From: a virus | Taxonomy: Duplodnaviria; Caudoviricetes | Length of the DNA: 64,000 nucleotides | Direction: 5' to 3' (one strand) | Virus record (IMG/VR): IMGVR_UViG_3300028048_000055 | Location: 1 to 64,000 of that record | Shown: in pieces, positions 1 through 64,000 of the stretch | How the letters are laid out: each line of letters opens with the position of its first letter | Numbering within the stretch: the first letter of the stretch is position 1 | Notes under the pieces: generated by a model | Databases searched by the model: none | What the model was told of the DNA's origin: nothing | What the model saw: the letters and a program-made list of their open reading frames with translations, nothing else | Translations under genes and position numbers: made by a program

Positions 1-180
1 TTTGGGTTGATTCATTCAATTTATATTACATTAGTCGGATTTCCAATTTTTTATAATTTGTTCTTTTTAGATAGAATTTGCTATCCGGAAATTTATAGAA
101 ATGTAAAAAAGGAAAAAGAAAAAGAATTGGAAAACCTTTATAAAAAGTTTAATGATTATCATAAGAAGAGAGGTTCCTAA

Positions 181-468
181 ATGTTCGTATTTCTCGCTAG
201 AACAGAAAAAGTCATGGGTGAAGTTTCTTGGTTAATTGGACTGTGGGTTCTTCTTGGCATATTTATTGGTCTTATTTATTTGATTTTGTGGGGACCGAAT
301 AAAATGGATGAGACTATTCCACCATCAGAACAGCCACCAGTATTTAATATGTTTGGTGCTTATGAAGGCTATTCTGTAAAAGTAGATAGCATTACGCCGC
401 AGAAACATAAGGAAGATGAAGCGGCAAAGTTTGAATATAATGGCAAAACATATACATCGAAGTTCTAA
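181..468 (+). CDS. hypothetical membrane protein
   Basis: ORF with one hydrophobic segment, GAGG SD upstream. Confidence 0.7.
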   Translation: MFVFLARTEKVMGEVSWLIGLWVLLGIFIGLIYLILWGPNKMDETIPPSEQPPVFNMFGAYEGYSVKVDSITPQKHKEDEAAKFEYNGKTYTSKF

Positions 469-560
469 TTACCTTAATAGAATTTTCAAAATAAAATTAA
501 TCACTCGGACTTCTGGGTGATTTTTTCTATATTTGATACGAAAGTTATAAGAGGTAAAAA

Positions 561-1313
561 ATGAATTACAATATTGATTTGATTAATCTTTTGTCAGAAC
601 TTAATCCAATTCAGACACAGCTTGAATTTCAGAAGACAGATGAGAAGGTTATTCTTAAGGCCAAGGAACTCAAGGAAAGAATTGCATATAAGCTTGAAGC
701 ACCAGCAGATTATTTTGATTTTCCAGCAGAATCTTTAAGATTTTATGATTTTAAAAAGTTCTTGGATTTCTTTAATACATTTAATGTAGTTAGTAGAAAT
801 GAAGAATTGACAGATACTCCGATTCTTGATACAGTATCAACTGATGATGGTGAAATTAGTAATATCATTATTCAATCTTCCAAGGGTAAGCAACAGTTCT
901 CTTATAGAACTGGTGTTCGTGGAACAATTGACGTTCCGACATTTAATGATATTAAGATCCCTAATGTAGCTAGTTCTTTTAGTTTGAGCGAAGCACAGAT
1001 TGAACATCTTCGTAAGTTAATTAACTTAATTTATGATAATAAGAATACTCCAGGTGGTATTAAGTTTGAATGTTCTGGCGATAAGTTGAATATTGTATTA
1101 TTTAATATGGTAAGTTCTAACAAGTATGAAATTGAATATAAGCTTGATACTCCAGTCGAAAAGGATTTTGTTCTTACTATAAACCGTGAAGGTTTCTTGC
1201 TTGTTCCGCCAGCAAACTTTAAGGTTGAAATTGGTGTCAAGGGCTTGATTTTTCATATGGTTAGAGATGATAAGATTGAATTGAAGTTGGGCATTTCCTA
1301 CATGAAGGTATAA
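561..1313 (+). CDS. probable DNA polymerase sliding clamp (T4 gp45-like)
   Basis: 250 aa, 'FYDFKKFL' resembling the gp45 'IYDLNEFL' motif; located upstream of the clamp loader. Confidence 0.6.
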   Translation: MNYNIDLINLLSELNPIQTQLEFQKTDEKVILKAKELKERIAYKLEAPADYFDFPAESLRFYDFKKFLDFFNTFNVVSRNEELTDTPILDTVSTDDGEISNIIIQSSKGKQQFSYRTGVRGTIDVPTFNDIKIPNVASSFSLSEAQIEHLRKLINLIYDNKNTPGGIKFECSGDKLNIVLFNMVSSNKYEIEYKLDTPVEKDFVLTINREGFLLVPPANFKVEIGVKGLIFHMVRDDKIELKLGISYMKV

Positions 1314-1322
1314 GAGGTTATA

Positions 1323-1616
1323 ATGGTTAAAGCAGAAGATTTTTTACCACAAGATAAGAAAACAGATATTCGTTCAATAGATCCGTGGCAAGTTATTAAA
1401 GAAGCTGCAAATGCTGCAGGAATTCCGATTAAGAATCCTAAGCCAAATTGTAAGCATTGTCATGGTCGTGGTTATATAGGTCGTTATGCAGATAGTGGTG
1501 AACCTATTGCATGTAGATGTATTTTTGAACAAGAAAAAACTGACAGAGATACAACTATTGATCCACAATATATCAGACCCAGAAATAGAGCAGAACGTAG
1601 AGCCTTAAATAAATAA
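1323..1616 (+). CDS. small zinc-finger protein
   Basis: CKHCHGRG...CRC motif. Confidence 0.6.
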   Translation: MVKAEDFLPQDKKTDIRSIDPWQVIKEAANAAGIPIKNPKPNCKHCHGRGYIGRYADSGEPIACRCIFEQEKTDRDTTIDPQYIRPRNRAERRALNK

Positions 1617-1637
1617 TAATATAAGGAAATTTCGAAT

Positions 1638-2579
1638 ATGTCTATATTTGATACAAAAAACTACGTATGGGAACATGCGTACAAACCTACTCATATTAAG
1701 GATGTTATTTTACCGCAAGATTATCTTAACTTCTTTAATAAGATAATTCGTGGCGGTGCATCCATGAACTTAATACTTGCTAGCTCGACTCCTGGTTCTG
1801 GTAAGTCAACAACTGCAAGGGCATTAGCAAATGACCTTGGTTCAGAATTTTTGTTTATCAATGCATCTGATGAAAATGGTATTGAAACTATTAGAGAAAC
1901 AGTAACAAATTTTGCCTCAACTGGTTCTAATAATGGTTTACCGAAAATGATTATTTTCGATGAAGCTGATGGCATGACTCCGAAAGGACAAGAAGCTTTA
2001 AGATCTTATATCGATAAGTATCAGGATAGTTGTAGATTTATTTTAACATGTAATCATATTGCGAGAATTATCAAGCCACTTAAGGAAGAAGGTGGTAGAA
2101 CGATGGTTTTCGATTATGACTTGAAGAATCCGAAATATCTTGCAGAGCTTAGAGAAAAAGTATTTAAGCGAATGACTGGTATTCTTACTCATGAGAAGAT
2201 TCCTTATGATGAAAAAGCAGTCAATGACTTAATAGATCTTAAATTCCCGTCTGTTCGTTCTATCGTTACTACTTTACAGAAGTATGCAATGATGAAGGAC
2301 AAGATTGATTCCGATATTATTCCGTATGTTCAGATTGGCGATGAATTTAAGCAGATTGTCTTGAGCAAGAACTATACAGAATGTAGAAAATACATTAATG
2401 AACATGGCTTATATCCTGTTGATGTATTTGGCTACTTAATGGATGCGATTGTTCCTGAATGTAAGAATAAGGGCGATGCAATTACTCAGATTGCCAATTA
2501 TGAATATCAGTCCAATATGTCTTCGGATCCGTCTATTCAGATTGCCGCATGTCTGGTTAATGTATTTCAGTGTATCTAA
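1638..2579 (+). CDS. clamp loader AAA+ subunit (T4 gp44/RFC-like)
   Basis: WEHAYKP, Walker A PGSGKST, INASD, DEAD, CRFILTCN motifs. Confidence 0.93.
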   Translation: MSIFDTKNYVWEHAYKPTHIKDVILPQDYLNFFNKIIRGGASMNLILASSTPGSGKSTTARALANDLGSEFLFINASDENGIETIRETVTNFASTGSNNGLPKMIIFDEADGMTPKGQEALRSYIDKYQDSCRFILTCNHIARIIKPLKEEGGRTMVFDYDLKNPKYLAELREKVFKRMTGILTHEKIPYDEKAVNDLIDLKFPSVRSIVTTLQKYAMMKDKIDSDIIPYVQIGDEFKQIVLSKNYTECRKYINEHGLYPVDVFGYLMDAIVPECKNKGDAITQIANYEYQSNMSSDPSIQIAACLVNVFQCI

Positions 2580-2849
2580 TGTCTAGCAATTTTAGATATG
2601 ATTATACTAAATTGAATCGTAAGCAATTAAAACTTGCTTACGGTTCTGATATTGAAAACATTGAGACAGAAATAGCTAATTTAGAAAGTATACTTAATAA
2701 TAAAAAATATAAAAAATTATTTAGCAAAGATAAGTATAATGAAGTGTATTCTAAGCTAATGGATTTAAAAGCCTATCGTGATCTTTTGTTATTTGAAAGA
2801 GATACAGCATTAATTTAAGATTGACAAACATTAAATAATTTACTATATT

Positions 2850-3293
2850 ATGATGGATAAAAAGAAAATGCTTTATATATTACGTGGTGTGCCAGGGTCT
2901 GGTAAGTCTACTTATGCTAAGCAGATAATGGAGAATCGTGTAGATGCAGTCGGTGAACATTATGAAGCTGATATGTATTTTACTGATGGCGATAACTACT
3001 ACTGGTCAGCAGATAAGTTATTTTATGCTCATAAGTGGTGTTATTTCAGTGTTTGCAAAGCTATGGATAAACCGTCAAACGATTATGTAATCGTTTCAAA
3101 TACCTTTGTAACCACGAAGGATATTAAGCCTTATGTAAAGGCTGCACAGGAAAGAGGATGGGAAGTTAGTGTTTTGAGATTTTCTAATAGATTTCAAAAT
3201 GTTCATTCTGTTCCTCCTGATGTAGTCCAGAATATGTTGGATAAGTTCCAAGATTACGAAGGCGAAATAAAAATACCAATAGCTAATGTATGA
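2850..3293 (+). CDS. AAA_33 / polynucleotide kinase-like P-loop protein
   Basis: LRGVPGSGKST, VIVSNTF, NVHSVP motifs. Confidence 0.85.
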   Translation: MMDKKKMLYILRGVPGSGKSTYAKQIMENRVDAVGEHYEADMYFTDGDNYYWSADKLFYAHKWCYFSVCKAMDKPSNDYVIVSNTFVTTKDIKPYVKAAQERGWEVSVLRFSNRFQNVHSVPPDVVQNMLDKFQDYEGEIKIPIANV

Positions 3294-3883
3294 CTGAAGA
3301 AGATAAGAAAAAATTTGACTATTTGAACCAAACTTCATATTTGTTCAGATTGTCTTTAAATAGATTAGGTTTCGATATTGAACGATTTAAAATCGTCAAT
3401 TCTGAAGTCTGGCATGTTTTCTATAAGAAAGCGATTGTCGGAAGTATAACATTTAGAACTGACGAAGAAAATTTTACATATTGTAACCTTAGACTTTATA
3501 AATATTTTTCTTTGAAATTTCCAAAGATTAAAGATTTTATAATGTCTGAATATTTTGAGCTTGAAGACGGTAAAAGAGTCAGATTCTTATTTGATAAGTT
3601 TGACGAATATTTTGAAAAGATTAAAACTTGTGTTGAATCTTTTATTGTAAAGCCAGAAGCTGAAAATGAAGATTATGACGAACAAGATGATCTTAGTGAT
3701 AGTATTTCAAGATTAAAAGAATATTGCGAAGAATATGATTCTAATTTTTCGAATAATGTCATGTTCAAAGATATTCAGAATATCTTAAAAGAAAATCAGA
3801 GATTACAAGTTGAACTTAATAGAACAAATGAAGTATTAAAGAGGCAGTCAGAAAATATCTTTAATGCATTCCTTCGTGGATAA
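3290..3883 (+). CDS. hypothetical protein
   Basis: 197 aa ORF, ATGA overlap with the upstream gene. Confidence 0.7.
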   Translation: MTEEDKKKFDYLNQTSYLFRLSLNRLGFDIERFKIVNSEVWHVFYKKAIVGSITFRTDEENFTYCNLRLYKYFSLKFPKIKDFIMSEYFELEDGKRVRFLFDKFDEYFEKIKTCVESFIVKPEAENEDYDEQDDLSDSISRLKEYCEEYDSNFSNNVMFKDIQNILKENQRLQVELNRTNEVLKRQSENIFNAFLRG

Positions 3884-3964
3884 CTTAATAGAATTATTTT
3901 AGTAGAGAACGGGTTAACAAATCCGTTCTTTTTTATTATATTTGAATCATAAAAGGATTTTAAT

Positions 3965-5041
3965 ATGGCAAAGTTAAAACAAAATTATCTTGTTTTAAAG
4001 GTCGTTAAGATTGATGAAAAGAACGACCTATATGATAACATCTATAAGGTGACAGATGAGTCTGGTGAGCTTAATCTGCTCGGTTATTACGATGAAAAAC
4101 AGACTCAACCGATTTATATTCTGACGAATAAGACTGTTCTTGAATATGATTGGTCTGGTATTGCAAGCAGAGTAATGAAACAGAATAAGGAATATTGTGA
4201 CCAATTCCTTAATAAAGAACGAATTATTATCATTACTCCTGAAGCTAAGACGGAAGATCCTAGTAAGAATTATGTTATCAACGGTAATGTAATGTTTATT
4301 ACTGAATACCGTTATAATACAGAATTCAAGCAAGAAAATGTTATTCAAGAAAAGAAAGATGCACCTGAAAATAAAGTTGGCATTTTTGCTGGTATTAAGA
4401 AGGCTTTGGGTTTAAATACAACTGTAGTTAAGTCAAAAAAGTCTCAAGAAGAACAATATCAGACATTTGTCGGTGAATTAACAGAATCTGAAAAGTTTGC
4501 AGCAAAGCATGTTAAATGGGGCATTGCTTTCATGTTGCTTTTGTCTGCATTGTTTATCTATGTTCAGCATCGATATGATAATTCTTATAAGCCTACTGAA
4601 GTAACTGAAGAATTTATGCAAAAGATTACTCAGTCTACAAATAAGGTTGTTTTTGATAGTGTAAAAATTGATACGATTGCTATTCCTGAACAGCTTGCAC
4701 TTAATGAAAATCTTAATGTAACAACAGAACAGCAACGTTTTATTGATTCTTTAGCTAAGGAAAAGAGATATCAGGATAGTGTGACGCTTTATCTTAAGCT
4801 TAATAGAAAAGTAAAGGTTTCTTTGTATTCAGCTATTAATGATGGTCATACTGAAAGAACGGCTAAGACTGAAATGGTAGCAGATTCTCTTAGGTCTCAA
4901 GATATCGCACAACTTACTACAGTTATTAATAATATGACCAAGGAAATGAATAACGAACGTCTTGAAGAACTTAAGCAACAGAGATTCATTTCTCCTGGCA
5001 CAGAAGGAAACTTTGTCATAGGAATGAGTAAAGATGAATAA
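3965..5041 (+). CDS. membrane-anchored protein, paralog of 5034 and 55018
   Basis: TM segment plus shared C-terminal 'I.DG...R..K....VDS' motif. Confidence 0.7.
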   Translation: MAKLKQNYLVLKVVKIDEKNDLYDNIYKVTDESGELNLLGYYDEKQTQPIYILTNKTVLEYDWSGIASRVMKQNKEYCDQFLNKERIIIITPEAKTEDPSKNYVINGNVMFITEYRYNTEFKQENVIQEKKDAPENKVGIFAGIKKALGLNTTVVKSKKSQEEQYQTFVGELTESEKFAAKHVKWGIAFMLLLSALFIYVQHRYDNSYKPTEVTEEFMQKITQSTNKVVFDSVKIDTIAIPEQLALNENLNVTTEQQRFIDSLAKEKRYQDSVTLYLKLNRKVKVSLYSAINDGHTERTAKTEMVADSLRSQDIAQLTTVINNMTKEMNNERLEELKQQRFISPGTEGNFVIGMSKDE

Positions 5042-5729
5042 TAATGACCAATTTTGGAAAGATAAACTAACAAGGAAAACAACAGAAACAAGACCAATGG
5101 TAACATTTATGAACGATTACGAACAAAAACATTACGCAGAAGATATTTATGAAGAAAACGAAGGATGGAACGATATGCCATTTGAATTAAAAGCACTTAT
5201 TACATTGACGCTTACCTTTGCTTTTGTGGTTGGCATCTTTATTTGTCCGGTTTTAAAGCCCGATACTCCTGTTATCATTTCTGAAAAGACTACAACGACT
5301 GTCGTGGATTCTGTTTCTGCATTTGATATCAATGATAATCCTGATATTCTTGAACAACAGATGAATAAGAAGAAGCAGGAAATTGCCAACGCTAATGAAG
5401 CAATTAAGGAATTTAACGAAAAGAAGCAAAAGGCTGAAATCCTTAAGGAAAACGGTCGTGAAATTCTTGTAGTTTCTGCATTAGTTGAAGATGGTGAAAT
5501 ATCCAGGGAAATCAAGGCTGAAGCAGAAGTTGATAGTGTAACTGATGAAGCTATTGATATGTTGTCCAAGTCTTTACAGACTACACTTGATAGTATTGCT
5601 CTCGAAACGAAAGTAAAGAATTTCATTGCAATACAGTCTCTCTATGGTAATTCTAATCATGCGGAAATTCTTTCAGCTTGGCAAAATAGTCGTAGACTGA
5701 ACCGGATGACTGGAATATTGGGACTCTAG
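5034..5729 (+). CDS. membrane-anchored protein, paralog of 3965
   Basis: TM segment; 'VEDGEISREIKAEAEVDSV'. Confidence 0.7.
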   Translation: MNNNDQFWKDKLTRKTTETRPMVTFMNDYEQKHYAEDIYEENEGWNDMPFELKALITLTLTFAFVVGIFICPVLKPDTPVIISEKTTTTVVDSVSAFDINDNPDILEQQMNKKKQEIANANEAIKEFNEKKQKAEILKENGREILVVSALVEDGEISREIKAEAEVDSVTDEAIDMLSKSLQTTLDSIALETKVKNFIAIQSLYGNSNHAEILSAWQNSRRLNRMTGILGL

Positions 5730-5788
5730 TAGAACTATTGACAGTCATAACATAATTTACTATATTAATATCAAACAAAGGAGTATTA

Positions 5789-6082
5789 ATGTTTAAAAGT
5801 AATGCAATTTTCCATCTAATTATTATGCTAGTATTGAAATTCATAATGTGTTATGGACTGTCTTATGGACTGGTATCACTTTTCACACCGGCAAGTCTTA
5901 CGTTTGGAATTATCATGTTTATCGTCAGTATCATTATGATGGTTACGACTGAACCGTTTCCTTCTGAAAAAGTTCGTAATGAACTTAATAAAGAAAAAGT
6001 TGAATATATCCAGAATTATTGTATTGACCATGGGTTGTTGACTAAGCGTCAAAAAGAACGACTTGGTCTTGCCGATAACTAG
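5789..6082 (+). CDS. hypothetical membrane protein
   Basis: two hydrophobic segments, AGGAG SD, promoter upstream. Confidence 0.7.
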   Translation: MFKSNAIFHLIIMLVLKFIMCYGLSYGLVSLFTPASLTFGIIMFIVSIIMMVTTEPFPSEKVRNELNKEKVEYIQNYCIDHGLLTKRQKERLGLADN

Positions 6083-6090
6083 GAGCTAGA

Positions 6091-6627
6091 ATGAAGCAAG
6101 TTTTAATATTTTTTGGACTGTTTATAATGCTTGCCGTTGATTTCGGCTGTTATTATGGTTTAGGATATCTTGCTGCGGATAATCTCATTGTTGAAGATAA
6201 TCCAACTTATACAGATAAAGATTTATGTGAGGCTTGTGTCGAAAGCAGACTTGCTAATATAAATACTAATTATGCAGAAATTTATAGATATAAGGTCTCC
6301 AAGTTTAAGAGGCAAGAAATACAGTCTGATCTTAATTCTGTAGAAGTTGCTATTGATAGGCCAATTGCGGTTAATTATTTTGCATTACATTTTGCAATGA
6401 TTTGTACTATTATTAGTGCTGTAGTATTATTAATATTGATTATTATGGCAAGTTGTGACGAAGAATTGCAGGTTGCAACACCTTGCATATATTTAGTCAC
6501 TATGCTATTAGATATTCCAGTTTATCTAATCTGTAAAATTAAAAATAATCATCAAGAACAAAAGTTAAGACATAAAGATAGAATTATTGGAACGTTTAAC
6601 AAATTTATTAATTTTAAGGAGCAATAA
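6091..6627 (+). CDS. hypothetical membrane protein
   Basis: hydrophobic segments, AGGAG SD. Confidence 0.7.
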   Translation: MKQVLIFFGLFIMLAVDFGCYYGLGYLAADNLIVEDNPTYTDKDLCEACVESRLANINTNYAEIYRYKVSKFKRQEIQSDLNSVEVAIDRPIAVNYFALHFAMICTIISAVVLLILIIMASCDEELQVATPCIYLVTMLLDIPVYLICKIKNNHQEQKLRHKDRIIGTFNKFINFKEQ

Positions 6628-7043
6628 TGGTAGTTTCAAAAGCTATATGGATTGACAGTGATGATTTTTATCTGAGCGATCCTTTATCAATTATAAGTGT
6701 TGTTTCGCTTGTAGTAGCAGTTTGTGCTCTTATTCTTGTTCTTTGTCTTTCAGATATTGGCATTGATAATAATACTAGAATAGCACTTGAAGAAAAAAAG
6801 ACTGAATGGGCTATGGATTATTTCGATAATAAGAAATATGAAAATAAATTAGCTAAGACAATAGATGAGTTTGTTAAAACTACCAAGAATAATGCTCCTC
6901 CGACAAAGGCTGTTCCGACAACTAGGCATGCTAAAGGACCTACTTATACATGGCATAGTAATGGAACAACTGTAACAGTTACATATCCGAATGGAAATGT
7001 AATTACTGTAGAAAAAGAACTTTTACCTTATTTAAAGAATTAA
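6627..7043 (+). CDS. hypothetical membrane protein
   Basis: TM segment, stop/start overlap. Confidence 0.65.
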   Translation: MVVSKAIWIDSDDFYLSDPLSIISVVSLVVAVCALILVLCLSDIGIDNNTRIALEEKKTEWAMDYFDNKKYENKLAKTIDEFVKTTKNNAPPTKAVPTTRHAKGPTYTWHSNGTTVTVTYPNGNVITVEKELLPYLKN

Positions 7044-7044
7044 T

Positions 7045-7992
7045 ATGAATTTTGAACCAAAAATAGAATTTCCGATTGAGTTAAAGAAACCTGGAAGTAA
7101 TTATGAATGGAAACCGTTTCGTAAAGACGGTTTCTTTCTTTGCCCGTCGCATCCAGATTTTAAAGACCATCTTTATATAGCATATGACGACCGTTCTCAT
7201 AGTTATCATTTTGTGAATATGGGTGGCATGGAACCTATGGGCAAACTTTATACTTTGCCATTTACTCATTGGTTTACAAAGCCCATTAATTATGAACTTT
7301 TTAGAAATGCACGTGAATATTCATTTAAGATTAATAATGTTAAGGAAACTTTAGTTTGTACTCATGATAAACTTGAGTGGATTAGTAAAGCATGTTTAAT
7401 TAGTGAAGACAGAATGCCTATTATTGAAAAATGGTATGATGACGAAGATTTTTATCCGGTAAATTTCTGTCATGACTTTAAGTACAAGATAATGCTTGAC
7501 ATGGACGGTGTATTAACTGACTATGATTATTGGCTTGATTATAATAATGCTAGAAAGGAAAATGGTAAGACTAACTGGGGGAAGCTTGCAAAGATAGGTG
7601 CTTCTTTCTGGTCTAATATGCCATGGAACCTTGAAGGTCATAAACTTTATAACATGATTCTTAATTATGTTAAAAATCGAGATTATTATAATGGAGGCTG
7701 TGTAGGTATTGGTATTCATTCTGCAATTGGAATGCCATGCGGAAAGATCGGTAAGCATTATTGGCTTGAAAAGAATTGTCCTGAAATTACAAGGGATATG
7801 GTTAAACTTGATAATGACGGTCATTTCAAGTATAAGACTGGAGCTAAAGATGAAATCTTAGTTGATGATAGGGCTGAAAATGTTGAAACATATCAAGCTG
7901 CAGGTTTTCCTGCTGTATTGTTTGCTAATGCAGAAGAAACATTTACTAATATCATCAAGATTATAGAAGGTAAAGATGAAGCTAAAGTATAA
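7045..7992 (+). CDS. protein with C-terminal HAD 5'(3')-deoxyribonucleotidase domain
   Basis: LDMDGVLTD and LVDDR motifs. Confidence 0.8.
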   Translation: MNFEPKIEFPIELKKPGSNYEWKPFRKDGFFLCPSHPDFKDHLYIAYDDRSHSYHFVNMGGMEPMGKLYTLPFTHWFTKPINYELFRNAREYSFKINNVKETLVCTHDKLEWISKACLISEDRMPIIEKWYDDEDFYPVNFCHDFKYKIMLDMDGVLTDYDYWLDYNNARKENGKTNWGKLAKIGASFWSNMPWNLEGHKLYNMILNYVKNRDYYNGGCVGIGIHSAIGMPCGKIGKHYWLEKNCPEITRDMVKLDNDGHFKYKTGAKDEILVDDRAENVETYQAAGFPAVLFANAEETFTNIIKIIEGKDEAKV

Positions 7993-8470
7993 GAAATTAT
8001 ACAAGAATGTCCTTAAAGAATATCAGCAATTCAGTAAGTGTGCTAGACTTAAAGTTGCTGCATTATTAGTTAATGACGGTAGAATTCTTTGCTGTGGCTA
8101 TAATGGAACACCTGCTGGTCAGACTAATTGTAATGAACTGTTCAAGTCTGAAGATGGTAAGTTTTATCTTCGTGAATCGACTAATGATGATTGGCGAGAA
8201 GTTTCTGAAGCTGATTGGAAAGCAATACATCATGAATTCGCAGAACAAAATGAAATACATGCAGAAATGAATTGTATTGCGCAAGGTTTTAGACATGGTA
8301 TTAATGTTGAAAATACTAATTTAGTAATATCTTTACAACCATGTGATAATTGTGCGAAATTAATTGTAGCTTCTGGTATTAAAAATGTATATTTTGTTGA
8401 TACATATGATAGAAATACAAATTCTATTAATTATTTAATATCTAATGGAGTATCAATAGAACAAATATAA
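7976..8470 (+). CDS. dCMP deaminase
   Basis: GYNGTP, HAEMN, PCDNC zinc motifs. Confidence 0.93.
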   Translation: MKLKYKKLYKNVLKEYQQFSKCARLKVAALLVNDGRILCCGYNGTPAGQTNCNELFKSEDGKFYLRESTNDDWREVSEADWKAIHHEFAEQNEIHAEMNCIAQGFRHGINVENTNLVISLQPCDNCAKLIVASGIKNVYFVDTYDRNTNSINYLISNGVSIEQI

Positions 8471-8556
8471 TATTTAATTATAAATAATATTATAAATAAA
8501 ACAGGATAAGAAACTGGCATTTCTTATCCAAACAAACATAACAAATAGAGGTTATT

Positions 8557-9609
8557 ATGTCTGTCGTTTTATTTATAAAATGTAAAATATGTAATCGTGA
8601 TTGTAATGGTTTGCGTGGATTAGGCGCACATATAAAATCACATGGTTTAACATCAAAAAAAATATTATAATTTATATTTAAGCAAACCTACAGAAGGTTT
8701 TTGTAAATGTTGTAATAAACCAACGCAGTTTTAGATATTGGTCGTGGCTATAGAATTTATTGTAGCGATAAATGTGCTGTAAATGATCCAGATTATATAG
8801 AACGTTTACAAAATACAAAATTAGAAAAATATGGTTCTAAAACATATAGTAATAGAGAAAAAGCAAAACAGACATGTTTAGAACGATATGGGAATGCAAC
8901 ATATAATAATCCGGAAAAAATTCAAGAAACGACATTTAAACGCTACGGAGTTAAAATATATTCAACAACGGATGAATGTAAAAATAAAGTAAAAGAAACA
9001 TCATTTAAAAAATATAATAAAAATTATTATACACAAACAGATGAATATAAAAATAAATCAGCAGAGACATGTTTTAAAAAATATGGTGCTGAATATTTTA
9101 CCCAGTCAAAGCAATATAAAGAAAATGTTAAAGATTATATTAAAAAAGCACAACAAACTTGTATTACTAAATATGGTGTATCTAATATAAGTTATTTACA
9201 AGATTTTATTAAATATAAAAAATCTGTTTACAAATATAATGGATTAAATTTTGATAGTAGTTGGGAACTTGCTTATTATATTTGGTTATTAGATCATAAT
9301 ATAAATTTTGAATATCATCCTAAAATAAGTTTTGACTATATATTTGAAAATAAAAAACATAAATATTTTCCAGATTTTATAGTAAATGATAAGATAATTG
9401 AAATTAAAGGTTTACAATTTTTTAAAAATTGCGATCCAACAAATATAATGGTTTGCCCATATAATCATAAATTTGATGGATTAATGGAAGCAAAACACCA
9501 ATGTATGTTAAAAAATAATGTAACTATTTTAACAGATTGTTCAATTTATTTTGATTATATTATAGTTACATATGGTAAAGATTTTTTAAATAATTTTAGA
9601 AAAAATTAA
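8557..9609 (+). pseudogene. frameshifted Zn-finger/KYG-repeat PD-(D/E)XK homing endonuclease
   Basis: CKIC..H...H finger, repeated TC.E/KYG units, C-terminal FDSSWE..YFPDF..IEIKG; +1 indel in A8 (8655-8662) and -1 indel in T4 (8729-8732); TATAAATA motifs upstream. Confidence 0.8.
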
Positions 9610-9703
9610 ATAAGTTGACTGAATTGAAATAAACCATTTAATAAGGTATTGACAATCGAAGATAAAATTACTATATTAATGACATAAATTAAAGGAGTCA
9701 TTA

Positions 9704-10282
9704 ATGAGTTATTACAACGACGACTCTAATCCAGGTTGCTGGATTGCTTGTTTTATCGGAGCATTGATTTTATGCTTTGCATTTGCAACTTGTCAGAACT
9801 CTCTTGTCGATAGTGACCTTAATAAAGTTTCTCCTAATGCGAAGACTGAATATCTTGAGCATAACACTGAAAGTTGGGGAAATAAGTTTGTTGGCGGAAA
9901 TAGTATGAAGAAAGCTGTTTATGCTACCTATCAAGGAATCGCTAAGGAAAACGGTATTACAGTCTATGAAGCTGTAAAGCAGACTCGAGGAAAGTTTGCC
10001 GGTCAGTTTAAGACGCATTTCCGTTCTCTTGGTTCATTTTTGGCTTTACCGAATATTAGAAATGCATATCGTTCTGATGATATGGGAAAACAAGTGGTGA
10101 TTGTTCACTTTACATGGCAAGAATGTAGCGGAAGCGGTGATAATCATCATTGTTGGACTGAGCATGATGAGGTTGTTATTCCTGAGATTAATCAAAGACC
10201 TTATCAAGAACCAGAATATGATGAACCTGTTGACGGAAATGTAGATATCGACTATGAAGGTTTCGATATGGTTGTCAATTAG
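9704..10282 (+). CDS. hypothetical membrane-anchored protein
   Basis: N-terminal TM, AAGGAG SD, promoter upstream. Confidence 0.7.
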   Translation: MSYYNDDSNPGCWIACFIGALILCFAFATCQNSLVDSDLNKVSPNAKTEYLEHNTESWGNKFVGGNSMKKAVYATYQGIAKENGITVYEAVKQTRGKFAGQFKTHFRSLGSFLALPNIRNAYRSDDMGKQVVIVHFTWQECSGSGDNHHCWTEHDEVVIPEINQRPYQEPEYDEPVDGNVDIDYEGFDMVVN

Positions 10283-10362
10283 GGGTTTACAAAATCAAAA
10301 ACATTTACTATCTTTTAAACAAACAATAACGAATCATAATTCACAAAAAAGGAAAAATAAAA

Positions 10363-11004
10363 ATGAGTACAAAGTTCAGTATCTTTAAGATTTTCAAGAA
10401 GAAGCTCTCTGCTGGCCTTCAGAAGATGGTTGACACGAAGGATAAGCTTGAATATATCCGTGACCACTACCAGGATGAAGTCGATAAGTATGTCGAATCA
10501 TCTGAAGGTCTGTTGACCACAGAAAAGGCTCTTCGTGATAAGGTAAAGGAACTTGACGAAAAGGTTAACGGTCTCGAAGCTACTGCCAAGCAGTATGCTA
10601 AGGCTGGTGATAAGCAGAAGGCTAAGAGTGTGTTTATCCAGTATAATGGTACTAAGCAAGCTCTTGATTCCGCTAAGGAAAGCTACAAGCTTATCTCTGA
10701 ACAGTGCCTGAAGGTCAAGGAAAATCTCAGCAAGGTGGAAATCAATAAGCTTATGCTCAATGCCAAGATTGATTCTCTCAAGGAACAGATTGAAGTTCTC
10801 AAGCTCTCTGACTTCGATGGTGTCAACTTCAGTGCCGAATGCGATGCTATGTTGAAGGAAGTTGAAGACGAAATCAAGATGACCAAGTATCGTGTTGAAG
10901 TCAAGAAGGATATCAAGAAGATCATTAACAATGATTCTAATGATGTTCAGAAGCTTACTTCTGTCGATACGGAATTTGAAGCTTTCTTCGAAGCCAATTC
11001 CTAA
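10363..11004 (+). CDS. PspA/IM30-like coiled-coil protein
   Basis: 213 aa all-helical coiled coil with 'AKQYAKAGDKQKAK' PspA-like segment. Confidence 0.6.
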   Translation: MSTKFSIFKIFKKKLSAGLQKMVDTKDKLEYIRDHYQDEVDKYVESSEGLLTTEKALRDKVKELDEKVNGLEATAKQYAKAGDKQKAKSVFIQYNGTKQALDSAKESYKLISEQCLKVKENLSKVEINKLMLNAKIDSLKEQIEVLKLSDFDGVNFSAECDAMLKEVEDEIKMTKYRVEVKKDIKKIINNDSNDVQKLTSVDTEFEAFFEANS

Positions 11005-11218
11005 TCTGATTTGAAGAAATTCAAATAAAAATAAGGACGATCCTCTCGGGTCGTTCTTTTTCTATATTTAATTACATGTTAAAATATATTTTACTTATCT
11101 CATTTTTCTTCATTATCGGTTGTTCTGATAACACGACTAATGCTCCGATTAATGATTGTCTTGCAACCAGTGATACCACTCGTGTTTGTGGCGACACAGA
11201 ATTTTACATGTATTAATT

Positions 11219-11842
11219 ATGGAAGATAAAGAATTCAATACAGAATTTTCAACTAATTTCTTTACAGACTTTTCAACATCATTTGATAATATCAAATTTG
11301 ATGATGTATCATTTGATAAGGTTGATACTGAGCCATTTATTGTAAAACCTACAGAATTTGCAGAAACTAAAAAGCCAGAGTCAGAACCTGTCAAAATGGA
11401 AGAATTATCCTGGACAGAGTGTAAAGCACGTGAAGCCGACTATGAAAAACGAAAAGCACTAAGAAAACAGAAAAAAAGAAACGGCTTAGATGAAGAAGAA
11501 AAAATAATTACTGATGAATGGAATAATTGCAAATCTATTACTGAACAAGAAGAAGAACAAAAGATACTTCGTCAGCATCGAGAAAAGTATAAAGAATTTA
11601 TAGATGAGTTTAAACAACAAAAAGAACAATGTGAAATTACGATTGAACCAACTATAACAGAACCATATCCCAGAGTAGCTACAGCTATGGATCTACTTTA
11701 TAGCACGATTACACCAGAAACTAAATATATAGCTAGAACAATTGGTTGTGAAATTATTGGAAATACATTATATCCTAAAAATTGGTCACAAGATGAAGTT
11801 AATGAATTGAATAGGAGAATAAAGAAGAAAAATGCAGTATAA
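11219..11842 (+). CDS. hypothetical protein
   Basis: acidic ORF; ATG at 11219 preferred over the GTG start. Confidence 0.6.
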   Translation: MEDKEFNTEFSTNFFTDFSTSFDNIKFDDVSFDKVDTEPFIVKPTEFAETKKPESEPVKMEELSWTECKAREADYEKRKALRKQKKRNGLDEEEKIITDEWNNCKSITEQEEEQKILRQHREKYKEFIDEFKQQKEQCEITIEPTITEPYPRVATAMDLLYSTITPETKYIARTIGCEIIGNTLYPKNWSQDEVNELNRRIKKKNAV

Positions 11843-12479
11843 TATAGCTAAATCAATAATTACTTGCTTAATTGTGGTTTTCTGTGGAATCATGATTAAG
11901 GATCCGATTGGACCAGATAAAGAATTTAGCGCATGGTTGGCATTTATTACAATTTGTGCCATTACTGGATGGCTTTCTTCAAAAAATATTGAAAGAAAGG
12001 TTTTGCAGAATAAATTGAAATATGTAACTGATGAACAGCTTGCAGAAGCTAAATTGTATTCTCTTTGTAAGATTCACCGTATTACATATATGGATAGTCA
12101 TCTTTTTCGCATGTACAAGTCCTGGGAGTCTATTTATAAAAAACATAGTGATATATGGTCTGCGATACAAAACTGGTCCTGGGATAGTTTAATACACGGT
12201 AATGCGGGTATTATACTTCACTGTTCTGATATCAGTAAGAAAGAAGATATTGAAGGTGTTTTATTTCCAGATTCTAGAGTAAAAGAAGATATGGAAATTC
12301 TTAATAAGCTTGGTATCGAGTTACAAATTTCAGATTATACTTATAATTCTGGAGTTGAAAAGGATAAAAAAGATACAGATTATTATGTAAGAGTTTGGAG
12401 ATGCGAAATTCCAGAATGGATGATAGGTTTAACAAAAGAAGAAATTTTAAAGGAATATGAAGATGAAGCAAATCATTGA
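11832..12479 (+). CDS. hypothetical membrane protein
   Basis: two N-terminal TM segments. Confidence 0.65.
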   Translation: MQYNIAKSIITCLIVVFCGIMIKDPIGPDKEFSAWLAFITICAITGWLSSKNIERKVLQNKLKYVTDEQLAEAKLYSLCKIHRITYMDSHLFRMYKSWESIYKKHSDIWSAIQNWSWDSLIHGNAGIILHCSDISKKEDIEGVLFPDSRVKEDMEILNKLGIELQISDYTYNSGVEKDKKDTDYYVRVWRCEIPEWMIGLTKEEILKEYEDEANH

Positions 12480-13071
12480 TATCGAAAAAATGAAACAAGT
12501 GGCAATGGACCATAATTATGAATATATCTTTCATTGGAAAGAACGTGGCGAATATAAGAGTGGAACATTGAATGACTATCTTGATGCAGTATCAAAATTA
12601 TATAGTGGTGCTATTTCAGAAGTTGTGGGCTTTATGAAAGATCCAGAATTAACAGAAGAACAGGAAAATTGGCTTCTTAAAGAAACAATGTACAAGATTG
12701 ATGTATTATTTGAAACTTATAGTCGTATAGATTTTTGCTTATTGACTGATATAATTAATCAAAATTATACAGATGGCTTTAATGATAATTGCATATATGT
12801 AAAGTGTTCTGACTATATCGATATTACAAAGCATGAATATGATGTTATTGATATTCAGACAATTGTGAAAGCATTTGCAAATGAAGCACTTAAAAGATAT
12901 CTTGAAAATTATAAAGAATGGCTGATGGATGGGGGTAGTGATACTAATTGGGAGCCACGTGGTGAATTCTGTCATAACAATATAGTGATTACTATTGAAA
13001 GAGATGGCGTTGATATATCGTATAGGCCAATTAGTGTTTATGTTTCATCAGATTATAGTAAAGAGGATTAA
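12457..13071 (+). CDS. hypothetical protein
   Basis: ORF in operon. Confidence 0.65.
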   Translation: MKMKQIIDIEKMKQVAMDHNYEYIFHWKERGEYKSGTLNDYLDAVSKLYSGAISEVVGFMKDPELTEEQENWLLKETMYKIDVLFETYSRIDFCLLTDIINQNYTDGFNDNCIYVKCSDYIDITKHEYDVIDIQTIVKAFANEALKRYLENYKEWLMDGGSDTNWEPRGEFCHNNIVITIERDGVDISYRPISVYVSSDYSKED

Positions 13072-13073
13072 TA

Positions 13074-13532
13074 ATGGATATTGTTTTAAAGGATGGAACT
13101 TTAATAAATCATGCCACAGCGGAAGATGTTTCTGAATTAATCCGTAGAGGCATTATTAAGTCTGATATGGAATATAAAACAGATTCTGTATTTGACCAAA
13201 ATGAATATATGAAAGATTGCTGTGGCACAAATGAATTGTTTGACGCCTGTATGGAATTATGTAAAGATAATGATTCTATCCCGCCGCATGATTATTCAAA
13301 TGAAGATGGTTATGACCATAATCTTCCTGGAATGCATATAATTCGAGAATTGATGAATAATGATAAAGTAGTTGATTGTCCACCAAATTTTGATAATCTT
13401 TCAGGAGTAGACTGGCTTAAAGGAGTATCTGGCCAAATAATAGATTCGGCTGTTGGTAGTGCTCTTGATATGGCGAAGCCAAATACAGGATATTGTCCAT
13501 CGACGACTGCAACTACTGATATTACTTGGTAA
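13074..13532 (+). CDS. hypothetical protein (N- and C-termini similar to 23120)
   Basis: T.E...EL..RG motif and TTATT tail. Confidence 0.65.
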   Translation: MDIVLKDGTLINHATAEDVSELIRRGIIKSDMEYKTDSVFDQNEYMKDCCGTNELFDACMELCKDNDSIPPHDYSNEDGYDHNLPGMHIIRELMNNDKVVDCPPNFDNLSGVDWLKGVSGQIIDSAVGSALDMAKPNTGYCPSTTATTDITW

Positions 13533-13581
13533 TTTAAAATACCGGTTGACAAAGCCGGTATTTTTTATTATATTTTATAAT

Positions 13582-13779
13582 ATGGAATCATTCTCTGACA
13601 TTTTAAGAACAATAAACACTATATCGACTTTTGGTTGGGTTATTGTTGCTTGGATTTTTATAGTTGCTAGTTATGTAAGAAATAAAAAGCAACAAGGTCG
13701 TAATAAGAGAGAAGCTTATCGTCATAGAATGGATTATTACATTAACAAGTTTATGAATTTTGAAGGAGCTAAGTTTTAA
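13582..13779 (+). CDS. small membrane protein
   Basis: ATG directly after a promoter; one TM segment. Confidence 0.55.
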   Translation: MESFSDILRTINTISTFGWVIVAWIFIVASYVRNKKQQGRNKREAYRHRMDYYINKFMNFEGAKF

Positions 13780-14138
13780 TGACACCTGAAAAAATCTCAG
13801 AAGTTTTTCATAAAGTAGAAAATATTATTAATAAAGAATGGCCGGAAATTCTTGGTTATGCACCATATAAGTTTAATGAATATGGTGAAGAACATGAATG
13901 ACTTATCAGATTTGATAATGTCAATTATTTGACTTATAGTGAAGATGAAAATGTTTTCGTTCTTGATCTTGGAGCAACTTTTGGTGAAAGTGATGATTTC
14001 TGGGGTATTGAAAACTATGAAGAAAAAGAACTTCCTAAACTATACAGAAAGTTCAAGAAACTTGTTAAATTTGTAGCAGAACGTTATAATTCTAATTTTG
14101 ACGAATTAGAAAAGGAGCAAAACAATGAATCCGTTTAA
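13779..14138 (+). CDS. hypothetical protein with one in-frame TGA (13899-13901)
   Basis: MTPEKISE...GEEHE*LIRFDNVNYLTYSEDE continuous frame; AAGGAG SD. Confidence 0.55.
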
Positions 14139-14505
14139 AATTATTTCAAATCTTCGTAATTGTTCATCTATTACGATTAATGGTAAGGCAAATAACTGTA
14201 ATATCATGGGTGATGGCTGTGATATCATGATTGATGGTAATCATGTAGTTATTAATGGTAATAGCATTGAAGTAAATGATAAAATTATTAATATCAATAT
14301 TACTGGTGATGTTGACAATATTGAAAATTGCCATAATGTTAAAGTTACTGGAAATGCGCATGATATTAATACTGGCTCTGGTGATATTGAAGTTGGTGGC
14401 GATGTATCTGGTAATGTTCAGACCGGTTCAGGTGATGTTGAAGTCGGTGGAAGTGTAGGCGGAAATATCAGAACTGGTTCTGGTGATGTATCAGTTGGTA
14501 GGTAA
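14125..14505 (+). CDS. beta-helix repeat (DUF4097/adhesin-like) protein
   Basis: three TGSGD(I/V)xVG repeats. Confidence 0.7.
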   Translation: MNPFKIISNLRNCSSITINGKANNCNIMGDGCDIMIDGNHVVINGNSIEVNDKIININITGDVDNIENCHNVKVTGNAHDINTGSGDIEVGGDVSGNVQTGSGDVEVGGSVGGNIRTGSGDVSVGR

Positions 14506-14513
14506 GCGAATTT

Positions 14514-14945
14514 ATGACTAGAGATGAAATACGTGAAGCATCATCGACGATGTTTAAAGCTTATATGGATGAGCTTTGTGATAATCGTTGGAAAGCTTAT
14601 CGTACTGAACGCAATTGGTTTGAATTAGTTGCAGTTGATTTTGAAAATCATAAGAATATTCATATTATTGATTGGGTTATTCTTAAAAATAGACCTCATG
14701 TTATTTTTACTGATGATAATTATCCGCAGTATGATAGAATCCATCTAGTTTTTAATCAATTTAATGATCCATATGATAAATATACACATTATATAGAAGT
14801 ATTTAAATCAGAAGGAACAGGTGAAGATAAGACATTCCCTATCTGGTTATATTCTTTTCCATTTAATAAGCATTGTATTTCTGAAATTGAATATGCATAT
14901 AATTATTATGTAGAACAAATGGACCATTTTTCAAGGACTGTATAA
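14514..14945 (+). CDS. hypothetical protein
   Basis: ORF in operon. Confidence 0.65.
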   Translation: MTRDEIREASSTMFKAYMDELCDNRWKAYRTERNWFELVAVDFENHKNIHIIDWVILKNRPHVIFTDDNYPQYDRIHLVFNQFNDPYDKYTHYIEVFKSEGTGEDKTFPIWLYSFPFNKHCISEIEYAYNYYVEQMDHFSRTV

Positions 14946-15316
14946 TGATTACTGTTAAATTACATGATTCACAAGGTAGAGAAGATCGAGTTTATGACTT
15001 AAAAAAATTCGATGCTATAGGTTCAAACATTGATTCTGGTTGTGTTTATTTGTATAAATACGGTAGTAATTATACAATTAGTTGTAATGCTAGTCATGCA
15101 TATATTAAGATATATGGTTTACCTGATTATCAAAAAACAGGTGAAAAACCACATCTTGAGGGTTTAACATATAGACTTGAAAAAGGAAAAGAATATCAAT
15201 TAACTGAAATTTTTGAACGCCTTGATAATGAACCGATTTTAATCGAATATATTAAATATAGGTTGTTTCCTGGAAAATTTCCAAATGAATCTACATCACA
15301 ATATCTATGCGGATAA
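14945..15316 (+). CDS. hypothetical protein
   Basis: TAATG overlap. Confidence 0.65.
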   Translation: MITVKLHDSQGREDRVYDLKKFDAIGSNIDSGCVYLYKYGSNYTISCNASHAYIKIYGLPDYQKTGEKPHLEGLTYRLEKGKEYQLTEIFERLDNEPILIEYIKYRLFPGKFPNESTSQYLCG

Positions 15317-15393
15317 CTTAATTCAATTATTTTTTAAAATAGGACTTTACAAATGTCCTATTTTTTATTATATTTGGTTAAAAGCGGATAAAA

Positions 15394-15549
15394 ATGAAAA
15401 AGTATATTAAGCCTAAGATGGAAATTTTGGATATGGGCTCTCAGCAACAGTTGCTTTCTGGTTCTGGTGATTCATGGTGGGTTCCGCCTGATGAACCTGA
15501 AGAAGGTTGTGAATCTGCTTGGCATTGTGGCGGTTGGGGAAACGACTAA
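15394..15549 (+). CDS. RiPP-precursor-like peptide MKKYIKPKMEILDMGSQQQLLSGSGDSWWVPPDEPEEGCESAWHCGGWGND
   Basis: own promoter; YxKPxME...LLxGS leader-like N-terminus and W/C-rich core; too short for the ORF track. Confidence 0.6.
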   Translation: MKKYIKPKMEILDMGSQQQLLSGSGDSWWVPPDEPEEGCESAWHCGGWGND

Positions 15550-15641
15550 ATTATGAAAAAGAATATTGTCATTATACATTAAATTTAGTGGCTTAATTAT
15601 AAATAACATAGAGTTATAGTTTTGTTATTAAGGAGAAGAAA

Positions 15642-16388
15642 ATGAATGAAGGTTATCCTGGTGAAAAGAGAGTATTTCAAAAAGTAAGATCTTTTGAAGA
15701 AGAATATCCAGATTTGAAGACTTATGAAAAAGAAGTATTGTCTTGGATAGACAATAAATATGAACGTATAGAATTGGAAACTTTTAAACCAAAAGTATTC
15801 AAGCTATTATCGATGACTGAACTTCTTCCTTGGGTAGAAGAAACTGTAAAGAATGTTATCCAGAATGGATATAATGAACAGACTCCTTCAGATGATTGTT
15901 GGGATGAAATTGTAGAGAAAATTGAAAAAGAACTAAATAAAGATGTCAATGAGTCAACCGACACAGAATATACAGATGAAACTTGGGATAACCAAGTAGA
16001 ATTTGAAACGCAGTTCATCTATAATGAATTGAAGACTTGGTTAAAGTCTTTCAAAGATACTGAGTTTAATGTTTATAAGTATGTTGGTGGAACTGATACT
16101 ATGCCACAACCTTTCATTCGTATTTACGATAGTAAAAACAATGTTATCAGAGAAATCTTATTATATGAAGATGAAGACGATATTTTCTTAAAAATGTGGT
16201 ATGGTTCTAGTATTGCTAAAAAAGAAAATTGTAAGACTTATGAACTTAGCGCAATCAAGAATATTCCTGAATTCTGTAAAGACATTATTATGGATATACG
16301 AAGTAATAAAATCTTATATCCAAAAGTAGAAGAATCAGTTAAGTTACTTAGAAAAGCTGGATATATTGTAGAAAAACTGAAAAAGTAA
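15642..16388 (+). CDS. hypothetical late (possible virion internal) protein
   Basis: TATAAATA upstream; 'ESVKLLRKAGYIVE' motif shared with 51354. Confidence 0.6.
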   Translation: MNEGYPGEKRVFQKVRSFEEEYPDLKTYEKEVLSWIDNKYERIELETFKPKVFKLLSMTELLPWVEETVKNVIQNGYNEQTPSDDCWDEIVEKIEKELNKDVNESTDTEYTDETWDNQVEFETQFIYNELKTWLKSFKDTEFNVYKYVGGTDTMPQPFIRIYDSKNNVIREILLYEDEDDIFLKMWYGSSIAKKENCKTYELSAIKNIPEFCKDIIMDIRSNKILYPKVEESVKLLRKAGYIVEKLKK

Positions 16389-16469
16389 AGAAAAGTTTAC
16401 ATAAGGAAAATTAGAAACTTTTTCAAAAAATGGGTTGACAAGTTCAACTCATTTTATTATATTTGTAAT

Positions 16470-16784
16470 ATGACGAACGAGAAATTCAATACAATCATTC
16501 GTGTTCTTCAAAAGACACTCGAACCAAAGAATGTAGAAATTAGATTATCATCCACGAAAAGTAACAAAGATAAACTGATTATTGAATTTTACACAAAACC
16601 ATATAATTTCTGTATTGCTGAACTTATTTTTGAACACGAACCTGTAATTAAAGGAAATAAGTTCTATCTTGAAATGGAATTTTCTTATGTACACATTGAC
16701 AAACAATGTACTGTAGAAGAAAAAGACCTAGTAAATAAAATTGTTAAACAGTTTAAGAGCGAGAATTATTATGAAAATCAGTGA
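16470..16784 (+). CDS. hypothetical protein
   Basis: ORF directly after a promoter. Confidence 0.65.
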   Translation: MTNEKFNTIIRVLQKTLEPKNVEIRLSSTKSNKDKLIIEFYTKPYNFCIAELIFEHEPVIKGNKFYLEMEFSYVHIDKQCTVEEKDLVNKIVKQFKSENYYENQ

Positions 16785-16998
16785 AATAATTAATGAGCTC
16801 ACCGAGTTACAAAAATACATCGGTGACAAGGATATTGATGTATGCGTTGCAAACAATACAACAGCTGGGGTCTTGGGAAAGAGATGAAACTAGACGTTCT
16901 ATTTTTAAAAAACTAGGTTATATTTTAATCGAAGTGTGGTCTGATGACTATAAGGCAAATAAAGAACAAGTTTTAAATGAGATAGTGAGACAAATCTT

Positions 16999-18189
16999 AT
17001 GATGCAGATACAAGGCAAATACGGTATTGCTGAAGTTTTTACAGATAATGTGTGTACAGAAGCATATACACAAATTCTTAATATTATGAATCAATGTTGG
17101 GCAAGAAATGCTGATATTAAATTTATGCCAGATATTTCGCCCGGACGTGATGCTTTGGTAGGCACTACCATGAAAGTTACCGATAAGGCAGTTCCAAATT
17201 TAATTGGTCCAGATATTGGATGCGGTATGCTTGTCGCAAAGCTTAAGGACAAGTTTATTGAATTTGGAAAACTTGATAAAGTTATCAAGGAAAAGATTCC
17301 ATCCGGTAAAAGTCATAATGATAAAAAACATCGTTATGCTAAAGAATTTGACGAAGAATTTGAAAAACTTATCGCTAATGTTAAGCGTGAAGAACTTCTG
17401 AGTATTTGTAGCCTTGGGTCGGGCAACCATTTCATTGAATGCGATAAGGATGAAGACGGTGCATTCTATATAGTTATTCATTCCGGTTCTCGTCATTTGG
17501 GTGTTGCTACTTGTGAATATTGGCAAAATCTTGCAATTAAGGATTGTGCTGACTTGACAGCAATTCGAGGTGCTGAAATAGCCAAGTATAAGAACCAAGG
17601 AAAGACGGATGCTGAAATTAAGGAACTTATGAAGGATTATGACCATTTCTCTGTTCCTAAGAATCTTTCTTATTTGACTGGTGAACATATGCAGGGTTAT
17701 CTGCATGATATGGAAATTGTCCAGCAGTTTGCCGTTATGAACCGTGCCGCAATGCTCGATGTTATTGTCAAGGAAATGGGTTTCAAGGTTGTCGAAAAGT
17801 TTGAAACTATTCACAACTATATCGATCTTAAGAATATGATTCTCCGTAAGGGTTCTATTTCTGCACAAGAAGGCGAAAGGGTCATTATTCCTATGAATAT
17901 GAGAGATGGTTCTTTGATTTGTGTCGGTAAGGGAAATCCAGATTGGAATTATTCAGCACCTCATGGAGCAGGTCGTTTAATGACCAGAAGTGATGCTAAG
18001 AACTCAATTTCTATGAAGGAGTATAAAGATGCTATGAAAGGAATTTTCACGTCCTGTGTGTCTTCCGCGACGATTGACGAGTCTCCTATGGCTTATAAGC
18101 CGATGGATGAAATCATAGCAAATATTGAACCTACTTGCACTATCGAAAAGATTATCAAGCCGGTTTATAACTTCAAGGCGGCATTTTAA
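16999..18189 (+). CDS. rtcB: RtcB-family RNA ligase
   Basis: MPD, DIGCG, SLGSGNHFIE, HSGSR, HNY, RKG, IPMNM, SAPHGAGR, DESPMAYK motifs. Confidence 0.95.
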   Translation: MMQIQGKYGIAEVFTDNVCTEAYTQILNIMNQCWARNADIKFMPDISPGRDALVGTTMKVTDKAVPNLIGPDIGCGMLVAKLKDKFIEFGKLDKVIKEKIPSGKSHNDKKHRYAKEFDEEFEKLIANVKREELLSICSLGSGNHFIECDKDEDGAFYIVIHSGSRHLGVATCEYWQNLAIKDCADLTAIRGAEIAKYKNQGKTDAEIKELMKDYDHFSVPKNLSYLTGEHMQGYLHDMEIVQQFAVMNRAAMLDVIVKEMGFKVVEKFETIHNYIDLKNMILRKGSISAQEGERVIIPMNMRDGSLICVGKGNPDWNYSAPHGAGRLMTRSDAKNSISMKEYKDAMKGIFTSCVSSATIDESPMAYKPMDEIIANIEPTCTIEKIIKPVYNFKAAF

Positions 18190-18653
18190 TGTTATATCTG
18201 GTAGGCTATTATTATAACGGTGCATACGGTGAAGGTACTACTGGACCTTACAGGCTTATAAAAGCAAAAAATAAACGCGAAGCCGAAAAAGAATATACTT
18301 TAAATACTTGCCTGTATGGGAAAGTTGTATGTTCTATTTTTAACAAAAAATGTTTGTTTAGAAATATGCAGACTTCTCGTGAAGCATGTAATGTAATTCT
18401 TAGAATGATAACACGGCCAACAATAAATTTGGATCCAAATTTTGTAATTGAACGTATCTGTGTAGATGCTTCAATAAATAGTAATTTTAAAGGCTTTATT
18501 GACGAATGTTCTTACTGGCCAAAAACTATTGATGAAGCTATAGACATTGCACAAGATTTAATGTTTAATCCTAATTTAAGAACTGGATTTATTTCAATTA
18601 CTGGGACACTTGATGGTGAATCAAAACATTATATGCATACAATAAAATGGTAA
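18189..18653 (+). CDS. hypothetical protein
   Basis: TAATG overlap. Confidence 0.65.
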   Translation: MLYLVGYYYNGAYGEGTTGPYRLIKAKNKREAEKEYTLNTCLYGKVVCSIFNKKCLFRNMQTSREACNVILRMITRPTINLDPNFVIERICVDASINSNFKGFIDECSYWPKTIDEAIDIAQDLMFNPNLRTGFISITGTLDGESKHYMHTIKW

Positions 18654-18665
18654 GGTGGTTTTCTA

Positions 18666-19175
18666 ATGAAACGTATTTTTCCAATATATAAAGGTGTTAG
18701 CTTAGACAAAGCTGGCATGGGTTATTCTTCTCTCCAATCTGCAAAGCATTATATGGATGAAAAACCGATTAGAGAGGATTTTGATAAGTCGTTACCGAAG
18801 AACTATTGGTATGAGTTTGAATATGTTTACAAGCATAATGGTGATGTAAACGATAATCTCTTTAGATCCGAATCAAATTATCAGTTTCACGATACTGACT
18901 ACGAAGAAAAGTTTTATATTAAAGACTTGACTGGTAAAGACAAGGAATTATGGGATAAAGTCTATGCTATTGAAGACAAATATCGTGAGCGTGGTTGGGG
19001 TTGGGCTGGCAAAAAAGTCGAAAAAGAAATGTACGCATTGCTTGAAAAACTGGACAAACGTGGCTGGTACTATACATTGTTTGAAGATACAAAGGATTAC
19101 TGGAAGAAGTATCGTGCTTATAAAAAGGCAAATGTTGAATATGTTGAGAAAACTGTTAAAATAAAGGTAGATTAA
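18666..19175 (+). CDS. hypothetical protein
   Basis: ORF in operon. Confidence 0.65.
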   Translation: MKRIFPIYKGVSLDKAGMGYSSLQSAKHYMDEKPIREDFDKSLPKNYWYEFEYVYKHNGDVNDNLFRSESNYQFHDTDYEEKFYIKDLTGKDKELWDKVYAIEDKYRERGWGWAGKKVEKEMYALLEKLDKRGWYYTLFEDTKDYWKKYRAYKKANVEYVEKTVKIKVD

Positions 19176-19423
19176 TGTGGTCATTAGTTTTAATGTTTTA
19201 TTTTCTTAGCGGATATGGTGGTGGAGTAGGTGCAACTACTGTAGATAATTTCACTTCTAAAGAAGCTTGCGAAGCAGCAGGTAATGCATTTGTTAATAGT
19301 TTAGATACATATCAATATAATAGAATTTCAAAAGGTTTTTTATCTAATAAGAAAGAAATTTCAGTAGAAACCAATAATCAAAGTAATATCGGTAAATCAT
19401 ATCAGTGCATTGAGGTAAAATGA
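19175..19423 (+). CDS. small secreted/membrane protein
   Basis: hydrophobic N-terminus, FTSKEACEAAG motif. Confidence 0.6.
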   Translation: MWSLVLMFYFLSGYGGGVGATTVDNFTSKEACEAAGNAFVNSLDTYQYNRISKGFLSNKKEISVETNNQSNIGKSYQCIEVK

Positions 19424-20169
19424 CTGAGTTAGAAGCCAAAGATAAAGAAATTGCTTTATTAAAGCATCAATTAAATCGTTTACGATGTTTTATGTGGTTG
19501 CATAAGACAAATTTTAAGACTAAACGAAAATTGACAAATATCGATATTTGGGATTATTTTAACAATAAAGATCCAAAACAAATTAAAAGGTAATTTAATG
19601 ACTGAAGCATATAAGGAACTTGAACGTTGGCATAAATTTTCAAATGGCGCAATTGGTGATAAGACAGCATTGATGACTTTGTTTGTCGCTACTGTTAGTC
19701 CTGAACATAAAGAAGAAGTTCAAGACTTGATCAGTCAGGAGATTTCTGTTGAACTTTAAAGGTGGACATTCTCATAGACGAAACTGGTGCCAATGCAGTC
19801 AATGCGGAAAATGGTTTCGTCGAAATAGAGGCTATCATGAAGATATTAATAGATGTATTCATGTAAAAGTTCATTTTTGTTCATGGTCTTGCAGTGAAAG
19901 TGCATCAAATGAAGTCGATTGGGAAACAGGTTGGCCTTATGAGCCACATTTTATGCATGATGAAGATTTGATTCCATATCAGGTTATGACAGATAAAGGA
20001 TTAATTTTGGTAAATACAGGAAATGACAACATTAACATATAGCTTATTAAGCTTAATAGAACTTTTAAGTTTTGCATTAGGAATTGCAGCTGGTTCCTTA
20101 CTTATGTTTGGAATTGGTTATTTTTTTGGTAGTATAACTTATAATTTTTTTCACAAGAAGGATTAAACT

Positions 20170-20472
20170 ATGCAAATGTTAATTTATATGCATATTGCAA
20201 TGATAGTATTGGCTGGAATTGGATTTACAGCTAATATCTTTATGGAAAATGGAAAAATCCAGAATCTCGTAGAAGCAATAGTTTGGGGTGTATTAGCTGC
20301 ATTTGCTGTTCATTTTGGCGGAACATTTGCATTTGTCATGGGTATTATTTTTACCGTGCTTTTGGGATGTTCGACATTTGCAGCGTTTATTAGTAAGCCG
20401 AAACCAGAATTTTTTATTCATGTGCCAATGTTCTTGTTGTTCCTTTATGCGGTTTATACTTATACCTATTAA
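20170..20472 (+). CDS. hypothetical membrane protein
   Basis: multi-TM. Confidence 0.65.
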   Translation: MQMLIYMHIAMIVLAGIGFTANIFMENGKIQNLVEAIVWGVLAAFAVHFGGTFAFVMGIIFTVLLGCSTFAAFISKPKPEFFIHVPMFLLFLYAVYTYTY

Positions 20473-20482
20473 GGAGTAAATT

Positions 20483-20845
20483 ATGTGGTTTGTTCATTAT
20501 CTTATAGGCATTTGTACAATAACTTTAGTTGTTTCTGCAATAATTTTTTGGTTTGCATGTGAAACCGACAAAACAAATAAAGTGGTAGATAGAATAATTG
20601 CAATAACCGCTACTATAATGATAACTTCAGCAGCAGTAGATCTTGTATCTGTATTATTACGGGATAGTGATAGTTATAAAGTTTCAGCTTATCAACATCA
20701 TTTGGATATTAGAACAGATTTAATATATGATTGCCCTATACGAGTGAATACGGAAGAATCGCCTATATGCACTTATAAATGGAAAGAATATAGAAAAGAC
20801 AGTACTAGATTATATGAAGTATATCAAAAGGTAATAAATGATTAA
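20483..20845 (+). CDS. membrane protein, paralog of 34673
   Basis: 2 TM plus CPI...C.Y.W..YR.DS motif. Confidence 0.7.
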   Translation: MWFVHYLIGICTITLVVSAIIFWFACETDKTNKVVDRIIAITATIMITSAAVDLVSVLLRDSDSYKVSAYQHHLDIRTDLIYDCPIRVNTEESPICTYKWKEYRKDSTRLYEVYQKVIND

Positions 20846-21074
20846 ATTAATTAAAAAAATTTGGAATTTTTATCCAGTTAAAGTTTTTGTCGCTTCATTG
20901 TTTATTTTGGCAGACGGAGGTATTCTTGAAGCTAATATAGGTGGTGATTATAATGTATTAGTTGGTGTACTTGTTGGTTTACCAGGATTTATGCTTATAA
21001 CTGATGCATTTCGTCGGTTGTCAGAATATGATAAAGAAATTTTAGATATTTGCAATAGGAATAAAAATGATTAA
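20838..21074 (+). CDS. small membrane protein
   Basis: overlapping operon ORF. Confidence 0.6.
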   Translation: MIKLIKKIWNFYPVKVFVASLFILADGGILEANIGGDYNVLVGVLVGLPGFMLITDAFRRLSEYDKEILDICNRNKND

Positions 21075-21396
21075 TCTTACTGTAGAATGGTCATATCATG
21101 ATAAAGATATGTCCGAAAATGAAGAACCTGCCTGCCTTTATGATACGGTTACTATAGGTGATGATAAATTATATGATTTTTTAGAATCACTCATTATGGG
21201 TTGGGATGCAGATGAAAGTTTTAATGATTGGCAATTAGTAAATCCAGATATATTAGTTGAATCTTTCTTTAAAGTATTCAAGTTTTATCCATTTGATATA
21301 GATTCTGAAAATTATGAAAAATTCAGAATGTTCCCATATCCTAATAATGTAACAATTAACGATAAGGTTGATTTGTGGGATATATTTACTGATTGA
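21067..21396 (+). CDS. hypothetical protein (frame stays open past TGA to 21513)
   Basis: ORF track; 38 further sense codons after the TGA. Confidence 0.6.
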   Translation: MINLTVEWSYHDKDMSENEEPACLYDTVTIGDDKLYDFLESLIMGWDADESFNDWQLVNPDILVESFFKVFKFYPFDIDSENYEKFRMFPYPNNVTINDKVDLWDIFTD

Positions 21397-21636
21397 CGAG
21401 AACGTTTAGAAATAGAATCAGACCTTAATGATGATATAAGTGTGGGTGAAGTATCGGAACCGTGTTATGTTAGGCAAATTTACAAAGAAGTCGTCGAAAA
21501 ACTTAATGGATAATAAGACTATTGCAAAATATGCAAGTGCTCTTATTAAACAGTTTGACCAGGAACATTTAGCTTCTGGTCATAAAGCTCTTTATATTAC
21601 AGGTAAATAACAAAGAAAATTACAAAAAGCAGGCTA

Positions 21637-22110
21637 ATGATGGAATATAATAAAATCAATAATAATGAAATAGAATTTGTTTTTGAAAACTGTGAATGTA
21701 TACATATTTCTACCAATGCCATTAAAAGTATATGGATGGAAACTAAGGGTGAACGTTATGAATATGATAGGCATGGTATATTATATAAGACTAAATTAGT
21801 TAAGTCTTTCTGTATAGAACTTTATCTTAAAAATGAATTGAATTTTTATCATAAGCCAAATCAGTCAGATAAGACTACAATTAAAGAAGAAGGTAGTGCT
21901 GCAAGAGACCGTTTAAGATATTGTGATGATATCTGTAGACTTTATATTAACGGCGAACATTTTAGTATGCCTTGGAATTCAGAAAAAGTCATTTATGATA
22001 AAGAACTTCCTATTCCATGTTATAAGAATAAGTGGCAAGAAAATAAAGAAGAAACATTATCAGATGGTACTCATGTTTTAACAATTAAAATCAAAGAAGG
22101 TGAAAAATAA
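21637..22110 (+). CDS. hypothetical phage protein
   Basis: FVFENCE motif. Confidence 0.65.
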   Translation: MMEYNKINNNEIEFVFENCECIHISTNAIKSIWMETKGERYEYDRHGILYKTKLVKSFCIELYLKNELNFYHKPNQSDKTTIKEEGSAARDRLRYCDDICRLYINGEHFSMPWNSEKVIYDKELPIPCYKNKWQENKEETLSDGTHVLTIKIKEGEK

Positions 22111-22112
22111 TC

Positions 22113-22568
22113 ATGATTTTTACATTAAAATCTTATAGCGATCTTGGTAGATGTAGCTATGCTACATTAAAAGAATCTTTTGATTCTGAAAAAGATGAAA
22201 TATATCTTAAAGATGTAAAAGTAGAGATTAATAAGCTAGAAGATTTGTTCCCATTCCTTTGGCAAGCTACAGCCATTGGTTTTTACGATAATAAAGAACA
22301 TAAATCAGTTTGTAAGTTCTATAGTGATAAACCTTGGTGGCATAATGACTATGATAAGTCTATCGAAGAATGTGATAAAGAAATTCAGAAGTTAAATAAA
22401 AAGATAGTCAAAGGTGGTGTAAAAGATAAAACTATCGAACGTTGGAAACAGACGATCGATTTTACAGAAAAACATAAGTCTTCTCTTATAAATTTAATAG
22501 AGCGGCTTGATAATGAATTAGAAGAACAAAAATTAAAACTTATAAAGGAAAATACAAATGAGCACTAG
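22113..22568 (+). CDS. hypothetical protein
   Basis: ORF in operon. Confidence 0.65.
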   Translation: MIFTLKSYSDLGRCSYATLKESFDSEKDEIYLKDVKVEINKLEDLFPFLWQATAIGFYDNKEHKSVCKFYSDKPWWHNDYDKSIEECDKEIQKLNKKIVKGGVKDKTIERWKQTIDFTEKHKSSLINLIERLDNELEEQKLKLIKENTNEH

Positions 22569-23136
22569 ATGCCAATTTATTGTATGGGAATATAATCCTG
22601 AAACTGATAATTTTGACCGCAAGCTTAACTTTTATCATCATCATGATGGCTATCCTTCTTTTATGGAAGAAGATGTAAAGAAGGCAATTAAGAGTCTTGA
22701 TGAAATTACTATTGAAAAAATAGCTGTTGATTTGCCTAAATATGACAGTGAATATGAACTTGAAGAATTAGACTCCGAACATGGCGATATTGAATATGTA
22801 TGGCATTTATTCCTTACAGATTTTAGTGTTGAATTAAAATATGTTGATTTATGGGGTGCTAAGACAGAACTTGCTTTATATGAACCGAATAAATGTGGTA
22901 AAAAGTATATTAAGTCATGGGTTATGGTAAGAAATACTAAGGAAATGTTGACAGATATTCCTGTGGAACTTTCTCCAGAACATATGAACTTGCTTGAAAA
23001 AGGCGCAAAAGAAGCAAAGATGACTGTTGAAGATTATGCATCTTATGTAATTAATTATGTATATAAGAAAGGCATGTTAGATGATATTTTTGCCGAATTA
23101 CTAAAGGAGAAAGAATCTGATGAAGGTGAAGATTAA
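22558..23136 (+). CDS. hypothetical phage protein (MSTR...HHDGYP type)
   Basis: MSTR, YHHHDGYP, HGDIEY motifs. Confidence 0.7.
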   Translation: MSTRCQFIVWEYNPETDNFDRKLNFYHHHDGYPSFMEEDVKKAIKSLDEITIEKIAVDLPKYDSEYELEELDSEHGDIEYVWHLFLTDFSVELKYVDLWGAKTELALYEPNKCGKKYIKSWVMVRNTKEMLTDIPVELSPEHMNLLEKGAKEAKMTVEDYASYVINYVYKKGMLDDIFAELLKEKESDEGED

Positions 23137-23479
23137 GGATATTGAAATCGAATGTACAGTTGATGAATATGAAGAACTTGTAGTTCGTGGCCTTTTAGGT
23201 GATGAACCTAAGACAATTATCAATACTGATGAACTTACTATTCAAGGTGATAAAAGTGATAATGGTCAACTTGATGATTGGATGAAGTTATTAAAGAAAT
23301 ATGAGCCAAAGAAAAGAGACCCATGGAAAGATATGGTTGTAACGGCTTATGGCTGCGAAATGCCATATCAGCAAATCTCTATTCCAGATAGTAAATTAAC
23401 TACAGAAATTCCAGTTGGTCCATTAACTGCAACAACAACTAGTCAAGTTATAACAGACGATAATAAAGCACATGTTTAA
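23120..23479 (+). CDS. hypothetical protein
   Basis: similar to 13074. Confidence 0.65.
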   Translation: MKVKIKDIEIECTVDEYEELVVRGLLGDEPKTIINTDELTIQGDKSDNGQLDDWMKLLKKYEPKKRDPWKDMVVTAYGCEMPYQQISIPDSKLTTEIPVGPLTATTTSQVITDDNKAHV

Positions 23480-24083
23480 TTATAATAAGTCAAAATATCC
23501 AATTACAGATGAACAAATGGATCTTTATCTCGATAAATATCCATTTTTAAATTTTACTGATATAAATGGAAATTTAACTATACATGATAGTGTAGAACGT
23601 CGACATGCTAATTATTATGCATTGTGGGATGGAACTGGTTGGGAAGAACTTTGGAAAAAATATTTAACTAAACTTTTTAGCCTATATGATAGTTGGAATG
23701 AAAACAAAAAGAAAGTCTTTAAATTTACTGATGTAAAAGAAAAATATGGTGGGCTTCGAATTTATACCTCATTTGATACAGGACTAGAAAACATCGCAGA
23801 ATCACTTTCTGAATGGGTTTGTGCAGAATGTGGTAAAATATCTAGGGAAGATGGAAAACGAGTCATATGGACCACTTCTGGATGGATAATAAACCTTTGT
23901 GAAGATTGTATGATTGAACGTGGATTTTGTAGTAATATATTAGCTAAAAAGTTTAAACATATACAAGAAAAACCGTTTGGATATAAACAATATGATAAAG
24001 ATTTTATAAAAACTGTTATTTATAAAGAAACTGATGATAATTGGCTAGAAATTGATTCTGAAACTAAAGAAAAGAGGGGTTAA
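23472..24083 (+). CDS. hypothetical phage protein (KEKYGGLR type, Zn-binding)
   Basis: VKEKYGGLRIY, CAECG, LCEDC. Confidence 0.7.
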   Translation: MFNYNKSKYPITDEQMDLYLDKYPFLNFTDINGNLTIHDSVERRHANYYALWDGTGWEELWKKYLTKLFSLYDSWNENKKKVFKFTDVKEKYGGLRIYTSFDTGLENIAESLSEWVCAECGKISREDGKRVIWTTSGWIINLCEDCMIERGFCSNILAKKFKHIQEKPFGYKQYDKDFIKTVIYKETDDNWLEIDSETKEKRG

Positions 24084-24135
24084 CAAAATACCCTCTTTTT
24101 ATTATATTTTATATTAAAATATAAGGGATATTATA

Positions 24136-24390
24136 ATGTCAAAATATAATGAAGTTAAATTTGGACAGCATACAGAAACATTGTATGCGGTTTATAATAG
24201 AAATACAAAGCAATTAGTTCACCAACATGGAATTTGTTTTGCTGGTTTACCTCAATATTGGCATTCTGATTATAAAACCGCAGAACGAATTTTAGATGGT
24301 GCATTAAAGTATTATCCAGATGATCATATTTTGACAATTATTAAGCAAGAAGTAACTTCTAATATTACTGATACTATGCCTCCGAGGTAA
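24136..24390 (+). CDS. hypothetical protein
   Basis: ORF after promoter. Confidence 0.6.
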   Translation: MSKYNEVKFGQHTETLYAVYNRNTKQLVHQHGICFAGLPQYWHSDYKTAERILDGALKYYPDDHILTIIKQEVTSNITDTMPPR

Positions 24391-24392
24391 TT

Positions 24393-24644
24393 ATGTGTAA
24401 GTATTGTAAAGATTTTGCTATTCTTAGTACAACTGTTGGTAAGTATAAGGTTTCTACAAGAATCCGTATTTATGAAGGTCAGGCATATTTAATTTCTGAT
24501 TCTATGCTTATTGAGGGTCTTTATGATGATTGGCCAATTCCACCAGTTGTAAAGATTCCGATTTCATATTGTCCGTTCTGTTCTACTCCAGTTGGTGGAA
24601 TGCCATGTGAAACTTATAGTGATACAATCCATAGAGAAGGTTAA
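24393..24644 (+). CDS. small zinc-binding protein
   Basis: MCKYC...YCPFC. Confidence 0.65.
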   Translation: MCKYCKDFAILSTTVGKYKVSTRIRIYEGQAYLISDSMLIEGLYDDWPIPPVVKIPISYCPFCSTPVGGMPCETYSDTIHREG

Positions 24645-24646
24645 AT

Positions 24647-24928
24647 ATGACAAAAGAAGATAAAAAAGAACGAATTGTCATTTTTCATTATGGAAATAAA
24701 ATTTTCGATAAAGTGGTTTGGGTAATTAAAGGAGAGCTTTATTATTGTTCAAATTCTGGGTGTAAAATTATTGGATATCGAGAAACTGAAGATGGTCCAG
24801 AAAATTCTATTACGCTTGGTAATAATGATACAGTATTTGAGCTTGATTTAAAATCTAAACTGTTTAAGGATGATGAAGACTCATTTGAATCGACTGGTTT
24901 TGATATATTTGCAATGAATAAAGATTAA
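24647..24928 (+). CDS. hypothetical protein
   Basis: ORF in operon. Confidence 0.6.
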   Translation: MTKEDKKERIVIFHYGNKIFDKVVWVIKGELYYCSNSGCKIIGYRETEDGPENSITLGNNDTVFELDLKSKLFKDDEDSFESTGFDIFAMNKD

Positions 24929-24985
24929 GTATTATTTATGAAACAGGTATTGACAAAATACCTGTTTTTTATTATATTTGTTATC

Positions 24986-25588
24986 ATGAAAGTTTTATTA
25001 TTGGACATTGAGAATACTGTAATTGATGATTTGCAGAATCGTAATTTTCTTGAAGATAATTGCGAAAGAATTTCTGCATTTATTAGAGAAAGTGAACCTA
25101 TTATAGTTACTTTCTTTACATGGGGCTGGAAAGAACCAAAAGAAATCGATTGGGAACTAGTTCATATAATGTTTGATAAGCTTGGTGTAAGCAAAGAACA
25201 GCGAGATATAAACTTGATTCTTAAGCAAGATTCAGTAGATATCGCTATTGAAGCTGGTTGGCTTGCTAAGGAAGATTTTGATAGAGCTATTCAACCTGGA
25301 ATGATGGGCGAATTCGGTATCAGTAAGTTATCTTGTTTTACTGAATGTGTTGTTCGTTCTATTACGAATGAGCATCTTACATTTGCTGATGCTACTATCA
25401 GAAATCCGCTTGAATACTGGTTAATTGATGATTTGGCTGGAAGTTTTGAAGATATTTCTTGGCATGGTGGTATACTTCATGCTATAACTATTAATCCGAA
25501 GTCATTAACGCAGTATACTTCACATATTCCGCTTAATCTTCCGACTGATCCAATTTGCGGAGCTCCACATCTTATAGAAACAAAGTAA
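24986..25588 (+). CDS. HAD-like hypothetical protein
   Basis: LLLDIENTVI and LIDD motifs; ATG after promoter. Confidence 0.55.
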   Translation: MKVLLLDIENTVIDDLQNRNFLEDNCERISAFIRESEPIIVTFFTWGWKEPKEIDWELVHIMFDKLGVSKEQRDINLILKQDSVDIAIEAGWLAKEDFDRAIQPGMMGEFGISKLSCFTECVVRSITNEHLTFADATIRNPLEYWLIDDLAGSFEDISWHGGILHAITINPKSLTQYTSHIPLNLPTDPICGAPHLIETK

Positions 25589-25845
25589 TGAATATAAGTT
25601 TAGATGAAACATTAAAAAGTGCATTTGGACTGTTCAAAGTTCCGTTTGAACCGGTTTCTAATATATTTTATATTCCTAATAAAGCAAATGCTAAGTATAT
25701 CATAGAATTTGATTATATGACTTCGCCTCCACTTACAGTAGTATCTGAAAATAATAAAATAATCTTTAGAGGAAATCCGACTGCGGTATTTATAAGAGTT
25801 TCATATCTATGGAAAAAATTTCATAAGGGAGAATTTGATGAATAG
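25588..25845 (+). CDS. hypothetical protein
   Basis: TAATG overlap. Confidence 0.6.
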   Translation: MNISLDETLKSAFGLFKVPFEPVSNIFYIPNKANAKYIIEFDYMTSPPLTVVSENNKIIFRGNPTAVFIRVSYLWKKFHKGEFDE

Positions 25846-26218
25846 TATTGACCCTCGTGGTATTAAAAATGTAAACTTTACTCTCGGTAAAGAAAATGAT
25901 GAAAGAGAACCTGAATGGAAGGCTCAACGTCTTACTCGTGGGTTTGATGATTCTGAACTATGGAGTCTTGATTGCACAATCGCTGAATTTATTGCTCCTC
26001 GTCTTAAAGCTTTTAAGGAACATGTCGAACAAGTTGGCGATCATCCATGTAATATTACTTATGAAAAATGGAAAGAAATTCTTGATCAGATGATTGAAGG
26101 TTTTGAACTTTATCCTGACCATTTTAATTGGATATCGACCAATTCAAATGAAAATTGGAGTAAGGTTTATAAAGCGCTTGAACTTTTTAAAAAATGGTTT
26201 TTTAATCTTTGGAACTAA
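25835..26218 (+). CDS. hypothetical phage protein
   Basis: WSLD.TIA..I.PRL..F, F..LW motifs. Confidence 0.7.
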   Translation: MMNSIDPRGIKNVNFTLGKENDEREPEWKAQRLTRGFDDSELWSLDCTIAEFIAPRLKAFKEHVEQVGDHPCNITYEKWKEILDQMIEGFELYPDHFNWISTNSNENWSKVYKALELFKKWFFNLWN

Positions 26219-26340
26219 AGGTAAAATATGGTAGAAATTATACAGTTAGCATATAATAATCCAGGTACAACCATTGCATTTATTTTCTTTGGTGGTTGGG
26301 CACTTAGTGAAATTATATCAGAATTCAGGAACAAGAAGTA

Positions 26341-27141
26341 ATGGGCTTAGATGTTTATTTTTATAAGATTAAGAATAAGTCTACTTGGAAGACATATAAA
26401 AATGCTTCCAAGGAATATAACAATTATTCTGATTTTCTTTGGACAAAATATGACAAAGAAACTACTGAAGCTTATAACAAATATCGTAAGTGGCTTGATG
26501 ATCTTGAAGAAAAACTTGATACTAATAAAATAACATCAGAACAATATTATAAAGAAGTTGACGAATCTAAATATACTTATACGTTAACAGACTTTTTAAC
26601 TTCTGATGAAAAATTAAAATATAATTTGCTTAGATCTGAACAAGATAAAGCAAAGAATGATTGTTGGTATATAGAACTCGAAGGCTTATATATGAGAAAA
26701 CAATATTGGTTTATTCAATATTGTTATAATAAGTTTAGAAATTATATGACTGATAATGAAAGATTTGACGGAAAAATTCTTAACGATGATCATTATTATG
26801 ATATGATTCTTACTAAAGAAGACATCAAGGATATTATCAGTAAGCTTGAACAATTAGTTAATTGTCCTGAAGACAAGAAAACTATTGCAGATGAAAAATA
26901 TGTAGACTTAAAAGAATTATTGTCTGGTAATGCTAATACTGCTGAAAAGACACATAAAGTAAAATATATCAATTCTGAATATTTTGATTCAATTTTTCCG
27001 ATTTATAATGAATTCGTTCATTCTGCAAGGCCAAATTGGAATTATCAATATGACACTATTGAATTTTATTTAAATAAATTTACTGATGTCTATAATCAGA
27101 TGGATGATGAAAATCTTATTTGCATTAATGAGAGCTGGTAA
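26341..27141 (+). CDS. hypothetical phage protein (MGLD type)
   Basis: MGLDVY, YMRK, terminal SW. Confidence 0.7.
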   Translation: MGLDVYFYKIKNKSTWKTYKNASKEYNNYSDFLWTKYDKETTEAYNKYRKWLDDLEEKLDTNKITSEQYYKEVDESKYTYTLTDFLTSDEKLKYNLLRSEQDKAKNDCWYIELEGLYMRKQYWFIQYCYNKFRNYMTDNERFDGKILNDDHYYDMILTKEDIKDIISKLEQLVNCPEDKKTIADEKYVDLKELLSGNANTAEKTHKVKYINSEYFDSIFPIYNEFVHSARPNWNYQYDTIEFYLNKFTDVYNQMDDENLICINESW

Positions 27142-27398
27142 TGTTTAAAAAATTCTTAAGCTTATTCACACGGGAAAAAATAATGTATATTGGAACTGAC
27201 CTTTATGAAGTTAATATAAGGAAAGTTCCTCAATGGTGGTTTATCTGGTGGCATTATCATTGGTATGAGGATGGCTATCAGCATTGTTCACCTGTTATGT
27301 ATGAAGTTACGCAAGAAGAACGTGAGCGTTTTATAAATAAGACGAAATACATAATTGAAAAATTTAAAAATTTAAGGTTACTTAATGAAGATACTTAG
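27141..27398 (+). CDS. hypothetical protein
   Basis: TAATG overlap. Confidence 0.55.
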   Translation: MFKKFLSLFTREKIMYIGTDLYEVNIRKVPQWWFIWWHYHWYEDGYQHCSPVMYEVTQEERERFINKTKYIIEKFKNLRLLNEDT

Positions 27399-28470
27399 AC
27401 CGATTAAAGACGGTAAATTTACAGAAACTAATGATTTAAGAAATTCTATTTTCCTTGCTGGCCCATGTCCTAGAGAAAAAGATGACTTTAAGAATGACTG
27501 GCGAAATCAAGCATTTGAAATTCTTAAGGATATTGGTTTTACTGGAACAGTAATTACGCCGACAAATCAAGATTATCAGGATTATCGAAAGCATGATCAT
27601 AATGCTTTGACAGTTCAGACAAAGTGGGAATATGAAACAATGAAAAAGTGTTCCGCACTTGTTTTCTGGATTGACCGTTCTGATAAGCATCCGGCAATGA
27701 CTACAAATATCGAAATCGGTGACTGGTATGACAGAGAGGGTGTATATGTTGGTTGGCCTAAGGATGCACCTAAGAATGATTATATTGAAATCCGACTTAA
27801 GATGAGGAAGGAAAAGAGAATCTATAATGACTTGCGAGAAATGTTAAAGCAAGTTGTTGATGATTTGAATAGACCTGCACAGATGTTCTTCACTAGTGAT
27901 ACTCATTTTGGCCAAGAAGCTACACGTAAGCATTCCAGAAGACCGTTTGTCGATGCTCATGATATGGATTTGGGACTTATCTCTAACTGGAATAAGAGAG
28001 TCACGATGAATGATACTGTAGTTCATGCTGGTGATTTTGGCGATATTAAGCAGTTGAAGGAAGTTCTCGGAAATCTTAATTTCGGTAAGCTGATTTGGGT
28101 TATGGGTAACTATGACAGAGTTGATGCCCTTTTTATTAGACAAATAATTAAGGAAACAAAACGAGATATTGAACTTAGAGATGATTATTCCTTTACTCAT
28201 ACTACTGATAAAGGTAAAAAAGTCACATTCTATGTAGTTCACGAGCCAAAAACATTTGATACTATAAAGTCTGGCCATGAACCTACTTATCCGTCTGAAT
28301 TTGTGCTCTTTGGACATATTCATGGAAGAGGTGCAGCTAAGATGAATGGTTTTGATGTAGGAACAGATTATCATCGATATACTCCAATTTCCATGGAAGA
28401 CGTATTATGGTATCATAATGCTTGTCAATATTGGGACGATAACGTTTATTGCGATAAAGCTATTGTTTAA
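27385..28470 (+). CDS. fusion of nucleoside 2-deoxyribosyltransferase-like domain and calcineurin-like phosphoesterase
   Basis: IFLAG..WR..Q..WE..TTNIE then SDTHF, GDF, GNYD, HE, GHIH. Confidence 0.85.
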   Translation: MKILRPIKDGKFTETNDLRNSIFLAGPCPREKDDFKNDWRNQAFEILKDIGFTGTVITPTNQDYQDYRKHDHNALTVQTKWEYETMKKCSALVFWIDRSDKHPAMTTNIEIGDWYDREGVYVGWPKDAPKNDYIEIRLKMRKEKRIYNDLREMLKQVVDDLNRPAQMFFTSDTHFGQEATRKHSRRPFVDAHDMDLGLISNWNKRVTMNDTVVHAGDFGDIKQLKEVLGNLNFGKLIWVMGNYDRVDALFIRQIIKETKRDIELRDDYSFTHTTDKGKKVTFYVVHEPKTFDTIKSGHEPTYPSEFVLFGHIHGRGAAKMNGFDVGTDYHRYTPISMEDVLWYHNACQYWDDNVYCDKAIV

Positions 28471-28538
28471 TTAAAATACTGGTTTACAAAACCAGTATTT
28501 TTTGTTATATTTAATCTGTATTGCAATGGAGATTAAAT

Positions 28539-29024
28539 ATGTTTGGCTGGTTTAATAAGAAAAAAGAATATCCTGTTCATCACGAAGAACATATAGTTCA
28601 TAATTTTGGTTGGCTTTCATCTCGAAAGGATGATATTAATGATACACAAGAAAAAATTCAAAAAGTATTAAATGCAGTTAATGTAAATAGTATCAGCTAT
28701 AATGATAGACAGCAATTTGTTATTCATGAATTCAAAAAAGAAAATATAACTTTAATTCTTGGAAATTTTAGAGGATTAGCTTTAGTAAAGAAATTTGCCC
28801 ATCCCAATAGTCCTATGCAAGATAAAGATAATTTTACATGGGAATTAATGTGGCTAAGTTATGGATTTGATTATCAAGAAAGCACCACTTATAAATGGTA
28901 TATTAAGGATTTACCAAAAGTTATGACAAATATGGTGTTCCAAGACATTGCAGCAATAACGAAAGAAGCATTGAAAATTATTGGTGATGTTGATGTAAAA
29001 TTTAAAAATAATTTGGTTGACTAA
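28539..29024 (+). CDS. hypothetical protein
   Basis: GGAG SD before ATG 28539. Confidence 0.6.
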   Translation: MFGWFNKKKEYPVHHEEHIVHNFGWLSSRKDDINDTQEKIQKVLNAVNVNSISYNDRQQFVIHEFKKENITLILGNFRGLALVKKFAHPNSPMQDKDNFTWELMWLSYGFDYQESTTYKWYIKDLPKVMTNMVFQDIAAITKEALKIIGDVDVKFKNNLVD

Positions 29025-29098
29025 AGAAATATGGTTATGAGTATAGGGTTGACGAAAGTCGACCTTATTTTTATATTTGTCAAAAAAAGGAAATAATT

Positions 29099-29863
29099 AT
29101 GAATTTTATTCAAGAAATGATTTATAACCATTACTTCAAGAAAGCAGTCAAGGAACTGGAAAAGCTTACTTATACTCGTTCTGACGGTAAAATTGATAAG
29201 TTTTCTGATTATTTTTATCTTGAACTTAAAAAGAGCAATGATGGCAGTACAAAAATCTGCAATATGAGAGTATTGCCGTGTAAGTTTTTTGAAAACGTGG
29301 GTTTATTTTCTATAAAGTTTAAGCGTGAACTAAATTATTCTGATAAAATTGACTATTTATTCGAAGATAATAAGATAGTTAATTATTATGGCATCCATTG
29401 GTATGATTCTATGATTGATACATTTACGCAGGAATTTAAAATACGTATGTCTATCCTTGATCAGTTTAGACAGCGTTATTCTGAAATTGAATTCTTGAAA
29501 AATAATTATACATTTTCATATGATACAATGGATGATGAAAATATCTATAAGAGAGTTATTAATCTTCAGATGACTCATATCAAGCCAATGGATATTGATA
29601 TGATTATTAAACTTTATAAGGCTAATTTGCCAAAAGCTGACTTAGAATATTTGCCGGAATATAGAAAATATTTAATTGACCAATTTGCTGCTGGATTTGC
29701 TGTAGTTGAAGCTATTATGCCTGAACATTCTATTATGTTTTATTCTGACTGGCTTAATAATATTCATCTCCCGTATATAAGGCGTATAGAATTGAACAAG
29801 GAATTTTCTGGTATTATCAAAGAGATTAACGAAGCAAGAACACAAAAACCATGCGAACAATAA
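29099..29863 (+). CDS. hypothetical protein (C-terminus weakly similar to 35433)
   Basis: ORF after promoter. Confidence 0.65.
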   Translation: MNFIQEMIYNHYFKKAVKELEKLTYTRSDGKIDKFSDYFYLELKKSNDGSTKICNMRVLPCKFFENVGLFSIKFKRELNYSDKIDYLFEDNKIVNYYGIHWYDSMIDTFTQEFKIRMSILDQFRQRYSEIEFLKNNYTFSYDTMDDENIYKRVINLQMTHIKPMDIDMIIKLYKANLPKADLEYLPEYRKYLIDQFAAGFAVVEAIMPEHSIMFYSDWLNNIHLPYIRRIELNKEFSGIIKEINEARTQKPCEQ

Positions 29864-30177
29864 ACCAAATACTAAGTAATGAGCATGAATATGCTACATA
29901 TCCGCCTTGGGATGCGATTGATGATTTGATAAGAGATCCTAATGCAGATATTAGTTATTGGGAAAAGTGTCCAGATCAAAAAATTCATGTTTGGATGTCT
30001 GATGGTAAAGAATATGATATGCGTGTAGTCGCAGAGGAAGATAGTATTAGAAAATACGGCCATCCTGAATACTGGTTTGCATTCGATAATAATGAATATA
30101 TTGATTATAGAACAGAACGTGAATTAGCAACAGAGTTTAATTTTACGAGACATATACTTTCATGGAAATTTATTTAG
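29851..30177 (+). CDS. hypothetical protein
   Basis: ORF in operon. Confidence 0.6.
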   Translation: MRTINQILSNEHEYATYPPWDAIDDLIRDPNADISYWEKCPDQKIHVWMSDGKEYDMRVVAEEDSIRKYGHPEYWFAFDNNEYIDYRTERELATEFNFTRHILSWKFI

Positions 30178-31635
30178 TGAACTAACTCCGGCTTAAAAGC
30201 CGGAATCTTCTTTTTCGTTTCTACGACCTACCTTGCCGTTTACCATTGCTGGCTTAACGGTAGAGGATAATGTCTCCACGGAGGCCTGTTCCAGGCACTC
30301 GGTACGTTTAATTGTACCAATAAATTTTACGTTCTTGGCGGCATGGATATCCCTGTCCTCGGCATAACCGCAGGCACACCGAAATATTCTATCTGCAAGA
30401 CTTAATGTATTAAGACATCCACAGGCCGTACAAAGCTTGGTAGTGGGATGTGATTTACTAATCTTGAAAGATTTAGTTCCTTCCATGCTTACCAGTTTCG
30501 CCTTGACCCTGCCGAGATACGAGCACTGTACCTGCCTGCCAAACGAGTTACCACACTTCTTACCGTTTTTCTTACTATGTTTCTTCTTTTTCCATTTAAA
30601 AATCATTTCATCCTGGAAATAGACAGTATTGTAGTTGGCAATAAGATAATGTATCAGCTTGTTCGTGGCATCTACTTTCTTATTGGTAAGGTGTTCGTAT
30701 TCCTTCCTGATCTGGTTACGAAGTTTCCAATAACGCTTTGAATCCTTTTGTTTACGATGTAACTGCTTTTGCAGGTAATTCAGGTATTCGCTTTCTCGCA
30801 CATTGCAGTTGAACTTCTCGCCGTCAGACGTGGTTATGTTGTCCTTGATGCCGAAGTCTAGACCGACTTCTTTGTATAATTTATTATTTTTATAATTTTC
30901 TTTATTTAGACAAACCGAAACATGAATGTATATACCGCTTGCTTTCTTGACAATTCTAGCGTCAGCAAGTTCGTAATTATTCAAGTTTAAAATTTGATTT
31001 AAACCGTACACCTTCAAGTTCTTGAAACCGGGTATAGTAATATGGCTGTTGTCTATAATTTTTACACCGCCGGATAAGATAGGTATAGAATTACACTCGG
31101 ATTTAAATTTCAACATACCTATTTTTATACCTTTCTTCTTAGCTTTTGACAGATTGACTATATCCTGCTTGACGTTTGCAACCATTCCACGATGAAGGTA
31201 AACCGGTAATGTAATATTGTCGTATACCTCGTTTTTGTCCTTATCGAAATGCTTTATGTTCTTGTGTTCAAGATAGTTGTAATCAAATATGTCTATATTC
31301 CGTTCTTCGTTATGTTTAGACAAAGCGATCATGTCGTTACGAATCCATTTTGCCTGCTTGAAGAAAACATTAAATTTCCTGAAAGTTTCCGGTTTGGTCT
31401 GGTGGCAATTAACCTTTAACTCAAATATCCTAATTATTTGGGTTTTTCTACGTTCACGTGTTTCAGCTAAGGATTTCCTTATTTGTTCACGTTCAGTATC
31501 TGTTAATTGTTTTCTTGCCATACATTATATTTATAAAAATTATTTTTAATTTTTGACATATTTACAATTTAGGTCATTTTTATTATATTTAATATGTCTG
31601 CTTGAATTACCACCCTAAAGGGTGGAATCTTGCGC
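30177..31635 (-). mobile_element. IS200/IS605-IS607 superfamily non-autonomous TnpB element
   Basis: higher GC than flanks; right end on - strand CCGGCTTTTAAGCCGG hairpin then AGTTAGTTCAC; related hairpin CCACCCT/AGGGTGG at about 31610; no tnpA. Confidence 0.75.
30193..31521 (-). CDS. tnpB: TnpB RNA-guided endonuclease
   Basis: RuvC-I GLDFGIKD, RuvC-II YFQDE, Zn ribbon CTACG/CACG, RuvC-III DRDIHAAKN. Confidence 0.92.
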   Translation of the reverse strand: MARKQLTDTEREQIRKSLAETRERRKTQIIRIFELKVNCHQTKPETFRKFNVFFKQAKWIRNDMIALSKHNEERNIDIFDYNYLEHKNIKHFDKDKNEVYDNITLPVYLHRGMVANVKQDIVNLSKAKKKGIKIGMLKFKSECNSIPILSGGVKIIDNSHITIPGFKNLKVYGLNQILNLNNYELADARIVKKASGIYIHVSVCLNKENYKNNKLYKEVGLDFGIKDNITTSDGEKFNCNVRESEYLNYLQKQLHRKQKDSKRYWKLRNQIRKEYEHLTNKKVDATNKLIHYLIANYNTVYFQDEMIFKWKKKKHSKKNGKKCGNSFGRQVQCSYLGRVKAKLVSMEGTKSFKISKSHPTTKLCTACGCLNTLSLADRIFRCACGYAEDRDIHAAKNVKFIGTIKRTECLEQASVETLSSTVKPAMVNGKVGRRNEKEDSGF

Positions 31636-31655
31636 AGATATTTTTGTCAATATTT

Positions 31656-31967
31656 ATGAACGTTTTACCTAAAATCGTCAATAAATTAGAACAGTTTTTT
31701 GATTTCTTGTTTTCAAAGGAAGAAACTGTTTTAAAGAAATTTATAAGAGTTATCGATAATGAAGTTATCACTTTTTATATCGTTAGAAAAACTGTTAAAA
31801 TTTTAGGCGGTATTATACGGTTTGATAATAATATTCTTTATCATGACTATAATTCTGATGATATTTCTACAGAAAAGAAATATTATATGGATATGCATGT
31901 TATGGCTGCACGTTATACTATCTTAGCGAATGAATGGAAAACAATGCTGAATCATGAGGAAATATGA
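31656..31967 (+). CDS. hypothetical protein
   Basis: ATG start outside the IS hairpin. Confidence 0.55.
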   Translation: MNVLPKIVNKLEQFFDFLFSKEETVLKKFIRVIDNEVITFYIVRKTVKILGGIIRFDNNILYHDYNSDDISTEKKYYMDMHVMAARYTILANEWKTMLNHEEI

Positions 31968-32395
31968 AGCAACTGTCAGAACTTAATTATGAAGTAAATG
32001 AAAGATTGAAAGGTAATGTAAAAGTAATGACTAAGGCTTTTGAAAATTATCTGGAAAATCAAATCATTGCATTATTGCTGCAGGAACCATCAAATGATGT
32101 ATGTTTTTTAAATGACAATTTTTCAAGATTTATTGATGATTTTCGCATGAGACATTCAGATTGCATAATTACAAAAAATAGCATCTGTAAAATGTTAAAT
32201 AAATGCCATGAATTAAATAATGGCATGAAATGTTGGTATAATACGCCTAAAATTAATGATAAATGGTATTGGCATTTGGATGCGACTGATATAGATAATA
32301 TTAATAATATTAAACTTATGGTTGCATTCAGGGATGTTAAACGCGCTGAAACATTAATTGATGGTCATAATATGATCTATAACTTTCAAGGATAA
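31964..32395 (+). CDS. hypothetical protein
   Basis: GAGG SD, ATGA overlap. Confidence 0.65.
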   Translation: MKQLSELNYEVNERLKGNVKVMTKAFENYLENQIIALLLQEPSNDVCFLNDNFSRFIDDFRMRHSDCIITKNSICKMLNKCHELNNGMKCWYNTPKINDKWYWHLDATDIDNINNIKLMVAFRDVKRAETLIDGHNMIYNFQG

Positions 32396-32404
32396 ATTTG
32401 AATT

Positions 32405-32698
32405 ATGTGTAAACGTCATTATTATATTGCTGTAAAAAATAAGTTTAATGCATGGGCTACAATTTATTGTGGAACCAACCTTCCTAAAATGTCAAAAGCT
32501 TTCTGTAAATTAGAAAAACAGATGGAAGGCTACGGATTTAAATTTAAGCTTGATATTGATGAAAATTATGATTCAGATTGCGGTGCATTTAAAACTTATG
32601 AGCAGGTTTTTGGTGAACCTTCACAAGTAGGACCTACATTAGCATTTGATAATGTACTTTGTGATATTAGAAAAGAATTTGGCGAAGAGGCAGATTGA
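32405..32698 (+). CDS. hypothetical protein
   Basis: ORF in operon. Confidence 0.6.
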   Translation: MCKRHYYIAVKNKFNAWATIYCGTNLPKMSKAFCKLEKQMEGYGFKFKLDIDENYDSDCGAFKTYEQVFGEPSQVGPTLAFDNVLCDIRKEFGEEAD

Positions 32699-32767
32699 TG
32701 AAAGATTATATTGTTTTTATTGGTGTTACCGTTATTGTTATAGCTATAGCTATTATTGGAATTTAAT

Positions 32768-33259
32768 ATGCAAAAACTTTATTGCTTTAGTCGAAAAGAC
32801 TTTAATACTTATATGGATATATGCGACTGGGATGATAATACTCTTCCTGATAGTGTCACAGTTATCTCTATTTGTTGTACAGAACCGGTTATTAAGAATT
32901 ATCATTCCGAACATTATCAAGGAAAACATGATATACATCGTTTTTCGTCCAGAAACAACGTTCTGAACCTCGATTTCGATGACATAGATGAAGAAGTAAG
33001 GGAATGTTCCGGCGGGTTTACAGCAACCAATATAACGAAAGAACAAGCAGATAAAGCTGTAGCTTTTATTGAAGCTCATAAGGATTCTGATTTTTTTATT
33101 CATTGTAATGCTGGAAAATCCAGAAGCCAGGCATTTGTCAAGTATATTAAGGAACAATATCCTTATATTGAATGGGACACGAATCCAAAAAATCCGTGTC
33201 TTTATCCGAATGTCTATGTTTCTAACATGTTAAAAAGATCAGCACGAGAAATCTTATAA
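32768..33259 (+). CDS. protein-tyrosine/dual-specificity phosphatase-like protein
   Basis: HCNAGKSRS P-loop, L.FDD, PN..V motifs. Confidence 0.85.
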   Translation: MQKLYCFSRKDFNTYMDICDWDDNTLPDSVTVISICCTEPVIKNYHSEHYQGKHDIHRFSSRNNVLNLDFDDIDEEVRECSGGFTATNITKEQADKAVAFIEAHKDSDFFIHCNAGKSRSQAFVKYIKEQYPYIEWDTNPKNPCLYPNVYVSNMLKRSAREIL

Positions 33260-33274
33260 TTAATGGAGTAAAAT

Positions 33275-33736
33275 ATGCTTAATGAGTATAAAGAATGCTT
33301 TATAACAATTGGTAAATGGATTGGTAAATTCCTTTATGGTATTTTAATCCTTTTGCCTGCACTTGTATGGATTATACATTGTGTGATAATGAATATACAA
33401 GAACCACCAGTATTAGATGCAATCTGTATGGTTGTACTGAATATTGTATGGGCACTTATTCCGGTATGGTTTACTTGGGGTAAGCAATTTGGTACAAAAA
33501 AAGAATATTGTAAAGAATATTTCTCGTCATTTAGCCTCTGCATTATAGCAGTTGTTTTAATGGTTGGCTGTTTGTTTTATATTGTTCTGCCGGCATCATT
33601 GTATGTTATTTACCTATGTATAAATGGACCTGAACCACCACTACATTGGTATGATGTATTTATTATACCGATAACATTACTGTGGTTTCCGTTTGGAAAA
33701 TGGTCAATAGACAAGTTTTGGGCGTTATTAGATTAA
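33275..33736 (+). CDS. membrane protein
   Basis: multi-TM. Confidence 0.65.
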   Translation: MLNEYKECFITIGKWIGKFLYGILILLPALVWIIHCVIMNIQEPPVLDAICMVVLNIVWALIPVWFTWGKQFGTKKEYCKEYFSSFSLCIIAVVLMVGCLFYIVLPASLYVIYLCINGPEPPLHWYDVFIIPITLLWFPFGKWSIDKFWALLD

Positions 33737-33788
33737 AATAAAGTAAGAAGGGTTAACAAAACCCTTCTTTTTTACTATATTATTTAAT

Positions 33789-34079
33789 ATGAGTAAAATT
33801 TTAAAGATATTTGGTATATTTAATATAAACACGATATGGAAATCTATATTCTGGATTATCTGGGATATTACATTTGCTTTATATGATTTCATCAATGCAA
33901 AAACATGGACAGTTTATTTGTTTGGTGTTACAATGTGTGTATTTTTAGTATTTCATATTATAATGTATTTAGATCTTAGAAACAAGCAACGGGAAAAAAT
34001 AAATAAATTAGTATCTGATTTTATGAGATGGTTTCCGGAAAATTATAAGAATATTGTAGAATCTAAGACAAATGAATGA
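33789..34079 (+). CDS. membrane protein
   Basis: TM segments, ORF after promoter. Confidence 0.6.
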   Translation: MSKILKIFGIFNINTIWKSIFWIIWDITFALYDFINAKTWTVYLFGVTMCVFLVFHIIMYLDLRNKQREKINKLVSDFMRWFPENYKNIVESKTNE

Positions 34080-34662
34080 GTTTGTTGTATCAAAAGCTGA
34101 ATTAAGGCGTCATACGTTAGATATGCTTGAAACTAAGTTCAAGCTGTTTGAACCGTTTGATGTAAAAGCTGAACCGATTTATTCATGCTGTTTTGACGAT
34201 GATGGTGTTATAGCAAATCAAAAATATAGAATCGGCCATAAAAATATCATGTTTAATAGGGTTATACCTGCTGGAATGAAATTATTTACACTTAGTAATC
34301 CAAATGTTCCAGCTTATGAATGTAAACCTGACCAAGCAATAATTATTGAAAAGTCATTTGTTGATAATTCTGATTTTTTCTATAAAGACGATTTGCTTTT
34401 TACATATAAACTTGTTAAAATGACAGATTTTTGTAGGATGTATAATGAACATGAAAGTTCTAACCCTTTATTGATTAGAGAATACAATGAGTTAAACAAG
34501 TTTACAGATTGGTATTTTAAAACTTATTCATATTTTCCAGATTATAAAGTTTTAAGAAGGGCATATCGTTCTTATTTTGAGAATAGAAAAACTGCATTAT
34601 TTAATTATGATGATTTTATGCAATATTATACTTACTATACAAATAATAGATATTTAGTTTAA
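34072..34662 (+). CDS. hypothetical protein
   Basis: ORF in operon. Confidence 0.65.
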   Translation: MNEFVVSKAELRRHTLDMLETKFKLFEPFDVKAEPIYSCCFDDDGVIANQKYRIGHKNIMFNRVIPAGMKLFTLSNPNVPAYECKPDQAIIIEKSFVDNSDFFYKDDLLFTYKLVKMTDFCRMYNEHESSNPLLIREYNELNKFTDWYFKTYSYFPDYKVLRRAYRSYFENRKTALFNYDDFMQYYTYYTNNRYLV

Positions 34663-34672
34663 GGAGAAATTA

Positions 34673-35038
34673 ATGTTTTGGGCAGCAGGTTATATTGCAA
34701 TTAGTTGCGTAATTTGTATATTTGTATTTTTAGGCATTTTATGGATTATAACATCAATTAATTCTACCGGTAAAATTGCAGATATTATCGGAGATAGTAG
34801 TATTATACTTTGTATTGTATCATTTATTACATGTGTTGTATTTTTATGTATCTATGATACAGATAAGGCTAAGGTAGAAAGATATCTTCATCAGGTTGAA
34901 ATTCGTGATGCCCTAGTAAATGTATGTCCAATTGAAAATAAGTCCGCACGGTGCGAATATGAGTGGTTAAACTATAGAAATGACAGTCTTAGAGCTTATA
35001 AAGTATATTCTGATGTTATAAAGAGGATGGAGAAGTAA
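34673..35038 (+). CDS. membrane protein, paralog of 20483
   Basis: 2 TM plus CPI...CEYEWLNYRNDS. Confidence 0.7.
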   Translation: MFWAAGYIAISCVICIFVFLGILWIITSINSTGKIADIIGDSSIILCIVSFITCVVFLCIYDTDKAKVERYLHQVEIRDALVNVCPIENKSARCEYEWLNYRNDSLRAYKVYSDVIKRMEK

Positions 35039-35432
35039 TGATTGACGGAACTGCATATTTCAGCGAATTAAGAATGAAAGAATATAAGAAGTTTCCATAT
35101 AGGCATTTATTTGAAAATGCAAATCGTAACTGTGGAAAAACAACATATTGGTTATGTAAATTTTTATGCTATATGTTAACTGACCCTGATTTTAAAAGAA
35201 AATATGATTATAGGACAAAGTTAATGTATGATTGAGGGGAAAGGTGTTATTTTGGTTTTTAATCTGCTGCTGGGTCATAATGACTACAGCCATGGTAATA
35301 GGATTATATAAAATTATTAAATTAAAGATGGATATTGTTGAATTATCCACCATTGTCTTACCAATAAGCATATTGTATATTGCCGCAACAATATGTTTCT
35401 ATAAAATTATATTAGAATAAGGAGTTATCTAT

Positions 35433-36314
35433 ATGTGGCCGTTTACTAGACAGAAAGCAATCACTGACCCGAATATACTTGGAAGGGCAAATTTTATTAC
35501 TGATGTAAATAACATTAGTTTTCAACTTGATTTGTTAGACGGATCTGGTCCAATTGATTATAAGTTCTGTGAAATTTTTTATATTACGAAAGATGGTTGC
35601 ATTGCTATAAAGCCTGATGCTAATATTCTTACCGCAGATCCATTTAATTTTACCTACGCTAGTTTGTCTGGGCTTAAAACATATGGTTCAAATACGACAG
35701 TATTAAAACTTTATACTAAAGAATTTCGTTCACTTCATTCAGATTGTAATAAGCTTAGTCATATTTACGGGATTACTTTGAATCCATGGTCTTCAGACCG
35801 TGTTTATCATAATTGTTATGATGATAAAAAAGAATATAGTAAATCATTTGATGCCATTAAGGCTGCAGTTGATAATCAAGTAGATTGTATTCAAAAATAT
35901 GTAAATAAGTTTAAACAAGATTTTAATTGCATTAATACAGATTTAATTACACTAAACTTTAAGGGTTTTGGCTATAATTCTATTGTTATTTCAATTAAAC
36001 CGTGTAATGTAAATAAGTATATTGAATATTTAAAGGCTGTTGGTATAACAGAACATATTGACGGTTATCGTAATTATATTATTGAAGAACTTGCAAATAA
36101 ATCATTATATAGTCGTGAAAAAAATGAAGTAGCAAAAAGAAATATTCAATATGATAAACCTATTGCAGAAATTGATTCATATAATAGTTGGCATAAAATT
36201 TATTTAGCACAGCGTGAACGCATTCGTAAAAATAAAGAAAATGAAGCTATTATTAATGAAATTGACGCAAAACGAGATGAGATTATTAAAGAAAAAAATC
36301 TTAAAGTAGTTTAA
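35433..36314 (+). CDS. hypothetical protein
   Basis: AAGGAG SD, 293 aa. Confidence 0.7.
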   Translation: MWPFTRQKAITDPNILGRANFITDVNNISFQLDLLDGSGPIDYKFCEIFYITKDGCIAIKPDANILTADPFNFTYASLSGLKTYGSNTTVLKLYTKEFRSLHSDCNKLSHIYGITLNPWSSDRVYHNCYDDKKEYSKSFDAIKAAVDNQVDCIQKYVNKFKQDFNCINTDLITLNFKGFGYNSIVISIKPCNVNKYIEYLKAVGITEHIDGYRNYIIEELANKSLYSREKNEVAKRNIQYDKPIAEIDSYNSWHKIYLAQRERIRKNKENEAIINEIDAKRDEIIKEKNLKVV

Positions 36315-36315
36315 T

Positions 36316-36597
36316 ATGGAAAATTGTACTTGTCCAACATGTAGATTCGTAAAAGGCGAGATTTCTAAAGAAGCATATGCTTGGTATCTTAAGGGTTCTA
36401 TTGAGGCTGCTCATAGAATTCTTAAGACTTATAATGAAAAAGATACTAACATGTCTCCGATTTCATGGAAATCTGCAGCACAATATGAACTCGATAATGA
36501 TATTGTAACATTACAGCAATTAATTGAATCAAACTTTGAAAATCCAGATCCTGCATTAGTGCATCCGGAAGAATATTTAGCAAAGATAGAAAAATGA
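36316..36597 (+). CDS. hypothetical protein
   Basis: ORF in operon. Confidence 0.6.
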   Translation: MENCTCPTCRFVKGEISKEAYAWYLKGSIEAAHRILKTYNEKDTNMSPISWKSAAQYELDNDIVTLQQLIESNFENPDPALVHPEEYLAKIEK

Positions 36598-37499
36598 AAT
36601 ATTTAGTATTATCAGACGTTCATGCTGATTTTAATTTTGAACAGTTTCAACGAAAATTGGGTTTTCCCGTATTAAAAGATGATTGGGAAGATGATGAAGC
36701 TGAAAAAGCATTTCAAGAATGGTATGACGTTTATAAAATTCCATCAGCTGATGGTATAATTATTGCTGGCGATATATCTAATGATTATCGTTCATTTAAG
36801 CAATTTATAAATTTTATTTCTAAGAAATATAAAGAAGTTATACTTACACTTGGAAATCATGATTTAGTTATTAAGGGTGGAACTTGTTCTAAGTCAAATC
36901 AGGAATTTATTAATTCTGAAGGTAAAATCAAGAAGATGATTGAATATTGTTCTAAATTTGACAATGTTCATTTTCTTGAAGGTAATACTTATAAGGATTT
37001 TGCTGGTTGTATGGGCATGTGTGATTTTGAAGCAGATGCAAATCCATTATATAAGCACAATTTACCATTAATGTGGCGTAACAACTGGTTTGACGGTTGT
37101 TATTGGAATTATTTTAATCAGCAACCTGCTGTAATCTGGGATCATTATGAAAAAATGATGATGGATTTGGTTAAAAAACAGCCTAAGGTAATGATTACTC
37201 ATTTCTGCCCTATTGAATTAGGCATTTCTTGGGAATATAGGAATAATGTAATGAATCCTATGTTCTATTTTGTCGGAAAGAAATTTCTTGATGAAATGGC
37301 TGATGGTTCTATCTGGATTTGCGGACATATCCACACAAATGCCACTACAGTTTATACAAATGCTAAAGGAAATAAGATAACTATTATGGCTCGTCCAAAT
37401 GGCTATCCTGGCGAATCACCCAAAGATGGTTATACATGGACAAGCGGAACTTATCTTTCTCAGCATTATACATGGGACGATTATTTTATCGAGGTCTAA
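36594..37499 (+). CDS. calcineurin-like metallophosphoesterase
   Basis: SDVH, AGD, GNHD, TH, GHIH motifs. Confidence 0.9.
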   Translation: MKYLVLSDVHADFNFEQFQRKLGFPVLKDDWEDDEAEKAFQEWYDVYKIPSADGIIIAGDISNDYRSFKQFINFISKKYKEVILTLGNHDLVIKGGTCSKSNQEFINSEGKIKKMIEYCSKFDNVHFLEGNTYKDFAGCMGMCDFEADANPLYKHNLPLMWRNNWFDGCYWNYFNQQPAVIWDHYEKMMMDLVKKQPKVMITHFCPIELGISWEYRNNVMNPMFYFVGKKFLDEMADGSIWICGHIHTNATTVYTNAKGNKITIMARPNGYPGESPKDGYTWTSGTYLSQHYTWDDYFIEV

Positions 37500-38090
37500 A
37501 TGAATAAGGAATGTTTAAATTTACTTGGAAAAATGAATGGCTATGATCAAATCTTGTTTTTACGATTTGTGAAAGTTCTTGGCCAAACTGATCCTGAACA
37601 ATATAATATGGGTCTTGTTTATGGTGGTTTATCAAGTTGTAAGCGTTGGAAAGCAACTAGCGATTCAAATAATGAACTTAATGAGACTATCTGGAACAAG
37701 ATTAAAGAAATTGCAACAGTAAGAGAATTTAAGGCTTCAGATAATCCTAATTATGATGTTTTATTTGCTCATATTTGTGCAGAATGTAATAATATAGCAC
37801 TTAGTTCTCATAGAACTGCTGGTAATGTTTTTGTTTATAATAATCAGTTTGCACCACATCTTGAAAAGTTAGCACCATATTATAATGGTGAAATGAAAGT
37901 TCTTAATGGTGTTATTCCTTGTTATCCTTCTCATATAGATGGAGATAAACCTGAAGCTATTATTGCTTATGTTGGATATGGCAAGGGTGATTTTGGTAAT
38001 GGCTATATTGAACATGAAGATAATAAGTATGAATTTTATTGGGATGTTCCTGGCAATAATAATTACTATAGGTTGATTAGACTTGCGTAA
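37500..38090 (+). CDS. hypothetical protein
   Basis: GAGG SD. Confidence 0.65.
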   Translation: MNKECLNLLGKMNGYDQILFLRFVKVLGQTDPEQYNMGLVYGGLSSCKRWKATSDSNNELNETIWNKIKEIATVREFKASDNPNYDVLFAHICAECNNIALSSHRTAGNVFVYNNQFAPHLEKLAPYYNGEMKVLNGVIPCYPSHIDGDKPEAIIAYVGYGKGDFGNGYIEHEDNKYEFYWDVPGNNNYYRLIRLA

Positions 38091-38139
38091 TTAATCTATT
38101 GCCTTTCATATATAATAAGTATAAACGAACACGACGTTT

Positions 38140-39156
38140 ATGCTTATTTTATTTTCGTGCATAGGAAACTATCATATGGAAGGCAAATTAATGACGTTCG
38201 AAGAATTCGAACGAATGAGTTATTCTTTTAAGAAACAATTATCAAAACAAAAATTACGCTATGAAGCAATCTTAAAAGAAAAAGAAGAAGCAATAAGAAA
38301 TCTATTACAGCAAGTTCAAGGGCCTGGAATAGAACATCGATTAGACGGTTCCATAGTCTATAATCCAAATTCAGTTACAGAAGTTAAATATGGCGATGTA
38401 TCAAATTTCATGAAAATGAAATATGATTTAGGTTTTTTCGCCAGATATATTCTTAAAGAAGTCTATGATTTAGAATTAAGACAATATCAAAAAGGTTGGC
38501 TTGATTTATTTGTCAATAATCATAATTGTGCTATAAATGCATTTAGACAGTCTGGTAAATCTTTAATTTCTGATATCTATGCTGTTTGGTATATAATTTT
38601 TAATTCTAGTAAAATTGTTGCGATGGGTGCAATAAAAAATGATCTTTGTAAAGAGCATAAAAAAGAGCTTACAAAGATTTTAGAATTCCTTGAAAGTAAA
38701 CGTTATATTTCAATTATTAGAAATAATAAAAATGTAATTGAACTAGAAAATGGTTCACAAATTAGATTTGTATCTGGCGAAAATTTAAATACAGCTAGAG
38801 GATTTGGAATAAATCTTTTTATATTTGATGATTATGCATTCTGGAAATGTGGTGAAGAAGTTTTAAAAACAATTTTTCCAACAATGAATAGTGCTAATCC
38901 AAAAGATCATCAAATGATTTTTATTTCTACACCATTTGGGCTAAATCATTTTCATAAAGTCTATACTAATCCAGAAGTTACAAGTATAACTACCACCATA
39001 GAGGGAAGTTTTGAATATTGGTATAATAAAGTACAGCAATTAATTACAAATATTGGTCTAATGGCTGTTAGACAAGAATATTATTGTGAATTTATTGGTC
39101 CTGCTGATAAAGGTATCAAAATACAGTTAGGAAATCATGATTTTTTCTATAAGTAA
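38140..39156 (+). CDS. terminase large subunit-like ATPase domain only (gp17 N-terminal like)
   Basis: LRQYQ, RQSGKS, ELENGS, ARG, FIFDDYAF, ISTP.G.NHF, QEYYCEF; no nuclease domain. Confidence 0.8.
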   Translation: MLILFSCIGNYHMEGKLMTFEEFERMSYSFKKQLSKQKLRYEAILKEKEEAIRNLLQQVQGPGIEHRLDGSIVYNPNSVTEVKYGDVSNFMKMKYDLGFFARYILKEVYDLELRQYQKGWLDLFVNNHNCAINAFRQSGKSLISDIYAVWYIIFNSSKIVAMGAIKNDLCKEHKKELTKILEFLESKRYISIIRNNKNVIELENGSQIRFVSGENLNTARGFGINLFIFDDYAFWKCGEEVLKTIFPTMNSANPKDHQMIFISTPFGLNHFHKVYTNPEVTSITTTIEGSFEYWYNKVQQLITNIGLMAVRQEYYCEFIGPADKGIKIQLGNHDFFYK

Positions 39157-39218
39157 AAAATTCAAATAAAATATAAATCATTAAATATGATTTATATTTT
39201 TCTATATTTTAATATGAG

Positions 39219-39461
39219 GTGATAATTATGACCCCGGAAGAAGAAATAATTCAGAAAGAAGTTAAAAAAATTATGGATAGAACACCAAAACCGACTATTA
39301 GATTGAACTGTTGTAGTTTACCATTACTTGTTGGTATTGTAGGCGCAGTATGCACAAGTTGGTATTTTAACCATTCTGCACTATGGGCTATTTTCCATGG
39401 TTTCTTGAACTGGTTTTATCTGGCATATAAAACAATCTGGTATTTTGTAACACATTTTTAA
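39219..39461 (+). CDS. small membrane protein
   Basis: SW..NHS.LWAI.HG motif. Confidence 0.65.
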   Translation: MIIMTPEEEIIQKEVKKIMDRTPKPTIRLNCCSLPLLVGIVGAVCTSWYFNHSALWAIFHGFLNWFYLAYKTIWYFVTHF

Positions 39462-39462
39462 T

Positions 39463-39663
39463 ATGAAAAAGAACAAATGGAATTCTGTAAATGAAATCTT
39501 ACCCGATAACAACAGGAATGTACTTGTTGTATCTTGTGGTAGAGTATGTATTGGCGATTATGATGGAGTCATTAATCATCAATGGTGGGTTAATGATACT
39601 GAAGGTTATCATAAAACCATGTCTGTCTCACATTGGATGGAATTGCCAGAATTGCCGAAATAA
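39463..39663 (+). CDS. DUF551-like small phage protein
   Basis: WNSVNEILP...VSHWMELPELP. Confidence 0.8.
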   Translation: MKKNKWNSVNEILPDNNRNVLVVSCGRVCIGDYDGVINHQWWVNDTEGYHKTMSVSHWMELPELPK

Positions 39664-39678
39664 AAAGAGGAAACTAAA

Positions 39679-39870
39679 ATGGGTTTAATTGAAATTTGGA
39701 CAATCGTCGCTATTATTCTGCATTTTGCAGGTGTAGGTGATTTTGCTACATGGCCGGTAATTGCAAGTCCGTTCTCATGGTCTTGTCTTTGCCTTGAAAT
39801 GTGGGTCTTTATTCTATACATAGCATTTTTTGTGTTTATAATTCTTGGCACAATGTTTGGTAAGAAGTAA
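39679..39870 (+). CDS. small membrane protein
   Basis: GAGG SD, hydrophobic. Confidence 0.6.
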   Translation: MGLIEIWTIVAIILHFAGVGDFATWPVIASPFSWSCLCLEMWVFILYIAFFVFIILGTMFGKK

Positions 39871-40108
39871 ACTGGACAAATGTATTTAATTAAAGTAACC
39901 GTTTACAGAACGGTTATTTTTTGTTATATTTGATAGGTAATTATGGGTAAAAAGAAAGAAAAAGAACAAGTCGCTCCAGATTACACAGTTTATATCGAAG
40001 TCTGGGACACTGATAGAAAACCTCATCGATATAAAATTGATAAAGACGGTGAATTTACTATTCGTGGCGGTTCTACAACTGAAACAACTACTCAACAAGG
40101 AGTTTAAT

Positions 40109-40774
40109 ATGTGTACAAAGCTTAATCTTGATGAAAAGGTAGCAAAGTATAATTCAGATAATATTTTCTTCGTAAGTGATTTACATTTTAACCATACAAA
40201 GCTCTGTAATGGTTATGAAGTTCATTTTGACAGAACTCGTAAGTATGCAACTATCGAGGAAATGAATGCAGATATTATTAAACAGTGGAATGATACTGTT
40301 GGCGAAAACGATATTGTAATTTTCCTTGGCGATATGTTCATGGGAACTCCAGGTAGTAAGTTGCTTGAAAATTACAGGCATTATGTTAGCCAGCTTAAGT
40401 TCAAGAGAATGTATTTCCTTCGTGGAAATCATGATTATGATATCTTTAAGAGATTGAATAAGTTTCCGACTTGGGAAGATGAAAGAGTTCTTCGTTTCCC
40501 TGTTGATTATATAACTGCTACTTATAAGGGTAAGAATTATTTTATCCAGCATTATGCAATCGATAAGGATCCGATGTTTGGAATTGTTGATAGTCTTAAT
40601 AAGTGTGTTAATGAAGGCATGAATTTCGATTACATTGTCCATGGTCATACTCATTCTGACGTTAAACTTTCTGAAATTAAGGATGTTGATAATTATAAGA
40701 TTCAGAATAATGTCTGTTGGGATGCTTGGTATCGTCCAGTGAATATTAACGAACTTGTAGCAACTAGGGATTAA
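40109..40774 (+). CDS. calcineurin-like metallophosphoesterase
   Basis: SDLHFNH, LGD, GNHD, HGHTH; AAGGAG SD before ATG 40109. Confidence 0.9.
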   Translation: MCTKLNLDEKVAKYNSDNIFFVSDLHFNHTKLCNGYEVHFDRTRKYATIEEMNADIIKQWNDTVGENDIVIFLGDMFMGTPGSKLLENYRHYVSQLKFKRMYFLRGNHDYDIFKRLNKFPTWEDERVLRFPVDYITATYKGKNYFIQHYAIDKDPMFGIVDSLNKCVNEGMNFDYIVHGHTHSDVKLSEIKDVDNYKIQNNVCWDAWYRPVNINELVATRD

Positions 40775-40775
40775 T

Positions 40776-41279
40776 ATGTCAAGGACAAATGGATTATATG
40801 TTGGTTCATTTGACCCGCTTACTGTTGGTCATATGGATATTATCAAAAGAGCTGCAAAGCTATTTGATTCACTTTATGTTGGTATTGCCACCAATTCTAC
40901 AAAGAATTATTTATTTACTGAACCTGAACGTTATAAAATGGTTCAAGAAGCAATAAGATATCAAGGAATAGGCAATGTCTCAATTATTAGCATTCCTGAT
41001 CAAATGACGACAGATGTAATGATTAACTATAATATTCAGACATTGGTTAGAGGAGTTCGTAATTCTAAAGACATGGAAGATGAATATATATTGAATCAAT
41101 ATTATACGAATCTTAAGTATGATATGGAAGAAATTATATTGTTTAGTAGATTTCCAGCTGTTAGTTCTACATTTGTAAAAGAATGTATTAAATACGATAA
41201 ATTTGAACGACTCGGTGAAAAATCGCTATTTGTACCAGCTAATGTGTCAAGTATGATTTTAGATAGATTTAAGAGATAG
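40776..41279 (+). CDS. coaD: phosphopantetheine adenylyltransferase-like protein
   Basis: GSFDPLTVGH.DII.RA, LVRGVR, VSST motifs. Confidence 0.85.
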   Translation: MSRTNGLYVGSFDPLTVGHMDIIKRAAKLFDSLYVGIATNSTKNYLFTEPERYKMVQEAIRYQGIGNVSIISIPDQMTTDVMINYNIQTLVRGVRNSKDMEDEYILNQYYTNLKYDMEEIILFSRFPAVSSTFVKECIKYDKFERLGEKSLFVPANVSSMILDRFKR

Positions 41280-41283
41280 TAAT

Positions 41284-41913
41284 ATGGCAAGAAAGAAAAG
41301 CGAAAATTGTTCAGATGTAATTCAGATTCTAGGCGGTGCTAATCATGATACCGTCCGTGAAGAAGATGATTTTTATGCCACTCCGACAATAGCTGTTCAA
41401 AAACTTATCGATTCTTTTGGTTCTGTATTGAAAATCGGTAATGCAACAATATTTGATCCGTGTGTAGGTAAAGGTCATATCTTAAAGCCGTTCAGGGATC
41501 AAAAATACAATGTTGATGGAACAGATTTAATATCAAGAACTGATTTATGGGATTCACATATTGAATATCAAGGCGGTCAGGATTTTTTGAGCAGAATAGA
41601 ACCTCTTCATGGTTGTAATATCGTAACAAATCCGCCATATAAGATTTGTCTTGATTTCGCTAAGAAAGGCATAGAACTTATTGACGATAATCGTTATATG
41701 TGTATGCTTCTTAAGATTCAGTTCCTTGAAACTAAGGCAAGATATGAATTCTTTAAAGAATATCCACCCAAGTATGTCTATGTATTCGTAAATCGAATCG
41801 GTTGTATTCCTGGTGGAGAAACTGACATCAATAAACCGTCTGCTATTTGCTATGCATGGTATATTTGGCAAAAAGGATATAATGGCGATCCGATGATTAA
41901 ATGGATTGTATAG
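41284..41913 (+). CDS. DNA methyltransferase (amino-MTase)
   Basis: DFYATP, DPCVGKG, NPPY motifs. Confidence 0.85.
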   Translation: MARKKSENCSDVIQILGGANHDTVREEDDFYATPTIAVQKLIDSFGSVLKIGNATIFDPCVGKGHILKPFRDQKYNVDGTDLISRTDLWDSHIEYQGGQDFLSRIEPLHGCNIVTNPPYKICLDFAKKGIELIDDNRYMCMLLKIQFLETKARYEFFKEYPPKYVYVFVNRIGCIPGGETDINKPSAICYAWYIWQKGYNGDPMIKWIV

Positions 41914-41921
41914 GAGATAAA

Positions 41922-42269
41922 ATGAATTTCAGTTATATTAATGATGATTTTGAATTAGAAGCATCTTTTACAAGTAATGATGCATTAAATGCATTTAATA
42001 AAAAGATTGTAGAATTTGCATATTATAATGATAAAACTCATACTGATTTCCGTGGTAAGCCATATATTAAGTTTGAATATAGTAAAGGTAATGAATTAGT
42101 TCTCTGCGGTAAAGATACTGATCAGCTAATTGAAATTCTTAATATGTTCAATGATGTTATGATTAATTCTAGTGAACTTAATAAGTATAATATTGAAACA
42201 TATAAAGAATATGTACGGAAAGCTGCAAAAGAAGAAAAAGAAAACGGAATAAAAATTATTTCATGGTAA
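41922..42269 (+). CDS. hypothetical protein
   Basis: AGGAG SD. Confidence 0.6.
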   Translation: MNFSYINDDFELEASFTSNDALNAFNKKIVEFAYYNDKTHTDFRGKPYIKFEYSKGNELVLCGKDTDQLIEILNMFNDVMINSSELNKYNIETYKEYVRKAAKEEKENGIKIISW

Positions 42270-42317
42270 GGGTTTACAAAACAAGAAATAATTACTATAT
42301 TATATGATGTTGATTGT

Positions 42318-42437
42318 GAATGTCTGATAGACGATCAATAAAATGAAGTAAGAACAGTTGTTAGTGGTTAACCTGCAAATTACCGGTAGGTCTGGTCTTA
42401 CATGAGGGTGACGAATCGGTATTCCTTCAAGACATTC
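42318..42437 (+). ncRNA. rod-shaped ncRNA with central bubble (6S-like candidate)
   Basis: own promoter 42273-42301; GAATGTCT/AGACATTC and CGAT/ATCG outer stems, 12-13 nt bubble, GTAAGA/TCTTAC inner stem. Confidence 0.45.
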
Positions 42438-42451
42438 TTTAAAAATAGGGG

Positions 42452-42480
42452 TTTACAAAACAAGAAAAAATTTCTATATT
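42452..42480 (+). promoter_or_regulatory. sigma70-type promoter of tRNA block 1
   Basis: TTTACA-N17-TATATT. Confidence 0.8.
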
Positions 42481-42542
42481 AATCAACGTAAAAACGAAAA
42501 ATGAAAAAAAGTTTTTATATATAATATAAAATGAGGATGAAA

Positions 42543-42605
42543 ATGCAATTAGTAATAACAACAAACATGACACCAGTCAATAATCCAAAGGTAACTTTCG
42601 ATTAG
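42543..42605 (+). CDS. attenuator leader peptide 1 MQLVITTNMTPVNNPKVTFD
   Basis: GAGG SD; T/N/V/P/M-rich, matching downstream tRNAs. Confidence 0.85.
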   Translation: MQLVITTNMTPVNNPKVTFD

Positions 42606-42631
42606 TTTGTTTCATTACTCGATTTCATTTG

Positions 42632-42666
42632 AATCCTGTATGAGACAAACTCAAACAGGATTTTTT
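42632..42666 (+). terminator. attenuator terminator 1
   Basis: AATCCTGT...ACAGGATT plus T tract. Confidence 0.85.
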
Positions 42667-42680
42667 AATTTTCCTTTTAT

Positions 42681-42994
42681 TGTTCCATAGCTCAGTTGGT
42701 AGAGCGACGGACTGTTTGAAATAGACACTTATATTGGAAACGATATATGAAAATCATCGCTAAGTCGGTGAAACCTGTAAAATGGCAACGCCGAGCAAGG
42801 ATTAGAAATAATCTATGTGTAGAGACTTTATACGATGAGCCTAAGTCAGTAATGATATGGCTAAGACAAAGTCCAGACTACAAACGAGTGTCCAATTTGC
42901 GCGGTGGGGGGCTTAACACCCATGCGGATGCTTGGTAACGAAAGTTATAGTAGTATGAATCCGTTGGTCCCTGGTTCGAGTCCAGGTGGAACAG
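42681..42994 (+). tRNA. tRNA-Asn(GTT) interrupted by a group I intron
   Basis: exon1 42681-42716, exon2 42958-42994 form a perfect cloverleaf. Confidence 0.92.
42717..42957 (+). ncRNA. group I intron (241 nt, no ORF)
   Basis: U.G pair at the 5' splice site in P1, terminal G, core elements TCGGTGAAACC, AACGCCGAGC, GTAGAGACT, AAGACAAAGTCC. Confidence 0.9.
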
Positions 42995-43000
42995 CTAACA

Positions 43001-43130
43001 CTTAGACAGTAATTGTTCATTGTTACAACGTTATTGTTACGCACGATGAAATTCATGCAAGTTTGGAATCGACAATATTTTGTTAATTCTGGGTAAAGTT
43101 TCAATGAATAGCGGGTGATTATTATCTAAG
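43001..43130 (+). ncRNA. unknown rod-like structured RNA
   Basis: CTTAGA/TCTAAG, TTGTTCATTG/CAATGAATAG, TATTGTT/GACAATA pairings. Confidence 0.4.
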
Positions 43131-43135
43131 TAGAT

Positions 43136-43208
43136 GCTGATGTAGCACAGCTGGTAGTGCAGCGGCTTTGTAATCCGCAGGTCGGGGGTTCGGATCCCTC
43201 CATCAGCG
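43136..43208 (+). tRNA. tRNA-Thr(TGT)
   Basis: cloverleaf. Confidence 0.92.
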
Positions 43209-43214
43209 CTAAAA

Positions 43215-43330
43215 ATATTGTTAGGCGTTATTTAGAAGCTGCAGACTCTTTATAATGCTAAGCCGGGTGCAGCAACGGGATGTCAGCTGCGGGAAGAGCT
43301 GGTATAATCAGAGACCTCCAGTAACAATAT
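43215..43330 (+). ncRNA. unknown structured RNA
   Basis: ATATTGTTA/TAACAATAT closing stem, internal CTCT/AGAG, TTATA/TATAA, GCAGC/GCTGC. Confidence 0.4.
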
Positions 43331-43398
43331 AATTTTTACATTAGGTGGTAGTCCACTAGGAAGTTGGATCTCCTTTAAACCAACAAAAGAGAATTTAT

Positions 43399-43482
43399 CG
43401 CGGGATAGTCTAATGGTAAGATATTGGGCTCATAACCCAAGGACTGGTAAAGCTTGTCTCGGTTCGACTCCGAGTCCCGCTA
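43399..43482 (+). tRNA. initiator-type tRNA-Met(CAT) with 17-nt variable region
   Basis: C1xU72 mismatch, GGG/CCC anticodon stem. Confidence 0.85.
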
Positions 43483-43521
43483 TAGTTTAGAGCAGTGGTT
43501 AGCTTATATTATAAATATTAT

Positions 43522-44280
43522 ATGGAATTAAAAATAAAACATATATGTAAATTTTGTAATATGGAGTTTACTACTGGGGCACAATTAGGAACACATATTT
43601 CTAAACAATGTCTTAAAAATCCAAATAGAGGAATACAAAAGAATTCTAAAATTTGGAAATGTTCAATTTGTGGTAATGATTTTCTTTCACGAAGAAGATT
43701 ACAACAGCATCGCAAAGATGAACATATTAACGAAATTAAAAGCAAATACTATGGGTATCATCCGATATTGAATATACCTTGTCAATTTTGCGGTTTAATT
43801 TGTAAAAGAGCTCGTGATTTAACAAGACATGAAAAATTTTGCAAAGAAAACCCAAATAAACAAATTTGGCAAGGACATAAAACTTCGGATGAAACTAAAA
43901 AGAAATTATCAGAAGCGGCTATTAAAAATCTTAGTGGTACACATTGTAATTGGTTAAATAAAAAGAAATCTTATGCTGAAGAATATTTTGAAACTATATT
44001 TACAAATGCTGAATCACAATATCAAGTTGGAAGATACGTATTAGATTTTGCATGGACTAAATCAAAAATTTATATTGAAGTTGATGGTGAACAGCATTAT
44101 ACTAAAGAAGGTATCGAACACGATAAGATTAGGACAGAATTTTTAATAGAAAATGGTTGGAGACTTTTAAAAAGAATTAGATGGTCTGAATTTCAAAAAC
44201 TTTCTAAAGCTGAACGTGAAAATGAAATTTATAGATTATTACAGACTATCAAAATTCAAGAAGAAACTAAAACGTTATGA
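43522..44280 (+). CDS. Zn-finger + DUF559/Vsr-like endonuclease
   Basis: C2H2-like fingers, Y.LDFAW..KIYIEVDGEQH; TATAAATA upstream. Confidence 0.85.
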   Translation: MELKIKHICKFCNMEFTTGAQLGTHISKQCLKNPNRGIQKNSKIWKCSICGNDFLSRRRLQQHRKDEHINEIKSKYYGYHPILNIPCQFCGLICKRARDLTRHEKFCKENPNKQIWQGHKTSDETKKKLSEAAIKNLSGTHCNWLNKKKSYAEEYFETIFTNAESQYQVGRYVLDFAWTKSKIYIEVDGEQHYTKEGIEHDKIRTEFLIENGWRLLKRIRWSEFQKLSKAERENEIYRLLQTIKIQEETKTL

Positions 44281-44318
44281 TCGTAGTCGGTCGGTGGTGG
44301 AACCACCTAAAAAACTTG

Positions 44319-44392
44319 CGGAGTGTAGCTCAGCCTGGTAGAGCATCTGCTTTGGGAGCAGAGGGTCGTGAGTTCGAATCTCGCTACTCCGA
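44319..44392 (+). tRNA. tRNA-Pro(TGG)
   Basis: cloverleaf. Confidence 0.95.
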
Positions 44393-44395
44393 TAA

Positions 44396-44458
44396 AAGAC
44401 ATAGGAAGTTCCTATTAATGAATATTTTTTAGGCAAATAAAATTATACTTCCCGTCTT
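44396..44458 (+). ncRNA. TCCTAT scaffold RNA copy 1 (anticodon-like loop TT-TAG-GC)
   Basis: AAGAC/GTCTT, GGAAGT/ACTTCC. Confidence 0.7.
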
Positions 44459-44460
44459 AA

Positions 44461-44535
44461 CTCTCCTTCGCCTAGCTGGTCATGGCACTTGCCTTACAAG
44501 CAAGCAAAACCTTGGTTCAAATCCAAGAGGGGAGA
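44461..44535 (+). tRNA. tRNA-Val(TAC)
   Basis: cloverleaf. Confidence 0.88.
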
Positions 44536-44541
44536 TAAAAA

Positions 44542-44660
44542 TATAGCATAGGTAGTTCCTATTACTAAGCGTATAGCTCAACTGGTGGAGCAGTTACCGA
44601 AAGGTAAAAGGTTGTCGGTTCGAATCCGATTGTGCTTGCCATTCGATACTACCCGCTATA
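44542..44660 (+). ncRNA. TCCTAT scaffold copy 2 enclosing an anticodon-less tRNA body (44567-44641, GAAA loop, CCA)
   Basis: TATAGC/GCTATA, GGTAGT/ACTACC. Confidence 0.75.
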
Positions 44661-44670
44661 AGGGTTTAAC

Positions 44671-44739
44671 GGCATAAGACGTTCCTATTTAGCTCATGTG
44701 AGCGTTTGATTGATATTCAAAAGGTTATTACGTCTCGCC
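44671..44739 (+). ncRNA. TCCTAT scaffold copy 3 (mini D arm + Ile GAT anticodon loop)
   Basis: GGC/GCC, AGACGT/ACGTCT; TTTGA-TTGATAT-TCAAA. Confidence 0.75.
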
Positions 44740-44796
44740 AAACTTTTAACAAAAAGAGAACAAACAAAAACATAAATAAACAAAAGAGAAAATAAA

Positions 44797-44862
44797 ATGA
44801 CTTACGTTATGAACACAAATAATACCAACCCTAATAATAACCCTGAGGTTCTACAGGATTAG
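44797..44862 (+). CDS. attenuator leader peptide 2 MTYVMNTNNTNPNNNPEVLQD
   Basis: 7 Asn, 3 Thr, 2 Pro; downstream tRNAs Asn/Pro/Thr. Confidence 0.88.
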   Translation: MTYVMNTNNTNPNNNPEVLQD

Positions 44863-44894
44863 TTTTGTTTCATAACTTGATGAATTTTTAAACT

Positions 44895-44934
44895 GGATCC
44901 TGTAAGATATTAGAACTTACAGGATTTCTTTTTT
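44895..44934 (+). terminator. attenuator terminator 2
   Basis: GGATCCTGTAAG/CTTACAGGATTT plus T tract. Confidence 0.88.
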
Positions 44935-44936
44935 AT

Positions 44937-45021
44937 TCTAGTGTACCCGAGTTGGTAGCAGGGGGAGGACTGTTAATCCTTTGGCGAAAGCCCGTCGCAC
45001 GTCCGAGTCGTGCCACTAGAG
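44937..45021 (+). tRNA. tRNA-Asn(GTT), long variable arm
   Basis: cloverleaf with GGC-GAAA-GCC variable arm, G73. Confidence 0.85.
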
Positions 45022-45030
45022 CTAAATTAT

Positions 45031-45114
45031 TGGTAGGTACCCGAGTGGTAGCAGGGGGCGGCCTGTTAAGCCGTTGGCGAAAGCCCGTCGTTGGTTCGAA
45101 TCCAACGTGGACAG
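45031..45114 (+). tRNA. tRNA-Asn(GTT)-like, long variable arm, mismatched acceptor stem
   Basis: TGGTAGG vs GTGGACA has 3 mismatches. Confidence 0.65.
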
Positions 45115-45123
45115 CTAAAATAT

Positions 45124-45203
45124 TGTCTTGTGGCGGAATTGGTAAACGCACTGCACTGTTAATGCAGCACTTCGGTTTGTAGGTTCGATGCCTACCAAGA
45201 CAG
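45124..45203 (+). tRNA. tRNA-Asn(GTT), Leu-like D arm, 11-nt variable region
   Basis: cloverleaf. Confidence 0.88.
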
Positions 45204-45213
45204 TTAGATAAAA

Positions 45214-45286
45214 CAGAATGTAGCTCAGATGGCAGAGCGCACCGTTCGGGGCGGTGAGGCCGGAGGATCGTAACCTCTCATTCTGA
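45214..45286 (+). tRNA. tRNA-Pro(CGG)
   Basis: cloverleaf, T loop ATCGTAA. Confidence 0.9.
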
Positions 45287-45294
45287 TAAAATAA

Positions 45295-45367
45295 CAGGGT
45301 GTAGGCTAGTTGGTTAGTCGCATGGCCTGGGACCATGTTCACGCAAGTTCGAATCTTGCCACCCTGA
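45295..45367 (+). tRNA. tRNA-Pro(TGG) with C33
   Basis: loop CCTGGGA. Confidence 0.85.
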
Positions 45368-45403
45368 TACAACCGAGCACTCTGACTGTATTATAAATAT
45401 AAT

Positions 45404-46039
45404 ATGAATGAATATATATGTAAATTTTGCGGTAAGATTTGTAAAAACATAAATTCTTTAAAAAATCATGAAAGATTATGTAAATTAAATCCTAATAGAC
45501 AAATATCGCCATTTGTAAAATATAATGCAGAGCATGAAACAAGTTGGAATAAAGGGCTTACAAAAGAAAATGATGAAAGAGTTAAGCAAATGGCTGAAAC
45601 TATGAGTCAAAAAATAAGAGCAGGCCTAATACATAACTATGATCATCAAAAAGTATGGACAGAAGAACGTAGAAAAGCACAATCTGAAAGGAAAAAGAAA
45701 TTTTATGAAGAACACCCAGAAAAGCATCCTAATAGCTTAGTAGCTGGTGCACTTAATAAAATGACATATCCTGAAAAATTAGTTACTGAATATTTAAAAG
45801 AACATAATATAACAGCAGAACATAATTGGTATTTTAAAACAGAAAAATTTACAAGATATATAGATTTTTATATAGATGAATTAAAATTATTTATTGAAGT
45901 TGATGGAGAATATTGGCACAAAGATAAACAAAAAGATATTGATAAAGATAATGATGCATTAATGTATGGTTATAAAACATTAAGGTTAAAACCAAAAACA
46001 GTTATAACACAATTAAATGAATTTTTTAATATGGCATAG
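45404..46039 (+). CDS. Zn-finger + DUF559/Vsr-like endonuclease
   Basis: CKFCG..H.RLC, WNKGLTKE, DFY..IEVDGEYWH. Confidence 0.85.
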   Translation: MNEYICKFCGKICKNINSLKNHERLCKLNPNRQISPFVKYNAEHETSWNKGLTKENDERVKQMAETMSQKIRAGLIHNYDHQKVWTEERRKAQSERKKKFYEEHPEKHPNSLVAGALNKMTYPEKLVTEYLKEHNITAEHNWYFKTEKFTRYIDFYIDELKLFIEVDGEYWHKDKQKDIDKDNDALMYGYKTLRLKPKTVITQLNEFFNMA

Positions 46040-46098
46040 GAAGTTCCTATTAGCTCAATGAGCATTTGATTGTTAATCAAAAGGTTTTACTTCCCGCC
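46033..46098 (+). ncRNA. TCCTAT scaffold copy 4 (mini D arm + Asn GTT anticodon loop)
   Basis: GGC/GCC, GGAAGT/ACTTCC; TTTGA-TTGTTAA-TCAAA. Confidence 0.75.
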
Positions 46099-46109
46099 TA
46101 AATTTTTTA

Positions 46110-46180
46110 GCTTCTATAATTCAATGGTAAAATGCCGGTTTAGTAGTCCGGATTTCTTGGTTCGAGTCCAGGTGGAAGCG
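46110..46180 (+). tRNA. tRNA-Thr(AGT)
   Basis: G1-C72/C2-G71, loop TT-AGT-AG. Confidence 0.75.
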
Positions 46181-46222
46181 TAAAAATCTAAACTTCTGCT
46201 CTACCGAATTTATAAATATAAT

Positions 46223-46882
46223 ATGGAAGAAAATTATATTTGTAAATTTTGTGGGAAACAATGTAAAAATGCTAATTCTTTACGAAATCACGAAAGATTT
46301 TGTAAAGAAAACCCTGAACACCAAGAATCTCCATGGATAAAATTTAATCATGAACGAGGCGCTTGGAATAAAGGATTAACTAAAGATACGGATGAACGTA
46401 TTAAAAAACGTAGCGAAACATTTTCAAAACGCTATAAAGGCACTGAAGAAGGGAAACGAATTTTTAGTCATCCGCAATCTGAAGAACATAAACAAAAAAT
46501 GCGTAAAATTGCAACAGAAAGACATTGGGGCGGTTGGCATACCTCAAAATCTATTGAATTTAATGGTATAAATTTAGATTCTAGTTATGAAGTTGAAGTA
46601 GCAAATCAACTTAATGAAAATAAAATAAAATGGGAAAGACCTACTTATTTTCTATGGGAAGATACTAATGGAGTAAAACATCGTTATTATCCTGATTTTT
46701 ATCTTCCAGAATATAATGTATATCTTGACCCAAAAAATGATTATTTAATAAATAATAAATCTAAAAAATTTGGTATTACTGATGTTGAAAAAATAATGAA
46801 AGTTGAACAACAAAATGGAATACGTATAATTATTTTAGATAAAGATAATTTAACATGGGAAAACATTAAAGAAAAGATTTAA
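46223..46882 (+). CDS. Zn-finger + PD-(D/E)XK (TnsA-like) endonuclease
   Basis: DSSYE, YYPDFYLPEYNVYLDPK; TATAAATA upstream. Confidence 0.85.
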   Translation: MEENYICKFCGKQCKNANSLRNHERFCKENPEHQESPWIKFNHERGAWNKGLTKDTDERIKKRSETFSKRYKGTEEGKRIFSHPQSEEHKQKMRKIATERHWGGWHTSKSIEFNGINLDSSYEVEVANQLNENKIKWERPTYFLWEDTNGVKHRYYPDFYLPEYNVYLDPKNDYLINNKSKKFGITDVEKIMKVEQQNGIRIIILDKDNLTWENIKEKI

Positions 46883-46914
46883 GTTAGTCGGGAGTTCGAA
46901 TCTCTCACCAGGCG
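46883..46914 (+). pseudogene. orphan tRNA 3' half (T arm + acceptor strand ACCAGGCG)
   Basis: GGGAG-TTCGAAT-CTCTC directly after the endonuclease stop. Confidence 0.6.
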
Positions 46915-46981
46915 TATCAATGAGAAAGGGTTGACATTTGTCGACCTTTTTTCTATATTAAAAGAAAAAGGAAATATAATA

Positions 46982-47902
46982 ATGTTTAAGAAAATTATCG
47001 ATAAAATTGAACAAGCAACCATCAATTATACGATTAAGCATAGGAAGCCATTTACTTATTACTTGAATAGACCTGACGGAAAACGTTGTAAAACCCGTCA
47101 TACATCCTTTAATGCACAGTCAAAGTATTTCTATGACGATAAAGGTCGTGAAATTGCATGGATATATTCTAATAACGGGAAAATAACTAGTTGTACTACT
47201 TACGAATATAAAAATAACGAGAGTAATGAACAAAGTAAGCGTTGGAAGCGTGAATTTAAAATTGTTGATAATAAGCGTGTTTTAATCGAAGATTCGTTAG
47301 TTGTTTACAATGATGATGGTACATATACTGTTACAGAAAACGGTATTACGACAACAAAACATATTATTAAGCCTACGGTTATTAAAGATAATAATGGCAA
47401 TATTATTGAAGAAAAATCATTTGACCCTGATGAAAATGAAGATTTTCATGCTGTAATGTCATATGACGAACAAAATAGATTAATTCGTAAAGTAACAACA
47501 TATACAGTCAATAATGTGATTAAAAACAAATATATTGATGAAAATGCATATGATGCTGAAGGCCATATTATAAAACATACATGGTATATGAATACTGATT
47601 ATGGTACTGATGAAAGTACTACTATTGACTATAATGTATATGACAAGAAAAATCGTTTAGTTAAATGCTGTTCACATACATCTTATAATAGAGCTTGTTT
47701 GGGTAAGCATAAGTATATAGATACTACATATTATAAGTATGATGAAAAAAATAATGCTGAAATAACTTTACATGAATATACTAATTGGTTATCTAAGTGT
47801 TATGATAAAACTGTAACATTGCCAAATGGTTATACTGTTGAATCCCATTGGGATCTTCCGGTTTGGCCTGATAAGTTGCGTCGATTCTTTGGAGCATATT
47901 AA
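46982..47902 (+). CDS. YD-repeat-like protein
   Basis: repeated YD.xG/N motifs. Confidence 0.6.
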   Translation: MFKKIIDKIEQATINYTIKHRKPFTYYLNRPDGKRCKTRHTSFNAQSKYFYDDKGREIAWIYSNNGKITSCTTYEYKNNESNEQSKRWKREFKIVDNKRVLIEDSLVVYNDDGTYTVTENGITTTKHIIKPTVIKDNNGNIIEEKSFDPDENEDFHAVMSYDEQNRLIRKVTTYTVNNVIKNKYIDENAYDAEGHIIKHTWYMNTDYGTDESTTIDYNVYDKKNRLVKCCSHTSYNRACLGKHKYIDTTYYKYDEKNNAEITLHEYTNWLSKCYDKTVTLPNGYTVESHWDLPVWPDKLRRFFGAY

Positions 47903-47904
47903 TC

Positions 47905-48507
47905 ATGACAGAATTACTGATTATCGCAAGTGTAATTACGGTTACAGTAATTCTTAGTTATTATTTCGGTATTCAGCTTTTATATAAGTATAGAAAAGGA
48001 ATAACGAAGATTCTTGGACTTATTACATTTATTTCTGTTATCGGATATGGAATGTATAAAGATTATCAAGACGAAAAAATTCTTGAAAATGTACTTACTG
48101 AAGTAACAACTGAAATTAATAGCACAGATAGAAGTATGTTAACTGATGATGGTTTTCATGAATTTGTGGAACATTTTGTTATGAAGAAAAACGACGTAAA
48201 TTTTAAAGTCGTTCCACAAATTGATACAGCAATTTTGAAAATCAATAAAGTCTACCAGAATGTACTTAATGACCCTGATTATAAGATTCTTATAACGAGC
48301 GCAAATGATTCGAAGTCACATTCGAAAAATTCTGCACATTATCGTGGTGAAGCAGTAGATATTCGTATCAAGAATATTGATCGACATTCGAAGAATGAAA
48401 TTATATCTACAGTTAAAGAAATTCTTGGAGATAGATTTTTCATATTGCATGAAGATCGAGGAAAACCCAATGAACATTTACATATTCAATTAAAAAATAA
48501 GGGTTGA
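47905..48507 (+). CDS. membrane-anchored peptidase M15/DD-peptidase-fold protein
   Basis: 2 TM; SAHYRGEAVDI...HLHIQ zinc motif. Confidence 0.75.
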   Translation: MTELLIIASVITVTVILSYYFGIQLLYKYRKGITKILGLITFISVIGYGMYKDYQDEKILENVLTEVTTEINSTDRSMLTDDGFHEFVEHFVMKKNDVNFKVVPQIDTAILKINKVYQNVLNDPDYKILITSANDSKSHSKNSAHYRGEAVDIRIKNIDRHSKNEIISTVKEILGDRFFILHEDRGKPNEHLHIQLKNKG

Positions 48508-48539
48508 CAAAGAGAATATAATTTACTATATTTAACATC

Positions 48540-48608
48540 GTTAAAGCAAAGAATGTTCCTATTAATATCAAATTATTTTTAGCAGATGACAATACATTCC
48601 GCTTTAAC
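48540..48608 (+). ncRNA. TCCTAT scaffold copy 5 (loop TT-TAG-CA)
   Basis: GTTAAAGC/GCTTTAAC, GAATGT/ACATTC; starts just after promoter 48504-48532. Confidence 0.75.
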
Positions 48609-48612
48609 AATT

Positions 48613-48734
48613 CGACGAGTAGCTCAATTGGTAGAGCACATGTTTTTTATACCAACCGCTACTTGGCAAACTTGGTTCCTATTAATTATGGAATAGGTCC
48701 ATGGGGGTTGTAGGTTCGAGTCCTACCTTCCCGG
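48613..48734 (+). ncRNA. tRNA-like RNA with a circularly permuted TCCTAT scaffold in place of the anticodon loop
   Basis: D and T arms intact; T-ACCAAC-C-GCTA-CT-TGGC-AAA-CTTGGT-TCCTATT inside the CATG/CATG stem. Confidence 0.65.
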
Positions 48735-48756
48735 TTATAAAAAATTTATCGCTGAA

Positions 48757-48831
48757 TGCTCTATCGTCTAGTGGTTTAGGACAGCCGGGGGTTAAACCGG
48801 TGAACAGTGGGTTCGAATCCCCTTAGAGGTA
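48757..48831 (+). pseudogene. aberrant Glu-like tRNA body, 8-nt anticodon loop
   Basis: GCCGG-GGGTTAAA-CCGGT; terminal acceptor mismatches. Confidence 0.5.
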
Positions 48832-48941
48832 ACTAAATATTGATTGCAGTCAATATATTCTTCAGCGAGAGGTATACTGATTGACGCCTGCAAACGTTGT
48901 GATGTATACCGGCGCTATTAAAAATATTTTAAAAAGAGGGG

Positions 48942-48970
48942 TTGACAAACCAAAAACTTTTTACTATATT
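48942..48970 (+). promoter_or_regulatory. sigma70-type promoter of tRNA block 3
   Basis: TTGACA-N17-TATATT. Confidence 0.8.
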
Positions 48971-49032
48971 TTAATCAAACAAAAAACAAAAACAGGAAAA
49001 AAATTTTTATATATAATATAAAAGGTAACAAA

Positions 49033-49140
49033 ATGAACAAGAACTTTAACATTGAATTCATCGCGATTGCAGCAGAACGTATTGCAGAATTTGCAGAACG
49101 TGTTTTTGCGATTGACAATTCAGTGCACAGGTTCAAGTAA
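49033..49140 (+). CDS. attenuator leader peptide 3 MNKNFNIEFIAIAAERIAEFAERVFAIDNSVHRFK
   Basis: AAGGT SD; A6 E4 F5 I5 V2. Confidence 0.9.
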   Translation: MNKNFNIEFIAIAAERIAEFAERVFAIDNSVHRFK

Positions 49141-49170
49141 ACGAAATTACTTAAGGTATGAAGAATTTAC

Positions 49171-49205
49171 GGTTCCTGTGTATAACACAGGGACCTTAAT
49201 TTTTT
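49171..49205 (+). terminator. attenuator terminator 3
   Basis: GGTTCCTGTG/CACAGGGACC plus T-rich tail. Confidence 0.85.
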
Positions 49206-49215
49206 ATATAACTTT

Positions 49216-49289
49216 GGGACTTTAGAATACGTTAGCTAGTTCACCGCCCTTTCACGGCGGAGAATCGGGGGCAGCACCCGGAAGTCCTA
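49216..49289 (+). tRNA. tRNA-Glu(TTC)
   Basis: cloverleaf, T loop GGCAGCA. Confidence 0.85.
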
Positions 49290-49297
49290 CTAATTTT

Positions 49298-49368
49298 GGG
49301 CTTATGATGTAATGGTAGCATAATAGCTTTGCAAGCTATTTGTTAGGTTTCGAATACCTATAGGTCCA
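49298..49368 (+). tRNA. tRNA-Ala(TGC)
   Basis: cloverleaf, G3.U70. Confidence 0.88.
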
Positions 49369-49377
49369 CTATATTAT

Positions 49378-49451
49378 GCCGCTCAATCCGAATCCAGTGA
49401 TCGGACGGGACTGAAAATCCCAGAAGCTCAGGGCAGCACTGAGGGGCGGCA
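49378..49451 (+). tRNA. tRNA-Phe(GAA)
   Basis: cloverleaf, atypical D and T loops. Confidence 0.78.
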
Positions 49452-49463
49452 CGAAAACATTAT

Positions 49464-49537
49464 GGGCCAGTAGCCTAGTAGGAAAGGCACCGCACCTGCA
49501 ATGCGGAGTTCATGGGTTCGATCCCCATCTGTGTCCA
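49464..49537 (+). tRNA. tRNA-Ala(TGC), C33, bulged acceptor
   Basis: cloverleaf, G3.U70. Confidence 0.78.
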
Positions 49538-49547
49538 CTAAATTTTT

Positions 49548-49620
49548 GGGCTCGCATGTACCCTGGAGGCGAGCTGGCCTTGCAAGCCGGCTGAGATGGG
49601 TTCGACACCCACCGGGTCCA
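49548..49620 (+). tRNA. tRNA-Ala(TGC), weak D arm
   Basis: G3.U70; anticodon and T arms clear. Confidence 0.75.
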
Positions 49621-49677
49621 TGAAAATAAATTTACATTAAGGAGTTAAAATGGGAACTGATATGTAAAAATAAATAT

Positions 49678-49750
49678 GGGCTTATGGTGTAATTGGTAAC
49701 ATGTCGGCTTTGCAAGCCGAAGAGTCCGGAATCGTCCTCCGGTAGGTCCA
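49678..49750 (+). tRNA. tRNA-Ala(TGC)
   Basis: G3.U70, atypical T loop. Confidence 0.8.
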
Positions 49751-49755
49751 CTAAT

Positions 49756-49830
49756 GGGGGCAAAGGTTACTTTTCGCAACTTTTGCACAAAGAGTTCCTA
49801 ACTATATTGGTTCAATTCCAATAGCCTCCA
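49756..49830 (+). ncRNA. Ala-type acceptor/T-arm minihelix fused to a permuted TCCTA scaffold
   Basis: GGGGGC/GCCTCC-A with G3.U70; T-ACTTTT-C-GCAA-CTT-TTGC-ACA-AAGAGT-TCCTAA. Confidence 0.65.
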
Positions 49831-49840
49831 CTAAATTTAT

Positions 49841-49915
49841 GGGGCTGTAGCTCAGTTTTGGTGGAGCGGAAGACTGAAGATCTTCGCGTCGCAGGTTCGA
49901 TTCCTGCCGGGGGCA
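49841..49915 (+). tRNA. tRNA-Phe(GAA)-like, mismatched acceptor stem
   Basis: GGGGCTG vs CGGGGGC (three G.G pairs). Confidence 0.65.
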
Positions 49916-49922
49916 CTAATAT

Positions 49923-49997
49923 GGTTCTATCGTCTACGGAAGGCTAGGATGTAACCCTCTCAAGGTTATGAATTTGGTTCGACCCCAAATGGAACTA
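49923..49997 (+). tRNA. tRNA-Glu(CTC)
   Basis: cloverleaf. Confidence 0.88.
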
Positions 49998-50007
49998 TTA
50001 AAAATAT

Positions 50008-50081
50008 GGGACTTTAGAATATGCTGGTTAGTTCGCTGCCCTTTCAAGGCGGAAAGTCCGGATCATCGCCGGAAAGTCCTA
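50008..50081 (+). tRNA. tRNA-Glu(TTC)
   Basis: cloverleaf, paralog of 49216. Confidence 0.85.
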
Positions 50082-50090
50082 CTAAAATAT

Positions 50091-50164
50091 ATCCGATTAA
50101 CTCAGTGGTTCAGAGTGACGCTTTGACTAAGCGTAAGTCATAGGTTCGAATCCTTTATTGGGTA
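50091..50164 (+). tRNA. tRNA-Val(GAC)
   Basis: cloverleaf. Confidence 0.9.
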
Positions 50165-50168
50165 CTAT

Positions 50169-50245
50169 CCATAGGCATAACGATTGGTTTTCCGTTTGCC
50201 ACTCTGATAAGGTGGAGACTGTAGGTTCAAATCCTACCCTATGGA
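50169..50245 (+). tRNA. tRNA-Ile(GAT)
   Basis: cloverleaf. Confidence 0.85.
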
Positions 50246-50254
50246 CTAAAATAT

Positions 50255-50331
50255 CGGCAACTATCTCCTCGCTCTGATAAGGCGTTGAAAGAGTAATTGG
50301 TTACATGTAGGTTCAATTCCTATGTTGCCGA
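50255..50331 (+). tRNA. D-arm-less tRNA-Ile(GAT)-like RNA with expanded variable region
   Basis: perfect acceptor CGGCAAC/GTTGCCG and T arm; CTGATAA loop. Confidence 0.6.
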
Positions 50332-50395
50332 CTAAATTAAATTTTAATATTTAAAAGGATTGACATTAGTCAATCCTTTTTCTATATTATAGTAT

Positions 50396-51247
50396 ATGGG
50401 AAGAATTTTTAATAAAATGTATATTGTGTCTGGTGCGGTTAAACCTACTGATATATTGGACTATTATCGTTTTCAAACAAAGAAGATGTTAGATGATATT
50501 CCTTATGGTTATACTCATCAGTTATTTGATGAAGCCATTGAAGTTGATTCTACTGGAAAGCATATTGAATATGATAAATTCCACTGTGATAATTATTGGA
50601 CCACATCAGATGAAACACAGCTTAAAGATTTAAATTGTCATCGAGTTGCAAAGATTAACGGTGTTTGGATGACACTTGATATTGATCCGTTTGAAGACGA
50701 TGTAGTTGATTACCTTGAAGGAAATGGCTATTATCAGAAACTTGGTGAATATGGTTCAGGCTGGTTTGATAAAAATCATAGACCAGAATTTAAACAAGCA
50801 ATTTTTACGAGAATTCATCAGTCATTAAAATTAGAATGGGATTTTAAACATAATTGTTATGCTGGTATTGTTCCAAATATGAAAAAAGATGAACTTACAA
50901 TTTACGCTGGTGATCGCCCTTACAATTATAAAAAACAAATTGGTAATATTAAGGTTGACGGTAAAAAAGTAATTGTAAAAGTTAATGACGACATTTATGA
51001 ATTTGAAAAAGAAACTGATCAAGGCTTTATTGATTTCGTAAAACTTTGTCTTGATGCAAAAAATAAAGTTGTCTTTGGTCGTGAAACGGGTGAAACTGAA
51101 TGGGATAAGTCAGAATGGTCAGACCGTAGGATTATGACAGAAGCACGAATGAAAGCAAGGAATGTAACTCTCGATGAATTAACTAAAGATGAGATTACAT
51201 GGAAGCAAGAAGATTTTAACAAACTTTTTAATGCATATAATGAATGA
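50396..51247 (+). CDS. hypothetical protein
   Basis: 283 aa ORF after promoter. Confidence 0.7.
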   Translation: MGRIFNKMYIVSGAVKPTDILDYYRFQTKKMLDDIPYGYTHQLFDEAIEVDSTGKHIEYDKFHCDNYWTTSDETQLKDLNCHRVAKINGVWMTLDIDPFEDDVVDYLEGNGYYQKLGEYGSGWFDKNHRPEFKQAIFTRIHQSLKLEWDFKHNCYAGIVPNMKKDELTIYAGDRPYNYKKQIGNIKVDGKKVIVKVNDDIYEFEKETDQGFIDFVKLCLDAKNKVVFGRETGETEWDKSEWSDRRIMTEARMKARNVTLDELTKDEITWKQEDFNKLFNAYNE

Positions 51248-51353
51248 GTTATTTCTTGGTGAAATAGACGCCACAGTTTAAGTAAAAGAGATTAAGTAAT
51301 AAAAATAAGGATTGACTAATGTCAATCCTTATTTAAATTTTTATAATAATTTA

Positions 51354-51848
51354 TTAATTTCCTTCTATAGAATTACAAAAGCTATTAACGAAATTTGTTG
51401 CATAATCTTTTACTTTTGCTTCAAATTCTTGACTATCTGTATCTGTTAATAACTCACCGTCTTCATCATATTCTAACAGATCGTCGATTAAACCAGCACC
51501 ATTAAGTTCAAAATTATCTATATTTGCAAGGCGTAATAATGTTACGCGCTCACGTGGACTAAGGGTTTCTTTATTTAATGCTTTTTGCATTATTCGTATA
51601 TCAGCATCCCTATCTAAATAACACAACCCACCATATGTTATATCATCAGGACCATAATTAATAAAACCTATTACTTGTTTAATTAATTCATTTCTGTCTG
51701 ATGTTACCGCCTTGACATATGCCCATTCTGGTCTTTCATGTGCACGATCGCCAGATATTTCATAAAACATATATGTTGGACTATTATTTTCTTTAATCAG
51801 CTTATAGCCAGCAGATTTAAGAGTTTTTATAGCTTCATTTAAATTCAT
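51354..51848 (-). CDS. hypothetical late protein
   Basis: TATAAATA and AAGGAG upstream on - strand; EAIKTLKSAGY motif. Confidence 0.7.
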   Translation of the reverse strand: MNLNEAIKTLKSAGYKLIKENNSPTYMFYEISGDRAHERPEWAYVKAVTSDRNELIKQVIGFINYGPDDITYGGLCYLDRDADIRIMQKALNKETLSPRERVTLLRLANIDNFELNGAGLIDDLLEYDEDGELLTDTDSQEFEAKVKDYATNFVNSFCNSIEGN

Positions 51849-51901
51849 TTGATGTTCTCCTTAAATTATATATTATTTATAAAAAAAATTATTTTAGGGG
51901 G

Positions 51902-51930
51902 TTTACAAGAGTTAAATAATTTACTATATT
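51902..51930 (+). promoter_or_regulatory. sigma70-type promoter of tRNA block 4
   Basis: TTTACA-N17-TATATT. Confidence 0.8.
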
Positions 51931-51951
51931 TAACAACGTAAATAAAACAAG

Positions 51952-52071
51952 AATAGCAAAAGCGGTTCCTATAACCAGAGGAATAGCTTAGTTGGTTAGA
52001 GCAACGCAGCAATGCGGAGGCCGTCGGTTCGAGTCCGATTTCCCCTACCATCAAGTTTACTGCTCGCTATT
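51952..52071 (+). ncRNA. TCCTAT scaffold copy 6 enclosing an anticodon-less tRNA body (51977-52050, GCAA loop, CCA)
   Basis: AATAGC/GCTATT, AGCGGT/ACTGCT. Confidence 0.75.
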
Positions 52072-52121
52072 TTTACAAAAACAGGAAAAAATTTTTTATA
52101 TATAATATAAAGGTTAAGAAA

Positions 52122-52223
52122 ATGACAAAGTTTGTAGTTGATATGCATGATGTTGATACTCGCCGCGATGGACGAGGTTTCGGCAAGCATGATAAGGATC
52201 GCTACAGACACAGGGTCATTTGA
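52122..52223 (+). CDS. attenuator leader peptide 4 MTKFVVDMHDVDTRRDGRGFGKHDKDRYRHRVI
   Basis: AAGGT SD; D6 R6 G3 K3 H3. Confidence 0.9.
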   Translation: MTKFVVDMHDVDTRRDGRGFGKHDKDRYRHRVI

Positions 52224-52250
52224 TATTAACTATATAAAGAGTTTATAAAG

Positions 52251-52283
52251 ATGATTCCTGTGTAAAAACGGGAATCATTTTTT
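52251..52283 (+). terminator. attenuator terminator 4
   Basis: ATGATTCCTG/CGGGAATCAT plus T tract. Confidence 0.88.
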
Positions 52284-52287
52284 ATTT

Positions 52288-52358
52288 GGTCTCATCGTTT
52301 AATGGATGGACACTAGCTTGTCACGCTAGAAGTACGGGATCGTGACCCGTTGAGACCG
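52288..52358 (+). tRNA. tRNA-Asp(GTC)
   Basis: cloverleaf. Confidence 0.88.
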
Positions 52359-52365
52359 CTAATAA

Positions 52366-52430
52366 AATAGCATAAGAAGTTCCTATTGAAAAATACAGAC
52401 TGCAAATCCGTTAATATACTTCTCGCTATT
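52366..52430 (+). ncRNA. TCCTAT scaffold copy 7 (Cys GCA anticodon loop)
   Basis: AATAGC/GCTATT, AGAAGT/ACTTCT; ACAGA-CTGCAAA-TCCGT. Confidence 0.75.
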
Positions 52431-52435
52431 AATTT

Positions 52436-52509
52436 GGTACCTTAGTTCAGTTGGTTAGAATGCCAGCCTGTCACGCTGGAGGTCACGAGATCGAAGCTCG
52501 TAGGTATCG
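52436..52509 (+). tRNA. tRNA-Asp(GTC)
   Basis: cloverleaf. Confidence 0.92.
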
Positions 52510-52566
52510 TTAAGTCTGTTAAATTATTTTTGACAGGTTCGAAGAATAAAGAATTATATATAATAT

Positions 52567-53331
52567 ATGAATTACAGAAACATATATTATAAGATAATTG
52601 AGAAAGCAAAAAACGAGGATAAAAATGGACACAGACAGTTAGGTTATTTTGAAAAACATCATATATTACCTAAGTCATTAGGCGGTAGTAATGATAAAAA
52701 TAATTTAGTTAAACTTACAGCACGTGAACATTTTATTTGTCATTGGCTACTTGTTAAAATGTATGATAAAGGAACTGATGAAAGAAATAAAATGCTATGT
52801 GCTCTTTGGCGAATGCGTTCAAATCCATTACAAAATCATATACGGTATACTAATGCTAGAACATATGAAAATTTAAGAATAGAATATTCAAAAATTATAA
52901 GTAATCAAATGCATATTATACAAATGGGTAAAAACAATTCACAATTTGGAACTAAATGGTATACAAATAGAAATACAGGAGAAAGTAAAAAATTTAAAGA
53001 AAAACCAAAAGAAGAATATTGGATTGAAGGTAGAAATTTGTTTCATGGCGAAAGCAGTGTATTAAAAATAAAATTAATAACATTACGACATACTGAAACT
53101 AAAGTGCCGCAAAAAAATTATTTAAAATCAGTTGATGATGCACATAAATTATGGGATGAGTTTCATTCTGGAACTTATGAAAAATTAGATGACTTTGCTA
53201 AAATACACAATAAAACTAGAAGTGCAATATTTGTAAAATTTAAAAGATATATACCAGCATTTAATACAGATAAAAAACGTAGTTGCAGAAGTTATAAATC
53301 AAATAATATATTAATTGGAAAATATGAATAA
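52567..53331 (+). CDS. HNH homing endonuclease
   Basis: EKHHILPKSLGG...NLVKLTAREHFICHWLL. Confidence 0.9.
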   Translation: MNYRNIYYKIIEKAKNEDKNGHRQLGYFEKHHILPKSLGGSNDKNNLVKLTAREHFICHWLLVKMYDKGTDERNKMLCALWRMRSNPLQNHIRYTNARTYENLRIEYSKIISNQMHIIQMGKNNSQFGTKWYTNRNTGESKKFKEKPKEEYWIEGRNLFHGESSVLKIKLITLRHTETKVPQKNYLKSVDDAHKLWDEFHSGTYEKLDDFAKIHNKTRSAIFVKFKRYIPAFNTDKKRSCRSYKSNNILIGKYE

Positions 53332-53344
53332 TAGTTTTGAATAT

Positions 53345-53419
53345 AGTCTCGTAGGCTAAGTGGATTTAAACCAGAAGACTACGAATCTTCAATTTCCAGT
53401 TCGAATCTGGACGAGACTA
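53345..53419 (+). tRNA. tRNA-Arg(ACG)
   Basis: cloverleaf. Confidence 0.88.
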
Positions 53420-53567
53420 CTAGAGTTGTCAGCTTAACAACTTTAAATAAATGAGTTCCTGGAGTTTGTAGGTAGCTTCTGCACAAAATCAAAAACCTTC
53501 ATTATGCGGTGGGAGTTTTGCTGGCTTCTCGTGTCCGACACCGGGCAGATAAAAAACCAGTATTTAT

Positions 53568-53641
53568 GCGGTAGTAGCTCAACTGGTAGAGCACCGGATT
53601 GCCATTTCGGAGGTTTGTGGGTTCGAGACCCATCTACCGCT
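53568..53641 (+). tRNA. tRNA-Gly(GCC)
   Basis: cloverleaf, U73. Confidence 0.92.
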
Positions 53642-53650
53642 CTAAAATTT

Positions 53651-53722
53651 GGATCTGTAACTCAGAGGAAGAGTACCTGCCTCTTAAGCAGGGAGTCGTG
53701 ATATCGTAATTCACCAGGTCCA
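53651..53722 (+). tRNA. tRNA-Lys(CTT)
   Basis: cloverleaf. Confidence 0.88.
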
Positions 53723-53737
53723 TTAAAAAATTTCATC

Positions 53738-53808
53738 CCATGTGTAGTGTAACGGTAGCACGCAAGTTTGTGGCACTTGAAGATTGGATTCGACTTCCAA
53801 CCTATGGA
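53738..53808 (+). tRNA. tRNA-His(GTG), no encoded G-1, A73
   Basis: cloverleaf. Confidence 0.8.
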
Positions 53809-53812
53809 TAAT

Positions 53813-53884
53813 GCGGTTATGGTGTAACTGGCAACATAATAGTCTTCCAAACTGTAGTTTCGGGATCGTACCCCGATAGCCGCT
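53813..53884 (+). tRNA. tRNA-Gly(TCC)
   Basis: cloverleaf, U73. Confidence 0.88.
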
Positions 53885-53887
53885 CTA

Positions 53888-54607
53888 ATGAATTACTTAG
53901 AATTAAATGATAAAGGTAAGCTCGGAAGTGATGAGCAAAAATTGGCCGACTATTTTGGAGTCGGTCATTATACTACATTTTATAAAAAGCATTTTTTACA
54001 AAATAAAATAAAACTCACTAAGGATGATTTTATTGCAGGCGTAATTCCAGTAATGTTTTGCGCTATGAAAAAACTTAACATTGATTATAAGCATGATGAT
54101 TATCCTGAACAGCTACAAAAATATCTTCATCGTAGAATTTGGGAATCGACTCTTGGTCGTATAAAAACTAGTGTCTTTAATGATTATCTATTTGGACCTG
54201 TTTTTATTAAACCAAAAGATAAATTAAAAAAGTTTACTGGTTTTGTTTTAAATTCAAGAGATGATTGGCTTCTTACTGAAGGCGCAGGCGATAGCACGAA
54301 AATTATCTGTTCAAAACCGGTAAAATGGGTTACAGAATATCGTATTCCTGTAATTAATGGCGTCGCAAGAGATTATTGTCATTATTTTGGAAATCCAGGT
54401 ATATTTGTAGATAAGGCTGTAATTCAAAATATGATAGGTGATTGGAAAGATTCTCCAAAAGCATATTGCTTGGATGTTGGAGTCTTAGATACTGGAGAAA
54501 CTGCATTAATAGAAGTTAATGATGCATTTAGCTGCGGTAGTTACTCAATGAGTGCTGAAACCTATGGTGATTTACTGACAACAAGATGGAATGAGTTAAA
54601 AGGTTGA
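53888..54607 (+). CDS. ATP-grasp (R2K/DUF4343-like) protein
   Basis: DYPEQL, FIKP..K.FTG, EYR, LDVG..LIEVND. Confidence 0.8.
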   Translation: MNYLELNDKGKLGSDEQKLADYFGVGHYTTFYKKHFLQNKIKLTKDDFIAGVIPVMFCAMKKLNIDYKHDDYPEQLQKYLHRRIWESTLGRIKTSVFNDYLFGPVFIKPKDKLKKFTGFVLNSRDDWLLTEGAGDSTKIICSKPVKWVTEYRIPVINGVARDYCHYFGNPGIFVDKAVIQNMIGDWKDSPKAYCLDVGVLDTGETALIEVNDAFSCGSYSMSAETYGDLLTTRWNELKG

Positions 54608-54638
54608 CGAAAGTCAACCTTTTTTCTATATTTAAATT

Positions 54639-54953
54639 ATGTTCAAAAAGTTGGTTAAAAAAATATTAAAAGAAAACCTACCAGTAATTGAATTTGTCGA
54701 TTATACTGGTGAATATCCATGTCTTTGTTCAGGGACATTGACTATTAAAGTTAACGGCAAAGAATATGAAATCGACCATTTGCGTTCCGGTGGACATGTT
54801 TGGTTTGATGATGATTGGGGTGATCATGTCGAGACAGGGCCGTGGCGCATTGACGAAGACGATATACCAGAAGAAATTCGGCAGTATAAGGACGAAATAG
54901 AGGATGTTGTCAATAAACACGTGCCGCATGGCTGTTGTGGTGGTTGTGTTTAA
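54639..54953 (+). CDS. hypothetical phage protein
   Basis: YPCLCSG...HGCCGGCV. Confidence 0.7.
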   Translation: MFKKLVKKILKENLPVIEFVDYTGEYPCLCSGTLTIKVNGKEYEIDHLRSGGHVWFDDDWGDHVETGPWRIDEDDIPEEIRQYKDEIEDVVNKHVPHGCCGGCV

Positions 54954-55017
54954 TAGGATAAAGGTTGACGAAAGTCAATCTTTTTTCTATATTATAATAT
55001 GGAATAAAGGATTAATA

Positions 55018-55398
55018 ATGGATATTCTTAAATGTATGGGTTTATTAGCTGCATCGATTATGGTTTTCATAATTGCTGGAGGCGGAGCTGATTTACATAA
55101 GGATAGATCTACTTATGTCGAAAAGACTTATGAAAAGTCAGAACTCATTAATGCTGGTAAAGTGTTAGTGGAAATGCATACAATTATCGATGACGGTATT
55201 ACAAGACGAGTTTTAAAGTCTCAGATTCTTGTTGATTCTATTCAAGAAAGAGATGTAGAATATCTTAATTCTGCTATAAAAAATATGACCTATAATAATA
55301 TTGTTGCCAGACAGCATGAAATTGACAATAAGACGGGTAGTTATAGGGATAATATTATCATAAATCCGACTTTGGAAATGACTCCAGTAAATTATTAA
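55018..55398 (+). CDS. membrane-anchored protein, paralog of 3965/5034
   Basis: TM plus IIDDGITRRVLKSQILVDSI. Confidence 0.65.
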   Translation: MDILKCMGLLAASIMVFIIAGGGADLHKDRSTYVEKTYEKSELINAGKVLVEMHTIIDDGITRRVLKSQILVDSIQERDVEYLNSAIKNMTYNNIVARQHEIDNKTGSYRDNIIINPTLEMTPVNY

Positions 55399-55408
55399 GA
55401 GATTTAAT

Positions 55409-55852
55409 ATGAGAAGACTATTTATTATTAGAAAAGATTTACATCTTACAGGCGGTAAACTAGCCGCCATGATAGGACATTGTGCAGAATGTTATTGGAT
55501 GAACTTAATTAAATCTGCCAATCGACCGTTTAATGACGGTCCAGGTACATTAGTATCTTTTGTCATCGACGATGATGTTATGCAAAATTATATTCAAGGT
55601 ATTTTCACTAAGACCATTTGTGAAGCAAAGAACCTTAATCATTTGATGAAGGTTGTTGATATTGCTAAAAAACTTGGTCTTGTTGAAGGTACTGATTACG
55701 GTTTTATCGATGATGTATGTAAGACAGAACTTACTCCAGAATTTACCGATGAAAATGGTGTTGACCGTTGTCGTGTAGGAATCTGGTTTAAACCGTTGTC
55801 GGATGAAATCAGTCATAAGCTTAGTAAGAAATATCAATTATACAAGGGTTGA
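55409..55852 (+). CDS. peptidyl-tRNA hydrolase 2 (Pth2)-like protein
   Basis: IIRKDL...GKLAAMIGH, TKTIC, IDD.C.TE motifs. Confidence 0.85.
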   Translation: MRRLFIIRKDLHLTGGKLAAMIGHCAECYWMNLIKSANRPFNDGPGTLVSFVIDDDVMQNYIQGIFTKTICEAKNLNHLMKVVDIAKKLGLVEGTDYGFIDDVCKTELTPEFTDENGVDRCRVGIWFKPLSDEISHKLSKKYQLYKG

Positions 55853-56328
55853 TTATGAAAAATGAAAGAGTATTTACTAACGGTAATGAAGTATCTAAAG
55901 CATCAATGGTTCTTTTTGACATTAATGCCCATGTAAAAGAAATTGCAAAAAAATATAAAAATTATGCAATGACTGCATTTAATGAGTTTAAAGAAGTCAT
56001 GTATATTGCTAAAACTGATAAACGGTTTAAAGTTACTAAAGGCTTAAAACTAAAGCAGTCTTTTATTGACAAGACAAAGCAGACGCTTGTATTTCATTTT
56101 CAGGATGTAGTTGATAAAGTTAATTGCGAACTTGTCATGCAACCTTATTGTCGGGATTCTGATAGTCCTGAAGCAGAACTTGATTATGGTTATCATCTTT
56201 ATCTTGAAATGGAAAAAAATAAAGAAACAACTACCTTAAGTGATCCAGCACGAGACTTTGAAGAACGATATGAAAAATATAAAAATGAATTATTGGATTC
56301 TTTAAAATACAAGAACAAAAAATCCTAA
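55849..56328 (+). CDS. hypothetical protein
   Basis: ORF in operon. Confidence 0.6.
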   Translation: MIMKNERVFTNGNEVSKASMVLFDINAHVKEIAKKYKNYAMTAFNEFKEVMYIAKTDKRFKVTKGLKLKQSFIDKTKQTLVFHFQDVVDKVNCELVMQPYCRDSDSPEAELDYGYHLYLEMEKNKETTTLSDPARDFEERYEKYKNELLDSLKYKNKKS

Positions 56329-56364
56329 AAAATTAAATTACGAAATATAGGAATTATATTCACG

Positions 56365-56946
56365 ATGTTATACGATGATTTTAAAAAGGTTCTAGATCAG
56401 CAAGGAATCGGTATAGTTGCAGATGGAATAGGAAATGCTGCTATCTATTATATTGTCAAGGCCGGCGATGGCCGTAAGGATATACATATTGATCTTGGTG
56501 GCTATTGCGATATGGAACCGTTCAAGTGGTCTGTTGATTCTGAATGGAATGTAGCGAAAAATACGAAAAACTATCATGGTCAACCGTGGGATATCATTTC
56601 CGTGAAATCTGAATATGTCGATAGCGAATTTGGTGGTGGTTATTATGATATAGATACAAAAACCTATCTTGCAGACGAAGAATATCTGAAGCAAATCATC
56701 GCGGCAAAAGACAAACTATTGTCTATATTACCGGAATTGACGGAAATGAGCAAAGCTGTTTTCGATGATGCAATGAAAGATGTCTTTAGCTTAAGTATCG
56801 AGAAAAACTACATATCAAAGAAATGGGTTGGGCATCTTACTTATAAAGGCATAAGAAAACATACAAAAAGTTGTACTAGTTTCTTCGAAGCCAAAGAAGA
56901 GCTCGATAAGCTCTATACTGAGGCTTATGCTATGGACCATTCCTAA
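56365..56946 (+). CDS. hypothetical protein
   Basis: 193 aa ORF. Confidence 0.65.
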   Translation: MLYDDFKKVLDQQGIGIVADGIGNAAIYYIVKAGDGRKDIHIDLGGYCDMEPFKWSVDSEWNVAKNTKNYHGQPWDIISVKSEYVDSEFGGGYYDIDTKTYLADEEYLKQIIAAKDKLLSILPELTEMSKAVFDDAMKDVFSLSIEKNYISKKWVGHLTYKGIRKHTKSCTSFFEAKEELDKLYTEAYAMDHS

Positions 56947-57041
56947 GTATCAATTAAATAAACCAATATTACTAGTCCAGAATATACAAAATTACGTAAT
57001 TCACCAGAATTCAAGAAATTGATTCATAATGAGGAATAAAT

Positions 57042-57272
57042 ATGGCCAATCCAAAAGAAAAATATTTTAATATTGATACTGATGAAGTTGTATGTCCATA
57101 TTGTGGTGCTGAAGTAATGGATTCATGGGAATTACCTGATTGTGATGATATTGAATGCTGGGAATGTGGAAAGAAATTTCATTATGAAAGAGAAGTAACT
57201 GTAACTTACTGGTCACATAGAATTAAAGACGATGGTAAAGTAGATTATAAAGATGAATTAATTGAACAATAA
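57042..57272 (+). CDS. small zinc-ribbon protein
   Basis: CPYCG...CWECG. Confidence 0.75.
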   Translation: MANPKEKYFNIDTDEVVCPYCGAEVMDSWELPDCDDIECWECGKKFHYEREVTVTYWSHRIKDDGKVDYKDELIEQ

Positions 57273-57285
57273 TTTATTTTTAGGG

Positions 57286-57314
57286 TTTACAAACAGAAAA
57301 TAATTTACTATATT
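57286..57314 (+). promoter_or_regulatory. sigma70-type promoter of tRNA block 5
   Basis: TTTACA-N17-TATATT. Confidence 0.8.
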
Positions 57315-57376
57315 TAACAACGTAAAATAACAAAAAAGAAGAAAAAAATTTTATATATAATATAAAGGTTTAAAAA

Positions 57377-57463
57377 ATGAAGACTCTTAGTTTAACACTT
57401 GTCCTACTCAGTAGCCTGCTCCTCAGCTGGTTATTGCGTCGTAATATAGTGGGAACTAAGTAG
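57377..57463 (+). CDS. attenuator leader peptide 5 MKTLSLTLVLLSSLLLSWLLRRNIVGTK
   Basis: AAGGT SD; L10 (all six codons), S4 (all AGY), W1. Confidence 0.9.
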   Translation: MKTLSLTLVLLSSLLLSWLLRRNIVGTK

Positions 57464-57491
57464 TTCGGTTTTTTAATCGTATGAATTTATA

Positions 57492-57524
57492 AAGGTTCCC
57501 ATAAGTTGGGGACCTTAATTTTTT
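57492..57524 (+). terminator. attenuator terminator 5
   Basis: AAGGTTCCCA/TGGGGACCTT plus T tract. Confidence 0.85.
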
Positions 57525-57528
57525 ATAT

Positions 57529-57600
57529 AGCTCTATGAGGTAACGGTAGCCTACGAGACTCCAAATCTGCGAAATCCCTGTTCGAATCGGGGTAGGGCTG
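57529..57600 (+). tRNA. tRNA-Trp(CCA), imperfect anticodon stem
   Basis: CGAGA-CTCCAAA-TCTGC, G73. Confidence 0.8.
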
Positions 57601-57604
57601 TAAA

Positions 57605-57694
57605 CGGTCTGTGATTGGAATTGGTATACAGCATCGGCTTAAACCCGGTGGCCGAGATAAATACGGATTGGGGGTTCGAGTCCCTTCAGGCCGA
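57605..57694 (+). tRNA. tRNA-Leu(TAA)
   Basis: class II cloverleaf. Confidence 0.88.
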
Positions 57695-57704
57695 TAAAAT
57701 ATAA

Positions 57705-57786
57705 CGGTATGTGATGGAATGTATACATGCGGGCTTGAGAGGTCCGTGCCCAAAAGGGATTGGGAGTGCGAATCTCCCCGTACCGA
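57705..57786 (+). tRNA. tRNA-Leu(GAG)
   Basis: class II cloverleaf. Confidence 0.85.
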
Positions 57787-57794
57787 TAACATAA

Positions 57795-57878
57795 CGTCAG
57801 GTGGAGTAATTGGTAGCCTCGCAAGAACGAGAGTCTTGTGGTAGAAATACCGTGAGGGTTCGAGTCCCTCTCTGACGA
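57795..57878 (+). tRNA. tRNA-Leu(GAG) with A32/C33
   Basis: loop ACGAGAG, A73, long variable arm. Confidence 0.78.
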
Positions 57879-57887
57879 TAAATTAAT

Positions 57888-57972
57888 GGAAGCGTAGGCT
57901 AATAGGTAAGCCAGCACTTTGCTAAAGTGCCGTGGAGAAATCTGCTTGAAGGTTCGAGCCCTTCCGCTTCCG
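57888..57972 (+). tRNA. tRNA-Ser(GCT)
   Basis: class II cloverleaf, G73. Confidence 0.92.
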
Positions 57973-57980
57973 CTACATAT

Positions 57981-58092
57981 TGCTTGGTGGTGAAAATCGT
58001 GTGGCCTAGGCGCATCGTAGGTAAACACGCCCCGCATAGTAGGGGTGTCTACTTAGCTGGTAGACTTGTTGGTTCGAGTCCAACCTAAGCAG
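57981..58092 (+). tRNA. aberrant 112-nt class II tRNA-like RNA (hairpin inserted in D loop, 8-nt anticodon loop GCATAGTA)
   Basis: good acceptor, T and variable arms. Confidence 0.55.
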
Positions 58093-58100
58093 TTAAATAT

Positions 58101-58174
58101 CCACTGGTGATGGAACTGGCATACATATCGGATTCAAAACCCGAGTTTTGAGGGTTCGACTCCCTCCTGGTGGA
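58101..58174 (+). tRNA. tRNA-Leu(CAA), short variable loop
   Basis: cloverleaf, A73. Confidence 0.85.
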
Positions 58175-58180
58175 CTAAAT

Positions 58181-58265
58181 GGCCGAGTGATGGAACTGGC
58201 GAGACAACGGTGCCTTAGAAGCATCGGTCCGAAAGGGCGTGTGGGTTCGAATCCCACCTTGGCCA
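58181..58265 (+). tRNA. tRNA-Leu(TAG)
   Basis: class II cloverleaf. Confidence 0.9.
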
Positions 58266-58267
58266 CT

Positions 58268-58489
58268 ATGACTAACTTTGAAATGTGAAAGGAATCGCTC
58301 ACTGCAGAAGAGTGGGCAAATAAATTTGTAGAACTGGATTATTGTCCAAAATGTCCAGCCTATAGTTTTTGTAGAGATTGTGATATATTGAATCCAACAA
58401 AGTTAGATGGAACAGTCAATACAGAAGAATGTAATAATACTTGTAGAAAGAGATTTCTTACTTGGGCAAATAAAGATGCACAATGTTAA
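58268..58489 (+). CDS. Cys-rich small protein with in-frame TGA at codon 7
   Basis: MTNFEM*KESLTAEEWANKF...CPKCPAYSFC...CRKRFLTWAN. Confidence 0.5.
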
Positions 58490-58799
58490 ACATGCATATG
58501 TATATTGTAATGATAAGCTTGCGGGTCATTTGTTAAGAAACCGCAAGCATTATGTTTTTATATACGATAAAGATTATGTTGGTCCATCTATTGCCATAAA
58601 TTTTCCTAAATCAACTAGATACTATTCTAGTCCGTATTTATTTCCGTATTTTTATGGATTGTTGCCAGAAGGTGAAAATAAAGAATTCTATTGCAAAATA
58701 TTTCACCTTAATCCAGATGATAATTTTGAAATCCTGACAAATTTAGCATGGCATGAAACAATTGGTCCTGTTACTGTAAGACCTTTCAAAAACGGTTGA
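58476..58799 (+). CDS. stand-alone HipA N-terminal domain (HipS-like) protein
   Basis: AG.L...YVFIYD..Y, LFPYFYGLLPEG, D.F.IL, ETIGPVTV. Confidence 0.85.
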   Translation: MHNVKHAYVYCNDKLAGHLLRNRKHYVFIYDKDYVGPSIAINFPKSTRYYSSPYLFPYFYGLLPEGENKEFYCKIFHLNPDDNFEILTNLAWHETIGPVTVRPFKNG

Positions 58800-58845
58800 C
58801 AAAACATTAATAGTTTTCTATATTAAAATAAAAAAGAGAACCTTA

Positions 58846-59250
58846 ATGTATACATGTAATCCAGATAGAGTTTTTCGTGGACCACGTGAAGCACAAGAAC
58901 ATGATATGGTAGTTGACTTTACTCATGAAGTTGCTAAAAAACTTGAAAAACTTAAATTACCTACATTTGGTAATAATGAAAAATTATTTTCATATATCGA
59001 ACGTGAAAACAGAGATAAGTTATATTTGTCATTTAAATGTGATTATAGAAAAGAATCCATTTTCGTAGAAATTCCTTCAGTTGATTTTGGTATATCTTTA
59101 CACGTAAAAGATTTAAAAAAGATTAAAACTAAACTTAAACCTGATGGTTATCTTATAAAAGCTATTAATGAAGGTGAAGATTTAATAAGGCAAATTCGTA
59201 GTACAATAAAGTCGAAAATTCATACAGCAATTACATTGGATGAAGTATAA
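58846..59250 (+). CDS. hypothetical protein, tandem paralog 1
   Basis: FRGP.EA...A.KLEK...GYLIKAI.E...LDEV. Confidence 0.7.
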   Translation: MYTCNPDRVFRGPREAQEHDMVVDFTHEVAKKLEKLKLPTFGNNEKLFSYIERENRDKLYLSFKCDYRKESIFVEIPSVDFGISLHVKDLKKIKTKLKPDGYLIKAINEGEDLIRQIRSTIKSKIHTAITLDEV

Positions 59251-59702
59251 TGCATGAAATTATAGATGATAGACAATGGCGTGGACCGACTGATGCTGTA
59301 ACATTTAAGAGAACTTGTGAAAATAATCATAGTTTAGCACAAAAACTTGAAAAACAAGGTATTAAGACTAGTGGTATAAATGATGAACTTTATGCTTGTT
59401 TAAAAATTAATAAGCATCCATTATTAATACAACCTAGTTGGCGTTATATTGATTGTTGGGGTTCGCATCCTAGTGGTAAAGATCCATATGATGTTAATAT
59501 TATGATTCCTGCGGTAGGAGTAACAATTCCTGTTAAACTTGCTAAAATTAAAAAGACATTTGAATCTAAAACTTATCTTGTAAAAGCATTGACCGAATAT
59601 AGTGCGGCATTAGCTGCTGCAAAAAGTAAAAAAGCAAAAAAATCTGTAGACTTGGCATATACAAGTATAATTGAATCAGCTCAAGCATTTGATGAGGCAT
59701 AA
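59250..59702 (+). CDS. hypothetical protein, tandem paralog 2
   Basis: WRGP...KLEKQGI...PSWRY...DPYDVNI. Confidence 0.7.
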   Translation: MHEIIDDRQWRGPTDAVTFKRTCENNHSLAQKLEKQGIKTSGINDELYACLKINKHPLLIQPSWRYIDCWGSHPSGKDPYDVNIMIPAVGVTIPVKLAKIKKTFESKTYLVKALTEYSAALAAAKSKKAKKSVDLAYTSIIESAQAFDEA

Positions 59703-59704
59703 TT

Positions 59705-60130
59705 ATGCATATAATTGAAAGAGATAGTACATGGCGTGGTCCAAGCGAAGCTGTGGCATTCAATAGAGAGTGTAATGATAAGCATGATCTTGCTGTAAAA
59801 CTTGAAAAACAAGGTATTATAACTGAAGGTGTAAATACTACACTTTATGGTTATATTAACTTAGGAGAAAGATTTTTACGAATAATTCCTTCTTGGCGTT
59901 ATGATGGCTATTGGAGAACTAAAGATGGTAAATCAGATCCATATGATGTCAATATTGAAATTCCATCATTTGATGTAACTATTCCGGCTAAGCTTGATAA
60001 TATTAAGAAAGTATTTAGTTCTGACGGATATCTTATGAAAGCTATTAAAGAATATGAAGCATCTTTGCATACTGCAAAGCTTGTATTCGCAAATACTATT
60101 AAAGCAGCACAAGCATTGGATGAAGTATAA
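59705..60130 (+). CDS. hypothetical protein, tandem paralog 3
   Basis: WRGP...KLEKQGI...PSWRY...DPYDVNI. Confidence 0.7.
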   Translation: MHIIERDSTWRGPSEAVAFNRECNDKHDLAVKLEKQGIITEGVNTTLYGYINLGERFLRIIPSWRYDGYWRTKDGKSDPYDVNIEIPSFDVTIPAKLDNIKKVFSSDGYLMKAIKEYEASLHTAKLVFANTIKAAQALDEV

Positions 60131-60262
60131 ATGGAAACTTATATTTTATTTGGAATTCCTGCAGTAATTTTTGGTTACATGTTTTTTGGAACCATTGGAA
60201 GTATTCTTAAAACCCGAAAAGAAATTTTAAGATTAAGACATGAAAAAAATTATTTTTATGGG

Positions 60263-60291
60263 TTTACAAACAGAAAATAAATTACTATATT
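60263..60291 (+). promoter_or_regulatory. sigma70-type promoter of tRNA block 6
   Basis: TTTACA-N17-TATATT. Confidence 0.8.
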
Positions 60292-60357
60292 TAACAACGT
60301 AAAATAACGAAAAACAAGAAAAAACTTTTATATATAATAATAAAGGATAAAAGCAAA

Positions 60358-60447
60358 ATGAACTATCAGTTATATACATCATGCACTTCTTCATGCAGAC
60401 AGCAGTCTTCATGTTATTGCATGTATTCCATTAAAACTGATGGGTGA
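60358..60447 (+). CDS. attenuator leader peptide 6 MNYQLYTSCTSSCRQQSSCYCMYSIKTDG
   Basis: AAGGA SD; S6 (all UCN), Y4, C4, Q3 (all CAG). Confidence 0.9.
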   Translation: MNYQLYTSCTSSCRQQSSCYCMYSIKTDG

Positions 60448-60477
60448 CATCATTAAAGTTTGTATATAAACTTTTAT

Positions 60478-60508
60478 GGCGTCACGAAAAGTGACGCTTT
60501 TATTTTTT
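60478..60508 (+). terminator. attenuator terminator 6
   Basis: GGCGTCAC-GAAAA-GTGACGCT plus T tract. Confidence 0.88.
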
Positions 60509-60516
60509 ATTAATTT

Positions 60517-60601
60517 GGCAGTTTCGGATAGCGGCAATTCCTGGAGGCTGTAACCCTCCCGCCTTAACGGGCTTCCGTAGGTTCGAGTCCTACAGCTGTC
60601 A
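60517..60601 (+). tRNA. tRNA-Tyr(GTA)
   Basis: class II cloverleaf. Confidence 0.9.
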
Positions 60602-60621
60602 CTAAAAATTTATGAATTTAT

Positions 60622-60708
60622 GCTAGTTTGGCAGAGTGGCGAATGCGCGTGACTGTAGATCACGTCTCTAACGAGTTAACATCAGGGGTTCGACTCCCTT
60701 AGCTAGCA
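60622..60708 (+). tRNA. tRNA-Tyr(GTA)
   Basis: class II cloverleaf. Confidence 0.9.
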
Positions 60709-60725
60709 CTAAAATATAGGTAAAA

Positions 60726-61262
60726 ATGTCAATAAGTTTAATTGAAAAATATGGAGAAGATTATATACGTAATGTTTTTAAAACTGCCAAAACAGTTGAT
60801 GAAGCATGTGAAAAATTACAAACAATAACAAAATATTTAAATTATTATGCAAAAGAATTAAATTGTATTGATGATTATAATAGAATAAAAATTAATTCTA
60901 GTCAAATTGTTAAAGAACGTTTAAAAGATTATCCAGATGCATACATAATGAAAAATGTTAATGGTGTAGTTACACGTACTATAAATGATGATGCATGGCT
61001 TAAATTAATTTTTGAAAATAAAATTAGTAGTAAAAAACAAACAATATTACGTATTCTTATTAAAGCAGGATATAAAGAAAATAAATGTGAATGTTGCGGT
61101 ATTAATGAATGGAATAAAAAACCAATAACTTTACAATTACATCACAAAAATGGAAATCCACGTGATAATTGTTTAGAAAATTTAGAAATATTATGTCCAA
61201 ATTGTCATTCACAAACTAATAATTATGGAAGTAAAAATGCGGCATTACATATAAAAGATTAA
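60726..61262 (+). CDS. HNH endonuclease
   Basis: CECCG...LQLHHKNGNPRDN..ENLEILCPNCHS. Confidence 0.9.
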   Translation: MSISLIEKYGEDYIRNVFKTAKTVDEACEKLQTITKYLNYYAKELNCIDDYNRIKINSSQIVKERLKDYPDAYIMKNVNGVVTRTINDDAWLKLIFENKISSKKQTILRILIKAGYKENKCECCGINEWNKKPITLQLHHKNGNPRDNCLENLEILCPNCHSQTNNYGSKNAALHIKD

Positions 61263-61529
61263 AACACAAACGAGTAGAACCCGTGTTGCATCATTCTTGA
61301 TTTCATGCTAACGGGCTAACCCAGATGGGGAAAACTCTGGGACGAGGAATCTGCTCTTGCGAATTAGATGAATAACAGAATGATGGTCGCAAGAGTGTAG
61401 TATTGGCTCTACTAAAATATGCCACGTGAGGCCACTTGAAATAAGAGTGAGCGGAGAGAAATTCTGGATTAACCACCTGCTGTGCTCCTTAATCAGTCCT
61501 TGCAATTAGGACGCCTGTAAGTTTGTGTT
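61263..61529 (+). ncRNA. unknown multi-stem structured RNA (~270 nt)
   Basis: AACACAAAC/GTTTGTGTT closing stem, several GC-rich hairpins, CATCATTCT/AGAATGATG long-range pairing. Confidence 0.6.
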
Positions 61530-61535
61530 AATTGT

Positions 61536-61608
61536 GCTGATATAGCCAAGTCTGGTAAGGCTGATGGTTGCAACCCATCGATCGGGAGTTCGAATCTCTC
61601 TATCAGCT
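61536..61608 (+). tRNA. tRNA-Cys(GCA)
   Basis: cloverleaf, U73. Confidence 0.92.
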
Positions 61609-61613
61609 CTACA

Positions 61614-61708
61614 TGTAGCATAGGATGTTCCTATTAATGGAAGATAGGCCATCAGGCCTTGATTCGGTTCAAATCCGAAAGCCGAAAGGCAAATTACATC
61701 CCGCTATA
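61614..61708 (+). ncRNA. TCCTAT scaffold copy 8 (T arm plus two hairpins)
   Basis: TGTAGC/GCTATA, GGATGT/ACATCC; TTCGG-TTCAAAT-CCGAA. Confidence 0.75.
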
Positions 61709-61720
61709 AGAAATTAAAAA

Positions 61721-61791
61721 ATGGCATAAGAAGTTCCTATTTCGCCCGTTAGGGCATCCGACTTGAAATCAGACTAATTACTTCTCGCTAT
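61721..61791 (+). ncRNA. TCCTAT scaffold copy 9 (hairpin + Ser TGA anticodon loop)
   Basis: ATGGC/GCTAT, AGAAGT/ACTTCT; TCCGA-CTTGAAA-TCAGA. Confidence 0.75.
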
Positions 61792-61796
61792 TTAAC

Positions 61797-61868
61797 GGCA
61801 GTATAACACAATGGTTAGTGTAGCGGAATCATAATCCGTTAATATTGGTTCGAATCCAGTTATTGCTA
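61797..61868 (+). tRNA. tRNA-Met(CAT), elongator type
   Basis: cloverleaf, G2-C71/C3-G70; Ile2 not excluded. Confidence 0.8.
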
Positions 61869-61884
61869 TAATAAAAAATTAATT

Positions 61885-62718
61885 ATGAAGTTAAAATACA
61901 TATGTCAATATTGTAATAAAGAATTAACTAGGCCATGTGCATTAGCTATACATCAACGTGTTTGTAAATTAAATCCAAATAGACAACCGTTAATAAATAA
62001 TGGTAATTTAAATATAGCTAAATATCATAAACCTAAGGCTCCATATGGAACATGGAAATGTAAGTGGTGTAATAATGACATTATTTTTGATACTAGAAAA
62101 CAATTAAAAGAACATTTAAAAGAAAAACATCCAGAAAAACGTAATGCATGGAATAAAGGCTTAACAAAAGAAACTGATGAACGTGTTAAACAATTTGGTC
62201 AAACATATTCTAAGCGAATAAAAAATAAAGAAATATCTGCACTTTTTGCAGGCAAAAAACATACAGATGAATGGCGAAAAAATCATTCAGAATTACAAAA
62301 AGAAAGATATAAAGGAATATCGATATATGCAACCGTAAGGGAAAAACGAAAATCTTATCCTGAACAATATTTTGATAAAATATTTAGTGATGCAGAAAAA
62401 CAATATCATGTAGATAGTTATTTTTTAGATTATGCATGGCCATATATTAAATTATATATTGAAGTTGATGGTGAACAACATTATACTGAATCTGGTTTAC
62501 TTCATGATAAAGAAAGAGCAGAAATATTAAGTAAATTAGGTTGGAATTGTATTACGCGTATTAGATGGAAAAATTATATAAAATTAACAACTAATGAAAA
62601 AGAAAATTTTATAAATAATTTATTAAATAAAATTAATATTTTTAAAAATGAAACTATAGGAAGCAAAACAGACTGCCGGCTCCTATATACGGTGTACAAC
62701 GTCGAAGATAAGGTCTAG
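61885..62718 (+). CDS. Zn-finger + DUF559/Vsr-like endonuclease
   Basis: paralog of 43522; LDYAW..LYIEVDGEQHY. Confidence 0.85.
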   Translation: MKLKYICQYCNKELTRPCALAIHQRVCKLNPNRQPLINNGNLNIAKYHKPKAPYGTWKCKWCNNDIIFDTRKQLKEHLKEKHPEKRNAWNKGLTKETDERVKQFGQTYSKRIKNKEISALFAGKKHTDEWRKNHSELQKERYKGISIYATVREKRKSYPEQYFDKIFSDAEKQYHVDSYFLDYAWPYIKLYIEVDGEQHYTESGLLHDKERAEILSKLGWNCITRIRWKNYIKLTTNEKENFINNLLNKINIFKNETIGSKTDCRLLYTVYNVEDKV

Positions 62719-62784
62719 GGTTTGTAAGTTTCAGTATTGGAGAAACTTATACGGCAAGGTTCACCGGGAACAATGAACCATTTT

Positions 62785-62870
62785 TGAGGATTAACCCTAA
62801 TTGGTAAGGGCACGGTTTGGAATACCGTCGTGGGTTTACTCACTTGAAAGTTCGAGTCTTTCATCCTCAG
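62785..62870 (+). tRNA. tRNA-Ser(GGA)
   Basis: class II cloverleaf. Confidence 0.9.
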
Positions 62871-62972
62871 CTACGTATGGTGTTAGCGTTAAAACGGCAT
62901 AGGTATACATATGCACGGCACTGCACAGATGAACTATGCGTATTACTGTGCAAAATAAAAAATACGCTGTCT

Positions 62973-63056
62973 GGAAGAGCATCAGATTGGCGACTCAAGC
63001 TGTCCTGAAAACAGTAGTTCCGCAAGGGCTTGTGGGTTCAAATCCCTCCTCTTCCT
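62973..63056 (+). tRNA. tRNA-Ser(TGA) with C33
   Basis: class II cloverleaf, loop CCTGAAA. Confidence 0.8.
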
Positions 63057-63061
63057 CTAAT

Positions 63062-63142
63062 GGAAGATTAGACTAACTGGTAAGTCAGCAATTTCGAACG
63101 TTGCCGCCGAAAGGCTTGGGTGTTCGAGTCACTCATCTTCCG
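63062..63142 (+). tRNA. tRNA-Ser(CGA)
   Basis: class II cloverleaf. Confidence 0.9.
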
Positions 63143-63152
63143 TTATATTTTC

Positions 63153-63228
63153 TGTCCGTTAGCCAAGTCTGTTCTAAGGCAGGGGTCTCTGAAGCCTCCA
63201 TTCGGTGGTTAAAATCCATCACGGACAA
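63153..63228 (+). tRNA. tRNA-Gln(CTG)
   Basis: cloverleaf, U1-A72. Confidence 0.85.
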
Positions 63229-63313
63229 TATTTTCAAATCTTTTTTATAACGGTCATCATTGACCGTTATTTTTTTATATTTGTTTTTATAAAAACAAAA
63301 ATAGGAAACAAAT

Positions 63314-64000
63314 ATGAGTCATTTTACCACATACGTTTTTACAAAAACTAACGATCAAGAAGAACTGGATAGATTAATGCTTCCATATCATGAATATGAA
63401 TGCACAGGCATTACTGACTATTGTATTCATCAGGATATTACAGCAGAATGTCAAAAAGATTTTGATGATACTGATGAAGAAGATTATAATAGACTTGACC
63501 CGACTGCAATCGAACAGTTCCTTGAAGATGATCGTGGAATTACTAATTATTATGAAGAAGAACCTAGAAAAAAGCCATTGAATTCTTATGCTGTTATTAA
63601 GGACGGTAAGTTAATCGCCGCATATGACTTTACTAATCCTAATCATAAGTGGGATTATTATGTTCCATATTCTTGGCAAAAGTCTGAATATGTCGATGTT
63701 GATGATGACGATGAATCAAAGGCAATTCTTAAGTCTAAATTTGATATTGCAAAATATTTGAAGCGTGCTGAAAATAAAGCTAGAGATAAATTTAATCTTG
63801 TAAAGCCTCATATTAAAGAAGGTTATATTACATGGAAGCAAGCTCGCGAGCAGAATGCTGACAATATTGATAAGGCCCGTGAAATTTATAATGGTCAAGC
63901 ATCGCAGGTAAGTTTAAAAAATGCAATAGATAGTCGTACATATTTTGATTTGACTTTTAACTGCAATACGGTTGACGATATTGCCATAATGAATGAAGAA
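63314..64000 (+). CDS. hypothetical phage protein, truncated by the window end
   Basis: MSHFTTYVF...PYHEYECTG...NPNHKWDYY; AGGA SD. Confidence 0.7.
   Translation, partial: MSHFTTYVFTKTNDQEELDRLMLPYHEYECTGITDYCIHQDITAECQKDFDDTDEEDYNRLDPTAIEQFLEDDRGITNYYEEEPRKKPLNSYAVIKDGKLIAAYDFTNPNHKWDYYVPYSWQKSEYVDVDDDDESKAILKSKFDIAKYLKRAENKARDKFNLVKPHIKEGYITWKQAREQNADNIDKAREIYNGQASQVSLKNAIDSRTYFDLTFNCNTVDDIAIMNEE

Follow-up and report, generated by a model that had tools for sequence, protein, structure and literature searches.

Does the short asparagine-rich ORF that lies, apparently without a promoter of its own, in the middle of a tRNA operon of a huge, uncultured phage form part of a second transcription attenuator, and from where would such a gate be fed? 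The stretch of DNA analysed (the window) comprises positions 1–64,000 of an IMG/VR virus record that is 165 kb long and has a G+C content of 32% and an estimated completeness of 40% (CheckV); complete related genomes measure 411–424 kb. Thirty-eight or more tRNA genes are encoded on the plus strand between 42.4 and 63.3 kb of the window, and ORFs for zinc-finger/DUF559 endonuclease-like proteins are interspersed among them. Six units of one design, a short ORF followed by a terminator, each precede a tRNA block of this array, and the unit in question (module 2) is the second of them. Each of the six leaders is 2.0–3.9-fold enriched, relative to proteome frequency, in the amino acids of its own block, and the values for the other blocks are about 1-fold or below, with two exceptions: modules 1 and 2 have Asn, Thr and Pro in common, and leader 6 reaches 1.7-fold on block 5 through their common Ser. 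A conserved box is present only before the other five leaders, not before that of module 2. In our view, module 2 likely works as a transcription attenuator of the ribosome-mediated (leader-peptide) kind within the tRNA operon. The features on which the following argument draws are collected in the table.

Features of module 2 and its surroundings, in window coordinates
Feature	Position	Strand	Remarks
Module 1 promoter, TTTACA-17-TATATT	42452..42480	+	closest upstream consensus early promoter; one of 35 strict sites in the genome
Module 1: 20-codon leader (42543–42605), terminator (42631–42663), U-run	42543..42669	+	paralogue of module 2
Exact T4-type late octamer TATAAATA	43510..43517	+	ATG of a zinc-finger/DUF559 endonuclease-like ORF (43522–44280) follows after 4 nt
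A-rich 5' UTR of the module 2 leader, box replaced	44740..44796	+	homologous to promoter-proximal UTRs of relatives
CATAAATA, 7/8 match to the late octamer	44771..44778	+	at the box position, 18 nt before the ATG
Weak Shine-Dalgarno-like GAGA	44786..44789	+	7 nt 5' of the ATG; in all 9 module-2-type 5' UTRs aligned
Leader ORF, 21 codons + TAG; 7 Asn, 3 Thr, 2 Pro	44797..44862	+	kept in 15/15 distinct relatives
Sensing window, codons 5–15: all seven Asn, two Thr and one Pro codon	44809..44841	+	ribosome-mask folding
Leader tail: segment 1 (44842–51), segment 2 (44852–65)	44842..44865	+	folding; invariant except for two synonymous third positions
Small hairpin, 5 bp, followed by five U	44869..44889	+	position kept in relatives, sequences differ; 87% of cells paired
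Shared strand: antiterminator 3' arm and terminator 5' arm	44890..44906	+	folding, relatives
Terminator 3' arm and U-run	44916..44934	+	97% of cells paired across 16 sequences
tRNA-Asn(GTT), long variable arm, intact	44937–45022	+	first gene behind the switch
Asn-like pseudo-tRNA, acceptor stem broken	45038–45106	+	Rfam match confined to model positions 8–63
tRNA-Asn(GTT), long variable arm, intact	45123–45204	+	
tRNA-Pro(CGG)	45214–45286	+	
tRNA-Pro(TGG)	45295–45367	+	
Endonuclease-like ORF	45404–46039	+	scaffold RNA next, before tRNA-Thr(AGT)
tRNA-Thr(AGT)	46110–46180	+	after the scaffold RNA
Unit end: terminator hairpin also bearing the next consensus promoter	46925..46959	+	promoter and terminator scans

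The leader, which runs from the ATG at 44797 to the TAG at 44860–62 and encodes the peptide MTYVMNTNNTNPNNNPEVLQD, had been credited in the initial annotation with seven Asn codons, and all seven were located within the ORF (first bases at 44812, 44818, 44821, 44827, 44833, 44836 and 44839). Asn accounts for 7 of the 20 codons after the start, and Asn, Thr and Pro together for 12. Compared with 1134 ATG-started ORFs of 15–40 codons taken from the six frames of the same 165-kb record, the leader ranked first out of 1134 both for its Asn content and for its combined Asn, Thr and Pro content; in a binomial comparison with proteome frequencies, the enrichment had P values of 3.5e-4 (Asn) and 1e-5 (all three). 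GAGA, the sequence found at the position of its ribosome-binding site, is enriched 2.8-fold before the long ORFs of this phage, versus 8–9-fold for AGGA and GGAG. The leader ORF is presumably translated. The match between its codons and the tRNAs of the block is imperfect, as both leader Pro codons are CCT and the Pro anticodons of the block are CGG and TGG; moreover, one of the leader Thr codons (ACA) is read by the tRNA set of module 1.

The end of the leader is part of an RNA that can adopt two competing folds. The pairing quoted in the initial annotation is present and forms the antiterminator, in which 44853–65 pairs with 44890–94 and 44896–903 (13 bp with one bulge). In the terminator, 44895–906 is paired to 44916–927 (12 bp), and the U-run that follows ends at 44934, 2 nt short of the first tRNA gene. 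Within the leader tail, segment 1 is able to pair with the terminator 3' arm, and segment 2, the antiterminator 5' arm, covers the final three sense codons and the stop codon. The free RNA folds with −27.5 kcal/mol (z = −3.7), a value matched by 0 of 200 dinucleotide shuffles, and the terminator alone, with −14 kcal/mol (z = −3.4), beats all 200 dinucleotide shuffles. The fold of the free RNA is an extended antiterminator: both the shared strand and the terminator 3' arm are paired to the final eight leader codons. The small hairpin at 44869–89, which separates the stop codon from the shared strand, is a candidate site for pausing of RNA polymerase and would keep it in step with the ribosome. 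A search of Rfam at a permissive threshold with the interval 42400–45000 returned no leader, T-box or group I families; the sole match, to the trpB motif, was sub-threshold (24.3 bits, gathering score 59; E = 2.1) and is at chance level.

The effect of a translating ribosome was modelled by hiding the RNA up to +10 or +13 nt past the first base of the A-site codon and refolding the remainder. With the A site at codons 5–13 or 5–14, depending on the footprint, the terminator pairs were absent from the minimum-energy fold and the antiterminator was favoured. When the ribosome stood on the final one or two Asn codons, the two states were nearly level, with the terminator-containing fold 1–3 kcal/mol ahead, and read-through from these positions would require a kinetic effect. 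Between Pro16 and the stop codon, the antiterminated state dropped from −16 to −1 kcal/mol and the terminator formed. At both footprint edges the flip of the fold thus falls, in silico, between the Asn run and Pro16, so that the stall region for read-through corresponds to the Asn/Thr/Pro-rich part of the leader, and the region in which an occupying ribosome leads to termination corresponds to the tail, which lacks these residues, a fit that, as far as these modelled folds can tell, is not predicted by chance. No competing partner for the 5' arm that would form an upstream 1:2 hairpin of the trp type was found when the free RNA was folded, suggesting read-through when the leader is not translated.

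Virus and metagenome collections were scanned with patterns anchored on the leader tail alone, which left the 3' arm and the terminator unconstrained, and 15 further distinct sequences with the full unit were recovered. All 15 contain an in-frame ATG, five to seven Asn codons and a stop codon inside the 5' arm, and they share the conserved five-residue leader tail, the same terminator core and a tRNA-Asn block behind the switch. tRNA-Asn(GTT) is the first decoding tRNA after the switch in 14 of the 14 mapped loci, with tRNA-Pro in the same array; in some of these loci an anticodon-less tRNA mimic lies ahead of it. The Asn/Thr/Pro content of the leaders is kept among the relatives and the order of the residues differs, as expected if the codon content and not the peptide is selected. 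Leader indels in classes A and B (see below) are single whole codons, and the last nine leader codons contain only two variable sites, both of them synonymous third positions. The helices are conserved across relatives (90% of cells paired in the antiterminator, 97% in the terminator), and the loops and spacers vary. Among 16 aligned module-2-type sequences, zero pairs had changes in both partners. With stems that are nearly invariant, the structural support consists of conservation and energy only. Other searches were less productive: a 16-base motif gave 38 matches, of which six were true relatives and the remainder chance, the neighbouring 209-aa ORF as a protein query returned two close relatives and two distant contigs without the array, and megablast and blastn searches of cultured-phage records yielded tRNA-Pro fragments only, or nothing.

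The relatives fall into three architectures. Class A, to which the window belongs together with G001, G002, L075 and L081–L083 (and also L072 and L084, of which the upstream part is missing), has the order promoter, module 1, a standard Asn/Pro/Thr(TGT)/Met/Val set, promoterless module 2 and an Asn/Pro/Thr(AGT) set. In class B (G003/G004, L068, L078 and L086), a consensus promoter with the box is followed by a unit of the module-2 type and Asn/Pro/Thr tRNAs, without module 1. Class C (G005, L079 and L071) has the promoter and box, a module-2-type unit and long-arm Asn/Pro/Thr(AGT) tRNAs, followed by a second promoter, unattenuated, before a downstream standard set.

Behind the switch, the initial annotation had counted three Asn, two Pro and one Thr tRNA. 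The Pro and Thr genes are as described, but only two of the Asn genes are intact: the middle copy, which differs from an intact relative by five consecutive substitutions, is probably dead. The long variable arms of the module 2 tRNA-Asn genes are GNRA-capped, and full-text searches of the literature found no description of a long-arm phage tRNA-Asn. The tRNA-Asn of module 1 belongs to class I and is split in this genome by an insert of ~245 nt after the anticodon; the G001 copy is without this insert.

A promoter weight matrix was derived from 35 strict consensus sites of the record (34 of them on the plus strand), and these real sites scored 11–42 bits. No consensus promoter was found from the module 1 terminator to 44797, where the best early-type score was −4.9 bits, in agreement with the earlier statement that no promoter is located directly upstream. 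A scan for hairpins followed by a U-run, which recovered the terminators of module 1, module 2 and the block end, did not detect any intrinsic terminator over the 2.1 kb preceding module 2. Since there is neither an early promoter nor a terminator between the two modules, early transcripts reach module 2 only via module 1; the promoter at 42452 would drive module 1 and then, by read-through, everything down to module 2. The proposal that module 2 lies in series behind module 1 is consequently borne out for early-type transcription in this genome; it is not universal, as G002 and L082, both of class A, have a full consensus promoter in the interval from module 1 to module 2. Nine diverged relatives retain the promoterless arrangement in intact form. 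We lean towards a strictly serial position of module 2 in this phage early in infection.

The strongest competitor holds that module 2 is a real attenuator but not promoterless, and that a late promoter at 44771–78 (CATAAATA) or at 43510 makes it an independent first-tier gate late in infection. The exact octamer TATAAATA occurs 37 times on the plus strand and 16 times on the minus strand, and 16 of the plus-strand sites lie directly before ORFs, nine of them with the ATG 4 nt downstream; with this distribution, the octamer looks like a T4-type late promoter of this phage. The copy at 43510 is 1.29 kb upstream of module 2 with nothing terminating in between and is a possible module 1-independent input, but G001 contains neither an endonuclease gene nor a late motif between its modules. 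Closer to the leader, the octamer is exact at the box position in two relatives (L075 and L084) and matches at 7/8 positions in the window, and its 18-nt spacing to the ATG resembles that of late genes with a ribosome-binding site. Against a promoter at this site, CATAAATA is found at 10 sites per strand genome-wide, with no strand bias and no ORF association, its first base is polymorphic (T/C) among close relatives, which argues against promoter selection, and chance alone should produce a 7/8 match in about 1 of 5 AT-rich stretches of 60 nt (base-composition estimate). Taken together, a late promoter of module 2 appears possible but doubtful. A description of the box region of module 2 as a decayed relic was dropped, the replacement stretch being one base off the late-promoter octamer.

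The initial annotation also listed sequence that modules 1 and 2 share, and the switch parts of the two are indeed homologous: their local alignment scored 39, compared with a mean of 17.7 and a maximum of 30 for shuffled sequences (z = 8.7). For modules 3, 4 and 6 the z-score against module 2 was at most 0.6, and that for module 5 was 3.6, which is within the shuffle maximum. Modules 1 and 2 have the same stop-codon context, the same terminator core and an overlapping Asn/Thr/Pro set. Of the two, only module 1 is equipped with a promoter and the conserved box, and its ribosome-binding site is the stronger one; its leader codons ACA, CCA, GTA and ATA correspond to the Thr(TGT), Pro(TGG), Val(TAC) and CAT tRNAs of its own block, and its antiterminator is built from the post-stop stretch and the inner terminator hairpin, whereas that of module 2 uses the last sense codons.

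The direction of the duplication, which had been proposed to lead from module 1 to module 2, looks reversed, with module 2 the older unit that has lost its promoter. Module 1 is restricted to the clade of the window, and the module-2 type occurs in all three architectures, in classes B and C immediately downstream of a consensus promoter with the conserved box. Moreover, the class A module 2 5' UTR, which starts right behind a scaffold RNA (3' end at 44739), can be aligned base for base, over its whole length, to the promoter-proximal UTRs found in classes B and C, its −10 region being replaced by the end of the scaffold RNA and its box by another sequence. Distribution and UTR homology suggest, with modest confidence, that the module-2 type is the ancestral unit, in which case module 1 would be a derived paralogue with a leader re-tuned to ACA, CCA, GTA and ATA codons. 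By the same comparison of sequences, module 2 looks like a descendant of a promoter-proximal Asn/Thr/Pro attenuator common to the related phages of ~410–425 kb. The identity of module 1 to every module-2 type is 68–73%, and the RtcB identity of this genome to each of G001, G003 and G005 is 86%; these values give no rooted order of duplication.

The series arrangement had been taken to mean that module 2 is a strict second-tier gate from which structurally different backup tRNAs are released only when the module 1 set fails, as would be the case if a host nuclease also destroyed the standard phage tRNA-Asn. The interval between the modules, in which neither an early promoter nor a terminator occurs, and the difference between GNRA-capped long-arm and class I Asn tRNAs agree with this idea, as does the G005 lineage, in which only the long-arm set is gated and the standard set is constitutive. 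A defence nuclease with tRNA-Asn among its targets is documented in E. coli, where AriB of the PARIS system cleaves tRNA-Asn(GUU) and tRNA-Thr(UGU), besides tRNA-Lys (PMC12409363). We nevertheless regard a backup function as unlikely. In class B, the same attenuator is the sole one present and gates Asn tRNAs of ordinary size, and the two class A relatives with a promoter between the modules do not have the required wiring. The block adds the new anticodons Pro(CGG) and Thr(AGT), so it does not just hold spare copies of the first set, and the anticodon loop is identical in all Asn copies, giving no hint of differing nuclease sensitivity. Finally, a closed module 1 shuts module 2 too, which amounts to a plain AND gate that senses no failure.

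A broader variant, in which the two attenuators form a ribosome-read circuit that gauges decoding capacity by the speed with which host ribosomes read Asn, Thr and Pro codons, serves as an inducible counter-defence and releases the long-arm tRNA-Asn only during persistent stalling, appears less probable still. The stalling might arise when tRNA-Asn and tRNA-Thr have been destroyed by an anticodon nuclease of the host similar to AriB of PARIS, and the series, parallel and single wirings may have been reshuffled between lineages as hosts and defences changed. No tRNA-Lys(TTT) gene was found in the record, and the parallel to the AriB target set is therefore incomplete. Mere operon punctuation, with no part for the ribosome and with a partial terminator or RNA-processing hairpin behind an ORF that is fortuitous and untranslated, would fit the absent covariation, the weak ribosome-binding site and the frequency of Asn codons in AT-rich DNA, but is very improbable given that the ORF outranks all others among the 1134 small ORFs of the same AT-rich genome, that its Asn run stops where ribosome masking flips the fold, that three architectures preserve the ORF with its frame and composition despite the changed residue order, and that the five other leader-terminator units of the array match their own tRNA blocks.

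The reading that we prefer, a leader-peptide attenuator inside the tRNA operon, starts from what the in silico analysis established: how the unit is built, that its features exceed chance, that relatives conserve it, how the switch is laid out, and that neither an early promoter nor a terminator separates it from module 1; stalling of the ribosome would then control read-through and provide feedback. Early in infection, RNA polymerase would come from the 42452 promoter through module 1, and later possibly from late promoters too. It would transcribe the unstructured A-rich UTR and then the 21-codon ORF. If translation is fast, a ribosome at the last codons or the stop would cover 44842–44865, 44890–906 would pair with 44916–927, and transcription would end in the U-run, 2 nt ahead of the tRNA genes. 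If the ribosome stalls in codons 5–15, the 5' arm would be left free to pair with the shared strand once this has emerged, and the polymerase would enter the genes for two long-arm tRNA-Asn, two tRNA-Pro and tRNA-Thr(AGT). The new tRNAs would quicken decoding and the gate would shut, which is a negative feedback. An untranslated leader would read through, and the weak ribosome-binding site would set the basal level. Early in infection the block would require both gates to be open (AND logic), and this would separate hunger for Asn/Pro/Thr codons from the Val, Ile, Met and Thr(ACA) hunger sensed by module 1.

In such a circuit the gated product, tRNA, would directly repair the defect that is sensed, the speed of decoding, making for a very short feedback loop. 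Module 2 would place an attenuator away from the promoter and divide one operon into separately controlled tRNA sets, and the paralogous leaders would be re-tuned to the codons of their own tRNA sets. As module 2 is the conserved core unit, the three architectures with their 15 relatives represent a natural series of rewirings. If true, this reading would provide a handle on why and when huge phages use large tRNA arrays, as well as a compact natural part that senses codon-specific translation speed.

Leader-peptide attenuation of amino-acid operons is textbook knowledge, and multivalent leader-peptide attenuators include the enterobacterial thrL, ilvL, hisL and trpL, with pheM controlling the pheST synthetase operon. 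As in thrL, ilvL, hisL and trpL, a short leader rich in regulatory codons has its stop codon beside the antiterminator 5' arm, antiterminator and terminator exclude each other through a common strand, and the terminator lies immediately before the genes; as in thrL and ilvL, several amino acids are sensed (Asn, Thr and Pro in module 2). Full-text literature searches found no report of tRNA genes controlled by a leader-peptide attenuator, and pheM-pheST, in which a gene of the translation apparatus is attenuated, is the nearest precedent. In contrast to the amino-acid operons, module 2 would regulate tRNA genes and endonuclease-like ORFs and not biosynthesis or synthetase genes, and unlike the enterobacterial leaders it is operon-internal, promoterless, phage-encoded and outside the Rfam leader families. 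It also differs from trpL in that the 1:2 hairpin is missing and an untranslated leader is predicted to read through instead of terminating; this hairpin characterises the trp subtype, and a leader-peptide attenuator can do without it. Tandem arrangements are known as well, namely the three tandem T-box leaders of B. subtilis thrZ and tandem riboswitches, and modules 1 and 2 resemble them in taking serial termination decisions, which give a sharper or AND-type response. Module 2 has no T-box match in Rfam. The thrZ leaders and tandem riboswitches are RNA sensors of uncharged tRNA or metabolites that stand back to back before one gene, whereas modules 1 and 2 would be gates read by ribosomes, placed 2.2 kb apart and each with its own set of genes.

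Among related phages, the connection between the predicted leader-peptide attenuators that precede the tRNA blocks (modules) appears to be changeable. A full consensus promoter, of the early type used by this phage, lies between modules 1 and 2 in two close relatives (L049 and L082), so that the series wiring of these modules varies among otherwise similar phages. Further along the array, composite hairpins were found in which a consensus promoter contributes its -35 hexamer to the terminator stem, and a single element thus appears to close one transcription unit and open the next. The coordinates of these and the other features are collected in the table.

The leaders themselves are marked by a box of 18 nt, built as an A/T inverted repeat (8+3+8) and adjoining the ribosome-binding site, which in the whole 165-kb record occurs only upstream of the five attenuator leaders other than that of module 2. 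At module 4 the box follows a tRNA mimic and is separated from the promoter by approximately 190 nt, so it appears to belong to the leader rather than to the promoter.

Some tRNA genes of the array are interrupted, altered or partial. The tRNA-Asn(GTT) behind module 1 carries an insert of approximately 245 nt after the anticodon, which is missing from G001 and several other relatives and showed no match to group I intron models at E <= 5. In the relative G005, only about 3 kb separates the RtcB RNA ligase gene from the tRNA array downstream of it. The middle copy of the long-arm tRNA-Asn differs from an intact G005 copy solely by a run of five adjacent substitutions in the acceptor strand on the 3' side; it probably represents a pseudogene or the scar of a recombination event. 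Of another tRNA, the T arm and acceptor strand are found with no 5' half present; G001 has a tRNA-Tyr(GTA) at this position, and the module-2 leaders of both the window and G001 contain a Tyr codon. In the relative G002, Phe takes the place of Tyr in this leader, and Arg(CCG) is the last in its block.

Other parts of the array resemble structured RNAs. One conserved element, approximately 105 nt long, has a near-identical copy in G005, shows compensating changes on both strands of an inner helix when compared with G001, and gave no Rfam match at E <= 5; it looks like a novel structured RNA. In addition, two of the repeated scaffold RNAs have hairpins bearing canonical 7-nt anticodon-like loops, and the 5' UTR of module 2 starts exactly at the end of one scaffold.

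Feature coordinates (window unless stated otherwise)
Feature	Position	Strand	Remark
Composite promoter/terminator hairpins	46925-46959, 50353-50388, 54598-54632, 54960-54993
Inter-module 1/2 consensus promoter	L049 16462-16490; L082 5486-5514		oriented coordinates
Conserved element	43219-43325		between tRNA-Thr(TGT) and CAT tRNA
Repeated scaffold RNAs	44396-44740, 46033-46100		marked by GTTCCTAT motif
Scaffold anticodon-like loops	44671-44740; 46033-46100		GAT; GTT
Interrupted tRNA-Asn(GTT)	42683-42995		behind module 1
Middle long-arm tRNA-Asn copy	45038-45106
tRNA 3' part	46883-46918		directly after endonuclease-like ORF 46223-46882
IS605 OrfB/TnpB-like ORF	30193-31521	(-)
RtcB RNA ligase gene	16999-18189	(+)
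Box copies	42513, 49005, 52094, 57349, 60326		before attenuator leaders
TATAAATA 4 nt before ATG	43510, 45392, 46211
TATAAATA 4 nt before ATG, elsewhere in genome	72126, 74166, 78576, 80467, 120404, 123749

The core of the box differs by one base from the octamer TATAAATA, a T4-type late-promoter motif. Exactly 4 nt ahead of an ATG, this octamer occurs nine times in the 165-kb record; each of the three zinc-finger/DUF559 endonuclease-like ORFs in this section of the array is preceded in this way, as is an ORF of 784 aa. Such close spacing implies that late mRNAs starting from these T4-type sites would be leaderless or near-leaderless.

Follow-up and report, generated by a model that had tools for sequence, protein, structure and literature searches.

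A cluster of tRNA genes, each block of which is preceded by a short open reading frame, lies in the first 64 kb of a 165-kb IMG/VR virus record (IMGVR_UViG_3300028048_000055; Caudoviricetes) that is estimated to be about 40% complete. This stretch of 64,000 nucleotides is referred to below as the window. Its ORFs are nearly all on the + strand, its G+C content is about 31%, and it encodes a clamp loader, a terminase fragment, an RtcB-type tRNA ligase (phrog_1075, E 2e-122) and an R2K ATP-grasp protein. The only long minus-strand gene is an IS-type transposase, which sits at a local break in GC skew, and whose best genomic relative, 39% identical, is in an unnamed metagenome bin. All of the tRNA genes lie between 42.6 and 63.3 kb, and are arranged in six modules, each consisting of a leader ORF, followed by a hairpin and T-run, and then by a tRNA block. 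Two complete relatives with terminal repeats were found, here called G001 (424 kb) and G002 (416 kb), while a nucleotide search of GenBank phages returned only tRNA-sized hits, so there is no cultured relative. The third module is the subject of this analysis, and its features are collected in Table 1.

Table 1. Positions of the features of the third module and of other elements mentioned in the text.
Feature	Position	Strand	Description
Promoter	48942-48970	+	Sigma-70 type, TTGACA-17 nt-TATATT; conserved in G001, absent at this place in G002
A/T palindrome	49005-49023	+	Perfect, 8-nt arms and 3-nt loop, in the 5' UTR directly before the Shine-Dalgarno sequence
Shine-Dalgarno sequence	49022-49025	+	AAGG
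Leader ORF	49033-49140	+	35 codons plus TAA stop (49138-49140)
Segment 1	49041-49058	+	5' strand of a long hairpin within the coding region; pairs with 49116-49134
Regulatory codons	49051-49113	+	Codons 7-27
Segment 2	49122-49142	+	5' strand of the antiterminator; contains the leader stop codon
Segment 3	49165-49182	+	Partner of segment 2; overlaps the 5' arm of the terminator
Intrinsic terminator	49171-49205	+	11-bp stem (6 G-C pairs) at 49171-49195, 3-nt loop, then a TTAATTTTTT tail
tRNA block 3	49216-50333	+	12 tRNA genes and one minihelix RNA
Glu-like	49216-49293		Anticodon UUC; GCAGCAC T-loop
Ala	49298		ARAGORN
Phe-like	49378-49455		Anticodon GAA; GCAGCAC T-loop
Ala	49464		ARAGORN
Ala	49548		ARAGORN
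Mini-ORF	49651-49668		Five codons, strong AAGGAG Shine-Dalgarno sequence, between the third and fourth Ala tRNA genes
Ala	49678		ARAGORN
Ala-type minihelix RNA	49756		
Phe	49844		Rfam
Glu CTC	49922		ARAGORN
Glu TTC	50008		ARAGORN
Val GAC	50091		ARAGORN
Ile GAT	50169		Rfam
Ile-like	50255-50333		Anticodon GAU; no D arm, long extra arm
Hairpin at end of unit	50353-50388	+	Carries a -35 box and is followed by a -10 box; precedes ORF 50396-51247
Similar hairpins	51303-51347, 54598-54632, 54960-54993		TTGAC -35 box in the stem, TATATT -10 box following
Palindromes of other modules	near 42516, 52097, 57352 and 60329		Upstream of leaders 1, 4, 5 and 6
Attenuator 2	44797		Lacks the palindrome
Interrupted tRNA-Asn (GTT)	42681-42995		Insert of about 240 nt in the anticodon loop
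Putative homing endonucleases	43495-44280, 45404-46039, 52567-53331, 60726-61262, 61885-62718		DUF559/Vsr-type nuclease with C2H2 zinc fingers, or HNH
RtcB-type tRNA ligase	16999-18189		phrog_1075
R2K ATP-grasp protein	53888-54607		
IS-type transposase	30193-31521	-	

To evaluate the composition of the leader, the residues encoded by its core were compared with those of the phage's own proteins. Codons 7-27 contain 6 Ala, 4 Glu, 3 Phe, 5 Ile, 1 Val and 2 Arg (both CGT), so that 19 of 21 belong to the set Ala, Glu, Phe, Ile and Val. In 108 long ORFs of the same phage these five residues make up 30.4%, which gives a binomial P(>=19/21) of 1.6e-8, and none of 26,909 sliding 21-codon windows exceeds 15. 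Interestingly, all six Ala codons are GCA or GCG, although GCT accounts for 41% of Ala codons in the phage, and no Ile codon is ATA. Both choices fit the anticodons UGC and GAU. The two Arg codons are conserved although the Arg tRNA is in block 4, and they form the apical stem of the coding-region hairpin described below.

The gap-free block downstream of the leader holds 4 Ala, 3 Glu, 2 Phe, 2 Ile and 1 Val tRNA genes, which are the phage's only Ala, Glu, Phe and Ile tRNAs. ARAGORN detected seven of these, and a search with Rfam added two. The remaining three are non-canonical tRNA-likes, missed by both programs, that could be assigned only by folding and a cloverleaf script. Lowering the ARAGORN thresholds or allowing introns gave spurious calls and still missed the odd tRNAs, and the cloverleaf script also produces false positives, such as T-loop hits. 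However, all five amino acids remain represented if the three non-canonical members are dropped. The inventory of tRNA genes and the count of 19 cognate codons given in the initial annotation are therefore correct, with the caveat that three members are atypical. Elsewhere in the window, the insert in the anticodon loop of the tRNA-Asn gives a sub-threshold Rfam group I intron match (27.7 bits, E 4.5e-5).

We next examined the RNA structures that could form between the leader and the block. The terminator is the top-ranked terminator-like site of the region (-20.1 kcal/mol, z -3.95), although its tail is interrupted, with TTAA before the six T. The first tRNA gene starts 10 nt after the T-run, leaving no room for a promoter, and the block can therefore only be reached by reading through this terminator. 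As proposed in the initial annotation, the end of the leader pairs with the 5' side of the terminator. This pairing forms an antiterminator. TGCACAGG (49124-49131) pairs with CCTGTGTA (49175-49182), and GTAAA (49137-49141), which includes the TAA stop, pairs with TTTAC (49166-49170). The duplex energy is -17.2 kcal/mol, compared to a mean of -8.2 kcal/mol for shuffled sequences (p=0.002). The same placement of the stop codon inside the antiterminator recurs with unrelated sequences in attenuators 4-6 and in G001 and G002. The complete leader also folds far better than shuffles (-55.2 kcal/mol, z -6.9), forming a long predicted hairpin in which segment 1 would sequester part of segment 2, as an anti-antiterminator or pause hairpin. 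Structure covariation was uninformative. The antiterminator shows no two-sided covariation among eight homologues of attenuator 3, which fall into two classes and were retrieved with a pattern that fixes the 5' arm of the terminator.

To examine how the position of a ribosome might affect these structures, a footprint of -17 to +12 nt around the A-site codon was constrained to be unpaired, and the nascent RNA was folded up to the terminator loop. The antiterminator was predicted for A-site codons 2-27 (probability 0.67-1.00 and mostly 0.9 or higher, with codon 17 the exception at 0.10), and was abolished from codon 28 to the stop. That boundary coincides with the end of the cognate run. In a divergent leader found in relatives (class II, below), which folds in the same way but is two codons longer, the Ala/Glu/Phe run ends at codon 28 and blocking sets in at codon 30. 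At equilibrium the full transcript always folds into the terminator (P=1.00 at every ribosome position), and the switch must therefore be kinetic, as in trp. Without any ribosome, the nascent RNA is predicted to form the antiterminator (P=0.88), and default termination in the absence of translation is therefore not supported.

The presence of six modules in the window allowed us to evaluate whether each leader matches its own block. Accordingly, we scored the fraction of each leader's codons that can be read by the tRNAs of each block. The diagonal averages 0.49-0.58 and the off-diagonal 0.08-0.10, and the real leader-to-block assignment is the single best of 720 permutations in the window, 720 in G001 and 120 in G002. 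Because of the false positives noted above, the test was also run with ARAGORN calls only, with the same outcome. For leader 3, 62% of codons (65% at the amino-acid level) can be read by the tRNAs of block 3, compared to 21% or less for any other block. The match is not a copying artefact of leader DNA derived from tRNA genes, since only 7-8-nt chance matches exist between the leader and the block.

Pattern searches of IMG/VR gave two classes of leader 3. Class I resembles the leader of the window, and occurs in the window, G002 and the contigs L073 and L074. In the window, G002 and L073 the blocks contain Val and Ile tRNAs, and G002, which has two Val tRNAs, has three Val codons in its leader core. 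All five non-synonymous differences among class I leaders stay within the set Ala, Glu, Phe, Ile and Val. Class II has a core made only of Ala, Glu and Phe codons, plus one His and one Arg, and occurs in G001 (locus L019) and in contigs L022, L072, L076, L077, L079 and L080. Of the six contigs that carry a leader 3 without Ile or Val in its core, the five whose block could be read (L022 is cut off at the locus end) hold only Glu, Ala and Phe tRNAs, and class II blocks also contain an anticodon-less tRNA body. Every TGATAA in these blocks was inspected, and none lies in an anticodon loop. In contrast, L074 (IMGVR_UViG_3300037512_002295, module at 8205-8392) joins a class I leader with five Ile and two Val codons to a block that holds only Phe, Glu and Ala tRNAs. 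Its terminator is class I on the 5' side and class II on the 3' side, suggesting that it is probably a recent recombinant, but it still shows that a mismatch can exist.

Movements of tRNA genes between blocks are also mirrored in the leaders. In G001 the two Ile tRNAs lie in block 6, whose leader has four Ile codons, compared to one in the window, and two further contigs (L086 and L088) show the same pairing. In G002 the Cys and Gln tRNAs have moved from block 6 to block 5, and leader 5 gained two Cys and two Gln codons while leader 6 lost them. Over all modules, where a tRNA is present in one genome and absent in another, the leader has more of its codons where the tRNA is present in 15 comparisons, fewer in 0, and equal numbers in 4. 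These comparisons are not phylogenetically independent, and we count about seven separate leader changes. Codon-level covariation of GCC/GCT codons with an Ala GGC tRNA gave a mixed result and was not used. ARAGORN also finds no Arg tRNA in block 4 of G001 and G002, although their leader 4 keeps 5-6 Arg codons, which is either a detection failure or a second leader-block mismatch. The ORFs interspersed among the tRNA genes look like homing endonucleases, and are likely agents of tRNA gene shuffling between blocks.

Taken together, the interpretation in the initial annotation, that this element is an Ala/Glu/Phe/Ile/Val attenuator, is supported, and the element is probably a trp-type, ribosome-mediated transcription attenuator that gates a phage tRNA operon. 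This reading is based entirely on computational evidence. That the leader is translated, that termination is regulated and what signal is sensed are inferred, and coupling of transcription and translation in the unknown host is assumed. In the proposed model, the leader mRNA is transcribed from its own promoter or from upstream, and is translated. A ribosome that runs through to the stop codon would cover segment 2, so that the terminator hairpin forms and RNA polymerase stops 10 nt before the first tRNA. If decoding of any of the five classes of codon is slow, the ribosome would linger within codons 7-27, leaving segment 2 free to pair with segment 3 before the 3' arm of the terminator is made, and polymerase would read into the 12 tRNA genes. 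Since those tRNAs read the codons that caused the pause, the circuit would be a negative feedback on decoding capacity.

It remains possible, although we consider it unlikely, that the attenuator works in this way but that its physiological input is not the size of the tRNA pool. A stalled ribosome cannot distinguish a missing tRNA from an uncharged one, classical attenuators such as those of trp and his appear to report charging, and the six modules, which together cover all 20 amino acids, would also respond to a global slowdown. However, making more tRNA does not relieve amino-acid starvation, and the tight, block-specific and co-evolving match between leader and tRNA content is what a supply sensor needs. 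The RtcB tRNA ligase also points to tRNA damage as a relevant stress.

A less likely alternative is that the hairpin is a constitutive, leaky terminator or insulator and the short ORF an unrelated small gene or an expression aid, with the tRNAs made by leak-through or by a terminator-insensitive polymerase and the codon match having no regulatory meaning. The imperfect terminator tail, the possibility that the conserved A/T palindrome is a phage-specific promoter or operator, and the lack of a promoter belonging to the module in G002 favor this idea. It does not, however, explain the permutation result, the shift of Ile, Val, Cys and Gln codons together with their tRNA genes, the substitutions that stay within the cognate set, or the recurrent placement of the stop codon inside a strand complementary to the 5' arm of the terminator.

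The palindrome, which precedes five of the six leaders and is conserved in G001 and G002, could be an operator, an RNA hairpin or a translation element, and raises the possibility that the switch is set by a protein or small RNA that binds it or the leader RNA, in the manner of a repressor or a TRAP- or PyrR-type factor, with leader translation being incidental. The only studied inducible tRNA array, the trn operon of Anabaena PCC 7120, is controlled by a repressor, TrcR (PMC8421152; PMC10272220). We regard this possibility as the most doubtful of the three, because a shared operator cannot give block-specific control and does not explain the codon composition, and because the palindrome is missing from attenuator 2. 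The two mechanisms could, however, coexist.

In mechanism, the element resembles the multivalent leaders of enterobacterial amino-acid operons, such as those of ilvGMEDA (Ile/Leu/Val) and thrL (Thr/Ile), in the general class that includes trpL, hisL, leuL and pheL (PMC3082878). Both have a short leader ORF with a run of regulatory codons for several amino acids, alternative 2:3 and 3:4 hairpins, a stop codon at the antiterminator strand, and an intrinsic terminator before the regulated genes. The regulated genes of described members encode amino-acid biosynthesis or aminoacyl-tRNA synthetase proteins, but here they are 12 tRNAs, with no ORF in 49206-50350, so that the product would feed back directly on decoding of the leader, and the module occurs six times per phage genome, each copy tuned to its own tRNA block. 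The pheST attenuator of E. coli, in which a Phe-rich leader appears to control phenylalanyl-tRNA synthetase, likewise applies attenuation to a component of the translation apparatus belonging to the amino acid that is sensed, but it controls a protein gene and senses one amino acid. T-box riboswitches also use a terminator/antiterminator decision that reports the state of a specific tRNA, but they bind uncharged tRNA directly, need no translation, and control aminoacyl-tRNA synthetase and amino-acid genes. No match to a T-box or to the His, Leu, Thr, Trp or Phe leader families of Rfam was found even at E<=10 over 48900-49300, and the best hit, to PyrG_leader, is noise (21.4 bits against a gathering score of 65). 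The Anabaena array, like the phage blocks, consists of supernumerary tRNA genes associated with rtcB, and is switched on when translation is impaired, as is inferred for the phage blocks, but its repressor binds direct repeats at the promoter as a single switch for the whole array rather than codon-specific blocks, and that paper mentions no leader, attenuator or terminator. In full-text literature searches, we found no published account of leader-peptide attenuation of tRNA genes.

If this reading is right, the logic of the trp operon extends to the tRNAs themselves, as a self-correcting supply circuit with no dedicated regulator, and would explain how giant phages with dozens of tRNA genes could express them on demand rather than constitutively. 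It would also give the idea that phage tRNAs compensate for loss of host tRNAs a directly testable sensor, and the leaders, being short, modular and codon-specific, could serve as reporters of decoding speed for chosen codons. More tentatively, the six attenuators may form a modular surveillance system for decoding capacity, in which each switches on only the tRNA block whose codons are being read slowly. This would let the phage replace tRNAs that host anticodon nucleases or host shut-off have removed, alongside its RtcB repair ligase, with leaders and blocks co-evolving as homing endonucleases shuffle the tRNA genes between blocks.

The tRNA region of phage T5 has a similar gene mix, with tRNA genes interspersed with HNH homing endonucleases, small ORFs and tRNA-like stable RNAs, but the small ORFs that precede T5 tRNAs show no enrichment for cognate residues, and no analogous attenuators were found there. 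Within block 3 of the window, the mini-ORF between the third and fourth Ala tRNA genes was not found in relatives, whereas G002 carries two copies of the Ile-like type that lacks a D arm. The hairpin that ends the unit, and three similar ones further downstream, look like composite terminator and promoter elements between transcription units.

What the first reader, a model, noticed from the sequence alone, without database searches (positions are those of the whole stretch)
49756..49830. Alanine-identity minihelix fused to the permuted scaffold
Seen: GGGGGC/GCCTCC-A acceptor with G3.U70 and A73 plus a T arm. The D and anticodon arms are replaced by the circularly permuted scaffold. It sits among the Ala tRNAs. 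Known: G3.U70 suffices for AlaRS charging, as in the tmRNA tRNA-like domain. Inference: an alanylatable non-decoding RNA.
Basis: partly seen in the sequence, partly recalled or inferred. Interest (0 to 1): 0.7.

Follow-up and report, generated by a model that had tools for sequence, protein, structure and literature searches.

The report
Alanine tRNA top-half on handle RNA
A giant cattle-gut phage encodes a conserved 75-base RNA that joins the amino-acid-accepting half of an alanine tRNA to a protein-docking "handle" hairpin shared by many phage and bacterial small RNAs, so it can probably be loaded with alanine but cannot read codons.

Summary
Bases 49756-49830 fold into a 6-bp acceptor stem (G3.U70, A73), a 6-bp T stem with a UUCAAUU loop, and a three-stem hairpin in place of the D and anticodon arms.

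It is a real gene. I found 12 sequence variants in about 25 rumen or gut phage contigs. Three base pairs show compensatory changes, the acceptor end never varies, and a tRNA-Ala lies just upstream in 9 of the 11 aligned variants.

The hairpin is a closed, permuted copy of a "handle" module. Twelve copies sit in this phage's tRNA region (43-67 kb; the one at 66938-66991 lies just past the window's end). Across phages and about 45 bacterial genomes the handle sits directly upstream of an unannotated protein of 585-650 aa. In Chryseobacterium that pair lies in an RtcB/RlaP RNA-repair operon, as Y RNAs lie beside Ro60.

The phage has its own CCA-adding enzyme. A sister phage lineage encodes a minimal AlaRS 1.8 kb upstream of the homologue.

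Best reading: a non-decoding, tRNA-processed and probably alanylatable adaptor RNA. Charging, processing and protein binding are all untested.

It is not a tmRNA, a tRNA or a YrlA. This scan noted the handle family before on other DNA (e1-5482318).

The parts
49756..49761 (+). Acceptor stem, 5' strand GGGGGC (G3 is the G of the G.U pair)
   Evidence: Invariant in 11 variants and in the homologue from G003 that BLAST found.
49762..49763 (+). AA connector, at the position of tRNA nucleotides 8-9
   Evidence: Invariant.
49764..49799 (+). Handle module in closed (permuted) form. Order: stem C 3' side AGG, UU, stem B' ACUUUU, bulged C, stem A' GCAA, loop CUU, stem A UUGC, ACA, stem B AAGAGU, U, stem C CCU.
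   Evidence: Fold. Same motif as the open-ended copies. Pair 19-35 covaries U-A/C-G. The same closed hairpin replaces the anticodon loop of tRNA-like genes in about 22 viral loci and 45 bacterial loci.
49800..49804 (+). Linker AACUA (3-9 nt in homologues), at the position of a tRNA variable loop
   Evidence: This is the most variable stretch.
49805..49823 (+). T arm: 6-bp stem (UAUUGG/CCAAUA) and T loop UUCAAUU
   Evidence: Pair 50-68 occurs as U-A, G-C and A-U, and pair 51-67 as A-U and G-C.
49824..49829 (+). Acceptor stem, 3' strand GCCUCC (U at tRNA position 70)
   Evidence: Invariant, although the search pattern did not fix it.
49830..49830 (+). Discriminator A73, followed by CUAA as after the neighbouring tRNAs. 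No CCA is encoded.
48942..49195 (+). Front of the operon: promoter-like TTGACA-17-TATATT (48942-48970), a 35-codon leader ORF rich in Ala/Ile/Phe/Glu (49033-49140), and a terminator-like hairpin (49171-49195)
49298..49751 (+). Four tRNA-Ala(UGC) genes directly upstream, all with G3.U70
50353..50380 (+). Terminator-like hairpin that closes the tRNA block holding the candidate

Best explanation
The 75-nt gene makes a stable, tRNA-shaped but anticodon-less RNA built from two modules.

Module 1 is the top half of a tRNA-Ala. It is a 12-bp acceptor/T stack (6+6 bp) carrying the complete acceptor-branch alanine identity set and a canonical T loop. This is the part that RNase P, 3'-end trimming enzymes, the CCA-adding enzyme, AlaRS and EF-Tu recognise in tRNAs and in minihelices (established knowledge). 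The RNA is therefore most likely cut out of the tRNA operon transcript and given a CCA tail, for which the phage has its own enzyme. It is probably charged with alanine by host AlaRS or, in a sister lineage, by a phage-encoded minimal AlaRS.

Module 2 is the 'handle': stems C, B and A with an AWA/C internal loop and a GU/UCCU junction. It is the constant part of a large RNA family. Its genes sit directly upstream of a conserved protein of 585-650 aa, which has a TerD-like C-terminal domain and an N-terminal domain of unknown fold. This holds in many phages and in bacteria, where the pair lies in an RtcB/RlaP/R2K RNA-repair operon.

By analogy with Y RNAs and Ro60, the handle most likely docks the RNA on that protein, and the variable module is what gets displayed or tethered. 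This phage displays anticodon arms, whole anticodon-less tRNA shapes and, in this RNA, an alanine acceptor end. The acceptor end would either recruit or bait proteins that bind the tRNA-Ala acceptor arm, or cap and protect the RNA.

Shown here: structure, conservation, covariation, family membership, gene linkage and the enzyme genes. Inferred: processing, CCA addition, charging, protein binding and the biological role.
For: Structure and stability.

Conservation: the RNA is 74/75 identical to the copy in L013, and the single change keeps a pair. The flanking tRNAs differ at 22 of 149 positions (Fisher p = 0.0009). There are 12 variants in about 25 contigs.

Covariation: it occurs at pairs 19-35, 50-68 and 51-67, with 97.5% of cells paired against 33-59% when the partners are slid.

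Acceptor end: the 3' strand and discriminator never vary, while 6 of 12 T-stem positions do.

Processing context: the spacer and trailer match those of real tRNAs in the array.

Handle family: all 10 open copies in this record's tRNA region have 6/6 stem-B pairs with different sequences. In 48 of 76 phage loci that encode the protein, at least one handle lies within 1.5 kb upstream on the same strand. Of 116 handles, 96 fall in 3.7% of the bases searched and none is on the other strand. In 38 of 45 bacterial loci the protein gene starts 69-364 nt downstream of a tRNA-like handle RNA. The Chryseobacterium operon reads RtcB, RNA, partner protein, RlaP, a 214-aa ORF, R2K. In this phage a handle lies just before the 650-aa ORF.

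Enzyme genes: RtcB, a CCA-adding-type nucleotidyltransferase, and an AlaRS fragment 1.8 kb upstream of the homologue in G001, G004 and G005.

Precedent: M. smegmatis YrlA is cut by RNase P and receives CCA in vivo (PMC4201824). Alanine determinants: PMC9976931.
Against: There is no direct evidence for transcript ends, a CCA tail, charging or protein binding. The RNA-library contigs that cover the RNA cannot show transcription or ends.

The AlaRS fragment occurs in a single phage species (three records, 100% identical). It sits next to ordinary tRNA-Ala genes too, so it need not serve this RNA. G003, a complete genome, has the RNA but no AlaRS. G000 has none in its 165 kb.

The acceptor 5' strand was fixed by my search pattern in most variants, and overall divergence is small, so the invariance of G3.U70 is only modest evidence of selection.

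Seven of 11 variants carry a U.U mismatch in stem B.

The partner protein shows no RNA-binding fold that I could recognise. The cellular handle RNAs show no alanine identity, so charging is not a general property of the family.
Confidence: 0.6

Rival explanations
1. It is an uncharged decoy or sponge. The RNA shows a tRNA-Ala acceptor arm to a host factor that attacks or binds that arm, such as a defence tRNase, a toxin that modifies the acceptor end, or AlaRS itself. The alanine identity nucleotides matter for mimicry and not for charging. The handle only adds stability or localisation.
For: The same phage displays other tRNA pieces on the handle: anticodon arms with GAU and GUU, and whole tRNA shapes with a GNRA loop in place of the anticodon loop. 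The phage and bacterial contexts are RNA-repair and conflict genes such as RtcB, RlaP, PTH2 and a CCA enzyme. Jumbo-phage tRNA-repair arsenals are read this way in PMC7824862.
Against: No candidate target is identified. An RNA with an intact acceptor/T minihelix and a full identity set would be hard to keep uncharged in a cell that has AlaRS. This rival overlaps the best explanation instead of excluding it.
Confidence: 0.2
2. It is a mini-tmRNA. An alanylated tRNA-like domain, together with SmpB or a phage analogue, enters stalled ribosomes and donates alanine without supplying a tag reading frame.
For: The Rfam tmRNA model aligns its two ends to the RNA (17.2 bits, local E = 2e-4). It has G3.U70, A73 and a helix leaving the body where tmRNA helix 2 does. 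A PTH2 peptidyl-tRNA hydrolase gene lies in the tRNA region.
Against: The score is far below the gathering threshold of 47 bits. There is no D-loop analogue, no pseudoknots, no resume codon and no ORF in 75 nt. No SmpB gene was found in G000-G004. The arm is the family-wide handle, which also occurs on RNAs that have no acceptor end at all. ARAGORN finds no tmRNA.
Confidence: 0.06
3. The tRNA half is only a processing and stability cassette. The minihelix makes RNase P and the 3'-end enzymes release the closed handle hairpin cleanly from the tRNA operon, and a CCA end protects it from exonucleases. This would be a natural version of the laboratory 'tRNA scaffold'. Alanine identity would be a leftover from the tRNA-Ala gene it came from.
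For: Most bacterial and many phage handle RNAs are tRNA bodies with the handle at the anticodon position and with varied acceptor sequences. Chen et al. proposed that CCA addition, and possibly aminoacylation, protects YrlA. The RNA lies inside a tRNA operon with tRNA-like spacing.
Against: All four alanine determinants stay fixed while the T stem and linker change. The T arm does not resemble those of the neighbouring tRNA-Ala genes, so this is not a recent leftover. The conserved placement after a tRNA-Ala, and near an AlaRS fragment in one lineage, points to alanine-specific use.
Confidence: 0.1
4. It is a decaying tRNA-Ala pseudogene, or a tRNA gene disrupted by insertion of a small mobile DNA element or an intron.
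For: It lies in a block of duplicated tRNA-Ala genes. Homing-endonuclease-like ORFs are scattered through the arrays. The neighbouring tRNA-Phe looks damaged.
Against: It is more conserved than the flanking tRNAs, shows compensatory changes, and occurs in at least 25 contigs in three different neighbourhoods. Handle copies differ in sequence but keep their pairing, which points to selection on the RNA and not to transposition. Removing the handle would leave no tRNA, and open-ended handles cannot be introns.
Confidence: 0.04

Closest known systems
tRNA-like domain of tmRNA (Rfam RF00023)
   Same: An acceptor stem with G3.U70 and A73, a canonical T arm, no anticodon, and a helix leaving the body where the anticodon/D side would be. 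tmRNA is alanylated by AlaRS (established knowledge).
   Different: This RNA is only 75 nt. It has no D-loop analogue, pseudoknots or tag ORF. It scores 17.2 bits against a 47-bit threshold. No SmpB gene was found in the phage lineage. The arm is a family-specific handle closed by a 3-nt loop.
Bacterial and phage Y RNAs of the YrlA type with Ro60/Rsr, especially M. smegmatis YrlA (PMC4201824)
   Same: A modular RNA made of a protein-docking stem plus a tRNA-like module. The gene sits beside the partner protein gene and, in bacteria, beside RtcB. M. smegmatis YrlA is cut by RNase P, receives CCA, and 'could potentially be aminoacylated'.
   Different: The docking module is different: there is no GNCGAAN0-1G motif and no Rfam YrlA match on this RNA. 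The partner is not a TROVE protein but an unannotated protein of 585-650 aa with a TerD-like domain. Here the acceptor ends are the RNA's natural ends, and they carry a complete alanine identity set.
Synthetic tRNA-Ala minihelix and microhelix substrates of AlaRS (Francklyn and Schimmel 1989, cited in PMC9976931)
   Same: An acceptor/T 12-bp stack with G3.U70 and A73 and without D or anticodon arms. Such helices are charged with alanine in vitro.
   Different: This is a natural, conserved gene. The stack is split 6+6 instead of 7+5, and it carries a 36-nt structured arm between the two strands.
D-armless mitochondrial tRNAs
   Same: An acceptor stem, a short connector, one long arm, a short variable linker and a T arm.
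   Different: Those tRNAs keep a 7-nt anticodon loop and decode. Here the arm ends in a 3-nt loop and holds conserved internal-loop motifs.
Handle RNAs noted earlier by this scan on other DNA (e1-5482318)
   Same: The same TCCTAT-type handle beside a large unannotated protein in giant phages and some bacteria. I reproduced this here with independent searches.
   Different: This member has the handle closed. It displays a free alanine-identity acceptor end instead of a closed or anticodon-type cargo.

Membership tests
tRNA (RF00005) | Cloverleaf with a D arm and an anticodon arm bearing a 7-nt loop | tested here: not met
   The Rfam tRNA model gives no match even at E <= 10, and ARAGORN makes no call. 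The fold shows one irregular hairpin closed by a 3-nt loop.
tRNA (RF00005) | Acceptor stem stacked on a T arm (12 bp) with a T loop of the UUCRANY type | tested here: met
   6+6 bp, loop UUCAAUU, with covariation in the T stem.
tmRNA (RF00023) | Score at or above the Rfam gathering threshold; pseudoknots and a tag reading frame | tested here: not met
   17.2 bits against 47, with only the model's two ends aligned. The RNA is 75 nt in all. ARAGORN finds no tmRNA.
tmRNA (RF00023) | Alanine-identity acceptor (G3.U70, A73) | tested here: met
tmRNA (RF00023) | Works with SmpB | tested here: inconclusive
   No SmpB gene in G000-G004, but the unknown host surely has one. Binding cannot be tested with these tools.
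Y RNA, YrlA type (RF02553) | Ro60-binding stem with the conserved motif, next to a TROVE (rsr) gene | tested here: not met
   No YrlA match on the RNA. No TROVE gene in G000-G004.
Y RNA, YrlA type (RF02553) | Modular design: a protein-docking stem plus a tRNA-like module, with the gene linked to the partner protein and to RtcB | tested here: met
   The analogous layout is present with a different handle and a different protein. This shows that it works like a Y RNA, not that it is one.
Handle RNA family (undescribed; absent from Rfam 15) | Stem A, AWA opposite C, stem B ending GU/AC, U, and CCU(AU) of stem C | tested here: met
   All elements are present in closed, permuted order. L027-type variants have UCCUC in place of UCCUA, and the G003 copy has AAC in place of AWA.
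Handle RNA family (undescribed; absent from Rfam 15) | Partner protein gene in the same genome | tested here: met
   650-aa ORF at G000 67007-68959 with a handle just upstream. It is not adjacent to the candidate itself.
Substrates of bacterial AlaRS | A73, G2-C71, G3.U70 and G4-C69 (G20 is a minor determinant) | tested here: met
   All four acceptor-branch determinants are present and invariant. G20 is absent because there is no D loop.
Substrates of bacterial AlaRS | A 3'-CCA end and actual alanylation | not testable with these tools
   CCA is not encoded, as for the ordinary tRNAs of the array surveyed. A CCA-adding-type enzyme gene lies at G000 119154-120419. Only contigs, not raw reads, were available.

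The most novel reading that the evidence does not exclude
The RNA is alanylated in infected cells, by host AlaRS or by the phage's own 445-aa AlaRS fragment. It is held through its handle on the conserved RNA-repair-associated protein. That would make it an aminoacylated Y-RNA-like particle: a charged, non-decoding tRNA top half used outside normal decoding, for example as a sensor, a bait or an alanine donor.
Probability: 0.3. Interest if true: 0.85.

Novelty: new variant of a known kind. Interest (0 to 1): 0.74.

Why it matters
Natural RNAs that can be aminoacylated but do not decode are very few: tmRNA, viral tRNA-like ends and a few dedicated cell-wall tRNAs. This would be a new one, and it is built from parts.

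It also points to a much larger unrecognised system. A handle RNA and a protein of about 600 aa form a gene pair that is conserved from Chryseobacterium and cyanobacteria to 400-kb rumen phages. In bacteria the pair sits in an RtcB RNA-repair operon, where Ro60 and Y RNAs sit in Salmonella.

The phage panel of handle RNAs shows different tRNA parts, and it offers a ready-made set of probes for what that protein does. The alanine member, together with a phage-encoded minimal AlaRS, makes one question directly testable with simple charging assays: do tRNA-like repair RNAs use aminoacylation?

Tried and rejected
- **Ro60-type partner.** No TROVE gene in G000-G004 and no DUF2828 match in G000. The DUF2828 control rang nowhere, so that result is uninformative.
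- **SmpB and RlaP.** Neither was found in G000-G004.
- **Fold of the 650-aa protein.** Only a TerD-like C-terminal domain came out: VIA Z 8.4, rmsd 3.5, 132 residues aligned to 2qz7_B. Foldseek on the whole model gave nothing credible. The N-terminal 410 residues modelled alone matched only a generic helical hairpin at Z about 7. The PDB sequence profile search, Pfam and NCBIfam and the ESM Atlas gave no name. A ring fold is therefore neither shown nor excluded.
- **Cultured phages.** BLAST against GenBank phages found only generic tRNA similarity.
- **Sequencing runs.** Only Logan contigs were available. Contigs from one metatranscriptome run cover the RNA, but this cannot show transcription, ends or a CCA tail.
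- **Handle as a known ribozyme, K-turn, archaeal splice motif or riboswitch.** No Rfam family matched at E <= 10, and the conserved letters fit none that I know.
- **Handle as an intron.** Open-ended copies, and this RNA itself, cannot be introns.
- **Handle as mobile DNA.** The copies covary, and they are not near-identical.
- **FRT resemblance.** GAAGTTCCTATT matches a yeast FRT half-site. I judge this a coincidence, because stem B varies.
- **Other truncated phage AlaRS genes.** The search was swamped by partial bacterial entries, and the viral scan found only one species.
- **Literature.** Burroughs and Aravind 2016 (PMC5062991), which may mention the protein family, is not held. Literature searches found no description of the RNA.

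Full report
**Setting.** The window is the first 64 kb of a 165-kb IMG/VR phage record, estimated 40% complete. Complete relatives are 411-424 kb. Runs that hold the stretch are bovine and goat gut metagenomes. Bases 43-64 kb hold 38 tRNA genes called by ARAGORN, plus several more that only Rfam calls.

The candidate lies in one operon. A promoter-like site sits at 48942-48970. A 35-codon leader ORF rich in Ala, Ile, Phe and Glu runs from 49033 to 49140, followed by a terminator-like hairpin at 49171-49195. Next comes a block of Glu, Ala x4, the candidate, Phe, Glu x2, Val and Ile-like genes, and a closing terminator at 50353-50380.

**The observation.** The minimum-energy fold is -23.1 kcal/mol, z = -4.2, and none of 200 shuffles folds as well. 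It has these parts:
- a 6-bp acceptor stem with a G.U pair at position 3;
- an unpaired A at the 3' end;
- a 6-bp T stem with loop UUCAAUU;
- between them a single irregular hairpin.

The acceptor and T stems stack to 12 bp, as in tRNA, but split 6+6. Two A residues and a 5-nt linker occupy the places of nucleotides 8-9 and of the variable loop. The overall shape is that of a D-armless tRNA whose long arm ends in a 3-nt loop. ARAGORN and the Rfam tRNA model do not call it. The tmRNA model aligns only its two ends, at 17.2 bits against a 47-bit threshold.

**The middle hairpin is a permuted 'handle'.** Every + strand GTTCCTA in the tRNA region belongs to one motif: stem A, AWA, stem B ending in GU, UCCUA(U), a variable insert, U, stem B' starting with AC, a bulged C, and stem A'. 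All ten open-ended copies have 6 of 6 stem-B pairs, with different sequences in each. A third stem, CCU(AU)/(AU)AGG, often follows stem B. In the candidate the same three stems occur in the order C', B', A', loop, A, B, C. Stem A is closed and stem C opens onto the minihelix.

The inserts in the open copies are varied:
- AT-rich hairpins;
- D arm plus anticodon arm with GAU or GUU (44670-44740, 46032-46099);
- two complete tRNA shapes whose anticodon loop is a GNRA tetraloop and which, unlike the ordinary tRNAs of the array surveyed, encode CCA (44544-44658, 51954-52069).

A second closed handle replaces the anticodon loop of a tRNA-like gene at 48613-48734.

**The candidate is a conserved gene.** A pattern for the closed handle found a near-identical copy in L013. 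It is 74/75 identical, and the one change turns a U.G pair into U-A. The adjacent tRNA-Phe and tRNA-Glu differ at 22 of 149 positions (p = 0.0009).

A more specific pattern found 16 metagenome loci and 8 viral loci. BLAST found one more copy in a complete 416-kb genome. Together these make 12 distinct variants. On the 11-sequence alignment, 97.5% of cells are paired, against 33-59% for slid partners. Three pairs change on both sides: 19-35 in stem B, and 50-68 (three pair types) and 51-67 in the T stem.

The acceptor 3' strand and the discriminator never vary, and the pattern did not fix them. Six of the 12 T-stem positions do vary. The G003 copy, found without any pattern, has the same 5' strand.

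A tRNA-Ala lies 4-5 nt upstream in 9 of 11 variants, and a tRNA-Glu in the other two. Downstream there is a tRNA or a terminator. Seven variants carry a U.U mismatch in stem B, which I cannot explain.

**Alanine context.** The RNA has A73, G2-C71, G3.U70 and G4-C69. This is the whole acceptor-branch identity set listed for bacterial tRNA-Ala. Minihelices with these features are charged by AlaRS (PMC9976931 and its reference 110).

No CCA is encoded, as for the ordinary tRNAs of the array surveyed. The phage and its complete relatives encode a CCA-adding-type nucleotidyltransferase.

In G001, G004 and G005, which are three records of one phage species, a 445-aa protein matches only positions 1-437 of the 552-position AlaRS catalytic-domain model (E = 1e-183). 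It ends at a true stop that is followed by a promoter. It lies 1.8 kb upstream of the candidate homologue on the same strand. Between them lie two handle RNAs, two tRNA-like handle RNAs, an Ala/Phe/Glu-rich leader and the tRNA block. From general knowledge, this length corresponds to the minimal AlaRS fragment that recognises the acceptor helix.

The link is suggestive but not exclusive. Ordinary tRNA-Ala genes lie there too. One complete genome has the RNA without an AlaRS. One complete genome has neither.

**What the handle is for.** A handle copy sits just before a 650-aa ORF at G000 67007-68959. That protein has more than 1500 unnamed homologues and no Pfam or NCBIfam family.

In 76 viral loci that encode a relative, with identity down to about 25%, 48 have at least one handle within 1.5 kb upstream on the same strand. 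Of 116 handles, 96 lie in 3.7% of the bases searched, and none is on the opposite strand.

A scan of one genome per prokaryotic species with the closed-handle pattern gave 45 real hits. They fall in about 40 Chryseobacterium species, Epilithonimonas, Tenacibaculum, cyanobacteria, Kapaibacterium, Desulfobacteraceae and gammaproteobacterial MAGs. Each hit is a tRNA-like gene with the handle at the anticodon position. In 38 of them a homologue of the protein (27-34% identity) starts 69-364 nt downstream on the same strand.

In Chryseobacterium the order is RtcB, RNA, partner protein, RlaP, a 214-aa ORF, and an R2K ATP-grasp protein. This is the layout of known RNA-repair operons, and of the Salmonella rsr-yrlBA-rtcBA operon, where Ro60 and Y RNAs take these places (PMC4201824, PMC7824862; bioRxiv 10.64898/2025.12.29.696909). 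The window phage also has RtcB (16999-18189), an R2K ATP-grasp gene (53888-54607) and PTH2 (55409-55852).

The protein model (pLDDT 79.5) shows a TerD-like beta sandwich at residues 424-593 (Z 8.4) and a helical N-terminal part with no informative match. I therefore infer, from gene linkage alone, that the handle docks on this protein.

**Mechanism proposed.** The RNA is a two-module adaptor. The minihelix gives it tRNA-type maturation and very likely a CCA end, and it makes the RNA a plausible AlaRS substrate. The handle ties it to the partner protein.

The closest precedent is M. smegmatis YrlA. It is cut by RNase P, receives CCA in vivo, and was said to be potentially aminoacylatable.

I cannot decide whether the alanine end recruits or baits acceptor-arm binding proteins, reports charging, or merely caps the RNA. 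Cellular handle RNAs show no alanine identity: pair 3-70 is A-U, G.U or G-C, and the discriminator is mostly U. The alanine set is therefore a special feature of this phage member.

**Comparison and novelty.** It is not a tRNA, a tmRNA or a YrlA, because defining features were tested and not met. It works like a Y RNA in design and like a tRNA-Ala minihelix at its end. No Rfam family and no paper I could search describes the handle or this RNA. One key paper could not be read. This scan had already noted the handle family on other DNA (e1-5482318). I used that as a lead and reproduced the protein linkage independently.

Noticed in passing
window 49841-49915: In this window the tRNA-Phe(GAA) next to the candidate has GGG where its L013 counterpart has CCC in the acceptor 3' strand. 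This gives three mismatches in the acceptor stem. It may be a damaged gene, a local inversion or an assembly error.
   Followed up: partly
window 44544-44658 and 51954-52069: Two open-ended handle RNAs enclose complete tRNA shapes whose anticodon loop is replaced by a GNRA tetraloop (GAAA, GCAA). Unlike the ordinary tRNAs of the array surveyed, they encode CCA.
   Followed up: partly
window 44670-44740 and 46032-46099: Two handle RNAs whose insert is a D arm with a tiny loop plus an anticodon arm (anticodons GAU and GUU), with no T arm or acceptor.
   Followed up: no
window 48613-48734: A tRNA-like gene with a closed handle and a UCCUAUU/AAUAGG hairpin in place of the anticodon loop. Its acceptor stem has two mismatches. 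The same design is common in phages and is the standard form in bacteria.
   Followed up: partly
G000:C1:66938-68959 (L030:2938-4959), just beyond the window: A handle RNA directly upstream of a 650-aa ORF. The protein has a TerD-like C-terminal domain, no Pfam or NCBIfam family and more than 1500 unnamed homologues.
   Followed up: yes
L141:1001-6766 (Chryseobacterium sp. LC2016-27): A chromosomal operon: RtcB, tRNA-like handle RNA, 585-aa partner protein, RlaP nucleotidyltransferase, a 214-aa ORF, and an R2K ATP-grasp protein. It looks like an uncharacterised RNA-repair module analogous to rsr-yrlBA-rtcBA.
   Followed up: partly
L128:1988-3325 (G001 147487-148824): A phage-encoded 445-aa AlaRS catalytic fragment without editing or C-terminal domains. 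Its nearest cellular relatives are Fibrobacter and Chitinispirillia AlaRS (59-64% identity), which hints at a Fibrobacterota host.
   Followed up: partly
window 16999-18189; 53888-54607; 55409-55852; 58407-58799; G000 119154-120419: RtcB RNA ligase, R2K ATP-grasp protein, PTH2 peptidyl-tRNA hydrolase, a HipA N-terminal domain protein and a CCA-adding-type nucleotidyltransferase. Together they form a tRNA repair and maintenance gene set.
   Followed up: partly
window 43495-44280, 45404-46039, 46223-46882, 61885-62718; 52567-53331, 60726-61262: ORFs with zinc-finger plus DUF559 (Vsr-like endonuclease) domains, and HNH ORFs, lie between the tRNA blocks. They are probably homing endonucleases.
   Followed up: no
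window 49033-49195, and L128 about 3978-4140: Short leader ORFs rich in Ala, Phe, Glu and Ile, each followed by a terminator hairpin, precede the Ala/Glu/Phe tRNA block both in this phage and in G001. This fits the leader-peptide attenuators noted elsewhere in this genome.
   Followed up: partly
window 49771 with 49793 (stem B of the candidate): In 7 of 11 variants the U-A pair here is a U.U mismatch, although the neighbouring pair covaries. No explanation so far.
   Followed up: no

Follow-up and report, generated by a model that had tools for sequence, protein, structure and literature searches.

A 33-codon leader ORF that ends in front of an intrinsic terminator precedes the fourth of six tRNA blocks in a Caudoviricetes phage contig, and we propose that this arrangement, module 4, is a ribosome-mediated (leader-peptide) transcription attenuator which gates the phage tRNA block behind it; we estimate the probability of this reading at roughly 0.84. 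A preliminary description had proposed such an attenuator at this place, and analysis of the sequence supports it, since every feature that defines an attenuator at this level is present and statistically non-random. In addition, five sister modules follow the same logic, the length of the ORF and its cognate codons are conserved, and the sister leaders follow tRNA genes that have moved.

According to the mechanism that we propose, transcription from the promoter at 51902-51930 would run into the 33-codon leader ORF. Fast decoding of the cognate codons would bring the ribosome to the last codons or the stop codon, where it would cover segment 2 (52208-52221); with segment 2 covered the terminator would form and RNA polymerase would halt just ahead of tRNA-Asp. 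When any of the six tRNAs is scarce or uncharged, the ribosome would lag within codons 3-26, leaving segment 2 free to pair with the 5' arm of the terminator once this arm has been made. With the antiterminator paired, no terminator would form and the tRNA block would be transcribed. As the block yields those same tRNAs whose supply the leader probes, the module would feed back negatively on the combined host and phage pool of six tRNA species and provide them on demand. We infer that the leader-4 ORF is translated, that its translation is coupled to transcription in the host and that read-through changes with tRNA supply.

The record is an IMG/VR contig of an uncultured giant phage (Caudoviricetes), which has 165,061 bases and is estimated to be 40% complete, and the window, i.e. 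the whole stretch of 64,000 nucleotides analysed here, corresponds to its positions 1-64,000. All tRNA genes of the 165-kb record lie within 42681-63228 of the window. Relatives were obtained from pattern scans of IMG/VR and metagenomes; three members of the family are complete genomes (411-424 kb) that have terminal repeats, and phages of this kind are carried by rumen or cattle-gut samples. A blastn search against 50,697 phage records gave only tRNA-level matches to cyanophages and no cultured relative among these records. Diverged versions of the module were sought with the terminator pattern and with scans for the neighbouring R2K protein, and these returned the same family only. The 23-tRNA array of the cultured Bacteroides phage crAss001 (L090 1400-6500), inspected by eye, shows no comparable leader-terminator module, a weak negative that applies to this one phage.

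Leader codons and the tRNA genes of the block

The features of module 4 are collected in Table 1. Its promoter, together with the common sequence downstream of it, also heads modules 1, 3, 5 and 6, and in the relative G001 it directly adjoins the leader UTR. The A/T box is found in five copies in the 165-kb record, each of them 5' of a leader; we considered that it might be a general phage promoter and ruled this out, given five copies per 165 kb that always stand ahead of leaders. The AAAGG at its end lies 8 nt 5' of the leader-4 ATG and shows no change across 10 relatives.

Table 1. Features of module 4, in coordinates of the window
Feature	Position	Strand	Remark
Sigma-70-like promoter (TTTACA, 17 nt, TATATT)	51902-51930	+	10/12 matches; heads module 4
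tRNA-like RNA with GCAA tetraloop, CCA encoded	51977-52050	+	Between promoter and leader 4; Rfam tRNA 47.8 bits
A/T box ending in Shine-Dalgarno (SD) AAAGG (52109-52113)	52080-52113	+	Near-invariant in 10 relatives
Segment 1: SD, start, first codons	52112-52140	+	From minimum-energy folds; predicted in silico to pair with segment 2 in untranslated RNA
Leader ORF, 33 codons and TGA	52122-52223	+	Putative sensing zone, codons 3-26
Segment 2: antiterminator strand, last codons and first base of stop codon	52208-52221	+	From folding
Segment 3: 5' arm of terminator	52247-52263	+	Common to antiterminator (52249-52263) and terminator
Segment 4: 3' arm of terminator (52268-52282) and T tract to 52287	52268-52287	+	Terminator -18.4 kcal/mol
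tRNA-Asp(GTC), two genes, starts 52288 and 52435	52288-52510	+	First genes behind terminator
HNH homing endonuclease gene	52567-53331	+	Inserted in block 4 after second tRNA-Asp
tRNA-Arg(ACG), Gly(GCC), Lys(CTT), His(GTG), Gly(TCC)	53345-53885	+	Rest of block 4; starts 53345, 53568, 53650, 53738, 53813

Block 4 was first described as Asp twice, Arg(ACG), Gly(GCC), Lys(CTT), His and Gly(TCC), and we located all seven tRNA genes, between 52288 and 53885; they correspond to six tRNA species and five amino acids. In this genome the block is split by the HNH gene, ahead of which lies a promoter-like site (52530-52557), while in G002 it is contiguous. With the block interrupted in this way, control by the terminator may in part be lost over the five distal tRNAs in this genome. 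Genes for HNH homing endonucleases are found at differing places within the tRNA blocks of different relatives, in G003 between its two Asp genes. A gene for an R2K-clade ATP-grasp protein (53888-54607) starts 3 nt past the last tRNA of block 4 and may be co-transcribed with it.

The product of the leader ORF (52122-52223, plus strand) is MTKFVVDMHDVDTRRDGRGFGKHDKDRYRHRVI, after which comes TGA. As had been noted before, 21 of the 33 codons specify Asp, Arg, Gly, Lys or His (D6, R6, G3, K3, H3). We then scored each codon for cognacy to the tRNAs of block 4 by wobble rules: a tRNA with G34 was taken to decode codons ending in Y, one with U34 those ending in R, one with C34 those ending in G, and one with A34, present as inosine, those ending in U, C or A. 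By these rules 19 of the 32 codons after the start are cognate, compared with 19.4% of the codons in the 130 long ORFs of the phage (binomial P = 7.5e-7). A six-frame survey of the whole 165-kb record gives 817 ATG-ORFs with lengths of 20-45 codons, among which leader 4 has the highest cognate fraction, and windows of 32 codons taken from the long ORFs contain at most 17 cognate codons, none reaching 19.

All six isoacceptor classes are represented in the leader, and 17 of the 19 cognate codons fall within codons 3-26, where they comprise Asp GAY, Arg CGC/CGA, Gly GGA and GGY, Lys AAG and His CAY. Indeed, the match exceeds the choice of amino acids and extends to the choice of codons: Lys is encoded by AAG in three cases out of three, and outside segment 2 Arg is encoded by three CGC and one CGA, CGC making up only 3.7% of the Arg codons of the phage. 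The two non-cognate Arg codons, AGA and AGG, are both inside the pairing segment 2. The regulatory codons are interspersed and do not form a run; the 13 non-cognate codons of the 32 include some (Val, Phe) that are served by tRNAs of other blocks. The other frames and an antisense ORF (51996-52211) were examined as coding alternatives and rejected, as they show no conservation.

The same organization recurs in the window, where six leaders start at 42543, 44797, 49033, 52122, 57377 and 60358. Every one of them has a ribosome-binding site and a terminator adjoining a tRNA block, and in each the 3' end mimics the 3' arm of this terminator. For six blocks out of six, the small ORF with the best cognate fraction in the genome (985 candidates) is the one just upstream of the block, and the true assignment of leaders to blocks is the best of 720 permutations. 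The codon choice of the sister leaders is equally specific: Ser is encoded by AGY (4/4) before Ser(GCT) and by TCN (6/6) before Ser(GGA/TGA/CGA), and Gln by CAG (3/3) before Gln(CTG).

The tRNA set of block 4 is constant across relatives, with a shuffled gene order. Since this set does not vary, the test of whether codons follow tRNA genes was drawn from the sister modules, in which about five such events were seen. In G002 and G005, tRNA-Gln(CTG) and tRNA-Cys reside in block 5 (Trp/Leu/Ser) instead of block 6 (Tyr). Leader 5 of these two relatives contains two CAG and two TGY codons, none of which is present in leader 5 of this window; in their leader 6, CAG is missing (one CAA is present) and so are Cys codons, where leader 6 of this window has three CAG and four Cys codons. 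Block 6 of G002 also has two Met tRNAs, and its leader has three internal ATG codons versus one here; block 6 of G001 has Ile(GAT), and its leader has four ATY codons versus one here. Conversely, block 3 of G001 and G003 is devoid of Ile and the leader has one ATY codon versus five here. An exception is leader 3 of G002, which retains four ATY codons with no Ile tRNA found.

These observations bear on the signal. The same device might naturally respond to amino-acid starvation, i.e. to uncharged tRNA and not to the amount of tRNA, and would then be a multivalent starvation sensor placed before tRNA genes. A stalled ribosome cannot distinguish a missing tRNA from an uncharged one, and PMC1183508 describes classical attenuators as responding to charging. 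However, extra tRNA gives no relief from amino-acid starvation, and the match lies at the level of isoacceptors and codons, with AAG and not AAA, CGC/CGA and not AGA, and likewise in the sister leaders CAG and not CAA, and AGY versus TCN. Moreover, leader codons track individual tRNA genes between blocks, which suggests that tRNA supply is the selected variable. We therefore consider starvation improbable as the natural signal.

RNA pairings and their conservation

The terminator hairpin (about 52247-52283) has 15 pairs, and tRNA-Asp starts directly behind its T tract, so that there is no space for a promoter between the two. The preliminary description stated that a sequence at the end of the leader takes part in a pairing, and we could indeed delimit this pairing: 52208-52221 is predicted to pair with 52249-52263, in the 5' arm of the terminator, through 7 + 6 base pairs around a small internal loop. 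The duplex has an energy of -17.0 kcal/mol, which is equalled or surpassed by 2 of 1000 shuffles. As isolated hairpins, the antiterminator (-19.5 kcal/mol) and the terminator (-18.4 kcal/mol) are about equal. In the predicted fold of the untranslated RNA (-58.1 kcal/mol, z -6.6), the SD/start region forms a hairpin with segment 2, and the terminator is present as well.

The effect of the ribosome was then simulated by folding the RNA with a ribosome mask. As long as segment 2 is free, i.e. with the A site at codon 26 or earlier, transcripts that stop short of segment 4 fold best into the antiterminator; with the A site from codon 27 through the stop codon, segment 2 is covered and the antiterminator is blocked. 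In the full-length RNA, the terminator is the minimum-energy fold at every position of the ribosome in silico. As the terminator always wins at equilibrium, the switch must be kinetic, as in trp.

The pairings are maintained in relatives. The antiterminator is paired in 94.6% of cells versus 28-58% in slid controls, the pairings among orthologues are kept in 92-95% of cells versus 28-64% in slid controls, and the pairing of segment 1 with segment 2 is kept in 85-94% of cells across relatives. Stem covariation among the leader-4 orthologues amounts to one double-sided change only and is not significant, because the divergence among these orthologues is too low. In modules 2, 3, 4 and 5 the leader end is complementary to the terminator arm, each time with a different sequence, and 0-19 of 1000 shuffles are as good. 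Between this window and G002, module 5 shows joint changes in the end of the leader and in the two arms of the terminator. The motif CACAGG is present at the 3' end of the leader in both modules 3 and 4, which indicates that the C-terminal residues are dictated by RNA pairing. The stop codon of leader 4 is TGA, TAG or TAA in relatives, at one fixed position that is constant relative to segment 2.

A simpler reading would dispense with the switch: a fixed leaky terminator would end a short transcript and allow a constant low transcription of the tRNA genes, the pairing being incidental. The in silico predominance of the terminator at equilibrium and the non-significant covariation among orthologues are both what one would expect in that case. 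Nevertheless, a leaky terminator would leave unexplained the codon match, which ranks first for six of six blocks, and the way in which leader codons follow the tRNA content. The complementarity of leader end and terminator arm in modules 2-5, each with its own sequence, and the fixed position of the stop codon relative to segment 2 also argue against it, and we find this reading decidedly improbable.

The conservation of leader 4 itself was examined in 12 distinct DNA variants, all of which have 33 codons, with zero indels. Codons 14-27 show 93-98% nucleotide identity, compared with 65-71% for the adjacent R2K ATP-grasp gene, and the spacer past the stop codon shows about 60% identity in more distant relatives. 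This strong conservation of the core may come partly from a small internal hairpin (helix 5) instead of codon identity. Among the cognate positions in codons 3-26, 15 of 17 never leave the cognate set and show only synonymous changes or switches of class (Asp12Lys, Asp16Gly); positions 3 and 9 (His9Lys and His9Tyr) are exceptional. Non-cognate positions drift, for instance position 8 among Thr/Ile/Met and position 11 among Cys/Phe/Val.

A conserved ORF length and a good ribosome-binding site could also belong to a gene for a small functional peptide, a charged 33-mer, which merely happens to end in a terminator. We give this very little credence, since the replacements of Asp by Lys, Asp by Gly and His by Lys would alter a peptide drastically yet make no difference to a codon sensor, six unrelated peptides would all have to mirror the downstream tRNA set, and the C-terminal residues appear to be set by RNA pairing (CACAGG in modules 3 and 4). 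The probability of an accidental ORF in an intergenic region is negligible: small ORFs are common (817-985 in the record), but leader 4 ranks first of 817, the leaders are likewise at the top for six of six blocks, and 12 variants, among which three different stop codons are used, all retain the ORF.

Other elements of the tRNA region

Besides the attenuator-like modules, the region contains several unusual elements. The tRNA-like genes at 51977-52050 and 44567-44641 of the window and at L055:2881-2951 have a GNRA tetraloop (GCAA or GAAA) on a stem of 4-5 bp, which replaces the 7-nt anticodon loop and has three bases fewer. ARAGORN does not call the tRNA-like RNA at 51977-52050 here, and assigns a 2-nt anticodon to its counterparts in relatives. 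Most relatives retain this RNA, G003 with a compensatory change in the stem; G001 lacks it, so that the switch can probably do without it. It might act as a decoy, as a processing signal or as an anticodon-independent acceptor.

An apparent lack of tRNA-Arg(ACG) in G001-G003 proved not to be real: where the gene would be expected there is an unusual one, whose anticodon loop clearly reads CT-ACG-AA. This gene (L055:4175-4254 in G003, and at the same place in G001 and G002) has normal anticodon and T arms and a long extra arm, and its D region is much reduced and lacks a normal D arm. Its Rfam score is only 33.6 bits, and ARAGORN does not call it. In this window and in L037, a canonical Arg(ACG) takes the place of the odd form.

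The first tRNA of block 1 (42679-42997) is an Asn(GTT) with an insertion of ~245 nt just past the anticodon. The intron mode of ARAGORN calls this gene otherwise, Rfam gives no match to a group I intron, and the relatives are uninterrupted. A recurrent element with GTTCCTAT is found at 48613-48734, 51952-51976 and 52366-52434 of the window and also at loci of G002, G003 and G004. It flanks tRNAs or inserts in the anticodon regions of tRNAs, giving tRNA genes of 111-122 nt.

Four hairpins (50353-50388, 51303-51347, 54598-54632 and 54960-54993) have a TTGAC -35 box within their stem and, downstream of it, a run of T and a TATATT -10 box, and thus combine terminator and promoter; they are reminiscent of the promoter stem-loops of T4-type phages. 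Finally, the window encodes proteins of translation and RNA repair, an RtcB RNA ligase (16999-18189), the R2K-clade ATP-grasp protein (53888-54607) and a PTH2 peptidyl-tRNA hydrolase (55409-55852). RtcB and PTH2 fit a phage that invests in sustained translation.

Comparison with known systems and meaning of the finding

Leader-peptide attenuators such as trpL, hisL, pheL and leuL are well known, and some enterobacterial ones are multivalent, thrL sensing Thr and Ile, and ilvL/ivbL sensing Leu, Val and Ile. The multivalent thrL and ilvL leaders are the closest to the architecture of module 4. As in thrL and ilvL/ivbL, a short ORF carries the regulatory codons and more than one amino acid would be sensed; as in these enterobacterial leaders, there are four RNA segments with alternative antiterminator and terminator hairpins, a stop codon at segment 2 and an intrinsic terminator before the regulated genes. 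Unlike them, module 4 would control tRNAs and not biosynthetic enzymes, and its product would feed back directly on the sensor. It would sense five amino acids and six isoacceptors at once, with a match at the codon/anticodon level, and its regulatory codons are interspersed instead of forming a run. It is, in addition, borne by a phage, as one of six parallel modules. The classical scope of these attenuators is biosynthesis or synthetase genes, whereas the genes behind the module-4 terminator are seven tRNAs plus the inserted HNH gene.

The pheM leader attenuator of the E. coli pheST operon, which encodes phenylalanyl-tRNA synthetase, is chromosomal and senses one amino acid via a run of Phe codons. 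It resembles module 4 in that leader-peptide attenuation is applied to a gene of the translation apparatus, and differs from it in controlling a synthetase, in responding to a single amino acid through a Phe-codon run and in its chromosomal location. T-box riboswitches resemble our model in that a 5' leader chooses between terminator and antiterminator according to the state of one particular tRNA. In a T-box, however, neither ORF nor ribosome takes part: the RNA itself binds the tRNA, by means of a specifier codon and the T-box sequence, and the genes under control are those for synthetases, transporters and biosynthesis and not those for tRNAs. A permissive Rfam scan of 42000-64000 with E values up to 1 detected no leader family and no T-box (RF00230), only tRNAs and chance-level sRNA matches.

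Debate over why phages have tRNA genes goes back about 50 years, according to PMC10264068. Phage tRNAs are described as replacing host tRNAs lost to defence nucleases, including tRNA-Lys (PMC10264068, PMC11555353, PMC11464382). The biological setting of these systems is the same as the one considered here, phage tRNAs offsetting depleted or cleaved host tRNAs. These papers treat what the tRNAs do, and on-demand control is not described there; in PMC10264068, the words attenuat-, terminator and leader do not occur. Full-text literature searches returned no report of leader-peptide control of tRNA genes. What appears to be new is leader-peptide attenuation before tRNA genes, the mechanism itself being already known from amino-acid operons and described in PMC1183508 and PMC3082878.

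Homeostasis, decay of host tRNAs after shut-off and cleavage by defence nucleases are all conceivable as natural triggers. A broader and much more tentative idea, which we find possible though rather doubtful, is that the six attenuators form a damage-sensor array for the tRNA pool of the cell and provide an on-demand counter-defence alongside RtcB and PTH2. Each block would then be switched on only when the host tRNAs for its codons have been cut by anticodon nucleases or have decayed after host shut-off, and module 4 would report an attack on the Lys, Arg, Asp, His and Gly tRNAs.

If module 4 is an attenuator as proposed, textbook attenuation of amino-acid operons would extend to tRNA genes, with six isoacceptors sensed at once, and the modules would offer compact parts for tRNA-supply sensors. 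The replacement of depleted or cleaved host tRNAs by phage tRNAs would become directly testable with simple reporters. For the phage itself, it would mean that its tRNAs are supplied on demand and balanced set by set.
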